A stretch of DNA of 64,000 nucleotides from a virus. Under the pieces are notes generated by a model, which saw nothing but the letters and a program-made list of their open reading frames with translations, was not told the origin of the DNA and did no database searches. Made by a program: the position numbers and the translations under genes. The stretch's first letter is position 1, and each line of letters opens with the position of its first letter. Positions 1 to 64,000 of the stretch are shown here, piece after piece. Location: positions 32,001 to 96,000 of the IMG/VR virus record IMGVR_UViG_3300036857_000619; one strand, given 5' to 3'.

Positions 1-9
1 AGCCGAGGC

Positions 10-543
10 GTGACTCTCCCGCGCTGGACGCCGTTCGTGCGCGGCACCCGGCCGCGCCAGACGCTCGTCGAGAGGATCGAGTTCATCGAGAAGGTCGCGC
101 GCGACTTCGGCGTGAGCGTCGAGCAGGCGCGCACCATGATGGACGACATTGACGCCAACGAGGACGTGTGGGTCAACAGCCGCTATCAGGTCAACGTCCG
201 CCGTACCCCACCGCCCAACGAGACGACCGGCCCTGGCTGGCCGGACATGATCCACCTGTCGATCAAGCGTCATGACCGGGCGCCCATCGGACCCGAGCGG
301 TACAGGGACTTCATGCTCATTCGCGACGAGCTGGTCGGCCCGAAGCACGAAGCCGTCGAGCTCTATCCGCGCCGATCGCGCGAGGTCGACTCCAGCAACC
401 AGTACCACCTGTGGGTACTAGCGGACGACAGCATCAATTTCCCGTTCGGCTTCCGCGACGGCCGCCACGTGCGCGACCTGCCGAACGGCGTGGGCAGCGC
501 TGGCGCACGCCAGAACCCGTTCGAGGAGCACCACCCCCGATGA
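10..543 (+). CDS. Conserved phage hypothetical protein
   Basis: HLSIKR...EAVELYP...VDSSNQYHLW motif, recognised as recurring in phage accessory proteins; GTG start; stop overlaps next ATG (ATGA). Confidence 0.7.
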   Translation: MTLPRWTPFVRGTRPRQTLVERIEFIEKVARDFGVSVEQARTMMDDIDANEDVWVNSRYQVNVRRTPPPNETTGPGWPDMIHLSIKRHDRAPIGPERYRDFMLIRDELVGPKHEAVELYPRRSREVDSSNQYHLWVLADDSINFPFGFRDGRHVRDLPNGVGSAGARQNPFEEHHPR

Positions 544-746
544 CCAGCACCAATCTGCACCGCTACGTGGTGCAGGAACGCCACCCGCGTACCGAGCCGC
601 GCTCGTGTTATCGCGACAACTGCGAGAGCGCCGCGACCTACGACGTCGCGCTCGATCTGATCACCCTCTCGGGCGGCACCAGCGCCGGCCCCAGGACGCC
701 GCTGTGCTTTCCGCACGCGGTCGAATGGCTCAGCTTTTCCTTGTAG
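540..746 (+). CDS. Small Cys/His protein, possibly Zn-binding
   Basis: ATGA overlap with upstream stop; C-x4-C and C-x2-H; stop TAG is part of the TAGGAG SD of ruvB. Confidence 0.6.
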   Translation: MTSTNLHRYVVQERHPRTEPRSCYRDNCESAATYDVALDLITLSGGTSAGPRTPLCFPHAVEWLSFSL

Positions 747-761
747 GAGTTTCATCCACCT

Positions 762-1784
762 ATGACCGACAGCAGCCCCACGTCCGCCAACCGCGTGGTG
801 GCCAGCGACGAACAGGGCGACGACGCCGACGCGATCTCCAGCGCGCTGCGTCCTCGCGACCTCGAAGAGTTTGTCGGGCAGCCCGAGCTTCGCGAGCAGC
901 TCGGCATCGCCCTGGAAGCTGCCCGCCGCCGTGACGAGCCGCTCGAGCACGTGCTGCTCAAGGGCCCGCCTGGGCTCGGCAAGACCACGCTCAGCAACAT
1001 CATCGCCAAGAGCATGCGCGGCAACCTGGTGACCACCTCGGGCCCGGCGCTCGAGCGTACCGCCGACCTGATGGGCATGCTCACCGGCCTGCAGCGCGGC
1101 GACGTGCTGTTCATCGACGAGATCCACCGCCTGCCGCGGCCGGTCGAGGAGTACCTGTACCCGGCCATGGAGGACGGCCGGGTCGACTTCGTGCTCGACA
1201 AGGGCCCGTTCGCACGTTCGGTGCAGATCAACCTGGAGCAGTTCACGCTGGTCGGCGCCACCACGCGCGCGGGCATGCTCTCCTCGCCGCTGCGCGACCG
1301 CTTCGGGCTGCTGTTTGACCTGGAGTTCTATTCCAGCGCTGACCTGATGCTGATCGTGCGCCGCTCGGCCGGGCTGCTCGGCGTGCGCATCGAACCCGAG
1401 GCGGCGGCCGAGATCGGCAACCGCTCGCGGGGCACGCCGCGGATCGCCAACCGGCTGCTGCGCCGCGTGCGCGACTACGCCGTGGTCAAGGATCGGGTCA
1501 CGGTCGATCGCGCCACGGTTAACGACGCGCTGGCCGTCGCGGGCGTGGACGCCAGGGGCCTTGACCGGCTGGACCGCCGCTATCTGGAGACACTGTGCGA
1601 CGCGTACCAGGGCGGACCGGCTGGCGTGCAGGCGATCGCCTCGAGCATGCAGCAGGAGGTCGAGACGCTCGAAGAGATGGTCGAGCCGTTCCTGCTGTAC
1701 GCCGGCTTCCTGCTGCGGACGCCCCAGGGGCGTCGGGCCAGCCCGAAAGCCTTCGCTCATCTCCAGCGCGCTGTCGCTGCGTAA
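762..1784 (+). CDS. ruvB: Holliday junction branch migration ATPase RuvB
   Basis: LRP..L.EFVGQ, Walker A GPPGLGKT, Walker B DEIH, GATTR, LRDRFG, SRGTPRIANRLLRRVRD and C-terminal EPFLLYAGFLLRTPQGR; full length 340 aa. Confidence 0.97.
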   Translation: MTDSSPTSANRVVASDEQGDDADAISSALRPRDLEEFVGQPELREQLGIALEAARRRDEPLEHVLLKGPPGLGKTTLSNIIAKSMRGNLVTTSGPALERTADLMGMLTGLQRGDVLFIDEIHRLPRPVEEYLYPAMEDGRVDFVLDKGPFARSVQINLEQFTLVGATTRAGMLSSPLRDRFGLLFDLEFYSSADLMLIVRRSAGLLGVRIEPEAAAEIGNRSRGTPRIANRLLRRVRDYAVVKDRVTVDRATVNDALAVAGVDARGLDRLDRRYLETLCDAYQGGPAGVQAIASSMQQEVETLEEMVEPFLLYAGFLLRTPQGRRASPKAFAHLQRAVAA

Positions 1785-1810
1785 GCCCCATCACACCCGA
1801 GGAGAACCGC

Positions 1811-2077
1811 ATGACCGCCTACCCGTATGGCTTCCGCGAGCAGCCCATGTGCAACTGTGGGCAGCTGTTCAACACCACCCAGGCCCTCAACAGCCACATC
1901 ACCGAGCTGATCGACGACGTGCAGCAGTGGCCGAATGGCAACCGTGGCCACGGCAATTTCACCCAGAAGATCGCCATCACCGAGCGCGAGCACGAGCAGG
2001 AGCAGCTCGAGCTCGAGCGGCTGCAGGACCAGCGCCTGCGCAGCACGCCCGGTGTGCGCGGGAGGAAGCCGTCATGA
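1811..2077 (+). CDS. Hypothetical protein (CxC...H, C2H2-like)
   Basis: GGAG SD at 1801-1804; ATGA overlap with next gene. Confidence 0.6.
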   Translation: MTAYPYGFREQPMCNCGQLFNTTQALNSHITELIDDVQQWPNGNRGHGNFTQKIAITEREHEQEQLELERLQDQRLRSTPGVRGRKPS

Positions 2078-2244
2078 CCGAGGTCGCCACCGCGCTGCGC
2101 GACATCGAGCAGGCCCTCATCCTCCTCGCCCACCACGTGAGCCGTGTCGCCATCCTCGACTACGACGCCCGCGACGAGCTCGACCGAGCGCTGAACGACG
2201 TGTCCAGCAGCGTGCGCGCCGTGCGCGAGGAGGTGCGGCCATGA
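2074..2244 (+). CDS. Small helical hypothetical protein
   Basis: ATGA overlaps at both ends; GGAGG SD. Confidence 0.6.
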   Translation: MTEVATALRDIEQALILLAHHVSRVAILDYDARDELDRALNDVSSSVRAVREEVRP

Positions 2245-2525
2245 GCCCACGCCGATCGTCCAACACACCGCACAAGAACTGGGTCCCTGCCGACCAGGAA
2301 GACCCGGTCGTTAAGGTCGAAGAGAACGAGACGATCTACTACCCGGAGTCGCAGCACAGCGGGCGCTCGTTCGCCCGACCGAAGTGCGACCTGAACGAGG
2401 GTCGCTGGTACTGCGCCACGCATCGCGAGCGCTTCGACAACCAGATGCAGAAAGACATCCACATCGAGCAGCACAAGCACCGCCTGGCGTGGCTGTGTTT
2501 CGAGCACGGCTTCGAGGTGCCCTGA
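2241..2525 (+). CDS. Hypothetical protein (Cys/His-rich C-terminus)
   Basis: ATGA overlap, GGAGG SD; WYCATH...WLCFEH. Confidence 0.6.
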   Translation: MSPRRSSNTPHKNWVPADQEDPVVKVEENETIYYPESQHSGRSFARPKCDLNEGRWYCATHRERFDNQMQKDIHIEQHKHRLAWLCFEHGFEVP

Positions 2526-2529
2526 GACG

Positions 2530-2739
2530 ATGACCGGCCGCGATCAGAGCGAGCTTCTGCGTCGACGTGAGCTCGACAACGACGCCATGACCCTGCTCGG
2601 CCGCGTCTGGTACGCGCTGCACGCCGCGGGCCGCTCTGATAAGGAGATCGGCGACTGGCTCGCGCTCAAGGGCCGCAACATCGCCGACGGGCGTATCCCG
2701 CTGCTGTGGATCGCCGAAAACGAGCCCGAAGGTCAGTGA
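2530..2739 (+). CDS. Hypothetical protein
   Basis: ORF fills the gap in a co-directional gene run. Confidence 0.55.
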   Translation: MTGRDQSELLRRRELDNDAMTLLGRVWYALHAAGRSDKEIGDWLALKGRNIADGRIPLLWIAENEPEGQ

Positions 2740-2745
2740 CGCGTC

Positions 2746-3102
2746 ATGACCAACGTCGTCGCCTTTCCTGGCGCCGAATCCCCCGTCCAGTTTCCGAGCC
2801 GCTCGCCGACGGCGGGCTGCCAGTGGCTGAGCGCCACCGATCCGCCGCGGCGCTGTCCGCGGCGGGCGTTCTACGCGCTCGAGGTGCGCGAGCTGCCGAA
2901 TCAGCCCGAGGTGCTGTGCGCGCTGCACCTGGACCTGGCGCTGCAGCAGGCGGTCGTCGCGCCGGGCGAGATGCAGATCAGCCCGCTGGTGATCGACCGC
3001 TCGAGCTGGCTGGTCGGCCGCTGGGCCTGGCGGCTGAAAGAGAAACGGCGGCTGCTGGAGATGCTCGCGGCCGTCGGCATTGAGGAGCAAAGGAGTGCCT
3101 GA
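2746..3102 (+). CDS. Hypothetical protein (Cys/His motif)
   Basis: Co-directional ORF abutting the next GTG. Confidence 0.55.
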   Translation: MTNVVAFPGAESPVQFPSRSPTAGCQWLSATDPPRRCPRRAFYALEVRELPNQPEVLCALHLDLALQQAVVAPGEMQISPLVIDRSSWLVGRWAWRLKEKRRLLEMLAAVGIEEQRSA

Positions 3103-3642
3103 GTGAGCCCTTCCCGACGCGAGTTCCTACTGAGTGTCGGCGCGGCTGGCGCCATCTACGTCGTCCTGCCGTCGGGTGTCGCGACCGCGGCGGCGACGGC
3201 AGCAACGTCCGTCCCGCCGCCACTGCTCGATCGTCACGGGCTGCCGCCCTGCACGCGACTGGAGCAGCTGCGCTGCGCCGAGTGCGGCCAGCTGATCGGC
3301 GAGGCGCTGATCGACTTCGCGTACAGCTCGGGCGCGTCGTTGGTCGTATGCCGCGACTGCTATCGCAGCATGGAGAAGGACCTCGAGGAGGCCGAGGCCG
3401 ACCAGCACCTCGCCAACGACGACCTCGAGCGCGAGGATCTGCAGGACGAGCTGGACGAGCTGCAGGAAAAGCACGAGAGGCTCAGAGCAAAGCACACGTC
3501 GCTGCAGGGCGCCTATGACCGGCTGCGCTGGCAGCTGCGCGATGTCGAGCTGGACCTGCGCAACCGCGAGCCGGGCCTTGCGCGCGCTGTCGAGCGGCTG
3601 CGCGAAGGGCTCGAGGATGTCGCGCTGCCACTGGAAGCATAG
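3103..3642 (+). CDS. Protein with twin-arginine-like N-terminus, CxxC zinc finger and coiled coil
   Basis: AGGAG SD 3091-3095; SRREFL followed by a hydrophobic stretch and ATA/AAA; CAEC...CRDC; heptad-rich C-terminus. Confidence 0.6.
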   Translation: MSPSRREFLLSVGAAGAIYVVLPSGVATAAATAATSVPPPLLDRHGLPPCTRLEQLRCAECGQLIGEALIDFAYSSGASLVVCRDCYRSMEKDLEEAEADQHLANDDLEREDLQDELDELQEKHERLRAKHTSLQGAYDRLRWQLRDVELDLRNREPGLARAVERLREGLEDVALPLEA

Positions 3643-3905
3643 GTCATTCGGGCTAGCCCACTTGACCGGTATCGAGCGACCCTTGCCGGATGCGTTAGCC
3701 TTCGACGTTATGCAGTCGCCTCGGCGTGTCCGACGGGTGTGGACGGCCAACCCCGCACCTCTCGGCGCATCCACGCCGCGCTGCATCCCACCGCCGAGCA
3801 ACCGTAATCGACGTGGGCGCGCGCGCTGCGCTGGCGGGGGAGCTGTGGGCCGCCGCGCTAACTGTCCGATCGGGTTGGCCGACCTTTGGCCCCGGAGGTC
3901 GCCCT

Positions 3906-4568
3906 ATGCAGTGCCTCGGCACGCACCTGGAGGCGGAGCTCGAACGCACCGACCCACGCGAACTCACCGATCTTCCTGACGACAGCGAACTCGAAGAAGA
4001 CGGCTACCCGAGCCTCTACGTCGGGCCGGCGCTGCGCATGTTGCGCATGCGGGCGGGGGTGCGCCAGAGCGAGATCGCGCGGCATCTCGGCGTCGACTCG
4101 TCGATCCCCTCGCGCTGGGAGGGCTTCGATTCGACGCACAACGGCCAGACGACGCGCTACAAACCGGTGCCTGGCAAATACTTCGAGCCGCTGGCCAGCC
4201 TGCTGCGCTGCTCAGTCGGCGACCTCGCGCCCGAGCTGCTCGAGCAGAGCAACGGGACGACGACGAGCTGCGCGTTCATGGCGACGACCACGGCGAATGG
4301 GCTGGCACACGGCCAAACCATTGCGACGATTTCGGGCTACATGGTCGGCGGGGCGATGACAACGACCCCGAGCCCGGTGCCTGGCATGCCACCCGAGGAC
4401 CTTCGGGCGCTCGGCATGTGGCGGCGTTGGTGCCCGAAGTGCAAGAAGGTGTTTCTCGAAAGCGCCGACGTCAGGGCGCCGTACGTGTGCGACGTGTGCG
4501 AGGCGCCCGTTCGAGCGCACGTCACCGTGACGTCTCCGACGTCTCCGACGTCACCCGAAAGCTCATAG
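3906..4568 (+). CDS. XRE-family HTH regulator with C-terminal zinc ribbon
   Basis: GGAGG 3894-3898; LRMLRMRAGVRQSEIARHLGVDSSIPSRWE HTH; CPKC...CDVC. Confidence 0.75.
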   Translation: MQCLGTHLEAELERTDPRELTDLPDDSELEEDGYPSLYVGPALRMLRMRAGVRQSEIARHLGVDSSIPSRWEGFDSTHNGQTTRYKPVPGKYFEPLASLLRCSVGDLAPELLEQSNGTTTSCAFMATTTANGLAHGQTIATISGYMVGGAMTTTPSPVPGMPPEDLRALGMWRRWCPKCKKVFLESADVRAPYVCDVCEAPVRAHVTVTSPTSPTSPESS

Positions 4569-4701
4569 CACCGTACGCGGGCGCATGGCCTGCAGAGTTC
4601 ATAACGTCGCGCGCGGCTACATGACGTCGGACGAACGTCTGCCGCGTGTGATTCCCGGTCTCTGAGTGAGATCGTGCTGCCTCAAAGATTGCTTGTGAAT
4701 A

Positions 4702-4710
4702 TGCTATAGT
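4702..4710 (+). promoter_or_regulatory. Extended -10 promoter (TGcTATAGT), probably leaderless
   Basis: TG-n-TATAGT ending 8 nt before ATG 4719 in an AT-rich patch; no SD before that ATG. Confidence 0.5.
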
Positions 4711-4718
4711 TTCTTTCG

Positions 4719-5096
4719 ATGGCCAACCATACCCCACCCCATCCCGATGTCATCTTGCCGCCCCGTGGCGTGTGTGATTTCTGTTCCGACGGGTCTCCCG
4801 CGTGGGCGTACCCCGCGACGTCGTTCACCCTGCCCGGTCCCGACGGGCGCCTGTACACGTCCGCGGGCGCGTGGGCCGCGTGCGACGCGTGCTCCGCGCT
4901 CATCGAGCGCGACGATCGCCGCGCCCTGTTCGATCGCTATCTCGCCGATAAGCCCGCCCACGTCCGCCCGTTCCTGCGGCCATGGGGCACGGCGCTCCAC
5001 GAGCGTTTCTTCGCTCATCGCACCGGCCCGTGCGTGCCGACTACGCCGCAGTACGGCTTCACTCCACAACCCCAGGAAGGGCGAGCATCTCATTGA
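4719..5096 (+). CDS. Zn-binding hypothetical protein (CDFC...GAWAACDAC)
   Basis: Two CxxC pairs; paralog of 9599-10030. Confidence 0.7.
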   Translation: MANHTPPHPDVILPPRGVCDFCSDGSPAWAYPATSFTLPGPDGRLYTSAGAWAACDACSALIERDDRRALFDRYLADKPAHVRPFLRPWGTALHERFFAHRTGPCVPTTPQYGFTPQPQEGRASH

Positions 5097-5130
5097 CCGC
5101 GAATAGTTGCAGAGGCGATAGAATTTCGCC

Positions 5131-5790
5131 GTGAACTGGACCCAGGACCGGCTCCAGCAGCTGGCCAATTGCTGCTGGGGCGAGGTCACGCGCTTCCTCA
5201 AGCCGGACTCGTGCGTGCTGGCCACGCGCGTGTTCGTGGACGCGCTCAACGCGCTCGGCGAACAGGGCGCCGACGGCATGGTCGCCCTGGCCATCGTCAT
5301 GAGCCCGAACGCCGCCGAGCACAGCCTCGAGCATGGCTGTAACCAGCGCATCACGGAATGCCCCGAGCGAGGCGATCGCGCCGTCGCCATCCTGGGCTGG
5401 GAGCCCAACGCGCCAGCGCGTGGCTTCACCGAAGTCTGGTCCGGGCACCTCGTGGCCGTCGTCCGCCGCCAGTGGCTGGTCGATCTGAGCCTACCCCAGG
5501 TGCATCGCCCCGAGCTCGGGCTGGTCATCGACAGCCCGCTGGTGGTCGAGCTGCCACGCGACTTCTTCAAGGGCGGCAAGAGCGCCGATCTGCACGAGGA
5601 CAGCGGTATGCGGCTGCTCTACACCGCCATGCCCAACGCCAGGGCCGACTGGCGGCAGAGTCCCGATTGGGCGTGGGGCTCGCAGGTCCGCCGCGAGCTC
5701 GGGCTCGGCACGCTGGCGCGCTTCCGGGGCCAGGACTATCACTACCCGGACTCGCTGCTGCGCATCTTCGCGTTCACGGGGAAGATCTGA
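5131..5790 (+). CDS. Hypothetical protein with candidate Cys-His-Asp triad (papain/transglutaminase-like)
   Basis: DSCVLATR...GHLVAVV...WLVDLS spacing; GTG start; TGATG overlap. Confidence 0.5.
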   Translation: MNWTQDRLQQLANCCWGEVTRFLKPDSCVLATRVFVDALNALGEQGADGMVALAIVMSPNAAEHSLEHGCNQRITECPERGDRAVAILGWEPNAPARGFTEVWSGHLVAVVRRQWLVDLSLPQVHRPELGLVIDSPLVVELPRDFFKGGKSADLHEDSGMRLLYTAMPNARADWRQSPDWAWGSQVRRELGLGTLARFRGQDYHYPDSLLRIFAFTGKI

Positions 5791-6419
5791 TGGCCGAGGA
5801 CGTCGAACTCTTTCGCGTCCAGGCGATGCGCTTCAACGGCCCATCCGCCACCAAGGGCGGCTGGTCCGACAAGGTATGGGCCGGCGTCATGCTCAAGCGG
5901 GTCGGTCCGGCCACCAGCACGTTGCCACGTGGCGAAGCGTGGCGCTTCGTCCCCGTGTGGGGACCGACCGGCGGCACGCTGCAGCACAAGCCCCAGCCGT
6001 GGACAAGCGCGACCGAGGCGACCAGGCGCTACGAGGACGAGCTGCGCAAAAAACAGCTCGAGGGCTACCAGCCGATCGAATGGCGCAACACCGTCAACAT
6101 GCAGCCGTTCATCGACGACTTGCCGAGGCGCATGGCCGACCCCGTCACGAGCGGCGACACCGCGCGCAAGGCGTGGCAGACCCGCAAGAACAATGAGCCG
6201 CTGCGCACCGCCGAAGGCGAGCGGGCCGCACGCGTGCTTGGCGACGGGCCGCTGGCCAGGGACATCGACGCCGCCGCGGCCCGCGACTCGGCCGCCTTCA
6301 AAGCCGCCAACGATGCCCTGCGCGACATCCAGTTGGACGTGCCGCCCCGGCCGAAACCAGCCGAAGAGCCGCCGGCCAGGGGCATGCGCAGCGTGCGGCG
6401 CGACATGAAACTCGAATGA
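5790..6419 (+). CDS. WGR-like domain protein
   Basis: SDKVW...VPVWGPTG.TLQ...A.RRYEDELRKKQLEGY matches the WGR pattern (KFW...WGR.G...K.KKGY). Confidence 0.6.
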   Translation: MAEDVELFRVQAMRFNGPSATKGGWSDKVWAGVMLKRVGPATSTLPRGEAWRFVPVWGPTGGTLQHKPQPWTSATEATRRYEDELRKKQLEGYQPIEWRNTVNMQPFIDDLPRRMADPVTSGDTARKAWQTRKNNEPLRTAEGERAARVLGDGPLARDIDAAAARDSAAFKAANDALRDIQLDVPPRPKPAEEPPARGMRSVRRDMKLE

Positions 6420-6589
6420 GCCGCGACCACATCCTGGTGCACGATCGCGACATGAGCGTGCACTGCACGATCTGCGGCGACCGCATGCGCCTGGACTTGC
6501 CGGTCCATATCGACGTGTGGCTCGCCGCCGCGCAGAAGTTCACCGAGCTGCACGCCGGCTGCGCACCCAGGACGGAGGCGACGTCATGA
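6416..6589 (+). CDS. Small CxxC/His protein, 57 aa (not in ORF track)
   Basis: ATGA overlaps both ends; HCTICG...H.GC. Confidence 0.6.
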   Translation: MSRDHILVHDRDMSVHCTICGDRMRLDLPVHIDVWLAAAQKFTELHAGCAPRTEATS

Positions 6590-7212
6590 CGCGTCAGCCG
6601 CTGCGTGGCGTGTATGCCATCGTGCACACCGCCAGTCGCCAGGCGTACGTCGGCTGCACTGACGACATCGAGTCGCGCTGGCGCTGGCACCTGCTGCACC
6701 TGGCCGCCGGCAAACACCACAGCCCGGCGCTGCTGGCAGCCTGGACCGAGCACGGCCGCGACGCTTTCGACTTCCGCATCCTCGAGCTCGTGCTCCCCGC
6801 GCGCCCGCTGCGACCGCGCGAGGAGTTCTGGATGAAGGCGTTCGGCGGGCGGCTCTACAACGCCATGCCCGACAACCGTCACGGCCCCGAGAGCCGCGCC
6901 GCCATGAGCCGCGCCCAGCTGCTCGCCTGGGAGCGGCGCTACCTCGAGGGCCGCGACACGCTGAGTCTCGAGACGCGCCGCGAGATCGCGCGCACCACTG
7001 CGCGCTGGGCGCGCCAGCTCGTCGTTCGCGCGCAGAAGCACCTGTCCGCCATCCGCCAGGACGCCGCGGCCAACTTCCGCTCGCCCGAGGCGATCGCCAA
7101 GAACGCCGCCGCCCTGCGCGGCGTACCCAAAAGCCCGTCACATCGCGCCGCGATGCAAGCCCGACATACCAGCGGGACGTGTAAATGTCACCCGCGAAAG
7201 GACCCATCGTGA
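6586..7212 (+). CDS. GIY-YIG endonuclease with NUMOD3-like tail
   Basis: GVYAI...AYVG...RW..H...L..GKH...L..AW...G...F.F.ILE; RSPEAIAK...KSPSHRAAM. Confidence 0.9.
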   Translation: MTRQPLRGVYAIVHTASRQAYVGCTDDIESRWRWHLLHLAAGKHHSPALLAAWTEHGRDAFDFRILELVLPARPLRPREEFWMKAFGGRLYNAMPDNRHGPESRAAMSRAQLLAWERRYLEGRDTLSLETRREIARTTARWARQLVVRAQKHLSAIRQDAAANFRSPEAIAKNAAALRGVPKSPSHRAAMQARHTSGTCKCHPRKDPS

Positions 7213-7427
7213 GTACCGACGACTCGCGTATCGAGCAACGATTGGGCCGCATCGAGCAACGTCTCGACAGCGTTGACCGTGTGCTGGACCGCCATCTGGA
7301 ACTGCTCACCGAGATCTCGACGCGCATGGCGACCAGCTTCGCCCGCATCGAGGGGCGGCTGGAGCAGATCGACCAGCGCCTGGGCCGCATCGAACTCCAC
7401 TTTCAGGCCCCGGAGCAAGCAGCGTGA
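7209..7427 (+). CDS. Short coiled-coil protein
   Basis: GTGA overlap; repeated RIEQRL heptads. Confidence 0.65.
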   Translation: MSTDDSRIEQRLGRIEQRLDSVDRVLDRHLELLTEISTRMATSFARIEGRLEQIDQRLGRIELHFQAPEQAA

Positions 7428-7603
7428 CCGAGATCGAAACAACGCCTTGCGGCAATCCGAACTGTCCCTGGTACGGCGCAGACGGGACGCACTATGCGCT
7501 GGATGCGCCGTGGTGTGGCCGCTGCGCACGGCTGGGCGAGACGCTGCTGGCCATCATGCGCCACGCCTTTGCATCCGCGTGGAGTCAGGCCGATCGGTCG
7601 TGA
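7424..7603 (+). CDS. Small Cys-rich protein, 59 aa (not in ORF track)
   Basis: GTGA overlaps both ends; CGNPNC...CGRC. Confidence 0.55.
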   Translation: MTEIETTPCGNPNCPWYGADGTHYALDAPWCGRCARLGETLLAIMRHAFASAWSQADRS

Positions 7604-7884
7604 CTGACGCGCCGACCTGTCGCGACTGCGCGATCCCGATCGACCCGACCGGGGCGAGCGTGCCCACGCTGTGCCCGGAGTGCTACGCCAAACACCGCGC
7701 GCGCATCCAGACCGAGCTGCTGGCGCTGATCGAGCGCGGCACGAGCCTCGACCAGCTGCTCGACGAGCTGCGCTGGCAGCTGCTCGAGCTCGGCATGCAC
7801 CGCGAGACCGCCGACCGCTCCGTCGACCGCATGCGCGTTTCGATGCTGCTCAATCTGCCCTGGGAAGCCGTCGCCACGTCTTGA
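7600..7884 (+). CDS. Zinc-ribbon hypothetical protein
   Basis: CRDC...CPEC; GTGA and TTGA overlaps. Confidence 0.6.
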   Translation: MTDAPTCRDCAIPIDPTGASVPTLCPECYAKHRARIQTELLALIERGTSLDQLLDELRWQLLELGMHRETADRSVDRMRVSMLLNLPWEAVATS

Positions 7885-8474
7885 CCACCACCCCGAGCGC
7901 CCCCGACTGGCGCAAGATCGTTCCACCGCCCCGCCTGGCGCGCCGCCCGCGCGATCAGCGTGGATTCGTCATCCCCTTCTCCGTCGATGACGGGACCGAC
8001 CACCCGGACTTCCGCATCACGCAGGCCGACAAGCTGCGCGAGCTGCTCAACAAGCACCTGTGCTGGCTGTGCGGCGAGGCGCTCGACTACTGGATGTGCT
8101 TCATCGGCGGGCCGCTGTCGATCACGAATCGGAGCTTCACCGATGGCCCGATGCACGAGGCGTGCGCGGTCTACGCGCTGCGCGTGTGCCCGTTCCTGGC
8201 CAGCCCGAACGGCCGCTACACCTCGAGCGAAGACAACATCCCCGAGGGCGGCGGCTACAACCAGCTCGTCGCCGACACGCGCCCGGAGCTCTTCGGACTC
8301 GGCTTCACGCACGGCTACAAGACGGGCGTCGCGCCCAACGGCATGCTGTTCATGCGCGCCGAGTCCTGGCGCAAGGTGATCTGGTACAGCCACGCCGGCC
8401 AGGTCGTGCGCCGCCAGATCTTCGACAACGCCACCCGCACCGACCGCAAGAAACCTCGCAATCGCCACGGCTAG
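7881..8474 (+). CDS. Conserved phage Cys/His protein
   Basis: RG.VIPF...DFR...CWLCG...FIGGP...GPMH..CA.YA..VCPFL pattern recognised from other phages; TTG start overlapping upstream stop. Confidence 0.7.
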   Translation: MTTTPSAPDWRKIVPPPRLARRPRDQRGFVIPFSVDDGTDHPDFRITQADKLRELLNKHLCWLCGEALDYWMCFIGGPLSITNRSFTDGPMHEACAVYALRVCPFLASPNGRYTSSEDNIPEGGGYNQLVADTRPELFGLGFTHGYKTGVAPNGMLFMRAESWRKVIWYSHAGQVVRRQIFDNATRTDRKKPRNRHG

Positions 8475-8660
8475 ATAAGCCGTTGATCTGCTAGAATTTC
8501 TTTACGAGATGTCTCCCGCGTGCTCGTCGAACACATCGTCTCCGCCGAGACGATTGACGACGCGCTCGTCGCAGCCCGCTTATCGCAGGGCGTCGTGACC
8601 ACCGCGGCGCGCCTTGACCCCTGAGGACCCGTGCCAAGCTCCTACCGGAGGATTCGCTGT

Positions 8661-9059
8661 TTGACCCATGACATGACGCCGGGCGGCAAACGACCCGACG
8701 ACCGACACCCTGGCCCATCTCGCCAGTGGCCCGCTGACATGACACCCCCGCCCGTCGGGTATGACGAGGACGGCCCGATCCCGGCCGATCCGCGCCACAT
8801 CACCGGCCAGGTCTTCGTCCGCGAGACCGGCGCTGTCACGCTCGACGGACGCCGCCTCGTGCAGTTCGCCGGCGTGATCGCGCTCGACCAGCGCGCGCTC
8901 GAAGGCGAGCACCAGTACGTCGTGCTCGGCCGCGTCGACCCCGAGACCGACATCGTCCGCCTGAGCGTCATCTCGCGCGAGGCGGTGCACGACCGCACCG
9001 AGCTGGCGCGCGGCAAGAGCATCGACGACCTGCTCGGCGAGCCGATCTGGACGACGTAG
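8661..9059 (+). CDS. Hypothetical protein
   Basis: GGAGG 8647-8651 before an in-frame TTG; stop abuts next ATG. Confidence 0.55.
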   Translation: MTHDMTPGGKRPDDRHPGPSRQWPADMTPPPVGYDEDGPIPADPRHITGQVFVRETGAVTLDGRRLVQFAGVIALDQRALEGEHQYVVLGRVDPETDIVRLSVISREAVHDRTELARGKSIDDLLGEPIWTT

Positions 9060-9602
9060 ATGAGCATGCAAGCCGTGCATGTCGCCAAGCGCTTCCACGG
9101 ACTCGAGTCGCCGTACTTTCAGGAGGCGCTCAAGCTGGTGCCGATGGACGACCAGCAACTGCTCGCCTGCGAACTGTGCGGCCATCAGGTCTTCGTCCAG
9201 CACAGCGCGCGGGCAATCACCGCTCCGCAAGGAGCACCCGTGTGGTGCATCCAGTGCGTGAGCGTCGATCACCCCGTGCCGGGTCTGGAGTTGGAGGCCT
9301 GTCCGTCGCCATGTGTGTTTGCGCTCGGTGCGCTGCGCGTGTGGGAGATCGAGGCCCGCACCCGCTACCGCGTCGCCGCGCATTCGGCGCACGCCGCACT
9401 CCAGGTACTGCACGAGCTGGATGAGTGCACGCCGCTCGACGAGCACATTTCTCAGGAGGTCGATGTCCAGTTCATCGCCTCCTGCTCGGTTGACGAATCG
9501 ACCATCGAGGACGTCAGCGACGAGCACGACCACGATCACCCGCTGTGGGTAAGCCACCGCGACGCCTGTTCGATCTGCCGGGGGGAAACGTCGGGCAAGT
9601 GA
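9060..9602 (+). CDS. Multi-CxxC hypothetical protein
   Basis: CELC, CIQC, CSIC. Confidence 0.6.
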   Translation: MSMQAVHVAKRFHGLESPYFQEALKLVPMDDQQLLACELCGHQVFVQHSARAITAPQGAPVWCIQCVSVDHPVPGLELEACPSPCVFALGALRVWEIEARTRYRVAAHSAHAALQVLHELDECTPLDEHISQEVDVQFIASCSVDESTIEDVSDEHDHDHPLWVSHRDACSICRGETSGK

Positions 9603-10030
9603 CACTCAACTGCGACTTTTGCTGTTCCGGAGCACCGAGCGCGGTGTATCTCGTCAGCGGTTTCACCACCGACACGCCGCTTATGCGCTTCGTCAACGCC
9701 GACGGCGCGTGGGGCGCGTGCGAGTTCTGCGCGAAGATGATCGACGCCGACCGCCTCGGCGATCTCGTTGATCGCGTCCTTCGCCTCGGCACGTTCCGCG
9801 AGATGATCCGCGATCCACGCTTCGTCCCAATCGTCAAGCTGCACGTGCGCCAGGTCTACGCCGAGATCCTGCGCCACCGCTCCGATGGGATCACCACCGA
9901 CGATCCGCGCGCGGTCGCCCTGGCGCACCCGGACGACAGCCCCATCGGCGTCGCGTGGCGGCACAATCGCGACGGCTCGCTGGACATCGCGCCCATCCCA
10001 CCGGCCCCGCCGCATCCGCTGCGACCATGA
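9599..10030 (+). CDS. Zn-binding hypothetical protein (CDFC...GAWGACEFC)
   Basis: GTGA overlap; paralog of 4719-5096. Confidence 0.7.
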   Translation: MTLNCDFCCSGAPSAVYLVSGFTTDTPLMRFVNADGAWGACEFCAKMIDADRLGDLVDRVLRLGTFREMIRDPRFVPIVKLHVRQVYAEILRHRSDGITTDDPRAVALAHPDDSPIGVAWRHNRDGSLDIAPIPPAPPHPLRP

Positions 10031-10160
10031 ATCCGTCAGCAGCCACGCCCAGCCACATCTCCGGGCCCGCACACCGCGTGCGGGCTCCGCGACGTGTATC
10101 CGACCATCCGCGCAGAAACGCGCCAGAATCGCGTCTACGCGCGTTCTGGGGGCATGCGCC

Positions 10161-10424
10161 GTGAGCCGCCAGCCACACTCGGTCCGCATGGCGCAGCAGG
10201 AGGAGCTGTTGCAGCTGCGCCTGGAGTTGGACCGCCGACTGAATCTCTACCACTCGATCGTGGTCGGCTACCTGGGCGATTCCCCGAAAGCCACGCGGGA
10301 TCGCATCGAGGAGCTGGAACGTGACGCTCGCTCCGCCTGGGACGGCTATTGCGGCGCGCTGAGCCGCGCCTGGTACGCCGAGCTTCAGCACGACCAGCAC
10401 GACGAATTGGAGTTCGAGAACTGA
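10161..10424 (+). CDS. Helical hypothetical protein
   Basis: In-frame GTG 10161 or ATG 10188; protein-like composition. Confidence 0.55.
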   Translation: MSRQPHSVRMAQQEELLQLRLELDRRLNLYHSIVVGYLGDSPKATRDRIEELERDARSAWDGYCGALSRAWYAELQHDQHDELEFEN

Positions 10425-10438
10425 TGGGAGGATCCCCC

Positions 10439-10585
10439 GTGACTGTTCGTGAGTTGCTCAAATCGCTTCTTGAGCTGGACAACCTCGATCTTGAGATCGT
10501 CGTCAGTGTCGATGTCCATCCAATCGCTCGGGTCGATACCGACTATGTGCCCGGCCGGGTCGTCATCATGACAGGGCCAATCTGA
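10439..10585 (+). CDS. Small hypothetical protein
   Basis: GGAGG 10427-10431 before GTG; MTVRELL..L N-terminus typical of small phage proteins. Confidence 0.55.
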   Translation: MTVRELLKSLLELDNLDLEIVVSVDVHPIARVDTDYVPGRVVIMTGPI

Positions 10586-10620
10586 GATGGGGCATTCAAT
10601 GACACGGATGGAGGAGTGAC

Positions 10621-11196
10621 GTGGCGATCGTCAGCACCGAGCCGATGTCGCGGGCCGAGTTCCGGCAACTGCTCAAGAACGATGATCGTCGCTTGGAGCT
10701 CTGGCCCGATGGACTCGTGCGCGAGAAACCACCTGTGACGCTCGGCCACAGTCGGCTGGCATCGAGACTGGTCGAATTTCTCGAGGCTGGTCTGCCGGCT
10801 CGACGAGCGGTACTCGTCGAGGCGTACGCCGATTGGGCCGATCGTCCGATGCTTCGCCCTGACGCGATGGTCTACGCACAGGACGAGTATCTGGCCATGT
10901 GGGAGCGGGTTGGCCAGGCGGGCTATGCCGACGTCCCTCCGGCCGTTGCGATCGAGATTCGTTCGCCCGATCAGAACTGGACCGAACTCGTCAACAAGTG
11001 CCGCTACTTTGTCCAGCACGGCGCCCAACGCGCACTCATCATCGACCCGCAGCAACGCGTGGTCATCCTCGTGCGCCAGGACGAGCCGGACGAAGTCGGT
11101 CTGTATATCGAGGATGATGCGCGCGCACTGGATCTCGGACCGCTCTTCGACGATCGCGACGTGCATGTCCGCGAGTTGTTCGCGCTGCTCGGGTGA
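10621..11196 (+). CDS. Uma2-family (PD-(D/E)xK-like) endonuclease
   Basis: P....HS...S.L...L...RPD...P.VAIEI.SP......K...Y...G....LIIDP; GGAGGA SD. Confidence 0.9.
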   Translation: MAIVSTEPMSRAEFRQLLKNDDRRLELWPDGLVREKPPVTLGHSRLASRLVEFLEAGLPARRAVLVEAYADWADRPMLRPDAMVYAQDEYLAMWERVGQAGYADVPPAVAIEIRSPDQNWTELVNKCRYFVQHGAQRALIIDPQQRVVILVRQDEPDEVGLYIEDDARALDLGPLFDDRDVHVRELFALLG

Positions 11197-11202
11197 AAGC
11201 GA

Positions 11203-11619
11203 ATGCTGGATAGACGCGTCAACGGCCCGGCCGAGCTGGTCGAGTCGGTGCGCTTCCTGAGCGAGCACGGCGCGTACCGCGACGCGCTGGTGACCGCCAG
11301 CGTGTGGGCGCCGCGCTACGCCGGGCAGTTCTCAGCCGAGCAGCAGACCGAGCTCAACGCACTGCTCGGCCAGGCTGAGGAAGCTGCCGATGTCGAGGTC
11401 GCGCGCACCAACCGTGTCGAGCTGGACCGCACCGATCTGCAGCAGCTGGAGTGGGCGCTCGAAGAGCTGCGCCTGTTGCACGACGACCAGATCGGCCAGC
11501 ACCTGATGACGCAGCCGATACTCCGTTGCCAGTGTGCGGTCGCCAGCCGCTACCGCAAGGCGCGCGACGTCACCGATCGGCTGCGTGGCGACCTGGGGCT
11601 CCGGCCGCGCATCCTGTAG
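11203..11619 (+). CDS. Hypothetical protein
   Basis: Co-directional 138-aa ORF. Confidence 0.55.
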   Translation: MLDRRVNGPAELVESVRFLSEHGAYRDALVTASVWAPRYAGQFSAEQQTELNALLGQAEEAADVEVARTNRVELDRTDLQQLEWALEELRLLHDDQIGQHLMTQPILRCQCAVASRYRKARDVTDRLRGDLGLRPRIL

Positions 11620-11661
11620 CCCAGGCCCTACCACACCCCACCCCACCGGAAGGAGCCAACC

Positions 11662-12096
11662 GTGCCCCGCCGCAAACGCCAGGACCTGCTTCACCCGCGC
11701 GAGAACGAGATCGTCACCGCCTACCAAGCCGGCACTCCGACCAAAGACATCCTCGCCGACCTGCACATCAGCACCAACACGCTCGCGCAGGTGCGCCACA
11801 AGCACGGCCTGGGCCGACGGCGCGCCTCGCGCCCGACGCTCACCGTCGCGTCCGCGCCCGCCGAACAGTTCGCCGAGCCGGATCTCGAGCGGCTCAATGC
11901 GGGTACCGGCTTCGCCACGCCGCAGCTGCCGCCGTCGGACGGCCAGGCCCCGCCGGCGCCGCTCTGGGAGATCTCCTACGTCAGCACGACCACCGAAGGC
12001 GTGGTCGCCCCCGACATCGACACGGCATTGCGGCTGCTGCGCGAGCGCCACGGGGCGTCGATTGATATTCGCTTGGTACGCCGCGCGGAATCATGA
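11662..12096 (+). CDS. HTH-containing hypothetical protein
   Basis: AAGGAG SD; EIVTAYQAGTPTKDILADLHISTNTLAQVR helix-turn-helix. Confidence 0.6.
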   Translation: MPRRKRQDLLHPRENEIVTAYQAGTPTKDILADLHISTNTLAQVRHKHGLGRRRASRPTLTVASAPAEQFAEPDLERLNAGTGFATPQLPPSDGQAPPAPLWEISYVSTTTEGVVAPDIDTALRLLRERHGASIDIRLVRRAES

Positions 12097-12539
12097 ATTT
12101 GCCTATGAACGCTTCCATCTCACTAGAATTTCCCGACGTGATCGACGCTGCTCGCCGGACGCATATGAGCGTGCGCGAAGCCGCGCAGCTGCTGGGGCTG
12201 GCACCACAGCGCGTCGGCTTCTACATTCGACGCGGCGACCTGCCCGCGACCAGCGTCAACGGCCTCGACTACGTCCTGCTGCGCAAGGACGTCTTGCAGT
12301 TCGACCGCGAGCGGCGCTCCGGCAAACGCCAGACGACCCCTGGCCGACCCGGTCGCGAGAAACTTGCCCGGCTGCAGGCCGAACGCGAACTGGCCGACGA
12401 GCGTGCCGCGCAGCTCCGCAAGCTGCGGCCAACGCGCCCGATCCCCACCCGCGAAGAACTGCAGCGCATGCAGCGCGAGAACGCCGCCCGCCGCCGCGCC
12501 CGGCGACGCGCCGAAGCTCAGGCCGCCTCGTCCGCCTGA
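12093..12539 (+). CDS. Excisionase-like (HTH_17/MerR-type) DNA-binding protein
   Basis: MSVREAAQLLGL.PQRV..YIRRGDLPA...NG..Y.L.R.DV; start could be the internal ATG (MSVREAA). Confidence 0.7.
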   Translation: MNLPMNASISLEFPDVIDAARRTHMSVREAAQLLGLAPQRVGFYIRRGDLPATSVNGLDYVLLRKDVLQFDRERRSGKRQTTPGRPGREKLARLQAERELADERAAQLRKLRPTRPIPTREELQRMQRENAARRRARRRAEAQAASSA

Positions 12540-12706
12540 AGCGGCCGCGGCCGCGGCACCTCGAAGCGGTTCAGGTCGTGGTCGTACACCACGTAGGTGT
12601 CGGCCAGCAGCCCGTCGCGCGCGATCGCGTACAGCACGATCTCTTCAGGCGTCTCGGCATTGCCGACGAAGCCTCGCTCGCCGACGCGCACGATCCAGGT
12701 CTTCAC
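12518..12706 (-). CDS. Hypothetical protein (last gene of the minus-strand operon)
   Basis: GTGA overlap with upstream gene; 3' end overlaps the convergent gene. Confidence 0.55.
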   Translation of the reverse strand: MKTWIVRVGERGFVGNAETPEEIVLYAIARDGLLADTYVVYDHDLNRFEVPRPRPLQADEAA

Positions 12707-12939
12707 ACGTGGGCCACCGCCATGAGCCGCACCTTCGTTTTCCAGGGCACGCGCACCACGCGGCCGCGTTTGCCGGCGACGAAGGCGGTGCTCATCAGCA
12801 AGGCTTTGGCCGTCTCGGCGTCGCCCTCGGTGTCGAACTCGTAGACCACCGCCTCGCGCGCATCGGGAAACCGATTCAGGAACTCGAGCTCGGGCTCGAC
12901 GCGCTTTTCGACCAGCTGCTCGGGGTTCGGGATCGTCAT
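12703..12939 (-). CDS. Hypothetical protein
   Basis: TGATG overlap with MTase stop; GGAG SD. Confidence 0.6.
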   Translation of the reverse strand: MTIPNPEQLVEKRVEPELEFLNRFPDAREAVVYEFDTEGDAETAKALLMSTAFVAGKRGRVVRVPWKTKVRLMAVAHV

Positions 12940-13586
12940 CAGCACCTGGCTCCTTTCTTGGCCACTGCCCAATATGCGTGGGCTCTTCTCGAGTGATGCA
13001 CCACCTGCCAGTTGTGGCCAGTCATCGTTTCGGCCCGCCGCTCTTCTTTGATCAGCGGCTCGCACGCCACGAGCCCCGGCGTCGCGCGCACCGCCAGGAT
13101 GTAGTCGACGTACTGGTGGCGGTAGCGGCCGCGGTGCACCTGGTCGATGACCTTGCACAGGATCGTGCCGCGGCGTTTGAGCACGCGCGCCGCCTCGAGC
13201 AGGAACGGCGCAAACAGGTGGCAGATGTCCGGCGCGTGCTGCAAGTCATCATTCCGCGCGCCGAAGTGGCTCGCGTAGCGGCTCCTGGCCCCCGCCTCGG
13301 CGATGTGCGGCGGGTCGAAGACGACCACGTCGAAGGTGCCCGTCCACTCCTCAGGTAGCTCCCTGAAGTCGTAGTGGCTGTCCGCCTCCAGCTCGGGGTT
13401 GCTGTCGTTGCGCCACGGCTGGTACTCGAGGCCGCGCCACATGCTGCCGCGGCCGAAGGTCGCGTCGAGAATCCGCGGCTGGGCTGGCGCGTGCAACTCG
13501 AGCAGCTGGCGCAGGCAATCCTGGTCGGTGCCGTGCAGGATCGAGCGCGGCCGTGTCGTGACTGCCACCCGACCGACGATAGCCAC
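12939..13586 (-). CDS. Amino (N6-A/N4-C type) DNA methyltransferase
   Basis: SAM motif ILDATFGRGSMW, catalytic VVFDPPH, and EAARVLKRRG.I.CK. Confidence 0.85.
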   Translation of the reverse strand: MAIVGRVAVTTRPRSILHGTDQDCLRQLLELHAPAQPRILDATFGRGSMWRGLEYQPWRNDSNPELEADSHYDFRELPEEWTGTFDVVVFDPPHIAEAGARSRYASHFGARNDDLQHAPDICHLFAPFLLEAARVLKRRGTILCKVIDQVHRGRYRHQYVDYILAVRATPGLVACEPLIKEERRAETMTGHNWQVVHHSRRAHAYWAVAKKGARC

Positions 13587-13621
13587 CGCGTCTGGCGTTG
13601 TCCCGGCCTGGGCCGGCAGGG

Positions 13622-14038
13622 TCAGACTTCGTTCCGATTCGCCGTCAACACCACGCTGCCGTCCTCAAAGGCAAACGTGTAGCTGCCCGTACCGTCCGGC
13701 CACTCGTAGCCCAGGCAATGCACCGTTGGCCAGTGGGACTGCTGACCTGCCAGATTGAGCTCAATGGCGCGCCGCCGGAAAAAGACGGGCCGCATGCTGG
13801 GATGCGTGATGCGCACGGCTAGCTGCGACAGACCCTCACGTCGCGGCAGCAGCACCATGGTCTGCACGCGCGGCACGTCGATGTGCGCCCAGGCGGCGTG
13901 CGAGGCGCTCGAGCCTTCGCACTCAAACAGCCCGGTGTTGTCGTGGTACACCGCGACCCACGTCCACGCGTCCTTACAGTGCGTGCAGACGGGCGGGTGC
14001 CACCCATCGGGAGCACCCCGTCGGGCGAGCATGGTCAT
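13622..14038 (-). CDS. Hypothetical protein
   Basis: ATGA overlap; CTHC. Confidence 0.55.
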   Translation of the reverse strand: MTMLARRGAPDGWHPPVCTHCKDAWTWVAVYHDNTGLFECEGSSASHAAWAHIDVPRVQTMVLLPRREGLSQLAVRITHPSMRPVFFRRRAIELNLAGQQSHWPTVHCLGYEWPDGTGSYTFAFEDGSVVLTANRNEV

Positions 14039-14343
14039 GGGGACACGTCAAGAGCGATGACGATCGGCGCGGTCGGCGCGATGGCCCCAGCGTCGGTCGT
14101 GAAATCCATCGCACCGCTGAAGTTCGGCAGCGTGGGATCGCTGTCACACGTCACTGTCACCGTGACGGGCGCCAGCGCGCGCAGCGTGGCCTGTGCCTGA
14201 TTGGAACCGTCAACCAGCGTAATGGTGGACTGGTCCGGATCACTGGTGGTCCACGCGGGCGGTCCGGTCCAGTCCGTTTCGCCCGATGGGAATGCAACCT
14301 CCAGCAGCACGTCGGTGTCGGGCGGGATCGTGGACATCGTCAT
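14035..14343 (-). CDS. Small Ig-like beta protein
   Basis: W.TSDP...T...A.......VTVT pattern resembling Big_2 Ig-like domains. Confidence 0.5.
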   Translation of the reverse strand: MTMSTIPPDTDVLLEVAFPSGETDWTGPPAWTTSDPDQSTITLVDGSNQAQATLRALAPVTVTVTCDSDPTLPNFSGAMDFTTDAGAIAPTAPIVIALDVSP

Positions 14344-14485
14344 GGTTCGTCGTAATTGTTCGGCTCAGCCTCCGGTCGGGCCAAGCGCCGGGCCGGCGCG
14401 ATGTGCTTCGACCCACGCCGCCGCCGCGGCTTTGCCCTCATCGGTGTAGGGGAAACGCTTCTGGTGCTCATAGATTCGCGAGCCC

Positions 14486-15031
14486 TTATGCTTCGTCGTA
14501 CCCAAGCACGATGTTGCCCAGTGACGCACTGCCAGGTCCGCCCGCGTAGGTCGAATCCACCGCGAGCTCAATGCCTAGCAACAGCGTCGTCCCGATACCC
14601 GTGCTTGCCGTTGATTGGGACGTGTTGTCGTACTGCACAGCCGTTGGGGTGATGGCCGTATAGCCACTCGGTGCCGTTGGCCCGGAATTCGACGTGGTCT
14701 GGTCAGCCGTAGCTTTCGACGTCGTCTGCTGGTTGAACGTCGTCGGCCAGTTGGCCTGGGTATCCGTTTTCCAGTGCATACCGAGCCCTGCGGCGAAGGC
14801 CGATGAAATGCGCACGGTCCGGTTGCTGATCGTGGTGGTGCTTGTCGCCGTGACAGCGAGCTGCAGCGCCTTGAGGTAGGAGTAATTGGTGCCAGTCGAG
14901 GTGGGGATCGGAATCGGCGTCGTGCCGGTCTGCGTATCGACCTTATTCCACGTCACACCCGTTTCGGCATTCACGCCCGCGGGGAGCGTGGCTGATGCCC
15001 CGAAGAACTGGGCTTGGACGGTCGCAGGCAT
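14486..15031 (-). CDS. Thr/Ala-rich putative virion protein
   Basis: AAGGAG SD before ATG 15031; paralog of 15135-15896. Confidence 0.7.
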   Translation of the reverse strand: MPATVQAQFFGASATLPAGVNAETGVTWNKVDTQTGTTPIPIPTSTGTNYSYLKALQLAVTATSTTTISNRTVRISSAFAAGLGMHWKTDTQANWPTTFNQQTTSKATADQTTSNSGPTAPSGYTAITPTAVQYDNTSQSTASTGIGTTLLLGIELAVDSTYAGGPGSASLGNIVLGYDEA

Positions 15032-15134
15032 CCTCAGACTCCTTCCACGAGGCATTGTCCGGGTGGCCTGCCGCGGCGCCAAGCGCCGGGCCGGCAGGCG
15101 GCCGGCGCCACCTGAGCTCACCCGGTTCGGCCCA

Positions 15135-15896
15135 TCAGAATTCGTCGTAGGAGACGATCAGGTTCGGCACCGCCGCCGTGCCCGGTGTGGTGCCGTATGC
15201 CGTGGAGATAGCGCCGATCACGACCACGAACGGACCAATGCGGCCCTTGTTCAGGACGCTCAACCCCAGCGGGGAGAACTGGGTCGGAGTCGTCAGTGGC
15301 AGCGCATAGCTGGGTGGGACGAACGGCTGTCCGCCAGTCTCCGAAGGCACGTCTGCCGGTCCTGCCGTGTTGAACTGCGCAATCTGTGCGCCGATGGAGT
15401 GATTGAACGCCAGAATTCGATCCACGGTCAGCGTGTAGGGGCCCGTGCCCGTGACGGCCAACACCTGACGTAGCTCAGCCGTCGCGCCCTCATCAATCTG
15501 GACAAAGGCGTTGATGGCATATGCGAAGGATGCGACCAGCGTTACATCGCCGCCTGTGGCACCGGCCGCCAGCGACGATGTGAGCGACAGTTGCGGGATG
15601 TACGTGGGACTGGACGAAAACATCCAGGCCGCGCCGGTGGGCATGCTCGCCGCTGCCCGTACCGTGCCGTTCACCAGCGTGGTCGGTGGCGACGGCAACG
15701 GGTCGAGCACTTCGAGGGCGATCTGCTTGATGGCGCTATACGACGTCCTCGGGCCGGTGGTCGGCACGGGCAGCGGTTCGGTCCCCGTCTGAATGTCCGA
15801 CCGATCCAGACTGACGCCCGTCGATGCGTCGGACCCGACCAGTGGCTCGGTGGCCTCCCCTCCGTACCAACTCGCCCGAATGTTTGCAGTAGGCAT
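15135..15896 (-). CDS. Putative virion protein, paralog of 14486-15031 with an internal insertion
   Basis: AAGGAG SD; shared D.QTGT.P.P.PT...SY..K and PG.A...N....YDE. Confidence 0.7.
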   Translation of the reverse strand: MPTANIRASWYGGEATEPLVGSDASTGVSLDRSDIQTGTEPLPVPTTGPRTSYSAIKQIALEVLDPLPSPPTTLVNGTVRAAASMPTGAAWMFSSSPTYIPQLSLTSSLAAGATGGDVTLVASFAYAINAFVQIDEGATAELRQVLAVTGTGPYTLTVDRILAFNHSIGAQIAQFNTAGPADVPSETGGQPFVPPSYALPLTTPTQFSPLGLSVLNKGRIGPFVVVIGAISTAYGTTPGTAAVPNLIVSYDEF

Positions 15897-15911
15897 GCTG
15901 TCTCCTTTCTC

Positions 15912-17693
15912 CTAGCCGACCATCTGGCCATACGGCGTCGGCTGTAGCCTCGGCGCGATCACCTCGATGACAAACTGCGTCACCGCCAGCTCATCCTCGT
16001 GCGTGGTCAGCACGTCCAGGAACATCTGCGTCACGTGAATGCCTGGACGGGTGTCGCCGACCGGAATGCTGAGCGGGACCGTGAACGTGCTGGTGAGCAG
16101 TAGCCGTCCAACGGCGACGACCCACTCGCCGGCGCGGCCAGACCCGCGTCCCTTGACGATCAGCGTCAGCGGGACGGCCCGATCGGGCCGTCTGACGAAC
16201 CGCGCCAGGACGGGTACGTCCTGCGACGGTCTGGTGAACCCGACCGGTATCGACAGCGGGACCGGGAGGTTGGTTTCGACCTGCACCGGAATCCGCAGCG
16301 GGACGACCGTTCGAAGTGAGGTGAAGACGGCCTGGATCGGAATCCAGCCCGCCCGGTACAACTGCGTCCGCGCCGGGACGCTGCGCGGGGTGGCGTAGGT
16401 CTTGACCCACAGCTGGAGCGGAACCGTCAGGGCGTGCGGGGTGGGTTGGACGATCTGTCCCGTGGCAGGCACGGAGCGCGACCGACGGGTGCCGCCAAAG
16501 CACGCGGTGACCGGGATGTAGCGGTCCCAGTGCGCGATGAATCGAGCGGGGACACTGCGTTGCTGGTGCCAACGGAAGGCGGGATAGACCGGGACCGGGC
16601 GTTCCCTGGCAGGCAGGAACCACGCCGTGCCTGGAACCGACCGCTCGATCTGAGGTCGCGGGAGAGCCTCGACGTTCAGCGCGAAGCTGCCGATGCGGCG
16701 GCTGGGGACGGCGCGAACCTCGACGTTGAGCGCGAAGCTGCCAATGCGGCGCGGCGTGGGCGGCGTGGCGAAAACGACGGTGACTGGAACGACGCGGGTC
16801 GCGACGGGCCGGTAATCGACAAGGAAACCGAACGACCCAAGCTGGCGTGCCGGTGGCGGTGAGGCGAAGTCAACGACAAACCCAAACCCACCCAGTTGTC
16901 GCTGGGGTGGCGTGGGCTGGTAGTCGACGACGAACCCGAAAGCACCGACCTGGCGGAGTGGTCCTGCGGAGAAGCTCGCCGTAATGGGTACGCTGCGGAA
17001 GTTGCTGACGACCGTGGACAGCAGCGCCGTGGCAGGCACGCTGCGGGAGTTGGTGCTGATCGCCCCGTACCACCAGCGCTGGGCAGCGCTCGCATCCGTG
17101 ACGGCAACCACCACCGCGGCGGTGTCCAGTGACGCGGCGGCGGTAGGCGCAGTCGCCCTAATCCAGGGCGGGAATAGCCCGGAGAATTGCGCGAGCGCTA
17201 CGACGTTGCGCGACAGCCGCTGACCGCCGAATTGCGCGGTCGCCGGCACGCTGCGTCCCAGAAGCTGGGGCGGGACGTAGAAGTCGACGCTGACGCCCGC
17301 GGCGCCGACCTGGGGATACCCCGTGGCCGGACGGGCGAACTCGACGCTGATCCCCGCGCCACCCACCAGCGCGGCGGGCGGGTAGCGGTCGATCTGGAGC
17401 GCGACGCCGCCGATCTGGCGCGGCGCGGTGGTGACGATGTCCGGCTGCAGCCCGACGCCGCCCACCTGACGTCCGATGCCAGGCGTGATCTCGACGTTCA
17501 GCGCGACACTGCCGACTTGACGCGCGGGCGCCGTGGCCTGCACGTCCACGTTCAGCACGACACTGCCGACCCGACGCGCGGGCGCCGTGGCCTGCACGTC
17601 CACGTTCAGGGCATCGCCGCCTACTTGACGTACAGGCGGGGCCGCGACGATCTCGACGTTCAGCCCGACACTGCCAGCTCGGCGGTCGGTCAC
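15912..17693 (-). CDS. Beta-strand repeat protein (RQVG..L.V[DE] and RSVP repeats), putative tail-appendage scaffold
   Basis: About 13 R.[VIL]G.....V[DE] units, about 18 RSVP-like units and 2 C-terminal VTQ...[DE]V units. Confidence 0.7.
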   Translation of the reverse strand: MTDRRAGSVGLNVEIVAAPPVRQVGGDALNVDVQATAPARRVGSVVLNVDVQATAPARQVGSVALNVEITPGIGRQVGGVGLQPDIVTTAPRQIGGVALQIDRYPPAALVGGAGISVEFARPATGYPQVGAAGVSVDFYVPPQLLGRSVPATAQFGGQRLSRNVVALAQFSGLFPPWIRATAPTAAASLDTAAVVVAVTDASAAQRWWYGAISTNSRSVPATALLSTVVSNFRSVPITASFSAGPLRQVGAFGFVVDYQPTPPQRQLGGFGFVVDFASPPPARQLGSFGFLVDYRPVATRVVPVTVVFATPPTPRRIGSFALNVEVRAVPSRRIGSFALNVEALPRPQIERSVPGTAWFLPARERPVPVYPAFRWHQQRSVPARFIAHWDRYIPVTACFGGTRRSRSVPATGQIVQPTPHALTVPLQLWVKTYATPRSVPARTQLYRAGWIPIQAVFTSLRTVVPLRIPVQVETNLPVPLSIPVGFTRPSQDVPVLARFVRRPDRAVPLTLIVKGRGSGRAGEWVVAVGRLLLTSTFTVPLSIPVGDTRPGIHVTQMFLDVLTTHEDELAVTQFVIEVIAPRLQPTPYGQMVG

Positions 17694-17703
17694 CGCATTG
17701 GCC

Positions 17704-18780
17704 TTAGCGGACCGTGACGCCCGCTTCTACAGCATTGACCGCGGCTGAGGTCCAGGCAGCGCCGGTGTTGGGATCTGTTTCCCAGCGGCTCACGACGTAG
17801 TTGGCGCTGGTTCCCAGCGCGGCGGCGGCCGCTTCGCTGGTGGTCGCGCCGCTTTTGAGAGTGGGCGCCAGCGATCCCGCGCCCGCGTCCGAGTTCTGCG
17901 CCAGCGCGATGGCCTCCACCACGTTGATGGAAAACCCCGCGGGCACATCCGTCATCGCATACAGATCGCGGTCACCCACGTTGGCCGACATCACGTAGTC
18001 GGACATGGACGGCGGCACCTCGTCCACCTGGCTCCAGTTGGCGCCGGAGTCCGTGCCGCCTCGCGTCAGCACGGTGCTGCTGCCCGCGCCGCTGGGTGTG
18101 AGCAGAATGACGCGCCCGTCGCCGGGACGGCCGTTATTGAGTGTGCCGTTGGTGTCGTTGACGGCCAGATCGTCGTACGCGTAGTAGGTGCCGGTCGTCG
18201 GAGCAACCCCACTGAGCAGCGTCAAGCCCACCTGAAGCACCTGGACGTTCAGCGTGCTGCTGGCCGTGTTGTCCACGCCGCTCACGTTGATGACCTGGCT
18301 CCCATCCAGCCAGAGCTCGCTGGTGCCGCTGGTCGCGCTGGTGATCTGCGTGCGCCATTCGATCACGTGCCAGCTGTCGGGCGGGCAAGCCGCGTTGGAC
18401 GAGGCAATAGAACCTCCCGAAGCGAGTGAGCCCGGCGCGCGGTAGATGCGCAGCAGACCATCAGTCGCCGACCAGCTCAACTGGGTCTGCTGTTGCCCGG
18501 TTGACTCAAGCCACTGCGCGATGGCTTCTTCCGTCGAATTTGTGGCGTGCGCGTAGAACGCAAACCGAACCCACACGTCCGTCTTCGGTGCGGGAAGCAC
18601 GAAGCTCTTGTAGGTCAGAGCGGCGCCGGACGCGATCTGGGCGTATTTCAGGCAGAACGTGCCCGCGCGAGGCGTCGGCGTGGTGCTGACGACCGTGAGC
18701 GTCGTGTTACCCCCGATGGTTGAGGTGCCAGCCTCGTTGACGTCGCCGGTCTCCCAGCCACATGTGAGTAAACGCGTCAT
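17704..18780 (-). CDS. ConA/LamG-like putative receptor-binding protein, paralog A1
   Basis: MTRLLTCGWETGD...WHVIEWR...WLDG...DDLAVNDT.GT.NNGRPGDGRV...ETDPNT.AAW..AGVTVR; ATGA overlap. Confidence 0.75.
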   Translation of the reverse strand: MTRLLTCGWETGDVNEAGTSTIGGNTTLTVVSTTPTPRAGTFCLKYAQIASGAALTYKSFVLPAPKTDVWVRFAFYAHATNSTEEAIAQWLESTGQQQTQLSWSATDGLLRIYRAPGSLASGGSIASSNAACPPDSWHVIEWRTQITSATSGTSELWLDGSQVINVSGVDNTASSTLNVQVLQVGLTLLSGVAPTTGTYYAYDDLAVNDTNGTLNNGRPGDGRVILLTPSGAGSSTVLTRGGTDSGANWSQVDEVPPSMSDYVMSANVGDRDLYAMTDVPAGFSINVVEAIALAQNSDAGAGSLAPTLKSGATTSEAAAAALGTSANYVVSRWETDPNTGAAWTSAAVNAVEAGVTVR

Positions 18781-19838
18781 CGCACCGTAACCCCCGCTTC
18801 CGCGCCGTTGACGCCGGCGAACGTCCAGGGCTGCCCCGTATTCGGGTCGGTCTCGCGTGCCAGCCGCGGGTAGGCGGGCCACATGCCCAGCGTCACGGCC
18901 GAGCCTTCCAGCACGGCGGCGCCACTTTTGAGCGTGGCCGCGGCCGCGGCTTCGCCCGCGTCGCCCTTTTGCGCCTGGGCGACCACGTCTACCGCGTAGA
19001 TCACCACTGGCGGAGCCGCCAGGTCGGTGATGGCGTACAGGTCGCGGTCGCCGGGCGTGGCGGACTGGACGTAGTCCGCCACGGACATCGGCGACTCGTC
19101 CACCTGGCTCCAGTTGGCGCCGCTGTCGGTCCCGCCGCGCGTCAGCATCGTGCTGCTGCCAGTCCCACTCGGCGGCAGAAAGACCACCCGGCCGTCACCC
19201 GGCCGCCCGTTGTTGATCGTGCCGGTCGTGTCGTTGATGGCCAGGTCGTCGAAACAGTGGTAGCTAGCCCCCCGCACTACGCCGATACACCCGATACGCA
19301 GCTGCCCGATCGTCAGCAGCGTGGTCGCCGCGTTGTTGTCGCCGGAGAAGAGGATGATCTGCATGCCATCCAGCCACACCTCGGTGATGCCGCTGGTAGT
19401 GCTGCTCATCTGATGCCGCCATTCGAGGGTGTGCCAAACAGCCAGCGACACGCTCACGCTGGACGTCGCGACCACCGTGCCGTTGCTCCCCTGACACGCG
19501 TCGATGAATTGAGTGCTGCGCAAGCACAGCGAGGCCAGCGCCACGCCGTTTGGATCGCGCAACTCGCAGAACGGCGCGATGCTATCGCCGGAGGCGCCGC
19601 CGTTGTATAGCTGGAAGTTTCCCGACCACCGTACCCAGACTTCGTTTGCAGCCGGACCGAACACAATCGTTTTGTAGGAACTATCGAAGGACGCGCTTGG
19701 CGTCCACGCCTTGATGCAGTACGCCGTGCGCGGCGTCGGGGACGTGTTGACCGCCGTCACGCTGCCGATGTTGGTGTAATCGAAGCCCAGCTCGCTGGAG
19801 TCACCCGATTCCCAGCCGCACGTCACCAGGCGGCTCAT
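18777..19838 (-). CDS. ConA/LamG-like putative receptor-binding protein, paralog A2
   Basis: MSRLVTCGWESGD plus same conserved motifs; ATGA overlaps. Confidence 0.75.
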   Translation of the reverse strand: MSRLVTCGWESGDSSELGFDYTNIGSVTAVNTSPTPRTAYCIKAWTPSASFDSSYKTIVFGPAANEVWVRWSGNFQLYNGGASGDSIAPFCELRDPNGVALASLCLRSTQFIDACQGSNGTVVATSSVSVSLAVWHTLEWRHQMSSTTSGITEVWLDGMQIILFSGDNNAATTLLTIGQLRIGCIGVVRGASYHCFDDLAINDTTGTINNGRPGDGRVVFLPPSGTGSSTMLTRGGTDSGANWSQVDESPMSVADYVQSATPGDRDLYAITDLAAPPVVIYAVDVVAQAQKGDAGEAAAAATLKSGAAVLEGSAVTLGMWPAYPRLARETDPNTGQPWTFAGVNGAEAGVTVR

Positions 19839-20893
19839 CGCGCCGTGATCCCAACTTCCGCGGCGTTCACCGCCGCCGGCGTCCACGCCGCGGAAGTATT
19901 CGGATCGGTTTCGTACTGGGTGCGGACATACGCGGGCGTGGTGGTGAGCGCTGAGGCAGCCGCCTCGTTGATCGTCGTTCCGCTTTTGATGGTCGGCGCC
20001 AGACTGGCCCCCACGTCCACGGCCTGCGCCAGCACGAGGTTGTCCACCGCGTTCACGCTCGTGGTGATGGCAGGTAGATCGGCCACGGCGTACAGATCGC
20101 GGTCCCCGATGGTGAAGGATTCGACGTAGTCGGTCATCGCCATGGGGTTGTCGTCGACCTGACTCCAGTTCGCGCCGCTATCCGGCCCGGAGAGCCGCAG
20201 CCACGTGGTGGAGCTGCCCACAGCGTTCGGAGTGAGCAGCACCACCCGGCCATCGCCGGGGCGGCCGTTGTTGATGGCGCCGGTCGTGTCGTTGATCGCC
20301 AGATCGTCGACCGCGTGCCACCAGTAGCGGGTGGACCCCCAGACGCCGAGGTCCAACTGCGCGACGTTCAGCAGCGTGCCGGCCGAGTTGTCGCCGGAGA
20401 AGCTGATCTGCTGGCTGCCGTTGACCCACAGCTCGGTGATGCCCTGCGTCAGGCTGGTCATCTGGTGCCGCCATTCGAGCGTATGCCACACCAACAGCGG
20501 CGCCGACTGGCTGGTGCCGAGTAGTGTGGTGTTGGTCGCGCCACCCTGGCGTGCGCGGATGAACCCGTCGACCCTCGAGTACGTGAGGCACGCCACCGCC
20601 GTCCCGCCGCTATCTCGCAGTCGGGCCACCATCCACTCGGTGCCACCCGCTAGCTGCGGACTGCGAAATTGCGCCGCCCAGCGGACCCACACCTCGGTGC
20701 GCGCTCCGAAGTTGAACGTCTTGTAGACGTCCGCGCCCGAGATCGAATTGATGCCCATGCGACAGCACCAGTTGCCCGCGCGCGGCACCGGCGTGCTGTT
20801 GACCGCGAAGATCTCGGCGCTGGGGCCCAGGAAGTTGGTGCCCGCCTCGTTGGGGTCGCCAGTTTCCCAGCCGCACGTCAGCAGGCGGGCCAT
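19835..20893 (-). CDS. ConA/LamG-like putative receptor-binding protein, paralog A3
   Basis: MARLLTCGWETGD plus same motifs; TGATG overlap. Confidence 0.75.
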   Translation of the reverse strand: MARLLTCGWETGDPNEAGTNFLGPSAEIFAVNSTPVPRAGNWCCRMGINSISGADVYKTFNFGARTEVWVRWAAQFRSPQLAGGTEWMVARLRDSGGTAVACLTYSRVDGFIRARQGGATNTTLLGTSQSAPLLVWHTLEWRHQMTSLTQGITELWVNGSQQISFSGDNSAGTLLNVAQLDLGVWGSTRYWWHAVDDLAINDTTGAINNGRPGDGRVVLLTPNAVGSSTTWLRLSGPDSGANWSQVDDNPMAMTDYVESFTIGDRDLYAVADLPAITTSVNAVDNLVLAQAVDVGASLAPTIKSGTTINEAAASALTTTPAYVRTQYETDPNTSAAWTPAAVNAAEVGITAR

Positions 20894-21954
20894 CAGTGCA
20901 CCGTCACTCCAGCCTCGAGCGCATTCAGGTCGGCTACCGTCCAGCCGGCGGTGGTGTCCGGGTTGGTCTGGTACTGCTGGCGGAAATATTGCGGGCTGAT
21001 TGCGAGCGCTTGCGCAGCGCCTTCGGCTGTCGTGGCGCCCGTCTTGAGCGTGGGCGCCACCGACATCGAGCCGACGTCGCTGGTCTGGGCGTAGGCGAGC
21101 GCCTCGACGGTGTTCACCGACCAGCCGCTGGCCGCCGAGGGGACGTCCTGCAACGTGTACAGATCGCGGTGGCCAGCGGTGGCGTCGTACACGAAGTCTG
21201 TCATGGACATGGGCACATCGTCGACCTGCGACCAGTTCGCGCCGCTGTCGGTCCCGCCCCGCAGCAGCTGCGTGCTGCTGCCAGCTCCACTCGGACTCAG
21301 CAGCACCACGCGGCCGTCACCCGGCCGCCCGTTGTTGACCGTCCCGTTGGTATCGTTGATCGCCAGGTCATCGAACGCGTAGTACGGGCCTCCAGAGAGC
21401 ATGGCAGCACCCGTCCCCACAAGAACATTGCCTATATTCAGAGCCGAAGTCTGTGTGTTATCGACGCCGACGAGGTTGAGTGTCTGGGCGCCGTCGAGCC
21501 AGACCTCAACCGTGCCGACGGTCAGCGACGTCATTTGCCAGCGCACTTCGAGTGTGTGCCACTGATCGGCGCTCATTTGCAGCGCACTGGTCCCGAGCAA
21601 GAAGACGGTCGACCGATAGGCGCGTAACAGCGAGTCGCTGGTGGTCCAGGTCACGCGGCCTTGCAACGAGCCAGCGTTGTCGGAGAAGCTGACCAGCGCG
21701 TTTTCGCTGTTCGGGTTCGCGTGCATGAGCACTCCCAGGCGAACCCACACATCCGTCAGCGGGTTGGGGAGAACCCAGTTGACATTGGCGATGTTGACAG
21801 CGCCGATCGCCATGAGCTTCAGACAGTGCGCACCTGGAGCACGTGGCGTTGGTCCGCTGGATACCACCGTCGCGACACCTGGCCCATTCACCGAGAGCAA
21901 GCCCGACTCGTTCGGGTCACCAGTCTCCCAGCCGCAGGTGAACAGCCGCGTCAT
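20893..21954 (-). CDS. ConA/LamG-like putative receptor-binding protein, paralog A4
   Basis: MTRLFTCGWETGD plus same motifs; ATGA overlap. Confidence 0.75.
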   Translation of the reverse strand: MTRLFTCGWETGDPNESGLLSVNGPGVATVVSSGPTPRAPGAHCLKLMAIGAVNIANVNWVLPNPLTDVWVRLGVLMHANPNSENALVSFSDNAGSLQGRVTWTTSDSLLRAYRSTVFLLGTSALQMSADQWHTLEVRWQMTSLTVGTVEVWLDGAQTLNLVGVDNTQTSALNIGNVLVGTGAAMLSGGPYYAFDDLAINDTNGTVNNGRPGDGRVVLLSPSGAGSSTQLLRGGTDSGANWSQVDDVPMSMTDFVYDATAGHRDLYTLQDVPSAASGWSVNTVEALAYAQTSDVGSMSVAPTLKTGATTAEGAAQALAISPQYFRQQYQTNPDTTAGWTVADLNALEAGVTVH

Positions 21955-22874
21955 TGGGTCGGCACCGCAAGCACGGGATAGTTGTTCGTGTTGGCCGTCG
22001 ACCCCCAGCCAAAGGGCGTGCGCACCTGTTGCGCGCTCACCGTATGGCGAGTGACCAGGACGAGAATGTAGTTTTCGGCGTTGTAGACCAGCCGCCCGTA
22101 AATCGGCGCCGGGAAGTCGTTCGCCGACGAGGCGTTCCACAAACTCATCGCAAAGCCCGCGGAAAAACACTTGCCGATACGACCCCGGATGCCCGCGGCG
22201 TCCTCGATCACCACGTATGGCCAGAGATAGTTGTTGCCGTCCACCAGACACGCGCGTTGCGGGTTGAGCCATGCCGCTCCTGCCTGTGACCCTCCGTTCG
22301 GCATGGACAGCGTGGCCAGCTTGGCGGTCACCCAGGAGGCAGTGTCGGCCCGATTGCGCGATACCCAGCAGGTGTCGACATCCATCTGGGTGGTCGCGGT
22401 CGGGTTGGCGATGAGCACGACGATGGGATTCGGCTCGCCCGCAAAGTAGGGCACCACATCGCCGAGAAAGAAAACCTGGCGCATGGACCCAAGTGACGCC
22501 GAATCCGCGTTCGTCTCGCCCGCACGCGGGCCTTCAATCGACATGAGCAAATGGTCCTGGCCGGCGCTGACCATCGCATGGATCGTGTCGGTGGTCGCAC
22601 CGGTCACCGAGTGCCAGCACAGATACCGCGTGAGCTTGTCGGTGCCGGAACCGGCGCTGTAGCTGCGGTAGACCCCCAGTTGCATGCGCTGCGCGGTCGC
22701 CGCCGCATCCGCCAGATCGACGTTCATCTGCGCCCCGCGCGAGGTCACGGCCTGCATGACGTTGCCCGTGCCGCCCGAGATGTTCGCCCAGTTGGAGGAG
22801 TTGAGAATGCGCGCCTTCATATCGGCGACGATGTTGGCCGGGGTCGAATTAAATTCTGCGAAGTAATTCGGCAT
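21951..22874 (-). CDS. Putative virion structural protein
   Basis: GGAG SD; beta-rich composition; lies within the tail-appendage array. Confidence 0.65.
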   Translation of the reverse strand: MPNYFAEFNSTPANIVADMKARILNSSNWANISGGTGNVMQAVTSRGAQMNVDLADAAATAQRMQLGVYRSYSAGSGTDKLTRYLCWHSVTGATTDTIHAMVSAGQDHLLMSIEGPRAGETNADSASLGSMRQVFFLGDVVPYFAGEPNPIVVLIANPTATTQMDVDTCWVSRNRADTASWVTAKLATLSMPNGGSQAGAAWLNPQRACLVDGNNYLWPYVVIEDAAGIRGRIGKCFSAGFAMSLWNASSANDFPAPIYGRLVYNAENYILVLVTRHTVSAQQVRTPFGWGSTANTNNYPVLAVPTQ

Positions 22875-22883
22875 GCGGTCTCC

Positions 22884-23606
22884 TTACGCCACCACGCCCG
22901 CGTCGGCGGTATTGCTGTCGCGCCCCTTGTAGACAAACGCCGCCACCGGCGTCGGCGATGCGGGAAAATGGCTCAGATTGACGATCAACCCCAGCCAGGC
23001 CGCCGACGTGATCGTCCACTGCAGTCGCGACAGATTCGCCGCGGTGGCCGAGGCGTACGCCACGGCCGTTCTGATCGTCGTGCTCGAGCCGCTTTCGCCG
23101 TTGTTGACGAAGGTGTTGCCCGTCGACGCGCGAGCCGTCGAGGCGGTGTTGTTGGCCCAGGTGGTGGCCGCGATCACCAGATCGCCGACCGCCGGCGTGA
23201 TCGTCCCACTATCCGCGGTCACGCTCGTGCCGGACGTGGGCGTCCCGGCGGTGGCCGTCGGGGCTCCCTGCGACAGATCGGAGTCCACCCAGACGCAGCT
23301 GACGCCCGAGGCCGCCGTTCCGCCGCCGGTGAAATTGACCGTGTAGGAGGTCGGCGCGCCACCGCTGAAGTTGTAGGCAATCCAGATTTCGAGCGCCCGC
23401 GCGCCGCTAGTCGTAAACGCCAGACGCGTCGTCGTCGCGGTGCCGCTGGGAAAGGTGATGCTGGTGACCGCACCGGCCGTCGGCAGCGCGATGGTGAAGA
23501 TCAACAGCGTGGTCAACGGCGAGGGCGGCGTTAGCCCTCCGGCGGCGACGGCCACGCCCGTGGCGGCGGCACCTCCGGTTTGCGAACCGAGTTGGACCGC
23601 GGGCAT
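22884..23606 (-). CDS. Thr/Ala/Gly-rich beta-sandwich putative virion protein
   Basis: GDLVIAA...W motifs typical of tail appendage proteins; TGATG overlap upstream. Confidence 0.65.
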   Translation of the reverse strand: MPAVQLGSQTGGAAATGVAVAAGGLTPPSPLTTLLIFTIALPTAGAVTSITFPSGTATTTRLAFTTSGARALEIWIAYNFSGGAPTSYTVNFTGGGTAASGVSCVWVDSDLSQGAPTATAGTPTSGTSVTADSGTITPAVGDLVIAATTWANNTASTARASTGNTFVNNGESGSSTTIRTAVAYASATAANLSRLQWTITSAAWLGLIVNLSHFPASPTPVAAFVYKGRDSNTADAGVVA

Positions 23607-23640
23607 CAGCGCGTCTGCACCTTCACCATGTACAGCACCA

Positions 23641-24696
23641 CTACCGAACAGTCACACCGCCTTCAAGCGCATCGACGGCAGCCTGAGTCCACGCGGCACC
23701 GGTGTTTGGGTCAATCTCCCAGCGCGCGCCGATGTACGCCGGGCTGGTGCTCAAGTTTTGCGCAGTTGCTTCATCGATCGTCGAACCACTTTTCATCGTG
23801 AGCCCAAACGCGCCCACACCCGGAGCGGCGTTCTGCGCAAACGCCACGGCTTCGATCACATTGATGGGGCCGACACCGCTAGCAGGGGTATCGTTCATCG
23901 TGTAGAGATCGCGATCAGCCACCACGCCGGAACTGACGTACTGCGCCATCGACGGCGGCAGCTCGTTTTCCTGACTCCAGTTCGCACCCGTATCGGTCCC
24001 ACCCCGACTCAAGGTCGTAACCGAACCCGCACCATTGGGCACCAGCAGCACGATGCGCCCGTCACCGGGTCTGCCGTTATTGACCGTGCCGTTGGTGTCG
24101 TTGATGGCGATGTCATCAAACCCGTGGTAAACCGAGCCTCCAGTCCCAGGATTACCCAAGCCCCCAAGTTTGAGGCCAGCTAGATTGAGCGTGGCTGTCG
24201 CGGAATTGTCGCCGCTAAAGTTGACGACCCGCGCCCCATCGAGCCAAAGCTCCGTGGTGCCGGTGCTCGTCGTGAGTAATTGCGTACGCCACTCGATCAG
24301 GTGCCAGGTATCGATGGGAAAGCTGACGGTAGACGTTCCCAGCAGTGCAGGGCCGTACACACGCAGCAACCCGTCTGGCGGGTTATAGCTCAGGTATGTC
24401 TGGACCGCAGCACTGGCATCGGTCAGTTGCGCGAATGGGTACTCTGACAGGGTGCCTGTGGATGGATGTGTGAGAAACGCGAAGCGAACCCAGAGTTCTG
24501 TCCGTGCAGGCAGCACAAAGTTCTTGTAGCCAGTGTTCCCGATAGTGGTCGCCGCGGCTACTTTCAGGCAGTACGCACCGGATCGAGGCGACGGCGTGTT
24601 TGAGACCACCGTCGACGTAGCGTTGGAGTTGTTGACGGTGATCCCCGCTTCATTCACGTCCCCGGTCTCGTAGCCCGTCGTCAGCAGTCTGGCCAT
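23641..24696 (-). CDS. ConA/LamG-like putative receptor-binding protein, paralog A5
   Basis: MARLLTTGYETGD plus DDIAINDTNGTVNNGRPGDGRI and EIDPNTGAAWT. Confidence 0.75.
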   Translation of the reverse strand: MARLLTTGYETGDVNEAGITVNNSNATSTVVSNTPSPRSGAYCLKVAAATTIGNTGYKNFVLPARTELWVRFAFLTHPSTGTLSEYPFAQLTDASAAVQTYLSYNPPDGLLRVYGPALLGTSTVSFPIDTWHLIEWRTQLLTTSTGTTELWLDGARVVNFSGDNSATATLNLAGLKLGGLGNPGTGGSVYHGFDDIAINDTNGTVNNGRPGDGRIVLLVPNGAGSVTTLSRGGTDTGANWSQENELPPSMAQYVSSGVVADRDLYTMNDTPASGVGPINVIEAVAFAQNAAPGVGAFGLTMKSGSTIDEATAQNLSTSPAYIGARWEIDPNTGAAWTQAAVDALEGGVTVR

Positions 24697-26027
24697 CAGT
24701 TGCTCACCCGGTAACCGAACGTGTCGGTCGTGAAGTCACTCGCCAGCCAGCCGCGATGGGCAAACGGATTGCGCTCGAGCGTGGCCGTGGTCAACGCCCA
24801 GCCAGCGTTGAGCGGGCCGTACGTCACCCAGGACGGAACTTCAATGGGCTTCCCTGGCTGGTCAATCGTCAACGTTGGTCCGAGCGCCTGCACGGCTGCC
24901 TCGCCAATCACCGTCTCCAGCGTGGAGTTGATCGTGCCCAGGCGTTTCGTGACGGCAGCGAACTGGACGGCGATGATCCGCCCGTGCGCTGTCAGCGCCT
25001 CCATCGTGTATTGATCCGTAGCCCCGAAGGTGCTGCTCGCCACGTTGGTCGCGTCGTCATCGCTTGTTACGTCAGCCACGTCCTGCCAGTTCTGAGTTGT
25101 CGGCGGCATGGGCGCAAACTGCGTGCGTGGTCCGGCTCCAGTAGGCCGCAGGGTGGTCGTCTTGACCACGCCCAGGAAGTCCGTCACATCTCCAGCCTGC
25201 GTATCAGCGATATACACATCGTCGTAGTCGTAGCACCATTCCCAGATGTCGAGGTCCCCTCCGCCAAGTCCCCAGGTGACGGCCCCGCGACCACCGATCG
25301 CGCCCAGATAGACCCACGGATAGCCGAAGCCGTAGCGGTTCGTTTCCAGTCCACTCTCGTTCAGGATTTCTTCGCCGTCCTGGCGAATCACGATGGTCCC
25401 GTCGGTGGAGATCCTGAATTCCAGGTACGACCAGATGCCTTCGCGCATGACCGGGCGCCTGGTGCGGGCGATCTCCTCACAGAAACGGTCCGCTGCATGT
25501 TGGACGTCGATGGCCAGGAAGTTGCCGCGTGTGATGCGAAATCCCAGATTCAACCGCAGATAGGTGTTCGGTGGATACGGACCACCCAACCCGAATTCCC
25601 ACCTGCTGTCGAAAAAATCCCACGTCTCCGGTCGGCCCAGGCTCAGAAAGTGCATGTCGAAGGAAGAATTCGGATTCCCCAGATAGACGAACACCCCCAG
25701 CGGATGTCCCGCTGTTCGTCTCCAACGCAACGCCATACCGATGACGAGGGTGGTGGCACCTGGCGTCGGGTGGCCGACGAGATAGTACGCCGCACCCCAT
25801 GATTGGTAGTGCATCCGCAGATAATTGCCGTCGCCTGTCCAGCCTGTTGGCCCGACGATGGTCTCTGGTGGAAACGGACCACCTGGCGGAAGCGGGTAAC
25901 CAACTCCGCCCCGGTTGTTACCCGGAATCGAATTCCAATCGTACGTACCCCACTTGGCTACCAGCGCGGTTGGGTCAGCGTTGGTAGCCGTGTACGTGTC
26001 GAAGGAGTCGAAGAAGAGCAGCGTCAC
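24696..26027 (-). CDS. ConA/LamG-like putative receptor-binding protein, paralog B1
   Basis: GTG start (GTGA overlap); LLFFDSFDTY...WSYLEFR...YDYDDVYI...FLGVVK...ERNP...W...D..TDTFG. Confidence 0.7.
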   Translation of the reverse strand: MTLLFFDSFDTYTATNADPTALVAKWGTYDWNSIPGNNRGGVGYPLPPGGPFPPETIVGPTGWTGDGNYLRMHYQSWGAAYYLVGHPTPGATTLVIGMALRWRRTAGHPLGVFVYLGNPNSSFDMHFLSLGRPETWDFFDSRWEFGLGGPYPPNTYLRLNLGFRITRGNFLAIDVQHAADRFCEEIARTRRPVMREGIWSYLEFRISTDGTIVIRQDGEEILNESGLETNRYGFGYPWVYLGAIGGRGAVTWGLGGGDLDIWEWCYDYDDVYIADTQAGDVTDFLGVVKTTTLRPTGAGPRTQFAPMPPTTQNWQDVADVTSDDDATNVASSTFGATDQYTMEALTAHGRIIAVQFAAVTKRLGTINSTLETVIGEAAVQALGPTLTIDQPGKPIEVPSWVTYGPLNAGWALTTATLERNPFAHRGWLASDFTTDTFGYRVSN

Positions 26028-27379
26028 GTGCTCGCCATCCCGTGTTCGGCGTCGGGGGCGTTGAAGTCGTCGGCAACCCACGGCACGCCCGTCAATGGAT
26101 TCAGACCGTAGGGCACCGAATACACCGTGTAGTTGGCGGGCGATGGTCTGACCGACTGCCCGACGAGCTGCCCGGCCCGACGCGTCACGGTCGCGAGCTT
26201 GAAGCTGGTTCCGCTCACATTTTTGGTCGTGTAGACGTACTGCGCACCGAGAATGCGCCGCGGCACGTGCTCCATCGGATAGGTGTCGATCAACCCCGTC
26301 TCCCTGGCGGACACCAGCCCGTTGTCGAAGTCTGGCGTGGGTCGATCACTGACCAGTTGCCAGTTCGCGCCGTCCGGCTGGGGTGTCCAGCCCGTGGTCG
26401 TACCTACCGCACGGGGCCGGATCGCGGTGACCTGAACATCTCCCAGGAACGACACCGGGTCCGGCTCAATCGTATCCAGCATGTACACATCGTCGTAGTC
26501 GTACCGAAAGTTGAACAGAAACGGCCAACTGCTCTGACCACCGATCTTGCCCAGATAAATCGTGTCGTACTGGTTGCCCACGTCGCCTTCCCAGGAGCCG
26601 TAGAGTCTGCCATCGCGCTGCACGGTCATTCTTCCGTTGCCGATACGGAACTCCCAGTAGTGCCACTCGCCAGGCAACGCGGTGTCGGGCGGACCGTTGC
26701 CAAGCTGATTGCCCCACACCGCTTCCTCGAACCCCGACGTGGGCAATCCAGGGCCGTTCGGCTCGAAATGCAGTCCTTCAAACACGACACCGAGCCCGGT
26801 GGAGCCCTGGGCTTCGTCGTAGCTGAATGTCGTGTAGCCCGTGCCGTACGGGTGCCACAGGGCGACAATCGCGGCGTACATCGCTTTGACCGCCTCGCCC
26901 AGACCGATCAGGCCACCATGACCGGGCGGCGGCGGGATGTACACCCGATCCCGTCGGCCGATGCCGATGACCTCGTTGTGGTAGCCAATCAGCGCGCTGG
27001 CCTGGCAGATCCCACGCCGACTGAGGCCCATGAAGTCCCACCCGTAAATGGCTGGCGGGCTTGTCCCAAGCGCCCCGCCGACATCACTGACGTTGACATA
27101 CGGGCGCATGGCGAAACCGACGATCACTTCGTCCTTCGGTTGGGCCAGGTATTTTCCGAGAAAGTTGTACTGGCCGAACTGGTCGTGATAGTTCAGCTCG
27201 AGATAACCCAGACCGTTTCGGCCACCCGTGGCGTGCGTGCGCACTTGTGGTAAATCGCCCCGGCCAGCGAACTGCATGATGCCCCACTTGCTGGCAAGCG
27301 GCCACGCGTTCAGGTTCTCCGGATCGAGCGACAGGTCCATCGTGTAATGGTCGAACGAGTCGGTGAACAGCAAGCTCAC
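26024..27379 (-). CDS. ConA/LamG-like putative receptor-binding protein, paralog B2
   Basis: GTG start (GTGA overlap); LLFTDSFDHY...WHYWEFR...YDYDDVYM...FLGDVQV...NP.TG.PW..DDFN. Confidence 0.7.
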   Translation of the reverse strand: MSLLFTDSFDHYTMDLSLDPENLNAWPLASKWGIMQFAGRGDLPQVRTHATGGRNGLGYLELNYHDQFGQYNFLGKYLAQPKDEVIVGFAMRPYVNVSDVGGALGTSPPAIYGWDFMGLSRRGICQASALIGYHNEVIGIGRRDRVYIPPPPGHGGLIGLGEAVKAMYAAIVALWHPYGTGYTTFSYDEAQGSTGLGVVFEGLHFEPNGPGLPTSGFEEAVWGNQLGNGPPDTALPGEWHYWEFRIGNGRMTVQRDGRLYGSWEGDVGNQYDTIYLGKIGGQSSWPFLFNFRYDYDDVYMLDTIEPDPVSFLGDVQVTAIRPRAVGTTTGWTPQPDGANWQLVSDRPTPDFDNGLVSARETGLIDTYPMEHVPRRILGAQYVYTTKNVSGTSFKLATVTRRAGQLVGQSVRPSPANYTVYSVPYGLNPLTGVPWVADDFNAPDAEHGMAST

Positions 27380-27903
27380 GTCGGCTGCCCTCGCATCCGG
27401 AGCAGTTGCTCCTGGTCGCCGACCGCGATCGGCTGCACGGTGAGCTGCGGCTGCTCCTTCATGTACAGCACCAGCGTCAACTGCTCGACCACGGCGGCGT
27501 CGCGAGGCTGGATCAGAATGGCGTCGCGGCGGTTGAGCTGGAGCGGTCCATTCCAGCTGGAGAGATCCGTGGAGTTGATGTTCGTCGTGCCTGGCAGATA
27601 CGGCGCCGGGCCATCGCCGATCATGTCGCGCCACACCCGCGGCGTCTGCCAGTCCGACCAGGACAGCGCGAAGCGAACCTCGCCGGGCACCGTCGAGTCG
27701 ATCGACCATTCCACCAGCACGCACGGTTTGGTCACCACCAGAATCGCCTGTTCGTCGCCGGTGAAGAAGTAGCCTGGCGCGCCGAATTGCTGCTCCAGAC
27801 CGTGCGCGTCGGCGGGCATGGGCGGGCTGTTCGGCCGCGTGCGGGCAAGAAAGCTCTCTGCGGCACGCTGCAGATCGCGATCAGGCAGGATTTGCTGGGG
27901 CAC
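27376..27903 (-). CDS. Putative tail tip/baseplate accessory protein
   Basis: GGAGG just before GTG 27903 (alternative ATG 27819); follows the hub gene. Confidence 0.55.
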   Translation of the reverse strand: MPQQILPDRDLQRAAESFLARTRPNSPPMPADAHGLEQQFGAPGYFFTGDEQAILVVTKPCVLVEWSIDSTVPGEVRFALSWSDWQTPRVWRDMIGDGPAPYLPGTTNINSTDLSSWNGPLQLNRRDAILIQPRDAAVVEQLTLVLYMKEQPQLTVQPIAVGDQEQLLRMRGQPT

Positions 27904-29593
27904 CGGACCTCCGCATTTGGGTGGGAATGATGGGATTGCCGTTCTGATCGAGCTCCAGACCACCGCCCAGGTACGTCGGCGTCTGGGTCAGCACCGGCGC
28001 GCCGGCGCGGACTTCGAGCTCGAAGTCGTTACCCTGGCACCACAAGGGCTCGCCGGTGCCCAGCCGGTCGGGGAGGCCCGCCGGCCCCTGGACGAGATGG
28101 ATCTGGCCGGGCGCGATCAGCGTGTCCTGCGCGGTGGTGAGCGAGCCGGTGACCGTCTCGCGCGCGATCTCGAGCAGCCGCGCCTTTGCGACCGTCTCGC
28201 AATCCATGCCGAAGCGCTGGGTGGGATCAATGTCCTGGGGCGGCCCGTTCAGCGTGAAGCCGGCATTGATGGCCTTGGCGTCCGAGCCGTCCTGGCCCCG
28301 GTCGACCGTCCAGCTGCTGCCAGCGACGTCAGTCACCAGCATCGACTCGGCCGTCTCCGCGCAAAAAAGCGTGAAGGGCGGGTCCGGGAAGCGGTCCATG
28401 CTGTCGGGGGTGATCGACGTGGCGTCCGCGGTGGCGGCGGCCGCCGCCTTGGCCGAGACCGAGCGCTGGGTGTAGCTGAGTTGCCCGCTCACGCTCATCC
28501 AGTCGATCCAGTCGCTCGAGGGCGGCGACGGATCGTAGTGGTAGGTCGTGGGCCCTGGTGGCCCGATCGGCATGAAGATCGGGATGTTCGTCGCGGCCTC
28601 CCAGTGCATCTGGAAGGGCCCCAGCTCGGTGCCCATCACCAGCGTGCGATTGCCGAGCGGATAGTCGCGCTGGAAACTCGCCGACAGGATGTTCGGCGTG
28701 CCGGGCGCGGGCGGAAACTGGTTGCCATCGGCGTCGCGGATCTCCGTCGAGCCGCCCTCGGTGAAGATGATGTCGGTGCCGTCGAGGTCCTGCGAGTACG
28801 GGCCGCTCGGGTGACCGCCGACGAGTTTGACCACGACGTCGCCCGACGGCATCTCGAACAGGCGGAAGAAGCCGATGCGATTCGGCGGCCCGAGATCGTA
28901 CAGCGCTTCGATCTGGGAGTATTTCTGGAGATAACTGAGCGCGGACTCACCCGCGCGGCGGTAGGCGTTTTCGACGTTGACGTCCCCACCCGCAGACAGG
29001 CCGCCGGTGCCGGAGTGCCAGATGAAGCGCAACCCGACCGGATCGGCGATGCCGAAGCCATAAACGCGGCCCGTGGACTGGAGGTTGGCCAGCGTGTGCG
29101 GCACGTTCGCCCGCAGCAGCACCGCGTGGGCGATCTCCGTGTACGTCGCGCAACCGGCGAAGTGGCCAGAGCTGGGCACCAGGTCCTGGACGCGCAGACC
29201 CCCGATCCCGATCGAGTAGGTGGTGTTGCCGAAGGTCAGATTGGGGATCGTCCGTCCGGGGATGCTGGTGCTCTCCTGCCAGTTGATGTATTCGTCGGCT
29301 CGCGACAGCTCGCCGACGCAGTCCATGACGACGTTGCGCGGCAAGAGGTCGTAGTGCGCCTTGCGGCGGCGGCCCTTGAAGCGCGTGATGAGCCCATTAC
29401 CCCCGTCAGCTACGGCGACACCGCACTTGATCTCGACCGGAGAGTCGTACGTGCCGTAGGCGTAGGGCGCGACGATGGTGGCGCGCGCGACGGCGTCCGT
29501 CAGTGAGTGGCTGGCGCGAAACGCCAGGAAGTCGTGCACAGTCTGATTGCCGACGGTCAACTGCGCCTGGATCTGGCGGCGCACGATCGGCAT
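27881..29593 (-). CDS. Baseplate hub / tail tip protein (Tal-like, by position)
   Basis: Second gene after the tape measure; TGATG overlap; N-terminal beta pattern (...RFKG...VVMDCVGELSR). Confidence 0.65.
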   Translation of the reverse strand: MPIVRRQIQAQLTVGNQTVHDFLAFRASHSLTDAVARATIVAPYAYGTYDSPVEIKCGVAVADGGNGLITRFKGRRRKAHYDLLPRNVVMDCVGELSRADEYINWQESTSIPGRTIPNLTFGNTTYSIGIGGLRVQDLVPSSGHFAGCATYTEIAHAVLLRANVPHTLANLQSTGRVYGFGIADPVGLRFIWHSGTGGLSAGGDVNVENAYRRAGESALSYLQKYSQIEALYDLGPPNRIGFFRLFEMPSGDVVVKLVGGHPSGPYSQDLDGTDIIFTEGGSTEIRDADGNQFPPAPGTPNILSASFQRDYPLGNRTLVMGTELGPFQMHWEAATNIPIFMPIGPPGPTTYHYDPSPPSSDWIDWMSVSGQLSYTQRSVSAKAAAAATADATSITPDSMDRFPDPPFTLFCAETAESMLVTDVAGSSWTVDRGQDGSDAKAINAGFTLNGPPQDIDPTQRFGMDCETVAKARLLEIARETVTGSLTTAQDTLIAPGQIHLVQGPAGLPDRLGTGEPLWCQGNDFELEVRAGAPVLTQTPTYLGGGLELDQNGNPIIPTQMRRSGAPANPA

Positions 29594-30102
29594 CAGGGAC
29601 CTATTCCATTCGGCGACGGAGCGCCCGTCTCCTCGTGCGTCTGGGCGGTCTTCGCGGTCCCACCGATCGCCCCGTCTGGGGCACTGGCGGGATCGACCAG
29701 CAGGAGGAAGTCGGCTTCCGCCTTGTGGACCGCCATCGGCAGCGCCTCGTTGCGGCTCAGGCTGACCAGGATGGCCGTGTAGGTGACTGGCTCCGTGATG
29801 ACAGGCCGGTTGGCGATGCCAGAGCGGACCTGCAGGCTCATGTTGAGCGGACCACTGGGGTCCGGCCCCCAGTGATCGACATACACGACACCGCCCACGC
29901 TCGGATCGCCAGCCACGCGCACGGAGCATGGGCGCACGTAGCTGAACAGCGCGTCGAGCTCGACGATGTCGTACACGAGGATGGATCCCGACAGGTGCAG
30001 GGCGCCGTCCTGGATGGTGCGTTTCGGGTTGCCGTATTCCCAGTCGAAGCCCGTGCCGCGGAAACTTGAGACCGGGGAGTAGTAGGGCGAGGGCATCGTC
30101 AT
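29593..30102 (-). CDS. Distal tail (Dit-like) protein, by position
   Basis: Immediately after the tape measure, ATGA overlap, 169 aa. Confidence 0.55.
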   Translation of the reverse strand: MTMPSPYYSPVSSFRGTGFDWEYGNPKRTIQDGALHLSGSILVYDIVELDALFSYVRPCSVRVAGDPSVGGVVYVDHWGPDPSGPLNMSLQVRSGIANRPVITEPVTYTAILVSLSRNEALPMAVHKAEADFLLLVDPASAPDGAIGGTAKTAQTHEETGAPSPNGIGP

Positions 30103-33100
30103 CGCTGAGCGACTCCCGACATCGTGCCGTTGACGTTGCCCTGAGCGGTGCGGAACACGTAGACGAGCTGATTGCGCACCTGTTCGTAGGTCTGATCGCC
30201 GGCTTGATCGGCGGCGGCGCGGGCGATGCGTTCGATGTCCTCCTGGGAATTGATCGTCGCGCCGCTCAGATCGACGCTGATCGACGGCGCGGTCGACGGC
30301 ATCATCGCCGCGTGGTACACCTCGGCCTGCTCGGGTTCGGCCGCGGGTGTGATCGGCGCCTGGACGTAGCTCTGAATCGGGCGAACGTCGGGCCCCTGCG
30401 GAAACAGCCGCCGCAGCACCTGGTCGCTCGCGCCGCTGAAGATCTGCCGGATCTCGGGCGTGAGCGTGTCGCCGAAGCCCTGCATCGCTGCCTGGAGCTG
30501 CTGTTTGGTCGCGACCGGCGCCTGGGCGGGTGGTGGCGCCGGCTGCGGCTGCGGTTGGGCCTCGAGACTGCGGAGCGCGGCGACGATCTGGGCGAACTCG
30601 CTCAGCTCTTCGGGCGTCGGCTGGGTCTGGTAGGGATCTCGGCCTGGGACGAGGATGCCCTGGCGCACGCCCTCCTGTTGGGCCCGCGCGAAGGCCGTCG
30701 GCAGATCGAGCAAACCCGATTCGATGGCCCCGAGATCGTTGTGCACGAACTCCGGCGCAAGCCCGAGGTGGCGCAGCGCCGCATTGGTCACTTCCTGCGC
30801 GGAGGGCGGTGCTGCCGCGGGTGGGGGCTGGGACGGTTGTCCGCCGCCGCCTGCGCCGCCACCCGGCCGCTGGTCCGGATACTCGCCGCGCTCGCCGCGC
30901 CGCTGGTCCTCGAGCGCGCGCTGGTTGGCTTGCTTGGTCTGCTCGTCGGTGATCTGCTTCTGAATATCCAGGCGCGCCTGGTCCGCCACGAGCTGCAGCG
31001 CCGTCGTCTTCAGCAGGTCGTTGGCGACATTCAGCAGGTCGGTCTCGGCTGCCAACCCGGCGTTTTCGAGGATCGCGGCGCGTTCGGCGGCCGTTGCCTG
31101 ACGCTCGAGCGCGTCAGCCCCCAGCACCTGCCGCTCGGCGATCTCGCGTTCCGGTTCGCGCTGCAGATCGCGCAGATCGAGGGCCGTCTGGATGTGTAGT
31201 TGCTGGTTCTGCAGACTCGCCGCGATCTGCTGTTGCTGGAGCTGGACGTCCTCGAGCGCGCGCTGCTCGTTGCTCAGTTGATTCAGGATCAGGTCGCGCG
31301 CGATCTGCTCGTCCTCAAGCTGGCGTTGGGGGCCGACCAGCGAGCGTTGCGCTTCCAGGGACTGGGGCAGTTGGGCCTGCGCTTCGAGCGTGGCCTGGAT
31401 CTGTTCCTGCACCAGACCAGGGATCGCCCCAAAGTCCGCGCCGCGGCCGAGCAGCACATTGGCGCCGATCGCACGCAACCGCGCGCCGGCGATCGTGGCG
31501 CGATACTGCAGGTCCTCCTGCTCGCGCGTGGCAGCCAACGAGCCCTGACGGGCCAGGAGCAGCTGTCGCTCAGTCTCCAGGTTGGTGCGCTGGGCGATGG
31601 TGACCCTTGCCTGGAGCTGAGTCTGTTGCAACTGGTTGTCGGAGATGGCCAGCTCGAGTTGGAGTTGCTGCGCCTTGAGATTGGTGAGCTCCTGCTGGCG
31701 GCTGATGCCATTGGCCTGGACGTCGAGCAAGTCGTGCTGGTGCTGGGCGGAGAGCTCGTCGAGTTGCGCCTGGGCCTGGGCACGGCCCATGGCGATGTAG
31801 GCGCGCGCCTGCTCGATCTGTTTGAGCTGCGCCTGGGCGCCGGCCTGGCGCTGAAGATCGGCCAGCTCCTCCGCGGCTGGCCGCGTGCCGGGCTGACCCT
31901 GGATCGTCGCGACCGCGCCGGGTCCCTGTGCCGCGGCGCGGACCAGCGGCGGCAGCACTTCCAGGTTCTGGGCCTGCAGCGCCGTCGCCGCGTTGCGCTG
32001 GGCGAGGACCTGGGAAATCGCCTGGCCCTGGGCGAAGCTGGTGATGCCACCCGGCGGGATGACCAGCGGCGCGAAGGGTCCCAGCGCCGCCTGGCCGAGC
32101 TGCTGCGCCCGCTGGGCGATGGGCTGCAGATTGGTGATCAGGTCCAGCCGCGACTGCACGTCCTGGCTGGCCGTCGACAGCGCCGTGAGGCTGTTGGCCG
32201 CACCAGCGAGCGCTGGCGTCAGCTGCGTCTTGTGCGCGCGCGTGGCCTCATCAGCCGCTTGCTTCTCTTGCTGGAGCGCGATCGCGGCGTCGCGCACCGC
32301 CGGCGCCATGTCCTCGGGCTTGACGCCCTGCTCGATCTGCGCCTGCGCCAGGGCGCGCGCTGCGATCGGGTTGGACTCCTCCGCGCCGAGCTGGAGCAGA
32401 TAACCCTGCGGGCCGCGGCGATAGATCCGCACGTCTTCGGGTCGGGTGCCAGTGACAGTGGCCTGCAACTCGGGGTTGGCCGCCTCGATCAGCGATCGCG
32501 TGCGGAAGTTGCGGAGGATGTCCTCGGAGCGGAGGCCGACGAGGCCGGTGAGGCCCGCCAGCATCTTGGCCAGCTCGCCACCGGCATAGCCGACGACGGT
32601 CGAGAACGCCTCCCACGCCTGCTGGTTGCTCTTGGCCAACTGGTCCTGGGAATCGGCGAGCTTCTGGGCGTCACCAACCTGGCGCTCGTAGGTGTCGTTG
32701 AGCTGTTCCTGGATGGCCTGCAGACGGATGAGCTGCTGCGTCGCCTCAGGCAGTTGGTCGAACCAGGCGCCAAACTGCTGCAGCGTCTGGCCAGGCAGCG
32801 GCTGGCGGCCGGTCAGCCGCTGGGTGAGCGCGGCAGAGCTGACGTCGATCGCACCGCCTGTCATGCGCGTCAGCTGGTCGGTGCTGCCGGAGATTGCCTG
32901 CTGGATCGCCTGGCCCGCGTCTTCGACGCTGGTACCGAACTCTCTGCCCAGCAGCCCAGCCTGCAGATTGAGCTGCGTCGCCAGATCGCCCTGCGGCGCC
33001 ACGCCGGCACGCCGCGCGAGTGCCTGACCGGCGGTCGTCGCGCCGAGCTGGGCGCCGATATCAGCTGGCAGGCCACGCTGAATCTGGGAGACGAACGCCT

Positions 33101-36100
33101 GCTGACCGATCTGCGCACGGACCAGCTCGGTGCGCGTGCCCGCGATCTGCGCGCTGCGCGCCAGTTGCTGGTTGACGCCTTCGATCTGGTCGGACCGCTC
33201 GCCGTAGACCGCGTTGGTGGCGCGCGCGGCGCGCTGCCAGTCGCCCTCGGTCTGAATTGCGGCGGCGAACAGGTCGTGGAGTTGGCGGCCCAGGGAGCCC
33301 AGGATCGAGATGCCGACGCCCAGGCCGATCAGGTCCGTGCCGAAGCGGACGACGTCGCCGGAGGTGCCGCGGAACAGACGGTTGATGGCCTGGACGCCAC
33401 GGCCGACGATGCCGAGCCCGTGGCCAGCCCGCTCGGAACTGGTCTCCAGACCGCGCAGGCTGCGGCTGTAGTCCTGGGTCGACTGGATCTGCTCGCCGAA
33501 GACGCGCGCCGGTCCGTAGGTCTCGGGCGTGATGCGGATGCGTTGACCGCCGATCGGGACGATCCGACCTTCCATGCCCGCCGGGACGGCGGTGCCGACC
33601 GCGGCTCGAGCACGCGCCTGGAGCGCGGGTGTCTCCAGCAGGCTAATGACCTGTTCCGAAGTCTCGAGGACCTGGCGGGTCGCGCGCGTGGTGCGCCGCG
33701 TGCCGCGTGTCGCTTCCTGGAGCTCGGCCGAGTAGTCGACGAGCGCGCGGTAGAGCGGGTAGGTCGCCTCGTTGATCTGGACGAAGCGCCGCTCGAGACC
33801 GCGGCCGACGGGCTGGATGGTGCCGGCGAGGATGGGTGGCAGCTCGTCGGTCCGCGCGCGTGCCTCCGCGCGCCGCGAGACCGGCAGCAGCTCCGCGACT
33901 TCCTCGGGTGTGGTGCGAACCCGCGCCCGTTCTTCACGCGCGCGCCGATCCGTCTCGGCCCGAATCCGGCGAGCTTCCCTCTCTCGCTCCTCCTCCGAGC
34001 GTCGCGCCAGCGCCGCCAACTCCTCGGCGGAGGGCGGCTCAACCTCCGAGGCGTAGGCGCGGATGAACGGCGGGAAGCTCGCGAGCCGCGTACCGCTCAG
34101 CAGCTCGCCCGCGCGACCGCCGCGTCGCCGTGCCTGCCGACGGGCCTCCCGCGCGGCGACGCTGAGCTCGCCCAGCTCCTCCGGGCTCATGGTGCCCGAC
34201 TCGTATTCGGCCAGCAGCGGCGTCGTCAGGAAGCGCTCGGGCACGCCCGCCGCGCGGGCGACGGCCCGCATGCCACGCGTGTCCCTGGACAGCCGCGCCG
34301 TGGTTTCGCCGCTGCGCCTGGCGGCGGCGGTGCCGCGGTCGGTCGCCCCCGCCGCCTCGGCCTCGGCGCGCATCAGGCGCTCGAGCAGCGGCAGCTTGGC
34401 ACGGATGGCCTCAGCTTCGGTGTCGATCGCTTCGGCGCTGTCGCGTGCGGACGCGGCCGCGTCGTCGGTCGCGTCGGCGGTCTCTCGCTCGCGGTCCGTC
34501 AGTCCCTCGAGGTAGTCGGCGACTTCCTCAGGAGTCGACGGCCCTGGGGCGGCGGCCGCGGCTGGCGTGTAGGCAGGCCGCATCGCCGCGGCCGCCAGCG
34601 GACTGACGTACGGACCGGTCGGGGCCGCTGCGGCGGCTGGGATCGCGGCCGGTGGCGGGCCGATAGTCGGCTCGGGGTAGATGTCCTCTTCTTCAGGCGC
34701 TGCCGCTGCACCCGCAAGACGCGCGGAGACGGCCGCCATCGCCGCACGGCGGGTGGGGCTGCGCACTGCGCCCATCGCGGCGATCGTGCGTGACGCCTCG
34801 GGCTCGCGCAGGCGCTCCTCGGGTGCTTGCGGCGGTAGCTCGTCGGCCAGGTAGCTGAGCCTGCCGGACACCTGCAGCATGACCTGGTTGACCGTCTGCA
34901 GCTCGGACTTGGCGGCGTCCAGCTCCTTGCCAGTCCTGGTGGCGACCTCGTGCTCGAGCGCACGGCGATCCGCGCGCAGCTGGAGCATCTGCGCCTTGGC
35001 GCGGTTCCATTCCGCCTCGAGCTCGGCGATGCGCAGCTCGGACAGCTGGGCGACCTGATAGCGGTACTTCTGCGGGTCGTCGCCCTCCGGCATCGTCTGG
35101 AACAGCCTGCGGAACTCGGTGCCGGAGGCCTTCTTGCCAACGTAGACGCTGACCTGTTTACCCGCCTGGCTGATGAGCTCGGCGAAGAGCTGGCGGCCGG
35201 AATCGGCGGTGACGCCCTGGAAGCGGCCCGTCAGCCCCTTGTACTGGCCGCTCAGGATCTGCAGGATCTGACCGCGCTCGACATCCCAGTTCTTCGGCTG
35301 GGCCGAGACGCCGATCGGGCGGTCGCGGAAGATGACGTCGCCCATCTGGCGCGCCGCCTGCTGGCGTGCGCCGGCCGGCGTGAGGCCCTGGCGCACCAGC
35401 TCCTGGCGCATGGCGGCGACGCGCGTGGACCGCTCTGCCTGGTAGCGCGCGTAGGCGCCTGCGGTCAGCTGCGGGCCTGGCTCGACGGCCGCCGTGCGGC
35501 CGCCGCTCTGCGCCTGACGCCGGCCGCGCACGCCTGGCGCCATCTCCGCGGCGCGCGCGCGCAGCTCCTCGACACGCCGCGTGTCGCCCGCGTTCCGCGC
35601 CTCGACGATCCGCCTGGCGAGGTCCCCGCGTGCTTGCAGCCAGTCGTCCTGGCCGGAGAGCACCTGCTCGAGCAGCGCGCGCGTCTCGGCCAGGCTGTTC
35701 AGCGCCTGTTGGGCGACCGCGTCCTTCCGCTCGCCGATCTGCCGTTCGAGCTGGGTGATCGCCTCCAGCTGGCGACGCGCCGCGGCCGTCACCTCCCCGA
35801 TCGTCAGCTCGCCTGTGCGTGCCTCCTTCGCCGCCGGCGGTTCGTAGTCCAGCCGCTTCAGCCACGCGAGTCGCTCCGGGGTGTCGGCCGGCGGCGGCTC
35901 CGCGCGGCGCGCCTCCTGGGCCATCGTGCCCGGCGTGGTCAGGCGAGTGGCGCGCTGCTGGAGCTCGGCCGCCGTCTGCAGCAGTCCCTGGCGGATGCTG
36001 AGCACGACGTCGTCGATGCGCTTCATGCCGGCCTGGACGGCCAGGTACTCCGGCGAGCGCGCCGGGCGCGCGCGGGTGGCCTGCTGGACCGCCTCGGACA

Positions 36101-37925
36101 TCGGCGTGCGCACCGCCTGGGCGAGCGCCGCGACCGCGCCCTCGACGCCATCCTCGACCATGCGCTGCAGCGTCGCGACGTCCTCGCGGCCACGCCGCGT
36201 CAGCGCCACTTCCTGGCGGGACGGCTGGGGCGCGCCGGTCGGCCTGGCGCCCTCGGTGAGGCCGAGCTGCTCGCGCGTGAGGCCGCTCTCGTTGACGATC
36301 GCCTCGGCCCTAGCCGTCAGCTCCGTAATGCGCGTCTCGAGGGCGCGGATACGGGTCTCGTACTCGGCGATCTTGCGCGACGGGCCGACGTGGCTGTAGA
36401 CGCCCTGCCGCTCACCTTCCGCGAGCGCCCGCATGACGTCCTGGTGCGACTCGACGTACGGCGTGTCGCGCTCGATGCCGCGGCGCGCCTCGATCAGCCG
36501 CTTCAGCTCGGCGATCTCGGCCTCTTGCTCACGGATGCGGGCCATGACCGCGCCGAAGGCCTCGGCGGGTGTCTGGGTGGGCGCCGGCGCGGCCGCGGCC
36601 TCGGGCACCTGCTCCGCGCCTGGCTCTTGCGGCGGCTCGGCGGCCGTGGTTGGGCGTCGTCGACGACGTCCGCCGCCACCACCAGCGCCCGCGCCCGCGC
36701 CAGTCTCCGCGGTAGTCGCCGCTGCGGTGGTCGCCTGCTGGACGGTCTGCGCCTGCTGGTCGATCTGCTGCGCCTGAGCGGCCGCCTGCTGGACGGTCTC
36801 CGCCTGCTGCTCGATCTGCTGCGCCGAGCTGGCCGCGGCGGCCTTGAGCGCACGGTCAGCCGCGCGCCACTGCTCGAACGCCGGCTGGAGCGTCGTGACC
36901 ACCGCATCGACGGCGGCCGCCGTCTCTTTCGGCAGCTGCTCGAACTGCTTGACCATCGGCAGCGCCTGCTGCAGCAGCGCGCGGCTGGCGGCCACGGCCC
37001 CTTCCTGCGAGCGCGTCAGCTGCTCGCCGCCCTGCAAGCGGGTCGTGCCCGTGCGCATGCGTTCGGCCAGCGCCTGCAGGTTGTCCTGGCTCGTCTTGAA
37101 GTGCTGCTGCAGCGCGTCGACCGGCGCGGCGGCGGCCGCCTGGACCTGCGCCTGCTCGCGCTCGAGCCCGACGTACGACTTCGCCGACACGAAGCGCGGG
37201 ATCAGCGGCGCGCGGTAGACGCCGGCCGCGAGCGCCTCGCGCGCCAGCCGCTCCTTTTCCTCGAGGGTGGACAGCTGCTCCCTGGCCGTCGGCAGGTTGC
37301 GCTCGGCGATCTTGGACCGCGTCCCCGCGGCGATCGCCCGCTCGGAGGCGGCGATGTTGCCGGCGCGCGTGGCCACGTCGTGCGCCAGGGCGGTGACGAC
37401 CTGCTCCATGAACTGGCGCGTGCCCTGGGGCGCGTCGATGCGGCCGGCGGTGCCGCGCGTTGGGCCGGTGGCCGCCCGCCGCCGCTCTTCCTGGCGCTGC
37501 TGGACCGTCTGCTGCTGCTGCTGCTGCGTTTGCTGGCGGGCACGCTCCGCGTCGCGGATGGCCTTTTGCTCGGCGCGGTACTCCTCCTCGAGCTCCTGGA
37601 GCACGCGGCGCTGGGCATCGCCGACCTCAGCGCCCTTCTGCACGGCGGCGTTCTGGGCGTTCTGCGCCTCGGTGAGCTTCTGGGTGGCCTCGGTCGCGGC
37701 GTTGATTTTGTCGGTCGGCAGGTTCAGCCGGCTGGCGGCCTGACTGGCGTTGCTGAAGGCGTCCTGGACGCCAGCCGCGAAGTCCTGGAGCGCCTCGTTG
37801 GCCGCCTCGAGCCCTTCGGCGAGCGGCTGGAGATTGGCGTCGACGTTGACCTGGAGCTCGCCGGCGACGGCCTCGGAGCCCGTCTCGCCGGTGAAGTCCT
37901 CGTTCGGCGTGAACTGACCCGCCAT
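30099..37925 (-). CDS. Tail tape measure protein (2608 aa)
   Basis: Follows the chaperone genes; GELQVNVDANL N-terminus; Ala/Gln/Arg-rich helical composition. Confidence 0.85.
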   Translation of the reverse strand: MAGQFTPNEDFTGETGSEAVAGELQVNVDANLQPLAEGLEAANEALQDFAAGVQDAFSNASQAASRLNLPTDKINAATEATQKLTEAQNAQNAAVQKGAEVGDAQRRVLQELEEEYRAEQKAIRDAERARQQTQQQQQQTVQQRQEERRRAATGPTRGTAGRIDAPQGTRQFMEQVVTALAHDVATRAGNIAASERAIAAGTRSKIAERNLPTAREQLSTLEEKERLAREALAAGVYRAPLIPRFVSAKSYVGLEREQAQVQAAAAAPVDALQQHFKTSQDNLQALAERMRTGTTRLQGGEQLTRSQEGAVAASRALLQQALPMVKQFEQLPKETAAAVDAVVTTLQPAFEQWRAADRALKAAAASSAQQIEQQAETVQQAAAQAQQIDQQAQTVQQATTAAATTAETGAGAGAGGGGGRRRRRPTTAAEPPQEPGAEQVPEAAAAPAPTQTPAEAFGAVMARIREQEAEIAELKRLIEARRGIERDTPYVESHQDVMRALAEGERQGVYSHVGPSRKIAEYETRIRALETRITELTARAEAIVNESGLTREQLGLTEGARPTGAPQPSRQEVALTRRGREDVATLQRMVEDGVEGAVAALAQAVRTPMSEAVQQATRARPARSPEYLAVQAGMKRIDDVVLSIRQGLLQTAAELQQRATRLTTPGTMAQEARRAEPPPADTPERLAWLKRLDYEPPAAKEARTGELTIGEVTAAARRQLEAITQLERQIGERKDAVAQQALNSLAETRALLEQVLSGQDDWLQARGDLARRIVEARNAGDTRRVEELRARAAEMAPGVRGRRQAQSGGRTAAVEPGPQLTAGAYARYQAERSTRVAAMRQELVRQGLTPAGARQQAARQMGDVIFRDRPIGVSAQPKNWDVERGQILQILSGQYKGLTGRFQGVTADSGRQLFAELISQAGKQVSVYVGKKASGTEFRRLFQTMPEGDDPQKYRYQVAQLSELRIAELEAEWNRAKAQMLQLRADRRALEHEVATRTGKELDAAKSELQTVNQVMLQVSGRLSYLADELPPQAPEERLREPEASRTIAAMGAVRSPTRRAAMAAVSARLAGAAAAPEEEDIYPEPTIGPPPAAIPAAAAAPTGPYVSPLAAAAMRPAYTPAAAAAPGPSTPEEVADYLEGLTDRERETADATDDAAASARDSAEAIDTEAEAIRAKLPLLERLMRAEAEAAGATDRGTAAARRSGETTARLSRDTRGMRAVARAAGVPERFLTTPLLAEYESGTMSPEELGELSVAAREARRQARRRGGRAGELLSGTRLASFPPFIRAYASEVEPPSAEELAALARRSEEEREREARRIRAETDRRAREERARVRTTPEEVAELLPVSRRAEARARTDELPPILAGTIQPVGRGLERRFVQINEATYPLYRALVDYSAELQEATRGTRRTTRATRQVLETSEQVISLLETPALQARARAAVGTAVPAGMEGRIVPIGGQRIRITPETYGPARVFGEQIQSTQDYSRSLRGLETSSERAGHGLGIVGRGVQAINRLFRGTSGDVVRFGTDLIGLGVGISILGSLGRQLHDLFAAAIQTEGDWQRAARATNAVYGERSDQIEGVNQQLARSAQIAGTRTELVRAQIGQQAFVSQIQRGLPADIGAQLGATTAGQALARRAGVAPQGDLATQLNLQAGLLGREFGTSVEDAGQAIQQAISGSTDQLTRMTGGAIDVSSAALTQRLTGRQPLPGQTLQQFGAWFDQLPEATQQLIRLQAIQEQLNDTYERQVGDAQKLADSQDQLAKSNQQAWEAFSTVVGYAGGELAKMLAGLTGLVGLRSEDILRNFRTRSLIEAANPELQATVTGTRPEDVRIYRRGPQGYLLQLGAEESNPIAARALAQAQIEQGVKPEDMAPAVRDAAIALQQEKQAADEATRAHKTQLTPALAGAANSLTALSTASQDVQSRLDLITNLQPIAQRAQQLGQAALGPFAPLVIPPGGITSFAQGQAISQVLAQRNAATALQAQNLEVLPPLVRAAAQGPGAVATIQGQPGTRPAAEELADLQRQAGAQAQLKQIEQARAYIAMGRAQAQAQLDELSAQHQHDLLDVQANGISRQQELTNLKAQQLQLELAISDNQLQQTQLQARVTIAQRTNLETERQLLLARQGSLAATREQEDLQYRATIAGARLRAIGANVLLGRGADFGAIPGLVQEQIQATLEAQAQLPQSLEAQRSLVGPQRQLEDEQIARDLILNQLSNEQRALEDVQLQQQQIAASLQNQQLHIQTALDLRDLQREPEREIAERQVLGADALERQATAAERAAILENAGLAAETDLLNVANDLLKTTALQLVADQARLDIQKQITDEQTKQANQRALEDQRRGERGEYPDQRPGGGAGGGGQPSQPPPAAAPPSAQEVTNAALRHLGLAPEFVHNDLGAIESGLLDLPTAFARAQQEGVRQGILVPGRDPYQTQPTPEELSEFAQIVAALRSLEAQPQPQPAPPPAQAPVATKQQLQAAMQGFGDTLTPEIRQIFSGASDQVLRRLFPQGPDVRPIQSYVQAPITPAAEPEQAEVYHAAMMPSTAPSISVDLSGATINSQEDIERIARAAADQAGDQTYEQVRNQLVYVFRTAQGNVNGTMSGVAQR

Positions 37926-37928
37926 GCG

Positions 37929-38117
37929 CTACTGCCGCTCGCCGTGGTCTTCGACGAAGCCCGAGGCCGGGCGCCCGCTGCGCGCGCGCAGCCACGCGAA
38001 CAGCGCGCGGATCTCGCTGGCGGTGTCGGGGCGCGGCTGGACCTGCTGCTGAACCAGGGGGCGCCGCGCGGTGCGTGGGCTCGACGGCACCACCCAGACC
38101 GGCCGCCTACCCGGCAT
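37929..38117 (-). CDS. Small ORF carrying a duplicate of the chaperone-T C-terminus
   Basis: GGAGG SD; EIRALFAWLR...SGFVED mirrors EIRALFTWLR...SGFEED in 38291-38608. Confidence 0.5.
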   Translation of the reverse strand: MPGRRPVWVVPSSPRTARRPLVQQQVQPRPDTASEIRALFAWLRARSGRPASGFVEDHGERQ

Positions 38118-38301
38118 CCAGTTCCTCCTCGATCGCGAACAGCGCCTCACCCAGCTCGCACGGCTCGTTGCCCTCACGGCACGCCGCGCACCCCAGCAGG
38201 TGCTGATCCAGCACGCTCGGCCCGGCACAGTCGCAGCAGTCGTAGCAGCACGGCTCGGCCTCCAGATCGCGCGGATCGTGGCGGTGCTCGCTAGCCGCCA
38301 C
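38107..38301 (-). CDS. Cys-rich small protein (CCxDCCxC...CxxC...C)
   Basis: In-frame GTG 38301 overlapping the chaperone-T end; 8 Cys in 64 aa. Confidence 0.55.
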   Translation of the reverse strand: MAASEHRHDPRDLEAEPCCYDCCDCAGPSVLDQHLLGCAACREGNEPCELGEALFAIEEELDAG

Positions 38302-38704
38302 GCGGGCGCCGATCCTCCTCGAAGCCGGACGTGCGCGTCGGGTCACCCCAGAACTTGCCCCGCAGCCAGGTGAACAGCGCGCGGATCTCCCGTCGCGCGT
38401 CGCGCTGCGACGGATCGGTGCCCGTCTCGGGGCGCGTGCGCCAGCCACTGGCGCCCTCCGCGTCTTTGATCCACCTGTTCAGCTCCGCCTCGCGGTCCAT
38501 TTGCCAGCCCGCGTCGGAGACGGTCAGCACCCGCCGCTGATCGAGCATCTCCTGCGCGTGCAGCGCCCTGAGCGCATCCCACCACGCCCACCACTCCTTC
38601 AGGAGCATCCGCCCCTGCTCTTCGGGGCCTACTCCGTAGTAGCGGCAGAATCGGGCTCGGGCTCGGCCCCAATCGAACTCTGGATCGAGCCCATTTCCGG
38701 GGGG
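38291..38704 (-). CDS. Tail assembly chaperone T part (reached by -1 frameshift)
   Basis: Frame open from the slippery site to the stop; RFCRYYGVGPEEQGRMLLKEWW resembles gpT-type segments. Confidence 0.75.
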   Translation of the reverse strand, partial: PPGNGLDPEFDWGRARARFCRYYGVGPEEQGRMLLKEWWAWWDALRALHAQEMLDQRRVLTVSDAGWQMDREAELNRWIKDAEGASGWRTRPETGTDPSQRDARREIRALFTWLRGKFWGDPTRTSGFEEDRRPRGG

Positions 38705-39285
38705 TTCTGGGACTCGCCTCCGCCCTCACTACCTTCTTCGGCCTGGCCCTCGCCTTCGTCCTGGGCGTTCTCGGCCCGTGGCGGCCGCAGATAGCCCAGC
38801 TCGGTGATCACCATCACCCGCGCCTGCGGACTCAGCAGGTCCGCCTCGTGCTCCTCGAGTCCGGGAATCAGCGCGCACAGCGCCCGCGTCACGTAGCGCT
38901 GCCACTCCACCTCGCTCGAGCGCAGCTCGGGCTCCTCCTGGAGCTCGCGCACGACGGCGGCCAGCCCGCGCGCCGCGGAGACGATCGCCTCGGGCTCGTC
39001 GGACTGGTCCACGACATCCGCCAGCGTCTCCGCCGCGTCCCACAGCGTGCTGGGGATCGCGACGTTGGGATTGATCGGCTCGCGTGCGCTCAGCCAGCGA
39101 TTGCGGGCGTCGTCGAGCTCGGCCGCGACGCTGGACGGGTAGCGGCCATTGGTCGTGACCCAGGCGAACAGCGTCTTGCCGTTGATCTCGATCGGGCGGC
39201 GCTCCTCGACCGTGTCGCCGAGTTTGAGGACGTCGAACTGCTTGGCGTGGCCATTGGCACGCGCCAGGGTTGGAATGCCCTGCAT
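38629..39285 (-). CDS. Tail assembly chaperone G
   Basis: Between tail tube and tape measure; acidic C-terminus; frameshift partner downstream. Confidence 0.75.
   Translation of the reverse strand: MQGIPTLARANGHAKQFDVLKLGDTVEERRPIEINGKTLFAWVTTNGRYPSSVAAELDDARNRWLSAREPINPNVAIPSTLWDAAETLADVVDQSDEPEAIVSAARGLAAVVRELQEEPELRSSEVEWQRYVTRALCALIPGLEEHEADLLSPQARVMVITELGYLRPPRAENAQDEGEGQAEEGSEGGGESQNPPEMGSIQSSIGAEPEPDSAATTE
38698..38704 (-). other. -1 ribosomal frameshift heptamer C CCC CCG
   Basis: X XXY YYZ in the G frame (AAC CCC CCG); a -1 shift lands in the T frame. Confidence 0.6.
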
Positions 39286-39298
39286 GGCTGGAACCAGC

Positions 39299-39865
39299 TC
39301 AGGTCAGGTCGCGGAACCAGATGATCCGCGGTGGCGCGGCACTGGTGTCCGGCACGATGGCGTGGTTGAAGCTGATCTGGGCCGCGTCGTTGACGACGAA
39401 GTCGAGCGTCACGTCGCCAGTGGCAAAGCCCTTCCAGCCCACGACCCGGACGGGCTTGTTGTCGCCCGGATTCAGGATGTCGTAGCCGGTGGTGATGTAC
39501 TGGTCAATGATCGTGCCCGAGATCTGCAGCTCGTCATGACCTGCCACGGTGGTCGGCGTGCCCTGGCCCGTGCCTTCAGCCAGGTTGGCCATGTTGATCT
39601 GTGCCAGGCGGCACTCCATCGTGATGTCGCGCGAGGTCGGGATACGCAGCACCGGGTCGACTTGCTGATCGACCAGGATGTCCTGGCGTTGGACGGCCAG
39701 CCGCACGTGCAGCCCGCCACTGGTGAAGCCCTTGTCCACCCACGTGCCACCCCAGGTCTGGCCCCACGGGATCGCGTCAGCTGGGAACGCGTTGGACGGC
39801 TGCCATGGCTCGGTGTAGACAATCAGGTTCCTACCGGCCACTACCTGTGTTTGATCGCCCGGCAT
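39299..39865 (-). CDS. Major tail tube protein (siphovirus type)
   Basis: GFTSGG...DILVDQ..DPV...T........L......NL pattern; position. Confidence 0.8.
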   Translation of the reverse strand: MPGDQTQVVAGRNLIVYTEPWQPSNAFPADAIPWGQTWGGTWVDKGFTSGGLHVRLAVQRQDILVDQQVDPVLRIPTSRDITMECRLAQINMANLAEGTGQGTPTTVAGHDELQISGTIIDQYITTGYDILNPGDNKPVRVVGWKGFATGDVTLDFVVNDAAQISFNHAIVPDTSAAPPRIIWFRDLT

Positions 39866-40007
39866 CGCTGCATACCCCCTCGGCGGAGGAACGGCTCACA
39901 GCTCCGCGAGCTCGGTGCCCGAGGTGTGAGCGCTCTTCGGTTTGCAGCTCTTGGCGGGCAGCGTACGCAGTCCGCTGCCGCGAAGCGACCGGCAGGCCGG
40001 CAGTCGT

Positions 40008-40709
40008 TCAGGAGCTGGGCGGGATTTCCGTCGCCTCTGGATCCGCGGCGGGCTCCTCGGTTTCAGCCGGTGCGGGCTCGCCGAAGTCAGGCAGTGGCTC
40101 GAGGTCGGACTCGTCGGCGGCTGGCTCCTGATCAAGCGGCTCGGGCGGCTCGGGCGGTGGCTCGGGATCGGGGACAGCCACGGCCACCACGTCCTCGGGC
40201 TCACTGGTCACGGCCAGCTCGGCCGCTGCTGGCACGGCGACGGCCACCACGCCCTCGCCGGCGACCAGCGGCGGCGGCGGGTCGACGATGTTGGCGGTCA
40301 CCGCGCTGCCGCTGGTGGAGGTCGTCCAGGACTCCTGGGGCGCGGCGCCGTGCACGACCACCCCAGGCGCGAGCTCCGGCCCAGGCGCGGGTGGTGGTTC
40401 GGGTGCGACCCAGTTCGCCTGCGGGGCCGGGCCGTTCAGGATGACGCCCGGCGTGGAGCCCTCTGGCTCGCCGGTCCGCGTTGCCGTGTGCGGCACGCGA
40501 CGCTGGGTCATGGCCGCCGGCTCCATGTACGGCGTGCCATAGGGGTAGACGTTGGGGATCTCGAAGCTGTGGCCGAGCGGCACCATCACCTGCGCCTCGG
40601 GTTCGCTCATGCCAGGGATCAGGTCGCCCACGTTGTAGAAGACGCCGCTGCCCGGCGGATACTCGAGCTGGCTGACGCCCGGCGCTCCGAGCCAGTAGAC
40701 CGTGGCCAT
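40008..40709 (-). CDS. Hypothetical protein with Pro/Glu-rich disordered tail
   Basis: GGAGG SD; low-complexity PEPP/acidic C-terminal half. Confidence 0.65.
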   Translation of the reverse strand: MATVYWLGAPGVSQLEYPPGSGVFYNVGDLIPGMSEPEAQVMVPLGHSFEIPNVYPYGTPYMEPAAMTQRRVPHTATRTGEPEGSTPGVILNGPAPQANWVAPEPPPAPGPELAPGVVVHGAAPQESWTTSTSGSAVTANIVDPPPPLVAGEGVVAVAVPAAAELAVTSEPEDVVAVAVPDPEPPPEPPEPLDQEPAADESDLEPLPDFGEPAPAETEEPAADPEATEIPPSS

Positions 40710-40823
40710 TATCAGTGACCTCCTGTCAGGAACTGCGCGTCAGTGCGACATGACACGCGCGCTGTGCAATCTCGCCGCGCGGCGAATTTCCGAATGGTCC
40801 AACCAATACTGGTCATGTCAGCG

Positions 40824-41345
40824 TCACTGCAGGCGCACCGGCACCGGCGGCCGACGGCTGTTGATCTCCGCCATTAACTGCTCGGCGCGCGCCTTGCTGA
40901 TCGGCTCCAGGACGCCGATCGCGATGGCGATGATGTCCACGCCGGGCTCGTTCGGACGCAGCGCCTGGGCGGTCAGCGGGTGGCCGGCGGCCAGGTGCGG
41001 CGCCCAGTCCAGCAGGCGGTGGCGCAGCGTGCTGTCGCCGCGGACCTGCGCGTAGCCCCACAGCGCGCCCTCAAGCCCGCGGAATGGGCGGTACACGCCC
41101 ATATACGTCAGGTACTCGTGCAGCCCGTTGCAGTTGTGCAGCTCGGGCACCGAGCAGCGATAGCGCTCGCCGGTCATGCCGTCGCGATTGCGGACCAGGA
41201 AATACTGGCTGTCGCGCAGGCGGCGGTACGCGGTCAGGTGTTCGGGCAGCAGCAGGTCGGGCACGCGCAGATGGCTCAGCCCGCGCTCGCGCATGAACCG
41301 CGTCAGTTGCTCGGTGTCGAGCCAGTTTTCGCCCGCCTGGCTCAC
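40824..41345 (-). CDS. Hypothetical protein
   Basis: GTGA overlap with the terminator gene stop. Confidence 0.6.
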   Translation of the reverse strand: MSQAGENWLDTEQLTRFMRERGLSHLRVPDLLLPEHLTAYRRLRDSQYFLVRNRDGMTGERYRCSVPELHNCNGLHEYLTYMGVYRPFRGLEGALWGYAQVRGDSTLRHRLLDWAPHLAAGHPLTAQALRPNEPGVDIIAIAIGVLEPISKARAEQLMAEINSRRPPVPVRLQ

Positions 41346-41809
41346 GCGGCCACCGGTAGCCGCGCGTGCTGGACCAGGTAGCTCATCAACGCCCGGTCCC
41401 AGTCCGTGCCTGGCTCGGGCAGCGTGAGCGGCTCGCTGGTCTGGGGCAGGATGGTGTAGACGATCAGCCCCGCGGCGTGGAAACCCATCGGGGTGCCGCT
41501 GCTGGCCGGCGGGCACAGCGCCGGCTCGGCTGTCCGCCACAGCAGGCGCGCGGTGCGGCGCCGCACGTTCGGCGAGGGCCCCGAGCCGTAGAAGTGCAGG
41601 TCGACGCGGCCCCAGCGCCGCTCGTCGTAGGCCGACGGCGGCAGCCCGCCCACGGCGCGCACGATGATCGCGTACGTCGGCATCGGCCAGGCGCGGCGGC
41701 CCTCTGGGAACGCGGCCGAAATCCGATCGCCGCACAGCGCCACGACCTCGGGACTCGAGCGGAGGCGCTGGATGATCGCTGCCGGCAGGTCGCCGAGCAC
41801 GACCGCCAT
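41342..41809 (-). CDS. Tail terminator / tail completion protein
   Basis: I..RL....V.AL.G.RI...P.....P...I.V..VGG...RV....Y; position; TGATG overlap. Confidence 0.7.
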   Translation of the reverse strand: MAVVLGDLPAAIIQRLRSSPEVVALCGDRISAAFPEGRRAWPMPTYAIIVRAVGGLPPSAYDERRWGRVDLHFYGSGPSPNVRRRTARLLWRTAEPALCPPASSGTPMGFHAAGLIVYTILPQTSEPLTLPEPGTDWDRALMSYLVQHARLPVAA

Positions 41810-42267
41810 CAGTCGCTGCGGCCTTTCAGCTCCTGGGCCAGGTACGTGCGGATGCGCGGGGCGATGAAGTCCATCGTCTGGCGCAGCGGGAAGTGGCCCT
41901 CGTAGTTGCGCGTGCCGAACTCGTGGTAGATCGCCTCGGGCGCCTGCCCGAGATCCACGCTGCCGGTGAAGCGCACGCGATTGCGAGCGCTGCGCCGCAC
42001 GAGGAAGCGCCCGGCATCCCTTTCGTTGCCGGTCATGTACGGGTGCAGCTGCGGCTGCCAGACGACGTCCTCCCAATAGTTGCGCGCGTCGGCGGCGGCT
42101 CGCTGCATGGCACGCTCGGTCGCCTCGTTCATCGTCGCCAGGACCTTGTTGCCGTTCCACACGTAGCGGATCTGGGCGCCGCGAAAGAGGCTCGGCGTGG
42201 CGCGCCCGAACACGCTCTTGATGCCGCTGGGAACCGGACGGCGGCTGCGGAAGCGTCGGAAGGGCAT
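41809..42267 (-). CDS. HK97 gp10-like neck protein
   Basis: TG..R...A.YHEFGT....P.LR. Confidence 0.7.
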   Translation of the reverse strand: MPFRRFRSRRPVPSGIKSVFGRATPSLFRGAQIRYVWNGNKVLATMNEATERAMQRAAADARNYWEDVVWQPQLHPYMTGNERDAGRFLVRRSARNRVRFTGSVDLGQAPEAIYHEFGTRNYEGHFPLRQTMDFIAPRIRTYLAQELKGRSD

Positions 42268-42278
42268 GCGGTCTATCT

Positions 42279-42725
42279 CTATCCAGGCTCGTGCGGGGTG
42301 GTCGTCTCGCGCAGCAGCCAGCTCTGGTACACGCGTGGGCCGCCAGGCGCGATATCGGCGGGCTCTTCGGCCACGCCGCGCTTGACGTAGATGTGGCCCT
42401 CGCTGTCGCGCACGTCGTGCACCTCGTCACCGGCCTGCAGCGGATCGCCATAGGCGACGAACAGGATCGGTCGATCGACGAGCTCGGTGCCGTGGTCGGT
42501 GCGCACCAGGCGCGTGCTGGTCTGGTTGCCAGCCGCCTCGTACAGGCATGGCTGGTTCGGCACGGGCGTGCCGTAGGTCATCTCCGGCTGGTTGTAGTCG
42601 TCGAGCCCGTCAGGATCCTCCGGGACCTGGCCGCTGTCGAGGACGTCGACCACCGGCACGCGCGTGTAGCGATGACGCAGGTAGCGCGTGATGCGGTGAC
42701 GGGCGAAGGTGTTCCTGGGGAACAC
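42279..42725 (-). CDS. Head closure protein (by position)
   Basis: Precedes gp10-like gene; LQAGDEV..V.D motif; start uncertain (GTG 42725 or 42746). Confidence 0.55.
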   Translation of the reverse strand: MFPRNTFARHRITRYLRHRYTRVPVVDVLDSGQVPEDPDGLDDYNQPEMTYGTPVPNQPCLYEAAGNQTSTRLVRTDHGTELVDRPILFVAYGDPLQAGDEVHDVRDSEGHIYVKRGVAEEPADIAPGGPRVYQSWLLRETTTPHEPG

Positions 42726-42828
42726 CGGACGATTGTCCCGCCACACTTTCGGAAGCGCCAAGCTCCAGGCCGGCGTCCGCGTGTGGTCCCAGCGGCCGCG
42801 GCACCGGCAACTGCCGGTCGCACATGCC

Positions 42829-43236
42829 TCAGTAGGCTGTCTCGGGAACCTGTTCCCGGCGTCGGCCGTGCTCGCGGTGGACACGCTCGAGCTTGAGCGC
42901 GGCGACCACGCGCAGCATGGTCAGCAGCTCGTCCTGCTCCGCCGGCGGCAGCTGGGCCACGTAGCCATTCAGCTCGAGCAGCCGCTCTGGCCAGGCCGTC
43001 GCCTCGGGCAACTCGCCCTCGCCCTGCTCGCCGATCAGCACACTGACGCGACTGCCGAGCGCGACGGCGAGCGCCTGCAGCGTCTGAAGCGTCGGCGATC
43101 GCTCGTCGGCCTCGTAACTGGAGATGCTCGACTGGGGCTTGTCGATCAGCACGGCGAGCTCGCTCTGCTTGAGCCCACGCTGCTGGCGTAGATACTTGAG
43201 TCGCTGGCCGAACGTGCGCGGCCCGTTGGCGATCAT
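42829..43236 (-). CDS. XRE-family HTH repressor-like regulator
   Basis: FGQRLKYLRQQRGLKQSELA..I....SSISSYE...RSP.L.TL..LA.ALG.....LIG. Confidence 0.9.
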   Translation of the reverse strand: MIANGPRTFGQRLKYLRQQRGLKQSELAVLIDKPQSSISSYEADERSPTLQTLQALAVALGSRVSVLIGEQGEGELPEATAWPERLLELNGYVAQLPPAEQDELLTMLRVVAALKLERVHREHGRRREQVPETAY

Positions 43237-43240
43237 ACGA

Positions 43241-43259
43241 ATATCGTCCCAGACGATAT
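43241..43259. promoter_or_regulatory. Perfect inverted repeat ATATCGTC-CCA-GACGATAT, candidate operator
   Basis: 8-bp arms, 3-nt spacer, 4 nt upstream of the XRE ATG. Confidence 0.6.
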
Positions 43260-43586
43260 CACGTACTCAGATATTGCCTGTGGAACGCCTGGGCGAACGC
43301 CGTGGCGCCGCAGATGACAGCCGCGTGATGTGTCCGAGTTGTACTGAATATGCCTGCTCCTCGGGCTTTTGCGGGTGTCCCGAGAGTCGCTCCAGGGGAA
43401 CTATCTTCGGTTGTGCGGGATAGTGGGGGGCGATAAACTCCCCGGTCGCGACACCCTGGTGCGGCCCGTACCCGGACAAGGTCCAAGTCGCGGAGGGCGA
43501 CGCTGCCGGGCAGCGTTAGGAGCTACCCGACAGCGCCTTTTCGGGACGGGCGGGCCAACCCAGCGGTCTCAACTACAGACCCCTGT

Positions 43587-43598
43587 GAACGCCCGTTC
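43587..43598. promoter_or_regulatory. GAAC-N4-GTTC core (LexA-type)
   Basis: GAAC-GCCC-GTTC in non-coding DNA. Confidence 0.35.
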
Positions 43599-43712
43599 CG
43601 GAATCGAAGCCTATCAGTCTGCACACTAAGTGTGCGACTGAGAATGGTGCCGGAGTTCGCACCGTTTTCCTCACGAATCGACCACAGTCAGGTTTCGGGC
43701 GTCGTGAGTAAT

Positions 43713-43729
43713 AGAACAGAATTTCTGTT
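43713..43729. promoter_or_regulatory. Palindrome AACAGAA-T-TTCTGTT overlapping a one-mismatch AGAAC-N4-GTTCT site
   Basis: Seen in sequence; 11-nt partial copy AACAGAAATTC at 43781-43791. Confidence 0.4.
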
Positions 43730-43834
43730 TTTACTCTCATTTTCTGCCAAGGCGCTGCTCCTAAAGAGGCCGGCCTTCTTAACAGAAATTCCCTCCAAGA
43801 ACTCTTTGAAAAAACGGGGCTAAACCATGCCGGA

Positions 43835-43848
43835 AGAACGTATGTTCT
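43835..43848. promoter_or_regulatory. Perfect AGAAC-N4-GTTCT SOS-box-like site
   Basis: AGAAC-GTAT-GTTCT; core matches the Gram-positive/Chloroflexota LexA consensus. Confidence 0.55.
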
Positions 43849-44248
43849 AGCTGGAGCGCGTCACGTCGGCGCGGAAGGTGAGCGTCCCGGAGGCCACCGT
43901 CCACACCTCGCCCGTCGGTTCCCGCCACTGCACGTCGATCTGCACCGGCGAGTCCAGCGGCGGCAGCACGGCGCTCGCCGCGGGCGTGAGCTGCACCCTC
44001 AGCACGCCTGGGCTCGGGTTGGTGATCACGCCCTGGTCGCTGCCAAGCTGCGTCACCTGGAACAGCGCTTCCGTGTCGTCGACGGCGTTCCGCCACCACT
44101 TGCCGGTGCACCACCACTGGCCCTCGCTGAGATCGGCGAGCGCGCCCTGGCGCGCCACGGTGATCTCGAAGACGACCGTGTCGCCGCGAAAACACGCGTC
44201 GTCGATCTCGGCGATCTCGGGCGGCAGCGCGTAGCCGGATCCAGTCAT
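43847..44248 (-). CDS. BppU-N-like Ig-fold virion protein
   Basis: RGDT..F.I...DLS...K...G.L.V.L.PA.S..L...DVQ.....G.V.TV..G.L.F..DVT. Confidence 0.65.
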   Translation of the reverse strand: MTGSGYALPPEIAEIDDACFRGDTVVFEITVARQGALADLSEGQWWCTGKWWRNAVDDTEALFQVTQLGSDQGVITNPSPGVLRVQLTPAASAVLPPLDSPVQIDVQWREPTGEVWTVASGTLTFRADVTRSS

Positions 44249-44418
44249 CGGACCGGGATCTGCGAAACCGTCGTCGTCGGTCCCAATCGGCGGTAGGTCG
44301 AGACCGGCTGGCCCGCGGTTGGGCCAGGGCCTGGACCAGGTCCGACGCTCAGCTGCATCGGGCTGGCTGGCACGACCGCGCCGAGCTGTGTGAGCGGCGT
44401 GCCCAGGATGGACGTCAT
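44245..44418 (-). CDS. Small Pro/Gly-rich protein
   Basis: TGATG and ATGA overlaps. Confidence 0.5.
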   Translation of the reverse strand: MTSILGTPLTQLGAVVPASPMQLSVGPGPGPGPTAGQPVSTYRRLGPTTTVSQIPVR

Positions 44419-46892
44419 CAGCCGGTCTGCTCGACGAGGAGGTGGCGCAGCGTAGTGACGCCAGTCATCGTTCCACCACTCGTGTTCCATCGGCCGCGAA
44501 TGGTGTGTGACCCGGCTGCCACGTCGGTCCAGATGGCAAAGATGGTCGCGGCTGTACGGCCGTTGGTGGATGGCATGCGCGTGCTGATCTGACCCTTCTC
44601 GGCTGTTGCGTCCAACTGCAACGCGATATTCAGATCGTTGGACAGCGTTGAGTGGCTGAGCGTGATACTCAGCCACGCGACCAGGGTGCACGTCGCGGCG
44701 GGATTGACCGTGACGGTCATGTCCGGAATGTCGGCATAGGTCGCGGAGGTGGTCGATGGCCCTGATTGCACGCCTTCGGCAGAGCCGACGATGCGTACGC
44801 CAATCGACCCTTGCGGTCCTTGCAGTCCCTGCGGGCCGGCCGGACCCTGAATGCCCTGCGGCCCCTGCGCCCCGGCCGTCCCGGCCGCGCCCTGCGGTCC
44901 CGTGTCGCCTTTGGCACCCGCGATGCCTACATCCCCCTTCGGCCCCTGCGGTCCCTGGAGGCCATCCGCGCCGGCTGGGCCCTGTGCCCCCTGCGGCCCC
45001 TGCGCGCCGCTGGCGCCCACATCCCCCTTTGGGCCCTGCGCACCCGCCGGGCCGACGTCGCCTTGCGGACCTGGCGGACCCGCCGGACCCTGCGCGCCGA
45101 TCGGCCCCGCTGGACCCTGTGGCCCGGCCACACCCGTCGCCCCATCCACGCCCGGCGCACCGACCGGGCCACTCGCTCCGACCCCGCCCACCGGCCCCCG
45201 AATGTTGGTCGAGGTCTGATTCCAGCCCGACGGTCCCGTCTCCGGGTTGTCGAACGACCAGAGCTGACCGTCGTCCTGGACGTACATGTCGCCAGGTCGC
45301 CCCAGCGTGGGCAGTGGCGCGCCACTGCCCGTGTACCACTGCGGAACGGGCGAGCCCTCGGCCAGGATGCTCAGGATGGCGTCCGCGCCGCTGTTGGGCG
45401 AGGCCCCAAGCCCGTCGAGGACGCTGACGGTGTACTCGAAGTAGGTGCCCTGATCCACGGGCGGCTGCATCACTTCGTACTTGACCCAGCGCGTCGAGTC
45501 GGTCTTCTGCTGCAAGCGGATGTTGTCGCCGACCTCGACCGCGCGCAGCTCGGCGCTGAGATCGACGTTGCTCACGTTGTTGTCGTCGACCCAGAGCTTC
45601 GTCGCACTCAACCAGTCGACCGTGTCCGTGCGCACCTGCATGTTGTTGGGCGGAGTGGTGTTCTGGCTGTTCCAGGTCCACGTGCTGGTGTAGATCGCGT
45701 TCGCGTCGCCCGGTGGCCCCTGCTGGCCTTGCGGCCCGGCCGGGCCGGGGTCGCCCTGCGGCCCAGCGACACCGTCCGCTCCCGTCGGCCCCACCGCGCC
45801 TGGTGCACCGGGCGGTCCGATTGGGCCGGGGTCGCCTTGCGGTCCCTGTTGGCCAACTGGCCCCTGGAGCCCCGCGTCGCCCTTCGGTCCAGCCACGCCA
45901 GCAGCACCCTCTGGGCCAGCCGGGCCAACCGCTCCAGGCGGACCCTCTGGGCCGGCCGGACCTTCGGCGCCTTGCGGTCCAGCTGGGCCCTGCGGGCCGG
46001 GCGCGCCTGGCTGACCCGCCGACACGAACAGGTCCCAGTGGTTGGGATCGTCCTCCGGCTCGGCCGGCGCCGGCGCGGCAACGTCCATGATGCACACGTA
46101 GGCGCACCCGTTGTCGCAGGTCGCGATGTCGTTGACCGCATAGCTCGTGTTGGCGTCCCACAGCCCACGCCAGACGCGCTCTGGTCCGACCGGCCCCATC
46201 GGTCCGGGTGGGCCCTGAGCGCCCATGGGCCCTTGCGGGCCCGGCAGCCCCGTCGGTCCGGGCGTCGGCAGCGTGGGCTGGTAATCGGCCGGGATCGCGC
46301 CGACGACCAGGCTGACGTTGTCGAACGAGAAGTCGAACTGGCCCATGCCTGCCAGCACGACCGTGACGCCCACGGGCGGGCCGGCCGGGATCGAGCCCAG
46401 CAGCCGCACGATCTGCCAGTCATCGGTGCCATCGAGCGGCTGGGGCAGCGTGAAGCCGAACGCGCCGATGACGCCGACGACGGCCTGCACCTGCGCGCCG
46501 AGGGGTGCGCTGACCAGGAACGACAGCGACACGTCAGTGCCGTTCAGCGCGCACACCGACGGGTCGATCGTCTGCGCCAGCAGATTGGCCGCGGCGCTGG
46601 TGCCGTGCAACCTGGCAGCCGACGCCGAGCCGGCTGGCGCGGTCGAGGCTTCCTGTTCGACACTGGCGACCTCGCCGTTGGCGTTGGCCATCAGGAACCA
46701 GCCGGTGGCGGTCTCCTGGTCGCTCTGATCGAACGGGCCTGGGCCGAGCGGCCAGTCCTCGAAGCCGCCGTTCTGCAGCAGATTCGGCCGCGGCATGTCG
46801 AAGTTGACCGCCTCGTTGGAGACGCGTTGCACGGCTGCCGGCTGCGTGCCGGGCACCATGGGTGTCGCGCCGAACGCTTCGATGACCGTCAT
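44418..46892 (-). CDS. Multi-domain collagen-like fibre protein
   Basis: Long G-X-Y blocks; [11 protein letters not shown] (CBM-like); [14 protein letters not shown] (chitin-binding-like); WYTGSGAP...G.PGDMY; C-terminal beta domain. Confidence 0.85.
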
Positions 46893-46896
46893 GACG

Positions 46897-47442
46897 TCAT
46901 GGCCCCGTCGTGGCGTAGCTGATGACCACCCGCTCGCTGCCGCTGAAGCCCCCCGCAAAGGTGACGGTCTTGTCCGTGACCGAGTAATGACCCGCCGCGC
47001 GTGACTGGATCACTCCGTTGCGCGAGACCATGAACACCGGGTTGGGCGTCATGCTCAGCGTCACCTGGTTGGCCCCACCAGTGGGCAGGAACTCCTCGAG
47101 CTGGATGCTGAGCGTGGCGACCTGCAGCAACGCGCTCAGCCCATCGTGGGTCAGAACCGCCGCGATGCTGGTGCCCGAGGCCCAGGCGCGCGCGGTGCGA
47201 ACGCCGCGAAACGGCTCGGCCGCCCGCTCGACGCCGAGCGTGGCGGTGCCCTGCCCGGCCGTGACGCGCAGGACTTCCCAGGGCCCGTTCGTCGCGTCGC
47301 TGAACAGCACGGCGCGGTACACGCCGCTGCCAGGCCACGCTGACGCGTCGGCGGCCTGGATCGGAATCACGGTCGTGCTGGCGTCGATCGCGGCGCTGAG
47401 CGTGCTCTGCAGCCCGTTGCCGGCCAGCACTTCCATCGTCAT
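46897..47442 (-). CDS. Putative virion protein
   Basis: TLSAAI.ASTT.I...EV..VTA.....L.V.R domain plus V..NGV.Q...Y.V....VTF C-terminal domain. Confidence 0.65.
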
Positions 47443-47454
47443 GACGCGACCTGA

Positions 47455-47925
47455 CTACCCCCAGCTGGGGCCCACGGGCGGGCGGCTGTACCCCGGCCGG
47501 ACATCGCCGCGGCCACCGGCGGCGAGCACCATTGCCGGCGGCAGCACGCTTTCGGGCAGCGTGTCCGGGATCGTGCTGATCGCGCCGAGCTCCTCGAGCG
47601 CCTGGGATCGCAGGAAGCTGTAGAGCGCGTTCAGATCCTTGGGCACGAGCGTGACCGCGTACTGCGCGAAGCGCTCGCTGGCGATCTGCGTCAGGCGCAG
47701 CGCCAGGCGGGCGGCTGTCAGATAGATGGTCGCCAGACGCACGTGGGCGCGATCGGCTGGATCGGTGTGGACCAGCGCGTCGGGGTCGATCGCGAGCACC
47801 TCCGCCTCCGCGGCGCCCTGGTAGACGTCGCGGTGGATGATGTCGTCTGGCAGCTCGTCTGGACCGAGATCCGGGCTCAGTGCCGCCCGAACCTCGGGAT
47901 AGTCGGCGGGCGTCAGAATAGACAC
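47455..47925 (-). CDS. Head-tail adaptor/connector
   Basis: VRAAL...LPDDII...AEAEV...A.IY..AA helical pattern; position after capsid. Confidence 0.7.
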   Translation of the reverse strand: MSILTPADYPEVRAALSPDLGPDELPDDIIHRDVYQGAAEAEVLAIDPDALVHTDPADRAHVRLATIYLTAARLALRLTQIASERFAQYAVTLVPKDLNALYSFLRSQALEELGAISTIPDTLPESVLPPAMVLAAGGRGDVRPGYSRPPVGPSWG

Positions 47926-47974
47926 GCCTGGAATCCTGGGTAATCCCCTGGCGTCAGAAGATCAGTCGGCACGG

Positions 47975-48514
47975 TCAGGCCGGCCGCTCTACCTCGGACG
48001 CAGACGGGACGTACGCCCCTGTCGGAGTAAGTTCGGTCGGGCGACCTGACAACCGCCGTTCGACTGCCGCGATCTCCCCAGCATCGAAGAGATCGGGGTC
48101 CAACGTTCGGCCCAATGGAATTGGCCGGCCTGGCTGAGCAGCGGCGGAATCGCCAGTTTCGATCCCCGTATTCACGGGGTAGCGCGGATTGGGGATCTCG
48201 ACCTCTTGCCCATCGCGCATGACCTTGACCGTGCGCCTGGGCTCGGGAACTTCGACGATCAACCCCTGCATCAGCAACTGGTTGACTTGCCCGGTTCGGT
48301 AGACGAAGTCGGGTGTTGGACCAGCAATAAACGCCTCGCCACCGGGATGCATCGGATCGCGCTCAAAGAGCACGACGCGATCGTCGGTTCGTCCTGACAC
48401 CGCCCAGAACACGTTCGCCTGCCAGCGGTCGAGCTGGGATTCTGCGACGCCGCGCGAGCGGGCGCGTTCCCGCTCACGATCGTCTACTTTGCCTTTGCTG
48501 TTCGATTCAGCCAT
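47975..48514 (-). CDS. Capsid-associated hypothetical protein, paralog of 48524-48982
   Basis: RVVLFERDPMHPGGEAFI. Confidence 0.65.
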   Translation of the reverse strand: MAESNSKGKVDDRERERARSRGVAESQLDRWQANVFWAVSGRTDDRVVLFERDPMHPGGEAFIAGPTPDFVYRTGQVNQLLMQGLIVEVPEPRRTVKVMRDGQEVEIPNPRYPVNTGIETGDSAAAQPGRPIPLGRTLDPDLFDAGEIAAVERRLSGRPTELTPTGAYVPSASEVERPA

Positions 48515-48523
48515 CGAGCACGC

Positions 48524-48982
48524 CTATTTGCTGCCTGCTTCGCGCAGGATGCCTGCCCGAAGACGCGCCTCGACCGCAGCTGTGCGAGCCACTTCGACCT
48601 GGTGGCCTGGGCCGACAAACGCTTCACCGTTGGGATGCGCTGGATCGCGTTCGTACAGTGCGACCCGATTCGCGTCAGTGCCCGTCAGTGCCGACTCGAC
48701 CGTGATCGTCTTGGCTGCGGCTGCCGCTTCTTCTTTGCCCTCGGTCCTGGAGTTCGCCTTTTCGTGATCGTCAGCGGTGCTCTTATCCTCCTCGGCCGGC
48801 GGACCACCAGCTGCCTGCGGCAACGGCGGGTGCATGACGGTCGACCCTTCTGCGGGAACAGGCTGCGGTTCTGTCGTTACGGTCGCCATCGTCGCGCCAG
48901 GAGCCGGCGTCGGCGCCGGCGCGGATGCAGTCTTCGCGGTTGTCGTGGATGACGACGACCCGGAGCTCGTGGATTCAGCCAT
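48524..48982 (-). CDS. Capsid-associated hypothetical protein, paralog of 47975-48514
   Basis: RVALYERDPAHPNGEAFV; disordered N-terminus. Confidence 0.65.
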   Translation of the reverse strand: MAESTSSGSSSSTTTAKTASAPAPTPAPGATMATVTTEPQPVPAEGSTVMHPPLPQAAGGPPAEEDKSTADDHEKANSRTEGKEEAAAAAKTITVESALTGTDANRVALYERDPAHPNGEAFVGPGHQVEVARTAAVEARLRAGILREAGSK

Positions 48983-49016
48983 GCTTATCAGTCCTCCCTC
49001 GTGGTGGACGTATGCG

Positions 49017-50324
49017 TCAGGCAGCGATGTTCAGGATGCGAGCCGCGTTCGGATCGATGATCCCGTAGCCCTCGACCTCGGTCATGGTCAGCAGCTGCGT
49101 CTGGTTGTTAATGAACCGGTCCACCTCGGACACGTTGCCACCCACTTCGGTCACGCGTTCGAGCGAGCCGCTGGATTGGAGCGCGACCAGCTTGGATGCC
49201 GGCGCATCTGCCGTGACGCCGTATTCCATCGCGATGTTCAGCTGATTGGCGAGCGGCGTGATCGTGCCGAGCGCGTTCGCCGGAAGCATCGCGTAGGGAG
49301 TCTGGACGCCAACCGACACCGGCAGGAGCAACAGCTGCATCACCGCGGCTTCTTGGCCGAGGACGATGTCCGGCTGGTACGTCAAGGCAAACCGGAGCTT
49401 GAATGTCAGCCACGACTGAAGCGTCAGCGTGCCTGCGGTCGAACCAGGGTGCAGTGCGGTCTGATTCAGGACCAGGGCTGACGTGTTCGCGTTGCCGTCG
49501 CCGTTGATGATCGTGTTCAGCGCGATCGTGACCTTGTCGGCCTCGGCCTGAACAGCCATACGCGCGATGATGAACGCGATCCGGTCGATACGCTGACGCC
49601 GAAGCTGCTCGTACGTCGCCTGGAGCGCACGCCCAAACTTGTAGATCCGCAGCGTGTGCTCACCAGTGACGAGCGAGGTGCGGGGGATCTCGGTGCCTTC
49701 AGCGATGCGCTTCATGCGATACGCGTCAGTCCCGAAGTCATCCGTGATGTACAGCGTGCGGTAGGCGTCGCTGTCGATCGCCGTGGTGCGAGCCACCAGG
49801 CGCTCGAGCGGGATTGGCGGCACCAGGCGCTTCGCCCGAATCTCCGGGTTGTCGTACCAGGGATTGACCAACGAACCGAGCGCCGCGTCGCCAGACATCA
49901 GCACGGCGCGCGTTTGCGATCCAGGAAGATCCTCGATCTGGGTCATCGCCAGACGAGCTTGCTCGACTGGATCCAGACGCTGTGCGCGACGCCACACCCG
50001 CGCCATGAACTCTGGCATCAGGGCGCGACGCTCTGGCGCGGCGAGGCACTCCTGCCAGGTTGACGCGTGGAGCCCGAGCTCCGGCACGGGCGCGAGCACA
50101 ATGCCGCTCGCACGGACCAAACGCTCGAATGCGTCGAGCGCCCGATCCTCGGCAGATTCACGTTCAGCCGTAGGATCGACGTTTTCGAGATACTGGGAGA
50201 GATTCATGCCGCGCTCAGCGGCTTCGCGATAGAGACGCGATCCGTTGTTCCCGAGAACACGGATCGTGTCTTCAGGCGATTGTCGCCGGATCTGAACGGT
50301 CGCCGGCGAAAGGGTTGTTTCCAC
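49017..50324 (-). CDS. Major capsid protein (HK97 fold)
   Basis: AAAGGAG SD; RIAEGTEIP...E......KFG.AL..TYE.LRR..ID...NTIINGDG. Confidence 0.9.
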   Translation of the reverse strand: METTLSPATVQIRRQSPEDTIRVLGNNGSRLYREAAERGMNLSQYLENVDPTAERESAEDRALDAFERLVRASGIVLAPVPELGLHASTWQECLAAPERRALMPEFMARVWRRAQRLDPVEQARLAMTQIEDLPGSQTRAVLMSGDAALGSLVNPWYDNPEIRAKRLVPPIPLERLVARTTAIDSDAYRTLYITDDFGTDAYRMKRIAEGTEIPRTSLVTGEHTLRIYKFGRALQATYEQLRRQRIDRIAFIIARMAVQAEADKVTIALNTIINGDGNANTSALVLNQTALHPGSTAGTLTLQSWLTFKLRFALTYQPDIVLGQEAAVMQLLLLPVSVGVQTPYAMLPANALGTITPLANQLNIAMEYGVTADAPASKLVALQSSGSLERVTEVGGNVSEVDRFINNQTQLLTMTEVEGYGIIDPNAARILNIAA

Positions 50325-50344
50325 GTGTGGTTCTCCTTTCCGGC

Positions 50345-50785
50345 CTAGCCGCCCAGGTCTACGACGACCTTCGTCATGTCCACGTTGTCCCAGGCAATCG
50401 GCGCCATCTTCGCGAGCTCAGCCGCCGTAGCGCTGTTCACGTCGCGGATGTAGCCCTTGGCCGCGGCCGCACCGAGCGCCCCAACCTGCCTGAGACCTGG
50501 GGTCACGGTCGCCGCGTTGCCAGCCGGCAGCGTGCAATTGCCCTTGTTTTGAATCGTGCACGCGCCGTCAGCTTCGACCTTCAGGAGCTTGCCGACGATG
50601 GCGTCCCCGTCGGCGCACAGCCCCACGACGTCGGTGCCAGCCGCGAACGTCACGGCCAGACCTACCGACACCGAACCGCCTGGTGCCGTCGCGCTGAAAA
50701 CAATCGTTGTGCCGTCAGCCCAGAACGTCTGCGCGTTGTAACGCTGATCGTCAAAGCCGATGGCAAGTCGGCCAGTAGCAGGCAT
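50345..50785 (-). CDS. Capsid cement/decoration protein (DUF2190-like)
   Basis: VGLAV...V.L..DGD..VG.L..VE.DG..T.Q..G; position between scaffold and capsid. Confidence 0.7.
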   Translation of the reverse strand: MPATGRLAIGFDDQRYNAQTFWADGTTIVFSATAPGGSVSVGLAVTFAAGTDVVGLCADGDAIVGKLLKVEADGACTIQNKGNCTLPAGNAATVTPGLRQVGALGAAAAKGYIRDVNSATAAELAKMAPIAWDNVDMTKVVVDLGG

Positions 50786-50811
50786 GGGCTACCTCTCCTC
50801 TCTCTCGGCTT

Positions 50812-52905
50812 TCATGAGCGATATGCGTAGGAGGGCACTTTGCGCGGGTTGGCCGACGCGATGTCCTCCGAACGCGGAGTGGCTGACGGATCGTCGTCAC
50901 GGGTGACCCGTCCGCCGCGCAGCCGCTGGGCAGCCTGCTCCTGGAAGTGCTTGCGCAGCGCGAGCAGATCGTCGGCGGTGCCGCGCTCGATGATCGGCAC
51001 GTACGCCGCCCTGGAGCTGCTCCAGGTCTCGGCGCCGAAGGCGCGCACACCCTCGGCTTCGATGTCGCGGCACAGCTCCTCGCGATAACGGCGGCCCCAG
51101 CCGCCCCAGGTGCGCTCGACTTCCAGCTCGCGGCCGAGCTCGCGGAGTCGGGTCAGCGGGTCGCCGTCGAATCCGTCCGGCGCCAGCTGCGACTCGATGA
51201 GCGCGCCGCGCACCTCGGCATGCCAGATGGGCACCACCGCCGCCGCCGCCGGTGCGGCGGGCTCAGGCGCCGCGCGGCTAGCAGGCGGGGGTGCTTCCGA
51301 CGCCGGGGGGGCTGCCGCAGAGCTGCTCAAAGCGGCGGCCCCACTCGACGCGGGTCCCTCGTGAACGGCCGACTCGGGATCGGCGGGAGCGGTACTGGTC
51401 ATGGACGCGCGCACCTCCTGCGGCTCAGGGTTGGGATCGGGCTCGGGCTGCGGCTCGGGCATAGGCTCCGGATCGGGCGGCTGCGGGCCGGGGTCGTCTT
51501 CGGTGTCGTCGGGCACAACTCGCCGGAACTTGGGCTTGCCGTCGGGCGTCCAGTGCGAGTGGTCCGTGTCACCCTCAGGCGTGCGGTCGTCGTCCCCGTC
51601 GCCGTCCGGATCGGGATCGTCGTCGGTCGGCTTCTTGACAGCCCGCTCGACGTCCCAGTCGTCGTCTGGACCGACGTCCAGGACGTAGCGGCGCGCGGTG
51701 ACGTCAGGAAAGTGCACGCCGCGGGTGTGCTCCTCGAGCAGCAGCGCCGTCTGGCGATCGAGCAGGTCGGCCTCGGCGAGCAGCGCGGCGGTCCGCAAGC
51801 TTGGTGTATGCAGCGCCCAGGCTGGCGGACCACCCCGCTCGTCGACGACCAGCGCGCGGGACGGACTGATGATGCCCGCGCCGGGTGTAGCCCCGCGAAA
51901 GACCGGGCTCAGCTCGAGGCAGTGTGCGCCGTAGATCTTGCCCAGCGCGCGTTGCTTTTTGCCCTCGTGGACGTACGTGACGCCCGGAATGTGGCGGCAG
52001 GGCGCATTCGGGTCCTCGGGATCGGCCGTCAGCAGCTCGAGCAGATTGCGCGGCATGTTGCGGCCGTCGAGCGAGCACACGATGCGCTCGGGCTCGAAGC
52101 CAATCGACACGTCGCGTGCGACGCCCGAGCGCACGGCCTTGATGAAGTGCGTGGTGTCGACCCCGTTGACGTTCATGTCGTAGGGCACGTAGACGTCCAT
52201 CTCCGTGCGCGCCAGGTTCTGGCCGCGGCCCTGGTGGAATTTGCCCTCGAACGTGCGGCCGAACGGCAGCTCCTCGTGCTGGTGGCTGTTGCAGAAGGGC
52301 AGCCCGTCCTCGGCGTCCTGGGCGTAGTTGCGCAGGCTGTCGGTCTGCATGACCGTGCCGTAGTGGTCCTCGGCGGCATTCGAGGCAACGCTGCGGAACC
52401 AGTACAGCGGTGTGTCCTGGACCACGCTCGGGTCGTGCAGCTGGCGCACAAGCGACTCGGGCAACTGCTCGGCCGAGTCGGCCAACAGCATCGCGCCCAC
52501 GTTGCGCTCGAGCGGCACGATCGAGGCGTAGGGCGCCATCCAGCGCTCCTCGTCGCCCGAGTGCATCTTCTTCATGTAGCCGTCGATCACCGAGCGGGCG
52601 GCGTTCCTGGTCTCGGTGCTCAACCCATCGGTCTGGGGCAGCCGGCTGGCGGCCGCGCGCAGGCCCGACGCGAGGGCCGTCAGCCGACCATTCAGCACCA
52701 TCGCGAACGGGAGCTTGTACGAGCCGCGCTGATCTGGCGCGTCCGCGTCGTAGGCCAGAAAGCCGCGGCGGGCCCCCGAGGTGGGGTTGCCGTCCGAGTC
52801 GCTGTTGGCCTCGAAGATGGACTTCGCCGCCGCGCCACCATCCCAGGCCTTGCTGGTATTCAGCGGCAGGTCACGGGCAGCGCCGCATTTGAAGCCGCTA
52901 GCCAT
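50812..52905 (-). CDS. Prohead protease-scaffold fusion
   Basis: N-terminal WDG.AA...SYKLPF domain; protease core (NSH...P.GR...DVSIGF...LELSPV..GA.P.A); disordered and helical scaffold C-terminus. Confidence 0.85.
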   Translation of the reverse strand: MASGFKCGAARDLPLNTSKAWDGGAAAKSIFEANSDSDGNPTSGARRGFLAYDADAPDQRGSYKLPFAMVLNGRLTALASGLRAAASRLPQTDGLSTETRNAARSVIDGYMKKMHSGDEERWMAPYASIVPLERNVGAMLLADSAEQLPESLVRQLHDPSVVQDTPLYWFRSVASNAAEDHYGTVMQTDSLRNYAQDAEDGLPFCNSHQHEELPFGRTFEGKFHQGRGQNLARTEMDVYVPYDMNVNGVDTTHFIKAVRSGVARDVSIGFEPERIVCSLDGRNMPRNLLELLTADPEDPNAPCRHIPGVTYVHEGKKQRALGKIYGAHCLELSPVFRGATPGAGIISPSRALVVDERGGPPAWALHTPSLRTAALLAEADLLDRQTALLLEEHTRGVHFPDVTARRYVLDVGPDDDWDVERAVKKPTDDDPDPDGDGDDDRTPEGDTDHSHWTPDGKPKFRRVVPDDTEDDPGPQPPDPEPMPEPQPEPDPNPEPQEVRASMTSTAPADPESAVHEGPASSGAAALSSSAAAPPASEAPPPASRAAPEPAAPAAAAVVPIWHAEVRGALIESQLAPDGFDGDPLTRLRELGRELEVERTWGGWGRRYREELCRDIEAEGVRAFGAETWSSSRAAYVPIIERGTADDLLALRKHFQEQAAQRLRGGRVTRDDDPSATPRSEDIASANPRKVPSYAYRS

Positions 52906-53123
52906 CCCGTTTGTCCTGGACTGTGCGCGTCACGAACCCTCTCCCTCCTCGGGAAGCGTGTCCGCGCGTCGCGCGCGCCAGGACGAGCTATGAACGGGCT
53001 GGCCGCCCGACGCAGGCCCCCACGTCAGTCAGGACGTGACATGACGCTGCGCCTGCGTTTGGGCGCGAGCCTAGCAGCGTCGGCGCACGCGAGAGAAATC
53101 CCAGGCCGGCAGTCGGCCAGGAT

Positions 53124-53366
53124 TCAAGACTTGTCGCTCGATTCGGCCTCTTCGGGCGCCTGCTCCTCCTCCTCGGACTCGTCCTCCTCAGCGGGTTGTT
53201 GTTCTTCGTCGGGCTGCGGGCCCTTCGCCGCGGCCTCGGCTGCCTCGATCGCGGCCTCGCCGCCGGCCGCCACCTCGCCCGCGGTGTGCGGGCTGCCGGG
53301 CACCTGCTCCTGCGTGTCTGGCTGCTCCTGATACCCCGATTCCGCTGGACGTTCCTGCTCCGTCAT
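53124..53366 (-). CDS. Small acidic protein C
   Basis: GGAG SD; ATGA overlap; Glu-rich. Confidence 0.65.
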   Translation of the reverse strand: MTEQERPAESGYQEQPDTQEQVPGSPHTAGEVAAGGEAAIEAAEAAAKGPQPDEEQQPAEEDESEEEEQAPEEAESSDKS

Positions 53367-53575
53367 ACCTGCTTCTCCTCGTTCGATTCCTCGGGTTCTG
53401 CGGACTGCGCCTCGGTCTGGCCCGGATCCGTCAACGCGGCTTCGGCGGCCTCGATCGCGTCGTCGCCGCCGTCGGCCACCTCGGCCGCGGTGTGCGGGCT
53501 GCCGGGTACTTCGTAATTGATCTCCGACGGCAACTGCTGATACGGCGATTCCGTCGGATCTGGCGGCTGTGTCAT
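53363..53575 (-). CDS. Small acidic protein B
   Basis: ATGA overlaps; shares motifs with A and C. Confidence 0.65.
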   Translation of the reverse strand: MTQPPDPTESPYQQLPSEINYEVPGSPHTAAEVADGGDDAIEAAEAALTDPGQTEAQSAEPEESNEEKQV

Positions 53576-53760
53576 GCCTGGGTGTCTTCCGCGTGCTCGG
53601 CCTGCTCCGGCTCGGGTGCTGGTTGCTCTGGGACTGCGCCGTAGTTGATCTGCGACGGCAACTGCTGATGGACCGTGATCCACGGCGTCTTGGACGGCTC
53701 GGCGGGCGTGGCGGGCGTCGCCTCCTCCGTCGTCGGCTCAGGGTCTTTTTTCTTTGCCAC
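53572..53760 (-). CDS. Small acidic protein A
   Basis: AAGGGAG SD before GTG; QQLPSQINY shared with B. Confidence 0.6.
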   Translation of the reverse strand: MAKKKDPEPTTEEATPATPAEPSKTPWITVHQQLPSQINYGAVPEQPAPEPEQAEHAEDTQA

Positions 53761-53773
53761 GATGTGACTCCCT

Positions 53774-54016
53774 TCAGAACGTGGTGGCACGCGGGCGACG
53801 GCGCTGGATCTCGGCGATCCAGCGGTCGCGGTCGGGCCGCGGCAGCGGTTCCTCACCGACCTTGACGAGGTTCATCCGTCCGCACCGCGTCTCGGGACAC
53901 TTGAGATGCACCGTGCCGTGCGTCCCGAGAGCGACCGTGGTCTCGAACAACCAGCGCCCGCAGCCACGACAGAAATAGCTCCGTTCGATCTGGCCGTTGC
54001 CATTGGCTTCGCTCAT
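53774..54016 (-). CDS. Mu Com-like zinc-ribbon protein
   Basis: CRGCGRWLF......LKCP..RCG..N matches the Com-family pattern; ATGA overlap. Confidence 0.7.
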   Translation of the reverse strand: MSEANGNGQIERSYFCRGCGRWLFETTVALGTHGTVHLKCPETRCGRMNLVKVGEEPLPRPDRDRWIAEIQRRRPRATTF

Positions 54017-54204
54017 CGCCGCTCGGACTGGCGCGGATCCTCGACGCTCCGCCGCCAGACATGCGTGACCAGCCCCTCGCGACGGTGCTCGTCCGGACCC
54101 GCGCCGCACTCCTGGCAGCGATCCAGCGGCGGTTCTTTCCAGCGCTGCTGCCACACGTTGCCGCAGCGGCGGCACTGGACGAGCATGTCCGCGGGCCGAG
54201 ACAT
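54013..54204 (-). CDS. Zinc-ribbon microprotein
   Basis: CRRCG..W...CQECG. Confidence 0.6.
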   Translation of the reverse strand: MSRPADMLVQCRRCGNVWQQRWKEPPLDRCQECGAGPDEHRREGLVTHVWRRSVEDPRQSERR

Positions 54205-54206
54205 CG

Positions 54207-54413
54207 TTAGCGGCTGCGTCCCGGACGATTGCGTCCGCCGGGGGGACGGGCCATCGAGGGAATGCTGCCAGCGTAGCCACTCGCGCGGGCGTAGCCGGCT
54301 TTGATGAGCGCCTTCTGGGTGGTGCGCCGGCCAGCGCTCGGGACTGGATTGTTGCCTGGCGCCCACGGGTTGGCCATCACGCCTGGCCCACCCATATCTC
54401 CGGACATCATCAT
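54207..54413 (-). CDS. Small basic Gly/Pro-rich protein
   Basis: GGAGGAG SD. Confidence 0.45.
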   Translation of the reverse strand: MMMSGDMGGPGVMANPWAPGNNPVPSAGRRTTQKALIKAGYARASGYAGSIPSMARPPGGRNRPGRSR

Positions 54414-54416
54414 TGC

Positions 54417-55070
54417 TCACTCCTCCTGCGAAGATGCTGCTCTCGGTCGGCTCAGTTGCAGCGGCGACCAGCTCGCCGCGAGCTGACGGCAGTCGGCGCA
54501 TTCGCGTTCGTCGCCCAGGTCCAGCCAGTACACCTGCCAGCCGTCGTCGGTTTCGTCGACCTGCAGCTCGCAGCGGCAGTTAACGAGACAGCTCGTCGAG
54601 CCGTCGCCTGGCACGCGCTCGAGCCGCGGCATGTCGCCAAAGCCGGCCAGCTGACCGCGCTGATAGCTCTGCGTCGCCGCCTGGACATACAGCGTGCTGC
54701 GACTGAGCGCCCGTTCGCGCGTGACGGTCTGGCCGTCGATGGCGCGGGCGTACTCGTTCAGATAGCGGTACTGCCGACCGACCAGCCCGCCGACACGACC
54801 CCAGTCCGCCTGGGTCATGACGTTGCGGCCGCCGCGGCCGAGCAGGTACGCGGTGCCGAAGGCGTCCTTGACCACCCGCCGCATCTCGATCTCCCACTCC
54901 TCGAGGGTGATCTGGCGATTGGCGAGCTGACCAGTCACGACCAGCGTCCTGTCGGTGACCTGACGCAGGAACCGTTCGCGCAGCGGGCGCAGCTCGCGCT
55001 CGCCGAGCTCGCGGCCGGTGTCCTCCTCGCGGTAGCGTCGCCGCTCGATGTTGTAGGTCCAACCGGGCAT
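54417..55070 (-). CDS. MuF-like minor head morphogenesis protein
   Basis: GG...MT..DWG..G.....QY.YL..YA; PGDGST.C..NCRC; C..C. Confidence 0.7.
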   Translation of the reverse strand: MPGWTYNIERRRYREEDTGRELGERELRPLRERFLRQVTDRTLVVTGQLANRQITLEEWEIEMRRVVKDAFGTAYLLGRGGRNVMTQADWGRVGGLVGRQYRYLNEYARAIDGQTVTRERALSRSTLYVQAATQSYQRGQLAGFGDMPRLERVPGDGSTSCLVNCRCELQVDETDDGWQVYWLDLGDERECADCRQLAASWSPLQLSRPRAASSQEE

Positions 55071-55258
55071 CAGTACAGGTCCGTCCACGAGCAGCGGTCG
55101 CAATAGACCTCGCCATATCCGCGAAACCGGACGTGATGTCCGATGAATGGCCACAGCAGGTGCTCCAGCCAGGGCCACCTCGAGCCCACATAGCACCGCC
55201 AGCTAATGCGCTCGGCCACTACTCGCCGTCCGACGCGACGGCCCAGCTGACTTTGCAA
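55070..55258 (-). CDS. Small CxxC protein (start uncertain, GTG 55219 possible)
   Basis: TGATG overlap; YCDRC. Confidence 0.45.
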   Translation of the reverse strand: MQSQLGRRVGRRVVAERISWRCYVGSRWPWLEHLLWPFIGHHVRFRGYGEVYCDRCSWTDLY

Positions 55259-55263
55259 TGGTG

Positions 55264-55509
55264 CTACTCACGAAGATCCACGACGACGATCCCGCGCTCG
55301 TCGAATTCAAAGTCGTAGTCGCCACAGGACCGGCATGTGTACGTTCCGAACGGATGCCCCCAGCAATCGGTTTCGTAAGTGTCAGATCCGCCGCACACAG
55401 GGCACCGTGGAGGATGCGGATCGAACAGAGCAGCCAGCGGGTAAGGGTGCGTACGCAGGCATCCCGCCAGTTCGCAGAGCTCGATCTCCTGGACTGACGG
55501 TTCACTCAC
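55264..55509 (-). CDS. Zinc-ribbon microprotein
   Basis: GTGA overlap; CPVCG...CRSCG. Confidence 0.6.
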   Translation of the reverse strand: MSEPSVQEIELCELAGCLRTHPYPLAALFDPHPPRCPVCGGSDTYETDCWGHPFGTYTCRSCGDYDFEFDERGIVVVDLRE

Positions 55510-55715
55510 TCGCCCTCCGATTCGACCGACCAGCTGACCTTGCAGCGCCAGCAGTCGATCCACACAATGGGCGGGCTCATGCTGGGAAACCGGCGCACGT
55601 CGCAGGCGCTGCGGCAGCGCGGGCAGCGCGGCGGCATACCGGGCGGGGTGGGCTCGGCTTCGTTGGCCATCCGAAAGATCTCGTCGCGTGCCAAGGCTGA
55701 CCAGCTCACCTTCAC
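55506..55715 (-). CDS. Zinc-ribbon microprotein
   Basis: GTGA overlap with portal stop; CPRC...CWRC. Confidence 0.6.
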   Translation of the reverse strand: MKVSWSALARDEIFRMANEAEPTPPGMPPRCPRCRSACDVRRFPSMSPPIVWIDCWRCKVSWSVESEGE

Positions 55716-57571
55716 GCCGCTTCCCAGCGGCGCTCGAGCTCGGTATCGCGCTCGCGGGCGTTGAGCAGCCCGCTGTAGGCCGGCATCGCGGCGTCCCACA
55801 GCGCCGCGCACTCGCGCTGGTCGGCCGCGTCGAAGCGCACCTGCTCGGGCACGATCGGCAGTGGGTGACCGAGCGGCTGCATCGGCTGCGGCGCGTCCGC
55901 CTGCCGCTCGTTCGGCTGCGGCCAGCGCAGTCGCAAAAACTCGCGGCGACTCGAACGCGCGGCGCCGGTGTCTTCAGCCTTCTGCTGGTCGCCCTCGGAC
56001 TGCAGCCCTTCGCGGCCGCCTGACGGGCGGTTGTCGGCGCCGCCGGGGCGAGCCGGCACGGTGCCCTCGGCGGTGGCGTTGCCGAACTCGGGCGGCGCCT
56101 CGCCGCGCGGCACCATGCGCGGCTTGGCCTGATCGGGCAGGTGGCCAGTGGCCTCCATCGAGGCCTGCACCTGGGAGTCCCAGCCCATCAGATACGTCTT
56201 GGTGGCCGTGTCGACCATCAGCGCCTTGGTCATCGCATCGCGGTACAGCTCGGCGGCGCGCAGCTCGGCGAAACGCCAGGTGGCGGTGGCGGCGATGCCC
56301 TGGGCATTCAGCACCAGCGTGGCGAACTCGGAGAGCAGGCTCTCCGACAGGTGCTGGATGGATTTGACGCCCGCGGCCTGGATCTCCCACTGGCGGTTGG
56401 CGTTGGCCTCGCTCTGGCCCTCGGTCATGCCCATCAGCAGCGGCATGCTTTTAAGCGCACGCGCGAGTTGGCGCTCGAGGACCTCGATGAGCTGGCTGAC
56501 GCCGCGCAGCGAGTCGGCGTTGACGGCGCCGGTGGGCGGCCGCACCTCGACCAGGTCGGTGTGCACGAAGGCGGCGTCCGGCTCGAGCGCGTTGTAGGCG
56601 GCGGAGACGGCGTCGGTGGTCGCCTCGACGAAGTTCTTCCAGGCGTTCGGGTCGCTCTTGACGGCCGGGCCGGCCAGCAGCGCCAGCTGCTCGAGTTTGA
56701 TCAGCAGGTCGTACCGCGGATAGCCCTGCTGGGCGACCACACGGCGGAGGTCGCCGAGCAGTCCGAGCAGGAACAGGCTGTTGAAGAGCGCCGGCGCCGA
56801 AGGGCTGCGGCCGTAGGGGATGCCTGGCGCGGGATCGACCGGAACGTACTTGATCGTCGGCCGATCGAGCAGCACCCAGCGCGCTTGCTGGTACTGGCCG
56901 AGATCCCACACCTGACCGCGGAGCGGGTCCACGCGCCGTCGAAAGCGCGCGGTGGTGGGATCGGGTGTGGCGAAGTCGATCGCCACGCGGCCCTGCTCGT
57001 CGAGCACCAGCTCGGCGAAGAGCGCGCCGCGCAGGAACGCGCCGAAGTGGAGCCGGCCGACGACCACGTCCATGCTGCCGTAGAGCTTCTCGAGCGAGCT
57101 GGCCCACTTGTCCAGCACGGCCTGGGCGGCGGGATACGGCCGCTGGGTCCCCGGATGCATCGCCTTGAGCTCCCAGCCGGGGTTGACCAGCCGGAGGAAG
57201 TCCCAGAGCGAGCGGCTGACGTCCGGCGACAGGTCGGCGAGCACGCGCAGCAGCCGCTGGGCGGGCATGCTGCGGATCGTCGAGGCGTCCAGGTTGATGA
57301 GCCGCCAGCCCTCGGTGATCTCGTCCGGCGGCATGATGAACGGGTAGCCACCGAAGAACTGCCAGGGGAAGTCGGTGCTGACGCGGCCGCCGCCACGGGC
57401 GAAGCCGCGTGGCGGGTTGGGTGGCGCGGATGACGTGCCAGGCGCGACACCCGGATACGCGGCGCCCTCGGCGGAGATGCCCTCGATGCCCGTGTCGAGG
57501 GTCTGCCGTTGGTGGCCGTCGTCGGACGATATCCCGAAGAAGCGGTCGCGCAGGTCGGCAAGCAGCGGCAT
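55712..57571 (-). CDS. Portal protein
   Basis: First gene of the head operon; LRGA...ELV...P...YGRSP..PA.......DL.RV...QGYPR.D. Confidence 0.85.
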   Translation of the reverse strand: MPLLADLRDRFFGISSDDGHQRQTLDTGIEGISAEGAAYPGVAPGTSSAPPNPPRGFARGGGRVSTDFPWQFFGGYPFIMPPDEITEGWRLINLDASTIRSMPAQRLLRVLADLSPDVSRSLWDFLRLVNPGWELKAMHPGTQRPYPAAQAVLDKWASSLEKLYGSMDVVVGRLHFGAFLRGALFAELVLDEQGRVAIDFATPDPTTARFRRRVDPLRGQVWDLGQYQQARWVLLDRPTIKYVPVDPAPGIPYGRSPSAPALFNSLFLLGLLGDLRRVVAQQGYPRYDLLIKLEQLALLAGPAVKSDPNAWKNFVEATTDAVSAAYNALEPDAAFVHTDLVEVRPPTGAVNADSLRGVSQLIEVLERQLARALKSMPLLMGMTEGQSEANANRQWEIQAAGVKSIQHLSESLLSEFATLVLNAQGIAATATWRFAELRAAELYRDAMTKALMVDTATKTYLMGWDSQVQASMEATGHLPDQAKPRMVPRGEAPPEFGNATAEGTVPARPGGADNRPSGGREGLQSEGDQQKAEDTGAARSSRREFLRLRWPQPNERQADAPQPMQPLGHPLPIVPEQVRFDAADQRECAALWDAAMPAYSGLLNARERDTELERRWEAA

Positions 57572-57632
57572 GGGGATGGTTGGCCCGATCCGGCCCGAGC
57601 ATAGCCCCGGTTTCCGGGCTCAGTCCCGCGCT

Positions 57633-57658
57633 GGGCCGGCGTCATGACGCGCCGGCCC
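57633..57658. repeat. Inverted repeat in the divergent intergenic region
   Basis: GGGCCGGC-GTCATGACGC-GCCGGCCC; smaller CCCGG-TTT-CCGGG at 57606-57618. Confidence 0.5.
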
Positions 57659-57713
57659 CATCGCTTGAGAGGCGACCGACGAGCAGGCACAGTGCAGCCG
57701 ACAGGAGGAGCTG

Positions 57714-57896
57714 ATGGCCACCCAGCCCCACACCCACTACGTTTGGGCATCCCCCGCCCGCTGGGGATTGCTCATCCTCGCGGTGCTCACGCTGTTGCTC
57801 GCCGCCTTTCACGCCAACCCGTTCGCGCCGACGGTCGATCTGACGGATCTGGGGCTGGCGCTCGGATTCGGCGCGTTCCTGGTTCCCGGTCCCTGA
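57714..57896 (+). CDS. Holin-like two-TM protein
   Basis: AGGAGGAG SD; two hydrophobic segments; first gene of the lysis cassette. Confidence 0.6.
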   Translation: MATQPHTHYVWASPARWGLLILAVLTLLLAAFHANPFAPTVDLTDLGLALGFGAFLVPGP

Positions 57897-57897
57897 T

Positions 57898-58140
57898 ATG
57901 GCGTACGGCTCGTATATCGATCATCTCATCTGGAGCTCAATTCTTCCGGATTTAGTACTTAACCCAGAGGCGGCGATTTACGTCTTTTGGAGGCAACTGC
58001 GCAACGACCCGGCCACGCCGAACCCCGGCCCGCCGATCACCCCGGAGATCGAGACGGAGATCGGCGTCCAGCAGGCGTTTAGCTCGGGGATAGTTCTGGG
58101 CTGGAACGAGACCGACGGCGCCTACATCGCCAACGGCTAA
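57898..58140 (+). CDS. Stand-alone cell-wall-binding-like module (LGFP-repeat-like)
   Basis: AIY..WR......G.P.T.E......Q.F..G...W. Confidence 0.5.
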   Translation: MAYGSYIDHLIWSSILPDLVLNPEAAIYVFWRQLRNDPATPNPGPPITPEIETEIGVQQAFSSGIVLGWNETDGAYIANG

Positions 58141-58709
58141 TGGTTAGCGCGGCCACCTTCCATCCACCGCAACATGTCGTTCAACCGCCTGCCCCGGAAG
58201 GCTGCTGGTCACGCTGGGACGCGGGCACGATGGCTCGCTGCACGAACTGTCCGCAGCTGGTCATTGAGGCCAACTGGCCAGCGATCTACGCAGAGCTCGA
58301 GCGCTGCGGTATCGCCTCCCCTGAAGTGCAGGCCGGCGCATTGAGCACGATCGCCATCGAGACGGCGCGCACGTTCGCCCCGGTGCGCGAGGCGTACTGG
58401 ATGAGCGAGGACTGGCGCGCCGAGAACCTGCGCTACTCCCCCTACTACGGGCGCGGCTACATCCAACTGACCTGGGACTACAACTACCAGAGCTACGGCC
58501 AGATCGTCGCCCAGCCACTGCTCGAGCAACCCGACCTGGCGCTCGAGGAGGCGATTGCCGCCAGCGTCTTCGCCGAGTTCTTCGGTCGCTCGGGCGCCGC
58601 GGCGGCGGCGCAGCGCTGCGACTGGACCGAGTGCCGGCGTCGAGTGCAGGGTGGGTCGGCCGGGCTCGACGAGCTGAAGCACGTGTGTGCCTGCCTGGGC
58701 TATCCATGA
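58140..58709 (+). CDS. GH19 endolysin
   Basis: TIAIET..F.PVRE...YYGRGYIQLTW..NY..YG......L...PDL...RRVQGG..GL; TAATG overlap. Confidence 0.9.
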   Translation: MVSAATFHPPQHVVQPPAPEGCWSRWDAGTMARCTNCPQLVIEANWPAIYAELERCGIASPEVQAGALSTIAIETARTFAPVREAYWMSEDWRAENLRYSPYYGRGYIQLTWDYNYQSYGQIVAQPLLEQPDLALEEAIAASVFAEFFGRSGAAAAAQRCDWTECRRRVQGGSAGLDELKHVCACLGYP

Positions 58710-59254
58710 CCAGCCCCGTCCTGTTCAACCCGCACAACTTCGCGATTCCGGTCGACATTCCACTGCCGGAACCGATCACGCCGGTGGCCGGCTGGTACGA
58801 CTACTTCGATCGCCACCGCGACCTGTACATGGCCCCCCAGGTGTACGACTGGACCTGCTCCGTGGCGTCCACGACGTGGGTTCTCCAAGCCTCAGGGCTC
58901 GACGTCAACGCGGCACGCGAGTCGGTGGCCTACGCGATCGGTTATCCGCAGTGCGTCAATCCGCAGTACGGGTTAATGGACACCAACTGCGTCGAGCGGG
59001 TGTTCCGCAGCTACGGCGTGGAGTGCCGCACGCTGTGGCCGAACTTCGACCAGATGTACGAGTTGGCCGAACGCACCACGGGCCTGCTTAATTCCACGCG
59101 CTGGTACCACTTCGTGGGCATCCGCGGCGTCTCTGGCAGCTCGATCTGGGTGGCGAATTCGGCCGTCGGCTACAAGGGCATCGGCGAGCTGGTCAGCCGC
59201 GGACAGTGGGATGCCTGGGCGAACTCATGGAAATGCGTTGTGCTGGAGCCATGA
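58706..59254 (+). CDS. C39-like cysteine peptidase (lysin component)
   Basis: Q..DWTCS.AS, YHFVGIRG, WVANS; ATGA overlap. Confidence 0.75.
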   Translation: MTSPVLFNPHNFAIPVDIPLPEPITPVAGWYDYFDRHRDLYMAPQVYDWTCSVASTTWVLQASGLDVNAARESVAYAIGYPQCVNPQYGLMDTNCVERVFRSYGVECRTLWPNFDQMYELAERTTGLLNSTRWYHFVGIRGVSGSSIWVANSAVGYKGIGELVSRGQWDAWANSWKCVVLEP

Positions 59255-59463
59255 GCGCGGCGAAAGAACAGGTCGCGTTCGGTGAGGCAATCGTTGCCGA
59301 TCTGGTGCGACTGTTTCCTGACTATCCGCCGAATTGCTTCACATCCAACGCTGCGAACGCCCGTCTTGGGGGTCTTTTGACGATCACCATGCCGGACGCT
59401 GTTGCGCGAAGACTGATCGACGAAGCCCTGCGCTCGTGGAAATCCGTTGTGCTGGAGCCATGA
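59225..59463 (+). repeat. 30-bp direct repeat (28/30 identical) at 59225-59254 and 59434-59463
   Basis: tcatggaaatgcgttgtgctggagccatga vs tcgtggaaatccgttgtgctggagccatga. Confidence 0.9.
59251..59463 (+). CDS. Small inserted protein flanked by direct repeats
   Basis: ATGA overlap; ends in SWKSVVLEP, a copy of the upstream gene end. Confidence 0.55.
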   Translation: MSAAKEQVAFGEAIVADLVRLFPDYPPNCFTSNAANARLGGLLTITMPDAVARRLIDEALRSWKSVVLEP

Positions 59464-59554
59464 ATCGCTTCGTAGCGCCCTGATCATGAGCATTGCGCAA
59501 CCACGACGAGTGGTGATCCTGGTCGGCGCCGGCCTGGTCGTGTGAGCTCCGTCT

Positions 59555-59800
59555 GTGGCTGAGTCGCCTCCTGAAAGCGAGTGGCACGAGGATGCGCGCG
59601 TGACGGCCACGCGGCTGGTGTGTCAGATGATCGTGACGCTGACCGTCCTGGTCGCTTCCGTCCTGCTGGTGCTGACGCATCCCGAGTACGCGGCGGGCGT
59701 CGCGCTGGTGTGCGGCGTGGTGCTGGGCAGTTGGTTCACCATGCCGCGTGACCTGCGCGGGGGGCGCGGCCGCCGCCGTCGCCAGGATTCCGAGGACTAG
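59555..59800 (+). CDS. Holin-like two-TM protein with basic tail
   Basis: Two hydrophobic helices; RGRRRR C-terminus. Confidence 0.6.
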   Translation: MAESPPESEWHEDARVTATRLVCQMIVTLTVLVASVLLVLTHPEYAAGVALVCGVVLGSWFTMPRDLRGGRGRRRRQDSED

Positions 59801-60526
59801 ATGCTGGCCCTGGCGGTGGGCCTGGCCATGCTGCTGCACGCCCAGTGCGTCAATCCGCTCGGCACCATCGAGGTGTGTTCGACGCCGACCGAAACGCCCA
59901 TGCCTGAGCCGACCGAGACGCCAACCCTGGAACCGACGCCGACGCCAGAGCCAACCGAGACGCCGACGGTTGCGCCGACCCCCACGCTCGAGCCGACCCA
60001 GACACCGGTCCCGCCGCCGGTGGTAGTTGTGGTGACCGAGACGCCCACGCCGCGGGAGCTCCCTACGCCCAGGCCCACCCCGGACGTACCGACGCCCCCT
60101 ACGCCCAGGCCCACCCCGGACGTACCGACGCCGCAGCCGCGATTCCGCCCGACGCTTCCGCCCGGCCCCGAACGAGCGAGGTCGGCTGCGTGCCTGGCGG
60201 CGCCTCCACCCGTGCCTGACCTGTCGGGAGTTCGGGACGTGAGCTGGACGAACGAGCAGCGCTGTGGCGGCACGCCCGAGGCACTGGCTACCCAGCACGA
60301 GCTACCTGCTCTCCGCACGCCAGCGTCCGCGCCAGATCGCGGCGGCAACGGTGCGCTGGTGGTGGTGGTGATCCTGCCCGCACGCGAGCCGACCGAGACG
60401 GCAACCCCTGAGCGCGTGTTGATCAATCCGCCCGCTTCAACGGATGAAGCGCCGCCCGAGTGGCCAGAGGTGCCAGTTCAGTTACCTGAAGAGACTGGTG
60501 CTGTTGATCGCCAACCAGCCAGGTGA
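59801..60526 (+). CDS. Exported/membrane Pro-Thr-rich protein
   Basis: Hydrophobic N-terminus followed by (P/T/E)TP repeats. Confidence 0.6.
   Translation: MLALAVGLAMLLHAQCVNPLGTIEVCSTPTETPMPEPTETPTLEPTPTPEPTETPTVAPTPTLEPTQTPVPPPVVVVVTETPTPRELPTPRPTPDVPTPPTPRPTPDVPTPQPRFRPTLPPGPERARSAACLAAPPPVPDLSGVRDVSWTNEQRCGGTPEALATQHELPALRTPASAPDRGGNGALVVVVILPAREPTETATPERVLINPPASTDEAPPEWPEVPVQLPEETGAVDRQPAR
60061..60132 (+). repeat. Perfect 36-nt tandem duplication (PTPRPTPDVPTP x2)
   Basis: 60061-60096 is identical to 60097-60132. Confidence 0.9.
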
Positions 60527-60676
60527 CCACCACATCCTGTTGTGCGAGGAGTGGCTGAAAGAGCACTCGCCGCCGGCCCGCCACCCACGCGGCCTGGCAA
60601 GGTCAACCAGCCGGCCCATGTGGTGCGGCCGCGTATGGACCCGTGCTAGCGTCGGGCCGAGTTTGGGATTGACGAC

Positions 60677-61258
60677 ATGACCCAGGCGACGAATGACCTG
60701 ACCGAGCTGGTCAGCCAGGCACAGTTGGTTCCGCTTTCGAGCCTGCGCCCAGCCGTTTGGAATCCTAGGGTCATTCGATCCGAGCGCATGAAGAACCTGA
60801 TGCGCTCGATCGAGCGCGACCCGGACATGCTGCGGCTGCGGCCGGTGCTGGCCAGGCTGAACGGCGAGATCTACGCCGGCAACCAGCGTTACCTGGCCTG
60901 CCAGCAGCTCGGCCGCGAGACGATCTGGGCGCATCTCGAGGACGTCTCCGAACAGGTCGCCAAGGAGCGCGCGCTGCGCGACAACAACGAGTGGGGCGCC
61001 TGGGACGACGACAAGCTGCGCGACATGGTCGCCGATCTCAAACAGCTGGGCTCCGACGTCGCGCTGCTCGGTTTTGACGACAAGGAGCTGCAGGCGCTGA
61101 TGGGCGGCCGCGGCATGCCGGCGCCGGGCGACGCGGACACCGACGCGACGGAGCATCTGTTCGGGGTGGTGGTCACCTGCAGCGACGAAGCGCAACAGGT
61201 CGAGCTGCTCGAGCGGCTGACCGAAGAGGGCTACGACGTGCGCGCGCTGGTCTCTTGA
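60677..61258 (+). CDS. ParB/Srx N-terminal-domain protein
   Basis: PL..L.P..WNPR.I......L..SI......P.L....G.I.AGNQRY.A...LG...A...AL.DN...G.WD...L. Confidence 0.85.
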   Translation: MTQATNDLTELVSQAQLVPLSSLRPAVWNPRVIRSERMKNLMRSIERDPDMLRLRPVLARLNGEIYAGNQRYLACQQLGRETIWAHLEDVSEQVAKERALRDNNEWGAWDDDKLRDMVADLKQLGSDVALLGFDDKELQALMGGRGMPAPGDADTDATEHLFGVVVTCSDEAQQVELLERLTEEGYDVRALVS

Positions 61259-61274
61259 TGACGCGAGTATTGGG

Positions 61275-61472
61275 GTGTGTGATTTCTGCGGCGACCCAGG
61301 CGACCACAACAAGCCGTACGAGGTTGGCCGCGAGGACCTGGTGGTGCTGCGACTGGTGCCCGCCGAGTTGCACGCGTTGACGCGGCTGCGCACGCACGTG
61401 CGCGACGTGCAGCTGCGCGGCTACGACCAGGGCCCCGCCGCGGGCGACGTCCAGGCGGATGCGGAGTCATGA
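61275..61472 (+). CDS. Small CDFC protein
   Basis: GTG start; ATGA overlap with next gene. Confidence 0.5.
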   Translation: MCDFCGDPGDHNKPYEVGREDLVVLRLVPAELHALTRLRTHVRDVQLRGYDQGPAAGDVQADAES

Positions 61473-62719
61473 CCACGACAGCTGGGCCTCTGGTGGCGCA
61501 CGTCAGGAACGAGGTGGCCGTCAAAAAGTCCGTACGCACGATGCAGGTTTCGTCAATGTTCGACATCCCGCCGCACGAGCGCAGCACGAGCGAGTGGACC
61601 GTGTCTCTGCCCCTGCACGAGCGGGACTGGGGCGTGGGCCTGATCGTCGGGCCATCAGGGGCAGGCAAGACGAGCGTGGCCCGCGCCCTCTTCCCCGAGC
61701 AACTCGTCGCCGAGTTCGCGTGGCCCGCGGAGCGCAGCATCCTGGACGCGTTCCCGGAGGGCATGTCGATCAAGGACATCACCGGCTCGCTGACCGCCGT
61801 CGGCTTCGGCTCGCCGCCGGCCTGGTTCCGTCCGTACGCCAGCCTGAGCACCGGCGAGCAGTTCCGCGTGACGATCGCCCGTGCGCTGGCCGAAAGCCCG
61901 GACCGGGTGGTCATCGACGAGTTCACCAGCACCGTCGATCGGCAGGTGGCGCAGGTCGCCTCACACGCGATCCAGAAGGCGGTCCGCCGCGCGAAGCGGC
62001 AGCTGGTAGCGGTGACGTGCCACTACGACGTCGTCGACTGGCTGCAGCCCGACTGGATCTACCAGCCGCACACGGGCGAGTTTGCCTGGAGGTTTCTTCA
62101 ACGACACCCGCCCCTGGAGCTCCGTCTCCATTCGGTCCATCACTCCGTCTGGCCGGTGTTTGCACGTCATCACTATCTGAGTTCAGAACTGAACAAGTCC
62201 GCGGTGTGCTTCGGCGGCTGGATCGGCGACGAGCTGGTGGGTTTCACGTCGTACCTGCATCTGCCGCACTACCGCGTCAAGAACGTGAAGCTCGGCCACC
62301 GGCTGGTGGTGCTGCCCGACTACCAGGGGCTGGGCATCGGCGGGCGCATGGACGACTGGCTCGGCCAGAAGCTGTACGAGGAGGGGTACCGCTACCACAA
62401 CGTGGTCTCGCACCCGGCGATGATCGCGTACTACTCGGCCTCGCCCCGCTGGCGGCTGTTTCGAGGGGCCGGAGCCAAGTCGTACCCGCTGCACAGCTAC
62501 GGCTCACTCGAAAAGAACCCGACGCTGGTGCGGCGCCACGCGCACCCGCGCAACCTGCAAACCATGGCCTTCGAGTACGTGCCGCCCATTCAAGAGGGGG
62601 GGGTAGCTGTATGCCGTTCGGCGCCGACTGCGAATTTGCGGACTTCGCCGCCTGTGTCAGGCACTTCTCGAGCGGCAAGAACAAGAAGTCCAACCCGCGC
62701 GCGTACTGCGCCCAGTTAA
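61469..62719 (+). CDS. ABC-type ATPase fused to GNAT (Mom-like) acyltransferase
   Basis: Walker A GPSGAGKT, signature LSTGEQ, Walker B VIDEF, H-loop TCHYD; F.RHHYL and motif A RLVVLPDYQGLGIG; true 3' end may be about 62606 (see G8 tract). Confidence 0.9.
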   Translation: MTTTAGPLVAHVRNEVAVKKSVRTMQVSSMFDIPPHERSTSEWTVSLPLHERDWGVGLIVGPSGAGKTSVARALFPEQLVAEFAWPAERSILDAFPEGMSIKDITGSLTAVGFGSPPAWFRPYASLSTGEQFRVTIARALAESPDRVVIDEFTSTVDRQVAQVASHAIQKAVRRAKRQLVAVTCHYDVVDWLQPDWIYQPHTGEFAWRFLQRHPPLELRLHSVHHSVWPVFARHHYLSSELNKSAVCFGGWIGDELVGFTSYLHLPHYRVKNVKLGHRLVVLPDYQGLGIGGRMDDWLGQKLYEEGYRYHNVVSHPAMIAYYSASPRWRLFRGAGAKSYPLHSYGSLEKNPTLVRRHAHPRNLQTMAFEYVPPIQEGGVAVCRSAPTANLRTSPPVSGTSRAARTRSPTRARTAPS

Positions 62720-62835
62720 TGAAGGCGACCGAGGAGCACTGCGCGAAGCAGCGCGCGGCCCAGCACGTGCCCGCCGAGCCGCCGCCGGCCGAAGCGCCCG
62801 CGGAGTGGCCCATGCCACCGCGCGTGGGCCCATGA
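62611..62835 (+). CDS. Small Cys protein (MPF...DFAACV...NPRAYC)
   Basis: G-rich SD; ATGA overlap with panD. Confidence 0.6.
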   Translation: MPFGADCEFADFAACVRHFSSGKNKKSNPRAYCAQLMKATEEHCAKQRAAQHVPAEPPPAEAPAEWPMPPRVGP

Positions 62836-63194
62836 AGAACTGGGTTGCCGCCAAGATCCACGGCATCGTGGTGACCGACCGGCACTTCAACTACCACGGC
62901 TCGGTCACCATCGCCGAACGACTGCTGGAAGCCGCGGGCATCGAGCCGTACGAGCAGGTCCACGTGGTGAATCTCGAGAGCGGCGCGCGCTGGGTGACGT
63001 ACGCGCTGCCAGGCCCGGAGTCCGTGTTCGAAACCAACGGCGGCGGGGCGCACCTGGCCAAGCCTGGCGATCGGTGCGTGGTCATGACGTACGCCATGAC
63101 CGAGCGCTTCGAGGGCGCGCGGGTACTGATGATGCGACTCGAGGGCGAGGCGCTGCTGCCGAACGTCGACTTCGATCTGCTGCGCTATCCGTGA
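62832..63194 (+). CDS. panD: Aspartate 1-decarboxylase (pyruvoyl-dependent proenzyme)
   Basis: K8-I-H10, self-cleavage YHG|S (G23-S24), LL.AAGI..YEQV...N...G.R..TY57, NGG.A.L...GD. Confidence 0.92.
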   Translation: MKNWVAAKIHGIVVTDRHFNYHGSVTIAERLLEAAGIEPYEQVHVVNLESGARWVTYALPGPESVFETNGGGAHLAKPGDRCVVMTYAMTERFEGARVLMMRLEGEALLPNVDFDLLRYP

Positions 63195-63280
63195 GCGACG
63201 AGCAGCTGCGCCTGGTGATGTTCGCCGCACTGGTTGTCACGTTCCTGGTCATCCTGGTCATGCGCGGGAGCAACTGGTGA
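63191..63280 (+). CDS. 29-aa single-TM peptide
   Basis: GTGA overlaps at both ends; LVMFAALVVTFLVILVM. Confidence 0.5.
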   Translation: MSDEQLRLVMFAALVVTFLVILVMRGSNW

Positions 63281-63285
63281 GGGCA

Positions 63286-63993
63286 ATGCGCGTTCTGGAA
63301 CTAGGGAACTATGTTTCTGTCGCCTACGCGGGCATGCTGCTCGCCGAGCAGGGGTTCGAGGTGACCAAGTGGGTGGCGCCCGAGCCGGCGCGCGATCCGA
63401 TCCTCGGTCTGGACCACGGCGACGAGCTGTGGGCGTGGATCAACGCGGGCAAAACGCTGGTCGCGCGCCGGGCCCACGAGCTCGCGCAGCTGCCGCTGGG
63501 CGACGTCGGGATCGTGCTGGATAACGTTCGACCGGCCACGCTGGCCAGCTGGGGCATCGAGCCGGCCACGCTGGCGCAACGCTGGGCGGTGGTGTGGGTC
63601 AGCCTGCGCAGCGAGGTCGGCGAGCGCAGCTTCGACGTCGTCGCCCAGGCGCGCAGCTGGATGGAGTACGGACCCTGGCTGCCGATCTACCTGGGCGACA
63701 CCACCGCCGGGCTGATGATGGCCTTCAAGGCGCTGGCCAAACTCGCCCGCCACGAGCCCGGCCACTACGTCCTCGGCCAGGCCAGCTGCTTACAGAAACT
63801 TGTCGAGGGCGAGCTGGTGGTCGATGCGCCGCTGCGCGAGCAGAACACGCGCTGGGACCTCGACGAATACTGGGCCGGGCCCGACGGCGCCCACGTCTGC
63901 TACCGCGGCGAGCTGCTGCGCGAGCCGATTCGCGATCGCGCCTGGAAGCTCGAGCACCTGTACCACGACGGGGCCGGACGGATCCGCCTCTAA
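63286..63993 (+). CDS. Shortened class III (CaiB/BaiF) CoA-transferase
   Basis: RVLEL...AYAG.LLAE.G.EV.K...N.GK...DN.RP..L...G...SFD..AQA...LGD.TAG (catalytic Asp motif). Confidence 0.8.
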   Translation: MRVLELGNYVSVAYAGMLLAEQGFEVTKWVAPEPARDPILGLDHGDELWAWINAGKTLVARRAHELAQLPLGDVGIVLDNVRPATLASWGIEPATLAQRWAVVWVSLRSEVGERSFDVVAQARSWMEYGPWLPIYLGDTTAGLMMAFKALAKLARHEPGHYVLGQASCLQKLVEGELVVDAPLREQNTRWDLDEYWAGPDGAHVCYRGELLREPIRDRAWKLEHLYHDGAGRIRL

Positions 63994-64000
63994 CCGCTGC

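Follow-up and report, generated by a model that had tools for sequence, protein, structure and literature searches.

A complete phage genome of 125 kb carries, just upstream of its packaging genes, a cassette made up of a ParB-like (ParB-N) protein, a fusion of an ABC-ATPase with a GNAT acyltransferase, the decarboxylase PanD and a short class III CoA-transferase-like protein (positions 60677-63993 of the window, i.e. of the 64,000-nucleotide stretch that was analysed; Table 1). The catalytic residues of all four are intact. Our best explanation, which we put forward tentatively and from sequence-based evidence, is that PanD and the CoA-transferase would provide beta-alanyl-CoA, from which the ABC-GNAT protein would acylate a base of the phage DNA. 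It is probable that the two enzymes feed the GNAT and, provided that they do so, DNA is a likely acceptor. The novelty of the system lies in the PanD/CoA-transferase arm and not in the ParB + ABC-GNAT core. The core is widespread, with 80 cultured phage records, and in the literature we found neither a paper describing the arm nor a measured activity, product or target for any ABC-GNAT module.

Table 1. Genes and small open reading frames of the cassette (window positions).
Feature	Position	Strand	Evidence and remarks
ParB-like protein, 193 aa	60677..61258	+	PF02195 1.1e-5; phrog_620 4.9e-23
Small ORF, 65 aa	61275..61472	+	GC3 0.89; stop overlaps ABC-GNAT start (ATGA)
ABC-ATPase::GNAT fusion	61469..62719	+	phrog_11143 9.9e-99; PF00005; PF00583
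Unannotated ORF in the ABC-GNAT/PanD gap, 74 aa	62611..62835	+	GC3 0.89; ATGA overlap with PanD ATG
PanD, pyruvoyl-dependent aspartate 1-decarboxylase, 120 aa from ATG	62832..63194	+	PF02261 2.6e-28
Hydrophobic mini-ORF, 20 aa	63218..63280	+	Direct sequence reading; stop overlaps GTG 63277
Short class III CoA-transferase-like protein, 238 aa from GTG	63277..63993	+	PF02515 1.1e-10

An earlier sequence-only reading had named the four main genes and considered their catalytic motifs intact, which is borne out by profile matches and invariant residues. The ParB-like protein consists of an N-terminal ParB nucleotide-binding domain, which scores marginally below the Pfam cut-off (PF02195, 25.9 bits; cut-off 26.3), and a short conserved C-terminal domain. 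Its GxxRxxA motif reads GNQRYLA, and no HTH domain was detected in the protein. In most related loci the ParB gene lies directly 5' of ABC-GNAT, for which it is a nearly universal partner. The locus belongs to the ParB + ABC-GNAT phage module, as a ParB-N gene precedes ABC-GNAT and terminase genes adjoin; the module also stands beside lysis genes. In loci without the PanD/CoA-transferase arm, ABC-GNAT lies right next to the small-terminase-like and TerL genes.

Within the fusion protein, the ATPase spans residues ~1-210 and the GNAT residues ~215-335, and PF00005 and PF00583 both score above their cut-offs (PF00583, 28.9 bits against 20.7). Across 37 homologues the ATPase residues of Walker A (G61-K67), the signature (L126, S127, G129), Walker B (D150/E151) and the H-loop (H185) are invariant, as are H235 and Y236 of the GNAT, whose motif A, QGLGIG, has an invariant G287 together with a nearly invariant Q286 and G289. 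An AF2 model (pLDDT 83) leaves the tail (residues 377-416) disordered. The last 40 residues, encoded 3' of a G8 run (62598-62605), also have a non-coding-like composition (GC3 0.45); the conserved part ends near 62600, and the tail beyond the G8 run probably does not belong to the true coding sequence. Using phmmer with the GNAT region against PDB sequences (E up to 10), only generic GNATs were listed. Since the domain has no detectable sequence likeness to Mom, the label “Mom-like” used in the sequence-only reading can only be kept as an analogy.

The gene overlaps described earlier as a chain from 61275 to 63280 are present, but they run through two small ORFs that had gone unnamed (62611-62835 and 63218-63280). 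The first of these has a Shine-Dalgarno site upstream (GAGGGGGGGG), shows no Pfam match and was not found in related loci. The second, which is not conserved elsewhere, is of uncertain status; it may act as a coupling ORF or encode a small membrane peptide. The 65-aa ORF upstream of ABC-GNAT gave no family match and no tblastn match in related loci and is thus not conserved.

PanD matches PF02261 with 98.7 bits (cut-off 25) and aligns to PanD of M. tuberculosis (2c45, 2.3e-15). With the stricter equivalog model TIGR00223 it reaches 65.4 bits and remains below the cut-off of 106, for which reason we regard the phage proteins as a divergent, phage-specific clade. K8, H10, Y21, the self-cleavage site G23-S24, R53, T56, Y57 and N69, numbered from ATG 62832, do not vary among 23 phage PanDs; the catalytic or substrate residues of E. 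coli PanD used for comparison are K9, H11, Y22, R54, T57, Y58 and N72. Most likely, translation starts at this ATG, giving the 120-aa product on record, and not at GTG 62805.

For the short CoA-transferase, ATG 63286 (235 aa) is probably the start rather than GTG 63277 (238 aa). PF02515 scores 41.6 bits (cut-off 23.3) and covers profile positions 4-186 of 366. The protein is not cut short by the end of the window, as ~235 aa is the conserved length of its family, which numbers more than 280 proteins and is sharply set apart from canonical class III members. The catalytic Asp141 in LGDTTAG, presumably the counterpart of Asp169 in Frc/CaiB, is invariant in sets of 45 and 23 sequences, as is D120. 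A phmmer search against the PDB gave no match. With the AF2 model (pLDDT 93), the top matches of Foldseek and VIA are all family III enzymes, and VIA superposes 234 of the 238 residues on chain span 3-351 of 4ed9 (Z 19.4, rmsd 3.3). Because 238 residues align over a 349-residue span, ~115 residues corresponding to the small domain are absent; the protein is a large domain only, with Asp141 kept, instead of the two-domain subunit of an interlocked dimer. In solved family III enzymes the active site is closed by this small domain, and the short protein might bind CoA or act as a thioesterase instead of being a transferase. A homodimer is predicted with an ipSAE of 0.84 (best control 0.00). Of the solved pairs, 20 of 30 attain that mark, against 1 of 23 single chains; contacts agree by at least 96% between runs with a partner pLDDT of at least 87. 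This predicted dimer may reflect the model's memory of solved family III dimers.

The conserved linkage of panD and the CoA-transferase to ABC-GNAT, on which the sequence-only reading had staked its proposal, is strong. ABC-GNAT lies directly upstream of the short CoA-transferase in 37 of 40 viral contigs, the other three being cut at the contig end, and wherever upstream sequence exists the viral CoA-transferase was never seen apart from ABC-GNAT. PanD is placed between the two genes in ~30 of the 40 viral loci and was never found without the CoA-transferase among the viral loci surveyed, while five lineages keep the CoA-transferase and lack PanD. The arm is optional and has been lost several times. 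(Pro)phages from at least four bacterial phyla carry the cassette, with genome records from Planctomycetota, Alphaproteobacteria, Acidobacteriota and Actinomycetota. Rhodococcus phage Jace (gp85-88) is the only cultured phage found with the PanD/CoA-transferase arm, and it makes the cassette accessible to a bench test. Across 23 cassettes, ABC-GNAT and the CoA-transferase co-diverge with a Mantel r of 0.72, and the pairs with PanD reach 0.55 and 0.51 (p 0.0005).

The GNAT itself also follows the arm. Whether the CoA-transferase is present is mirrored at residues G276, Y309, N311 and Y322; the pair N311/Y322 is found in 29 of 32 linked GNATs, whereas none of the 27 unlinked ones, a set that includes nested lineages that lost the arm, has both. 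The two residues map to strand beta5 and helix alpha4 of the model, where GNATs hold their acyl donors. This co-variation amounts to only 4-5 phylogenetically independent contrasts, with a sign test that is not significant.

A separate line comes from bacteria. In nine actinobacterial genomes the short CoA-transferase lies between a glutamate-decarboxylase-like gene (TIGR01788, 361 bits) and an aminobutyraldehyde dehydrogenase gene (NF010000, 622 bits, above cut-off). Judged from their families, both neighbours make omega-amino acids, which supports an omega-amino acid as substrate of the CoA-transferase. The CoA-transferases of the operon type fall into a single group on the tree, so the bacterial context counts as one evolutionary event, and it would suit GABA just as well as beta-alanine.

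Linkage, co-divergence, GNAT co-variation and bacterial context thus speak for the single route from aspartate via beta-alanyl-CoA to the GNAT that the sequence-only reading had proposed; each enzymatic step, as well as the CoA donor and the acceptor, is what we infer. PanD would convert free L-aspartate to beta-alanine, and the homodimeric minimal class III CoA-transferase would then use Asp141 and a host acyl-CoA to form beta-alanyl-CoA. The latter is a workable metabolite that is made by a CoA-transferase (PMC10266731). Together with its ParB-like partner, the ABC-ATPase::GNAT would spend ATP on target engagement, and the GNAT would move the beta-alanyl group from CoA to an amine, most likely the exocyclic amine of a phage DNA base before packaging. 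The product would be an amino-acyl mark of cationic character (+71.04 Da), or an isomer formed from it by rearrangement, shielding the DNA against host nucleases. To our knowledge, no tRNA is charged with beta-alanine, and this would account for a route through CoA; a CoA donor is favoured over an aminoacyl-tRNA because the CoA-transferase is linked to the GNAT. Precedents for the DNA end of the pathway are the GNAT enzyme Mom, which aminoacylates N6-adenine in dsDNA (PMC13219725), phage ParB-like proteins that activate the action of a DNA-modifying dioxygenase on dsDNA (PMC13229309) and, according to a secondhand quotation, TmcA, in which an ATPase is coupled to GNAT acetylation of N4-cytosine. 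Against the proposal, instability has been reported for N-acyl groups at N6 of adenine (PMC13219725). The proposed DNA acceptor is also weakened by the ABC domain, whose PDB neighbours are nucleotide-binding domains of the transporter type, unlike DNA-clamping ABC proteins, and by the lack of any other detectable DNA-modification gene in the complete genome.

In a rather unlikely rival, the donor arm is the same and the acceptor is either a protein (terminase, portal, capsid or a host protein bound to DNA) or a small molecule, for instance a polyamine, with ParB and the ATPase serving recruitment or regulation. Proteins or small molecules are the acceptors of most characterised GNATs, the ABC domain resembles that of transporters, no reader or eraser is detectable in the genome except for a marginal ASCH match, and the module adjoins packaging and lysis genes. 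However, the nearly universal partner is of a ParB-like kind that acts with DNA-modifying enzymes, and comparison of the loci shows no protein that is conserved in linkage with the cassette and could be its substrate. The constant position of the module directly upstream of terS/terL would also suit a core that is non-catalytic or packaging-related and marks or organises DNA for the terminase, with a GNAT fold that only binds CoA and an arm that tunes a CoA-based signal; the invariant motif-A residues, H235/Y236 and a fully competent ATPase site argue for catalysis and make this very unlikely.

The arm might instead be a separate metabolic moron for beta-alanine, GABA or CoA metabolism at a permissive ABC-GNAT/terminase insertion site, with a GNAT that uses acetyl-CoA. 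In line with this, ABC-GNAT is absent from three genomes with the bacterial operon, where the CoA-transferase works without it, the arm is optional, other non-conserved small ORFs are inserted at the same spot in the window, and PanD genes also occur in unrelated phages without the module. We consider it improbable, as the viral CoA-transferase stays with ABC-GNAT and co-diverges with it, residues of the GNAT donor site change on arm loss, and a role in boosting CoA has no need of a CoA-transferase. Least probable of all appears a reversed order, in which an aspartyl group is activated, attached to the target and then decarboxylated in place by PanD, as the sequence-only reading had suggested for its alternative. 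Decarboxylation of amino-acid-base conjugates on DNA does occur in phage thymidine hypermodification (PMC8989533), but the decarboxylases described there are PLP enzymes; the sequence-only reading had spoken of pyruvoyl decarboxylases, and the word “pyruvoyl” is absent from that paper. Moreover, the residues of PanD that bind free aspartate are all invariant, the bacterial CoA-transferase partners make free omega-amino acids, and there are the five lineages with a CoA-transferase and no PanD. These fit a PanD that boosts substrate supply, because hosts make their own beta-alanine.

Among known systems, the closest is the ParB + ABC-ATPase::GNAT module (phrog_11143), which has the same fused enzyme, ParB partner and position upstream of the terminase genes; the present locus and ~40 further loci add PanD, the minimal CoA-transferase and the matching GNAT-site signature. 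Mom of phage Mu is likewise a phage GNAT-fold enzyme, which puts a glycyl group on an exocyclic base amine of dsDNA and acts after replication in restriction evasion (Silva et al., Nat Commun 2026, PMC13219725). Its donor is not acetyl-CoA, as the sequence-only reading had it; glycine is moved from Gly-tRNA to adenine N6 (PMC13219725). In contrast to this single protein with its Gly-tRNA donor, the cassette enzyme combines its GNAT with an ATPase domain and a ParB partner, and its presumed donor is the CoA thioester of a non-proteinogenic amino acid. The GNAT of the tRNA or rRNA cytidine N4-acetyltransferases TmcA/NAT10 acylates a poorly nucleophilic aromatic nucleobase amine from acyl-CoA. 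These enzymes likewise join an ATPase domain to a GNAT; the ATPase of TmcA, which uses an RNA substrate and acetyl-CoA, is helicase-type, whereas that of the cassette is ABC-type. ParB-dependent phage thymine dioxygenases rely on a ParB-like protein with nucleotide-binding and C-terminal domains and without an evident DNA-binding domain, which is required for the DNA-modifying enzyme on dsDNA (O'Toole et al., PNAS 2026, PMC13229309), and DpdB is described, in a secondhand quotation, as the ParB-like ATPase of the 7-deazaguanine system. In the O'Toole and DpdA-DpdB systems the ParB partner is a dioxygenase or a transglycosylase and not an acyltransferase. The class III CoA-transferases Frc, YfdW, CaiB, YfdE, Rv3272 and SUGCT have the same fold as the short protein (Z 17-19 over all 238 residues), the LGD-type catalytic Asp and a dimer via the same central helix, which in the short protein is predicted; they are 350-430 aa long, whereas the short protein has ~235 aa, a loop of ~20 residues standing in for the small domain. 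Compared by reaction, the beta-alanine CoA-transferase of Anaerotignum (Clostridium) propionicum, which serves catabolism in a fermenting organism, catalyses the very step proposed for the phage protein, from beta-alanine and acyl-CoA to beta-alanyl-CoA (PMC10266731).

The phage cassette of ParB-N, ABC-ATPase::GNAT (ABC-GNAT), PanD and a short class III CoA-transferase is most plausibly a novel version of an already known, predicted system. Its existence is confirmed and its conservation strong, and all the catalytic motifs named in the sequence-only reading are present and invariant across relatives. Its list of genes is correct for those it named and overlooked a 74-aa ORF, which overlaps the ABC-GNAT tail, has a GC3 of 0.89, possesses its own Shine-Dalgarno site and shares an ATGA overlap with PanD.

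Coordinates of the cassette (window positions) and of the related bacterial operon
Feature	Position	Strand	Remark
ParB-N	60677-61258	+	
65-aa ORF		+	between ParB-N and ABC-ATPase::GNAT
ABC-ATPase::GNAT	61469-62719	+	
74-aa ORF	62611-62835	+	between ABC-GNAT and PanD
PanD	62832-63194	+	
20-aa hydrophobic mini-ORF		+	between PanD and the CoA-transferase gene
Short class III CoA-transferase-like gene	63277/63286-63993	+	
Convergent PAS-like gene, two HTH genes, TerL			past the window end
Actinobacterial operon	L061 5802-9154		likewise in loci L062, L063, L105, L107, L109-L111, L113, L115, L117

The cassette is located on the plus strand, with the lysis genes on one side and the packaging genes on the other. 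The virus record is 124,823 bp long, bears direct terminal repeats, is rated as 100% complete and has a G+C content of 68%. This genome also encodes a capsid protein (about 25% identical to those of cultured phages), a GH19 lysin, an integrase, a collagen-repeat protein and an intein-bearing large terminase. The terminase gene (L001 8402-10867; genome 98402-100867, just past the window) is an 821-aa ORF with Hint and intein-splicing domains in its middle. The collagen-repeat protein (window 44418-46958, minus strand) is a structural protein of 846 aa in which long collagen triple-helix repeats (PF01391, 1.5e-37) are accompanied by a weak match to a carbohydrate-binding module; it is probably a tail fibre. 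Within the cassette, the conserved part of ABC-GNAT ends at a run of eight G residues (62598-62605, at the start of the window stretch 62598-62835), and the last 40 codons 3' of this run show a non-coding-like GC3 of 0.45 and are disordered in the fold model. With one G less, ABC-GNAT would stop at a TAG right there, and the homopolymer may reflect a sequencing error or act as a slippery site. A scan for promoters and terminators yielded nothing above chance.

As its own test, the sequence-only reading had named a conserved linkage of PanD and the CoA-transferase to ABC-GNAT, and this linkage is clearly visible: in 37 of the 40 viral loci found from the CoA-transferase alignment, ABC-GNAT is positioned directly upstream, and the other three loci are cut at the contig end. 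PanD lies between both genes in about 30 of these loci. Five lineages carry the CoA-transferase without PanD, and PanD without the CoA-transferase was not found among the 40 loci. This set came from an alignment-based scan of viral contigs; single-sequence pattern scans of such contigs in which either PanD or the CoA-transferase served as the sole query gave no matches. Starting from ABC-GNAT, we found 56 viral loci with ParB upstream in most of them and PanD plus CoA-transferase directly downstream in a subset. The G+C content of the viral loci ranges from 45 to 70%, and about 11 loci with a phage-type cassette occur among one genome per prokaryote species, distributed over Planctomycetota, Alphaproteobacteria, Acidobacteriota and Actinomycetota. 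Since ABC-GNAT in loci lacking PanD and the CoA-transferase is directly followed by a small-terminase-like HTH gene and TerL, PanD and the CoA-transferase are an optional arm inserted into an otherwise constant module. The distribution of the arm on a tree of 60 ABC-GNATs shows strong clustering (5 changes vs about 20 expected), with presence on deep branches and nested losses. Besides, the pairwise distances are correlated between ABC-GNAT and the CoA-transferase (Mantel r = 0.72), ABC-GNAT and PanD (r = 0.55) and PanD and the CoA-transferase (r = 0.51; p 0.0005 each), and the mean divergence of the three genes is similar (0.43-0.50), which fits a long co-inheritance of the cassette as a unit. 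A group of related viral contigs (L046-L058, L060) encodes the ABC ATPase alone, with about 227 aa and without a fused GNAT.

The CoA-transferase of the cassette defines a new, minimal type of class III enzyme. Its family comprises more than 280 proteins in about 37 clusters at 50% identity, every one of 225-265 aa and sharply separated from the canonical family III enzymes. A phmmer search found no solved relative, and the profile matched a formyl-CoA transferase and a racemase weakly. The AF2 model (pLDDT 93) has structural matches to family III enzymes only, and the VIA-align comparison with 4ed9 (Z 19.4, rmsd 3.3) aligns 234 of 238 residues across residues 3-351 of 4ed9, implying an intact large domain and the lack of the small domain. 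Asp120 and the Asp141 of the LGD motif, which we take to be the equivalent of Frc Asp169, are invariant. A homodimer is predicted with an ipSAE of 0.84 (best control 0.00), a contact agreement of at least 96% between runs and a partner pLDDT of at least 87; of the solved pairs, 20 of 30 attain this ipSAE mark, as does 1 of 23 single chains, and the prediction may owe its pass to solved family III dimers already seen by the model. A Rosetta-stone search for fused forms revealed no relatives of greater length. In a single contig (L128 843-2057), a 404-aa ORF (P0201) has the ABC domain of an ABC-GNAT homologue linked in frame to a short CoA-transferase, with neither the GNAT domain nor PanD present. 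We rejected it as a functional fusion because the joint, after the ABC H-loop and within the first CoA-transferase strand, cuts both domains in conserved elements and the contig name gives a coverage of 4.6x; it is probably a deletion or a misassembly.

A clue to the substrate of this enzyme comes from bacteria, in which the minimal class III form has a second context beside GABA-forming enzymes. Lentzea, Natronoglycomyces, Streptomyces and six more actinobacterial records harbour a short CoA-transferase (51-58% identical) in a tight three-gene operon in the order PLP decarboxylase, short CoA-transferase and aldehyde dehydrogenase. The decarboxylase is glutamate-decarboxylase-like (TIGR01788, 361 bits, just below the cut-off of 380) and the dehydrogenase passes the model for aminobutyraldehyde dehydrogenase (NF010000, 622 bits vs a cut-off of 615). 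An omega-amino acid is the most plausible substrate because both flanking enzymes make omega-amino acids and because the pairing of a decarboxylase with a CoA-transferase is sensible only if the product retains a carboxylate. Judged from these gene neighbourhoods, it would be GABA in bacteria and beta-alanine where PanD replaces the PLP enzyme, and the operon points to an undescribed omega-aminoacyl-CoA pathway, perhaps via 4-aminobutyryl-CoA. The operon-type CoA-transferases form a single group on the tree, so that the operon context reflects one evolutionary event. In three operon-bearing genomes ABC-GNAT is absent, and no further copy of the short CoA-transferase was found in 400 sampled genomes of the same phylum around Lentzea.

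The GNAT domain itself also tracks the arm. G276, Y309, N311 and Y322 are invariant in ABC-GNATs with a CoA-transferase at their locus, including deep-branching and PanD-less ones, whereas the four positions are replaced, mostly by hydrophobic residues, in unlinked GNATs, also in those nested among linked ones (L007, L010, L021, L022). The pair N311 plus Y322 is present in 29 of 32 linked proteins and in none of the 27 unlinked ones; a sign test of these residues against the presence of the CoA-transferase, with 4-5 independent contrasts, was not significant. In the model, the four residues are located in strands beta4 and beta5 and helix alpha4, the region that forms the acyl-group site of GNATs. 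A pocket that becomes wider and polar instead of hydrophobic would fit a switch from an acetyl to an amino-acyl donor. A fold search with the whole ABC-GNAT matched ABC transporter domains throughout, with none of the matches bearing on the GNAT domain, and no likeness of the GNAT to Mom was found at the sequence level.

In the most probable pathway, PanD would convert free aspartate to beta-alanine, which the CoA-transferase would load onto CoA taken from a host acyl-CoA; the PanD-less lineages could draw on beta-alanine of the host. Together with the ParB-like protein as partner, the ATP-driven GNAT would then transfer the beta-alanyl group to the target just before packaging. As beta-alanine is not known to have a tRNA, a CoA thioester would be its natural activated form. 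As acceptor we favour DNA. Against this speak the resemblance of the ABC domain to a transporter-type domain in the fold search and the reported instability of N6-acyl adenine (PMC13219725). Elsewhere in the genome, 22 kb away from the cassette, a 163-aa ORF (L104 1420-1911; genome 117072-117563) shows a marginal ASCH match of 21.3 bits (cut-off 21.2) that covers only the first 39 profile positions, and N6/N4 methylase, C5 methylase, hydroxymethylase and thymidylate-synthase-like families were not found in the phage genome. The full reading, that multi-phylum phages make beta-alanyl-CoA by a CoA-transferase without small domain and that a ParB-activated, ATP-driven GNAT amino-acylates the bases of their own DNA, is possible rather than probable. 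With DNA as acceptor, an N-(2-carbamoylethyl) derivative might arise by rearrangement of the adduct on the base, by analogy to the glycyl-adenine of Mom.

The core of ParB and ABC-GNAT is among the most widespread phage gene sets of predicted function: we found it in 80 cultured phage records from many hosts, ranging from Streptococcus to SSU5-type phage-plasmids, where most annotations read ABC transporter or hypothetical protein. A survey of 50,697 phage records shows the CoA-transferase arm in Rhodococcus phage Jace only (two records, one genome), in which gp85-88 carry the annotations ParB-like, ATP binding protein, aspartate decarboxylase and hypothetical protein. The paper describing Jace does not mention these genes, and text searches revealed no description of the combination of ParB, ABC-GNAT, PanD and CoA-transferase. 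As a cultured, temperate phage, Jace offers a model for the cassette, which points to a specific and unusual candidate donor, beta-alanyl-CoA. For a beta-alanyl donor, a mass shift of +71.04 Da (C3H5NO) is expected, and a label could be introduced via aspartate or beta-alanine.

In comparison to known systems, the individual steps have counterparts. Beta-alanyl-CoA is described as a CoA-transferase product that is stable enough for purification (PMC10266731). Phage ParB-like proteins that lack a DNA-binding domain serve as activators of a thymine dioxygenase, and do so specifically on dsDNA (PMC13229309), and TmcA, as quoted in PMC13219725, couples the use of ATP to the GNAT acetylation of cytosine N4. 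Mom, a GNAT of phage Mu, attaches glycine to the N6 position of adenine in dsDNA, and the adduct then rearranges on the base; the donor is Gly-tRNA (PMC13219725) and not acetyl-CoA, as the sequence-only reading had assumed. Its statement on pyruvoyl decarboxylases in thymidine hypermodification likewise needs correction, since the decarboxylases shown to act there are PLP enzymes. If the target is DNA, the cassette would stand for a new class of cationic DNA hypermodification, and its reaction would be the CoA-based counterpart of the tRNA-based Mom reaction. In the full reading given above, this hypermodification would be the first that is both CoA-dependent and amino-acyl, and the ABC-GNAT core would serve as a common platform, with interchangeable donor-supply arms determining the mark.
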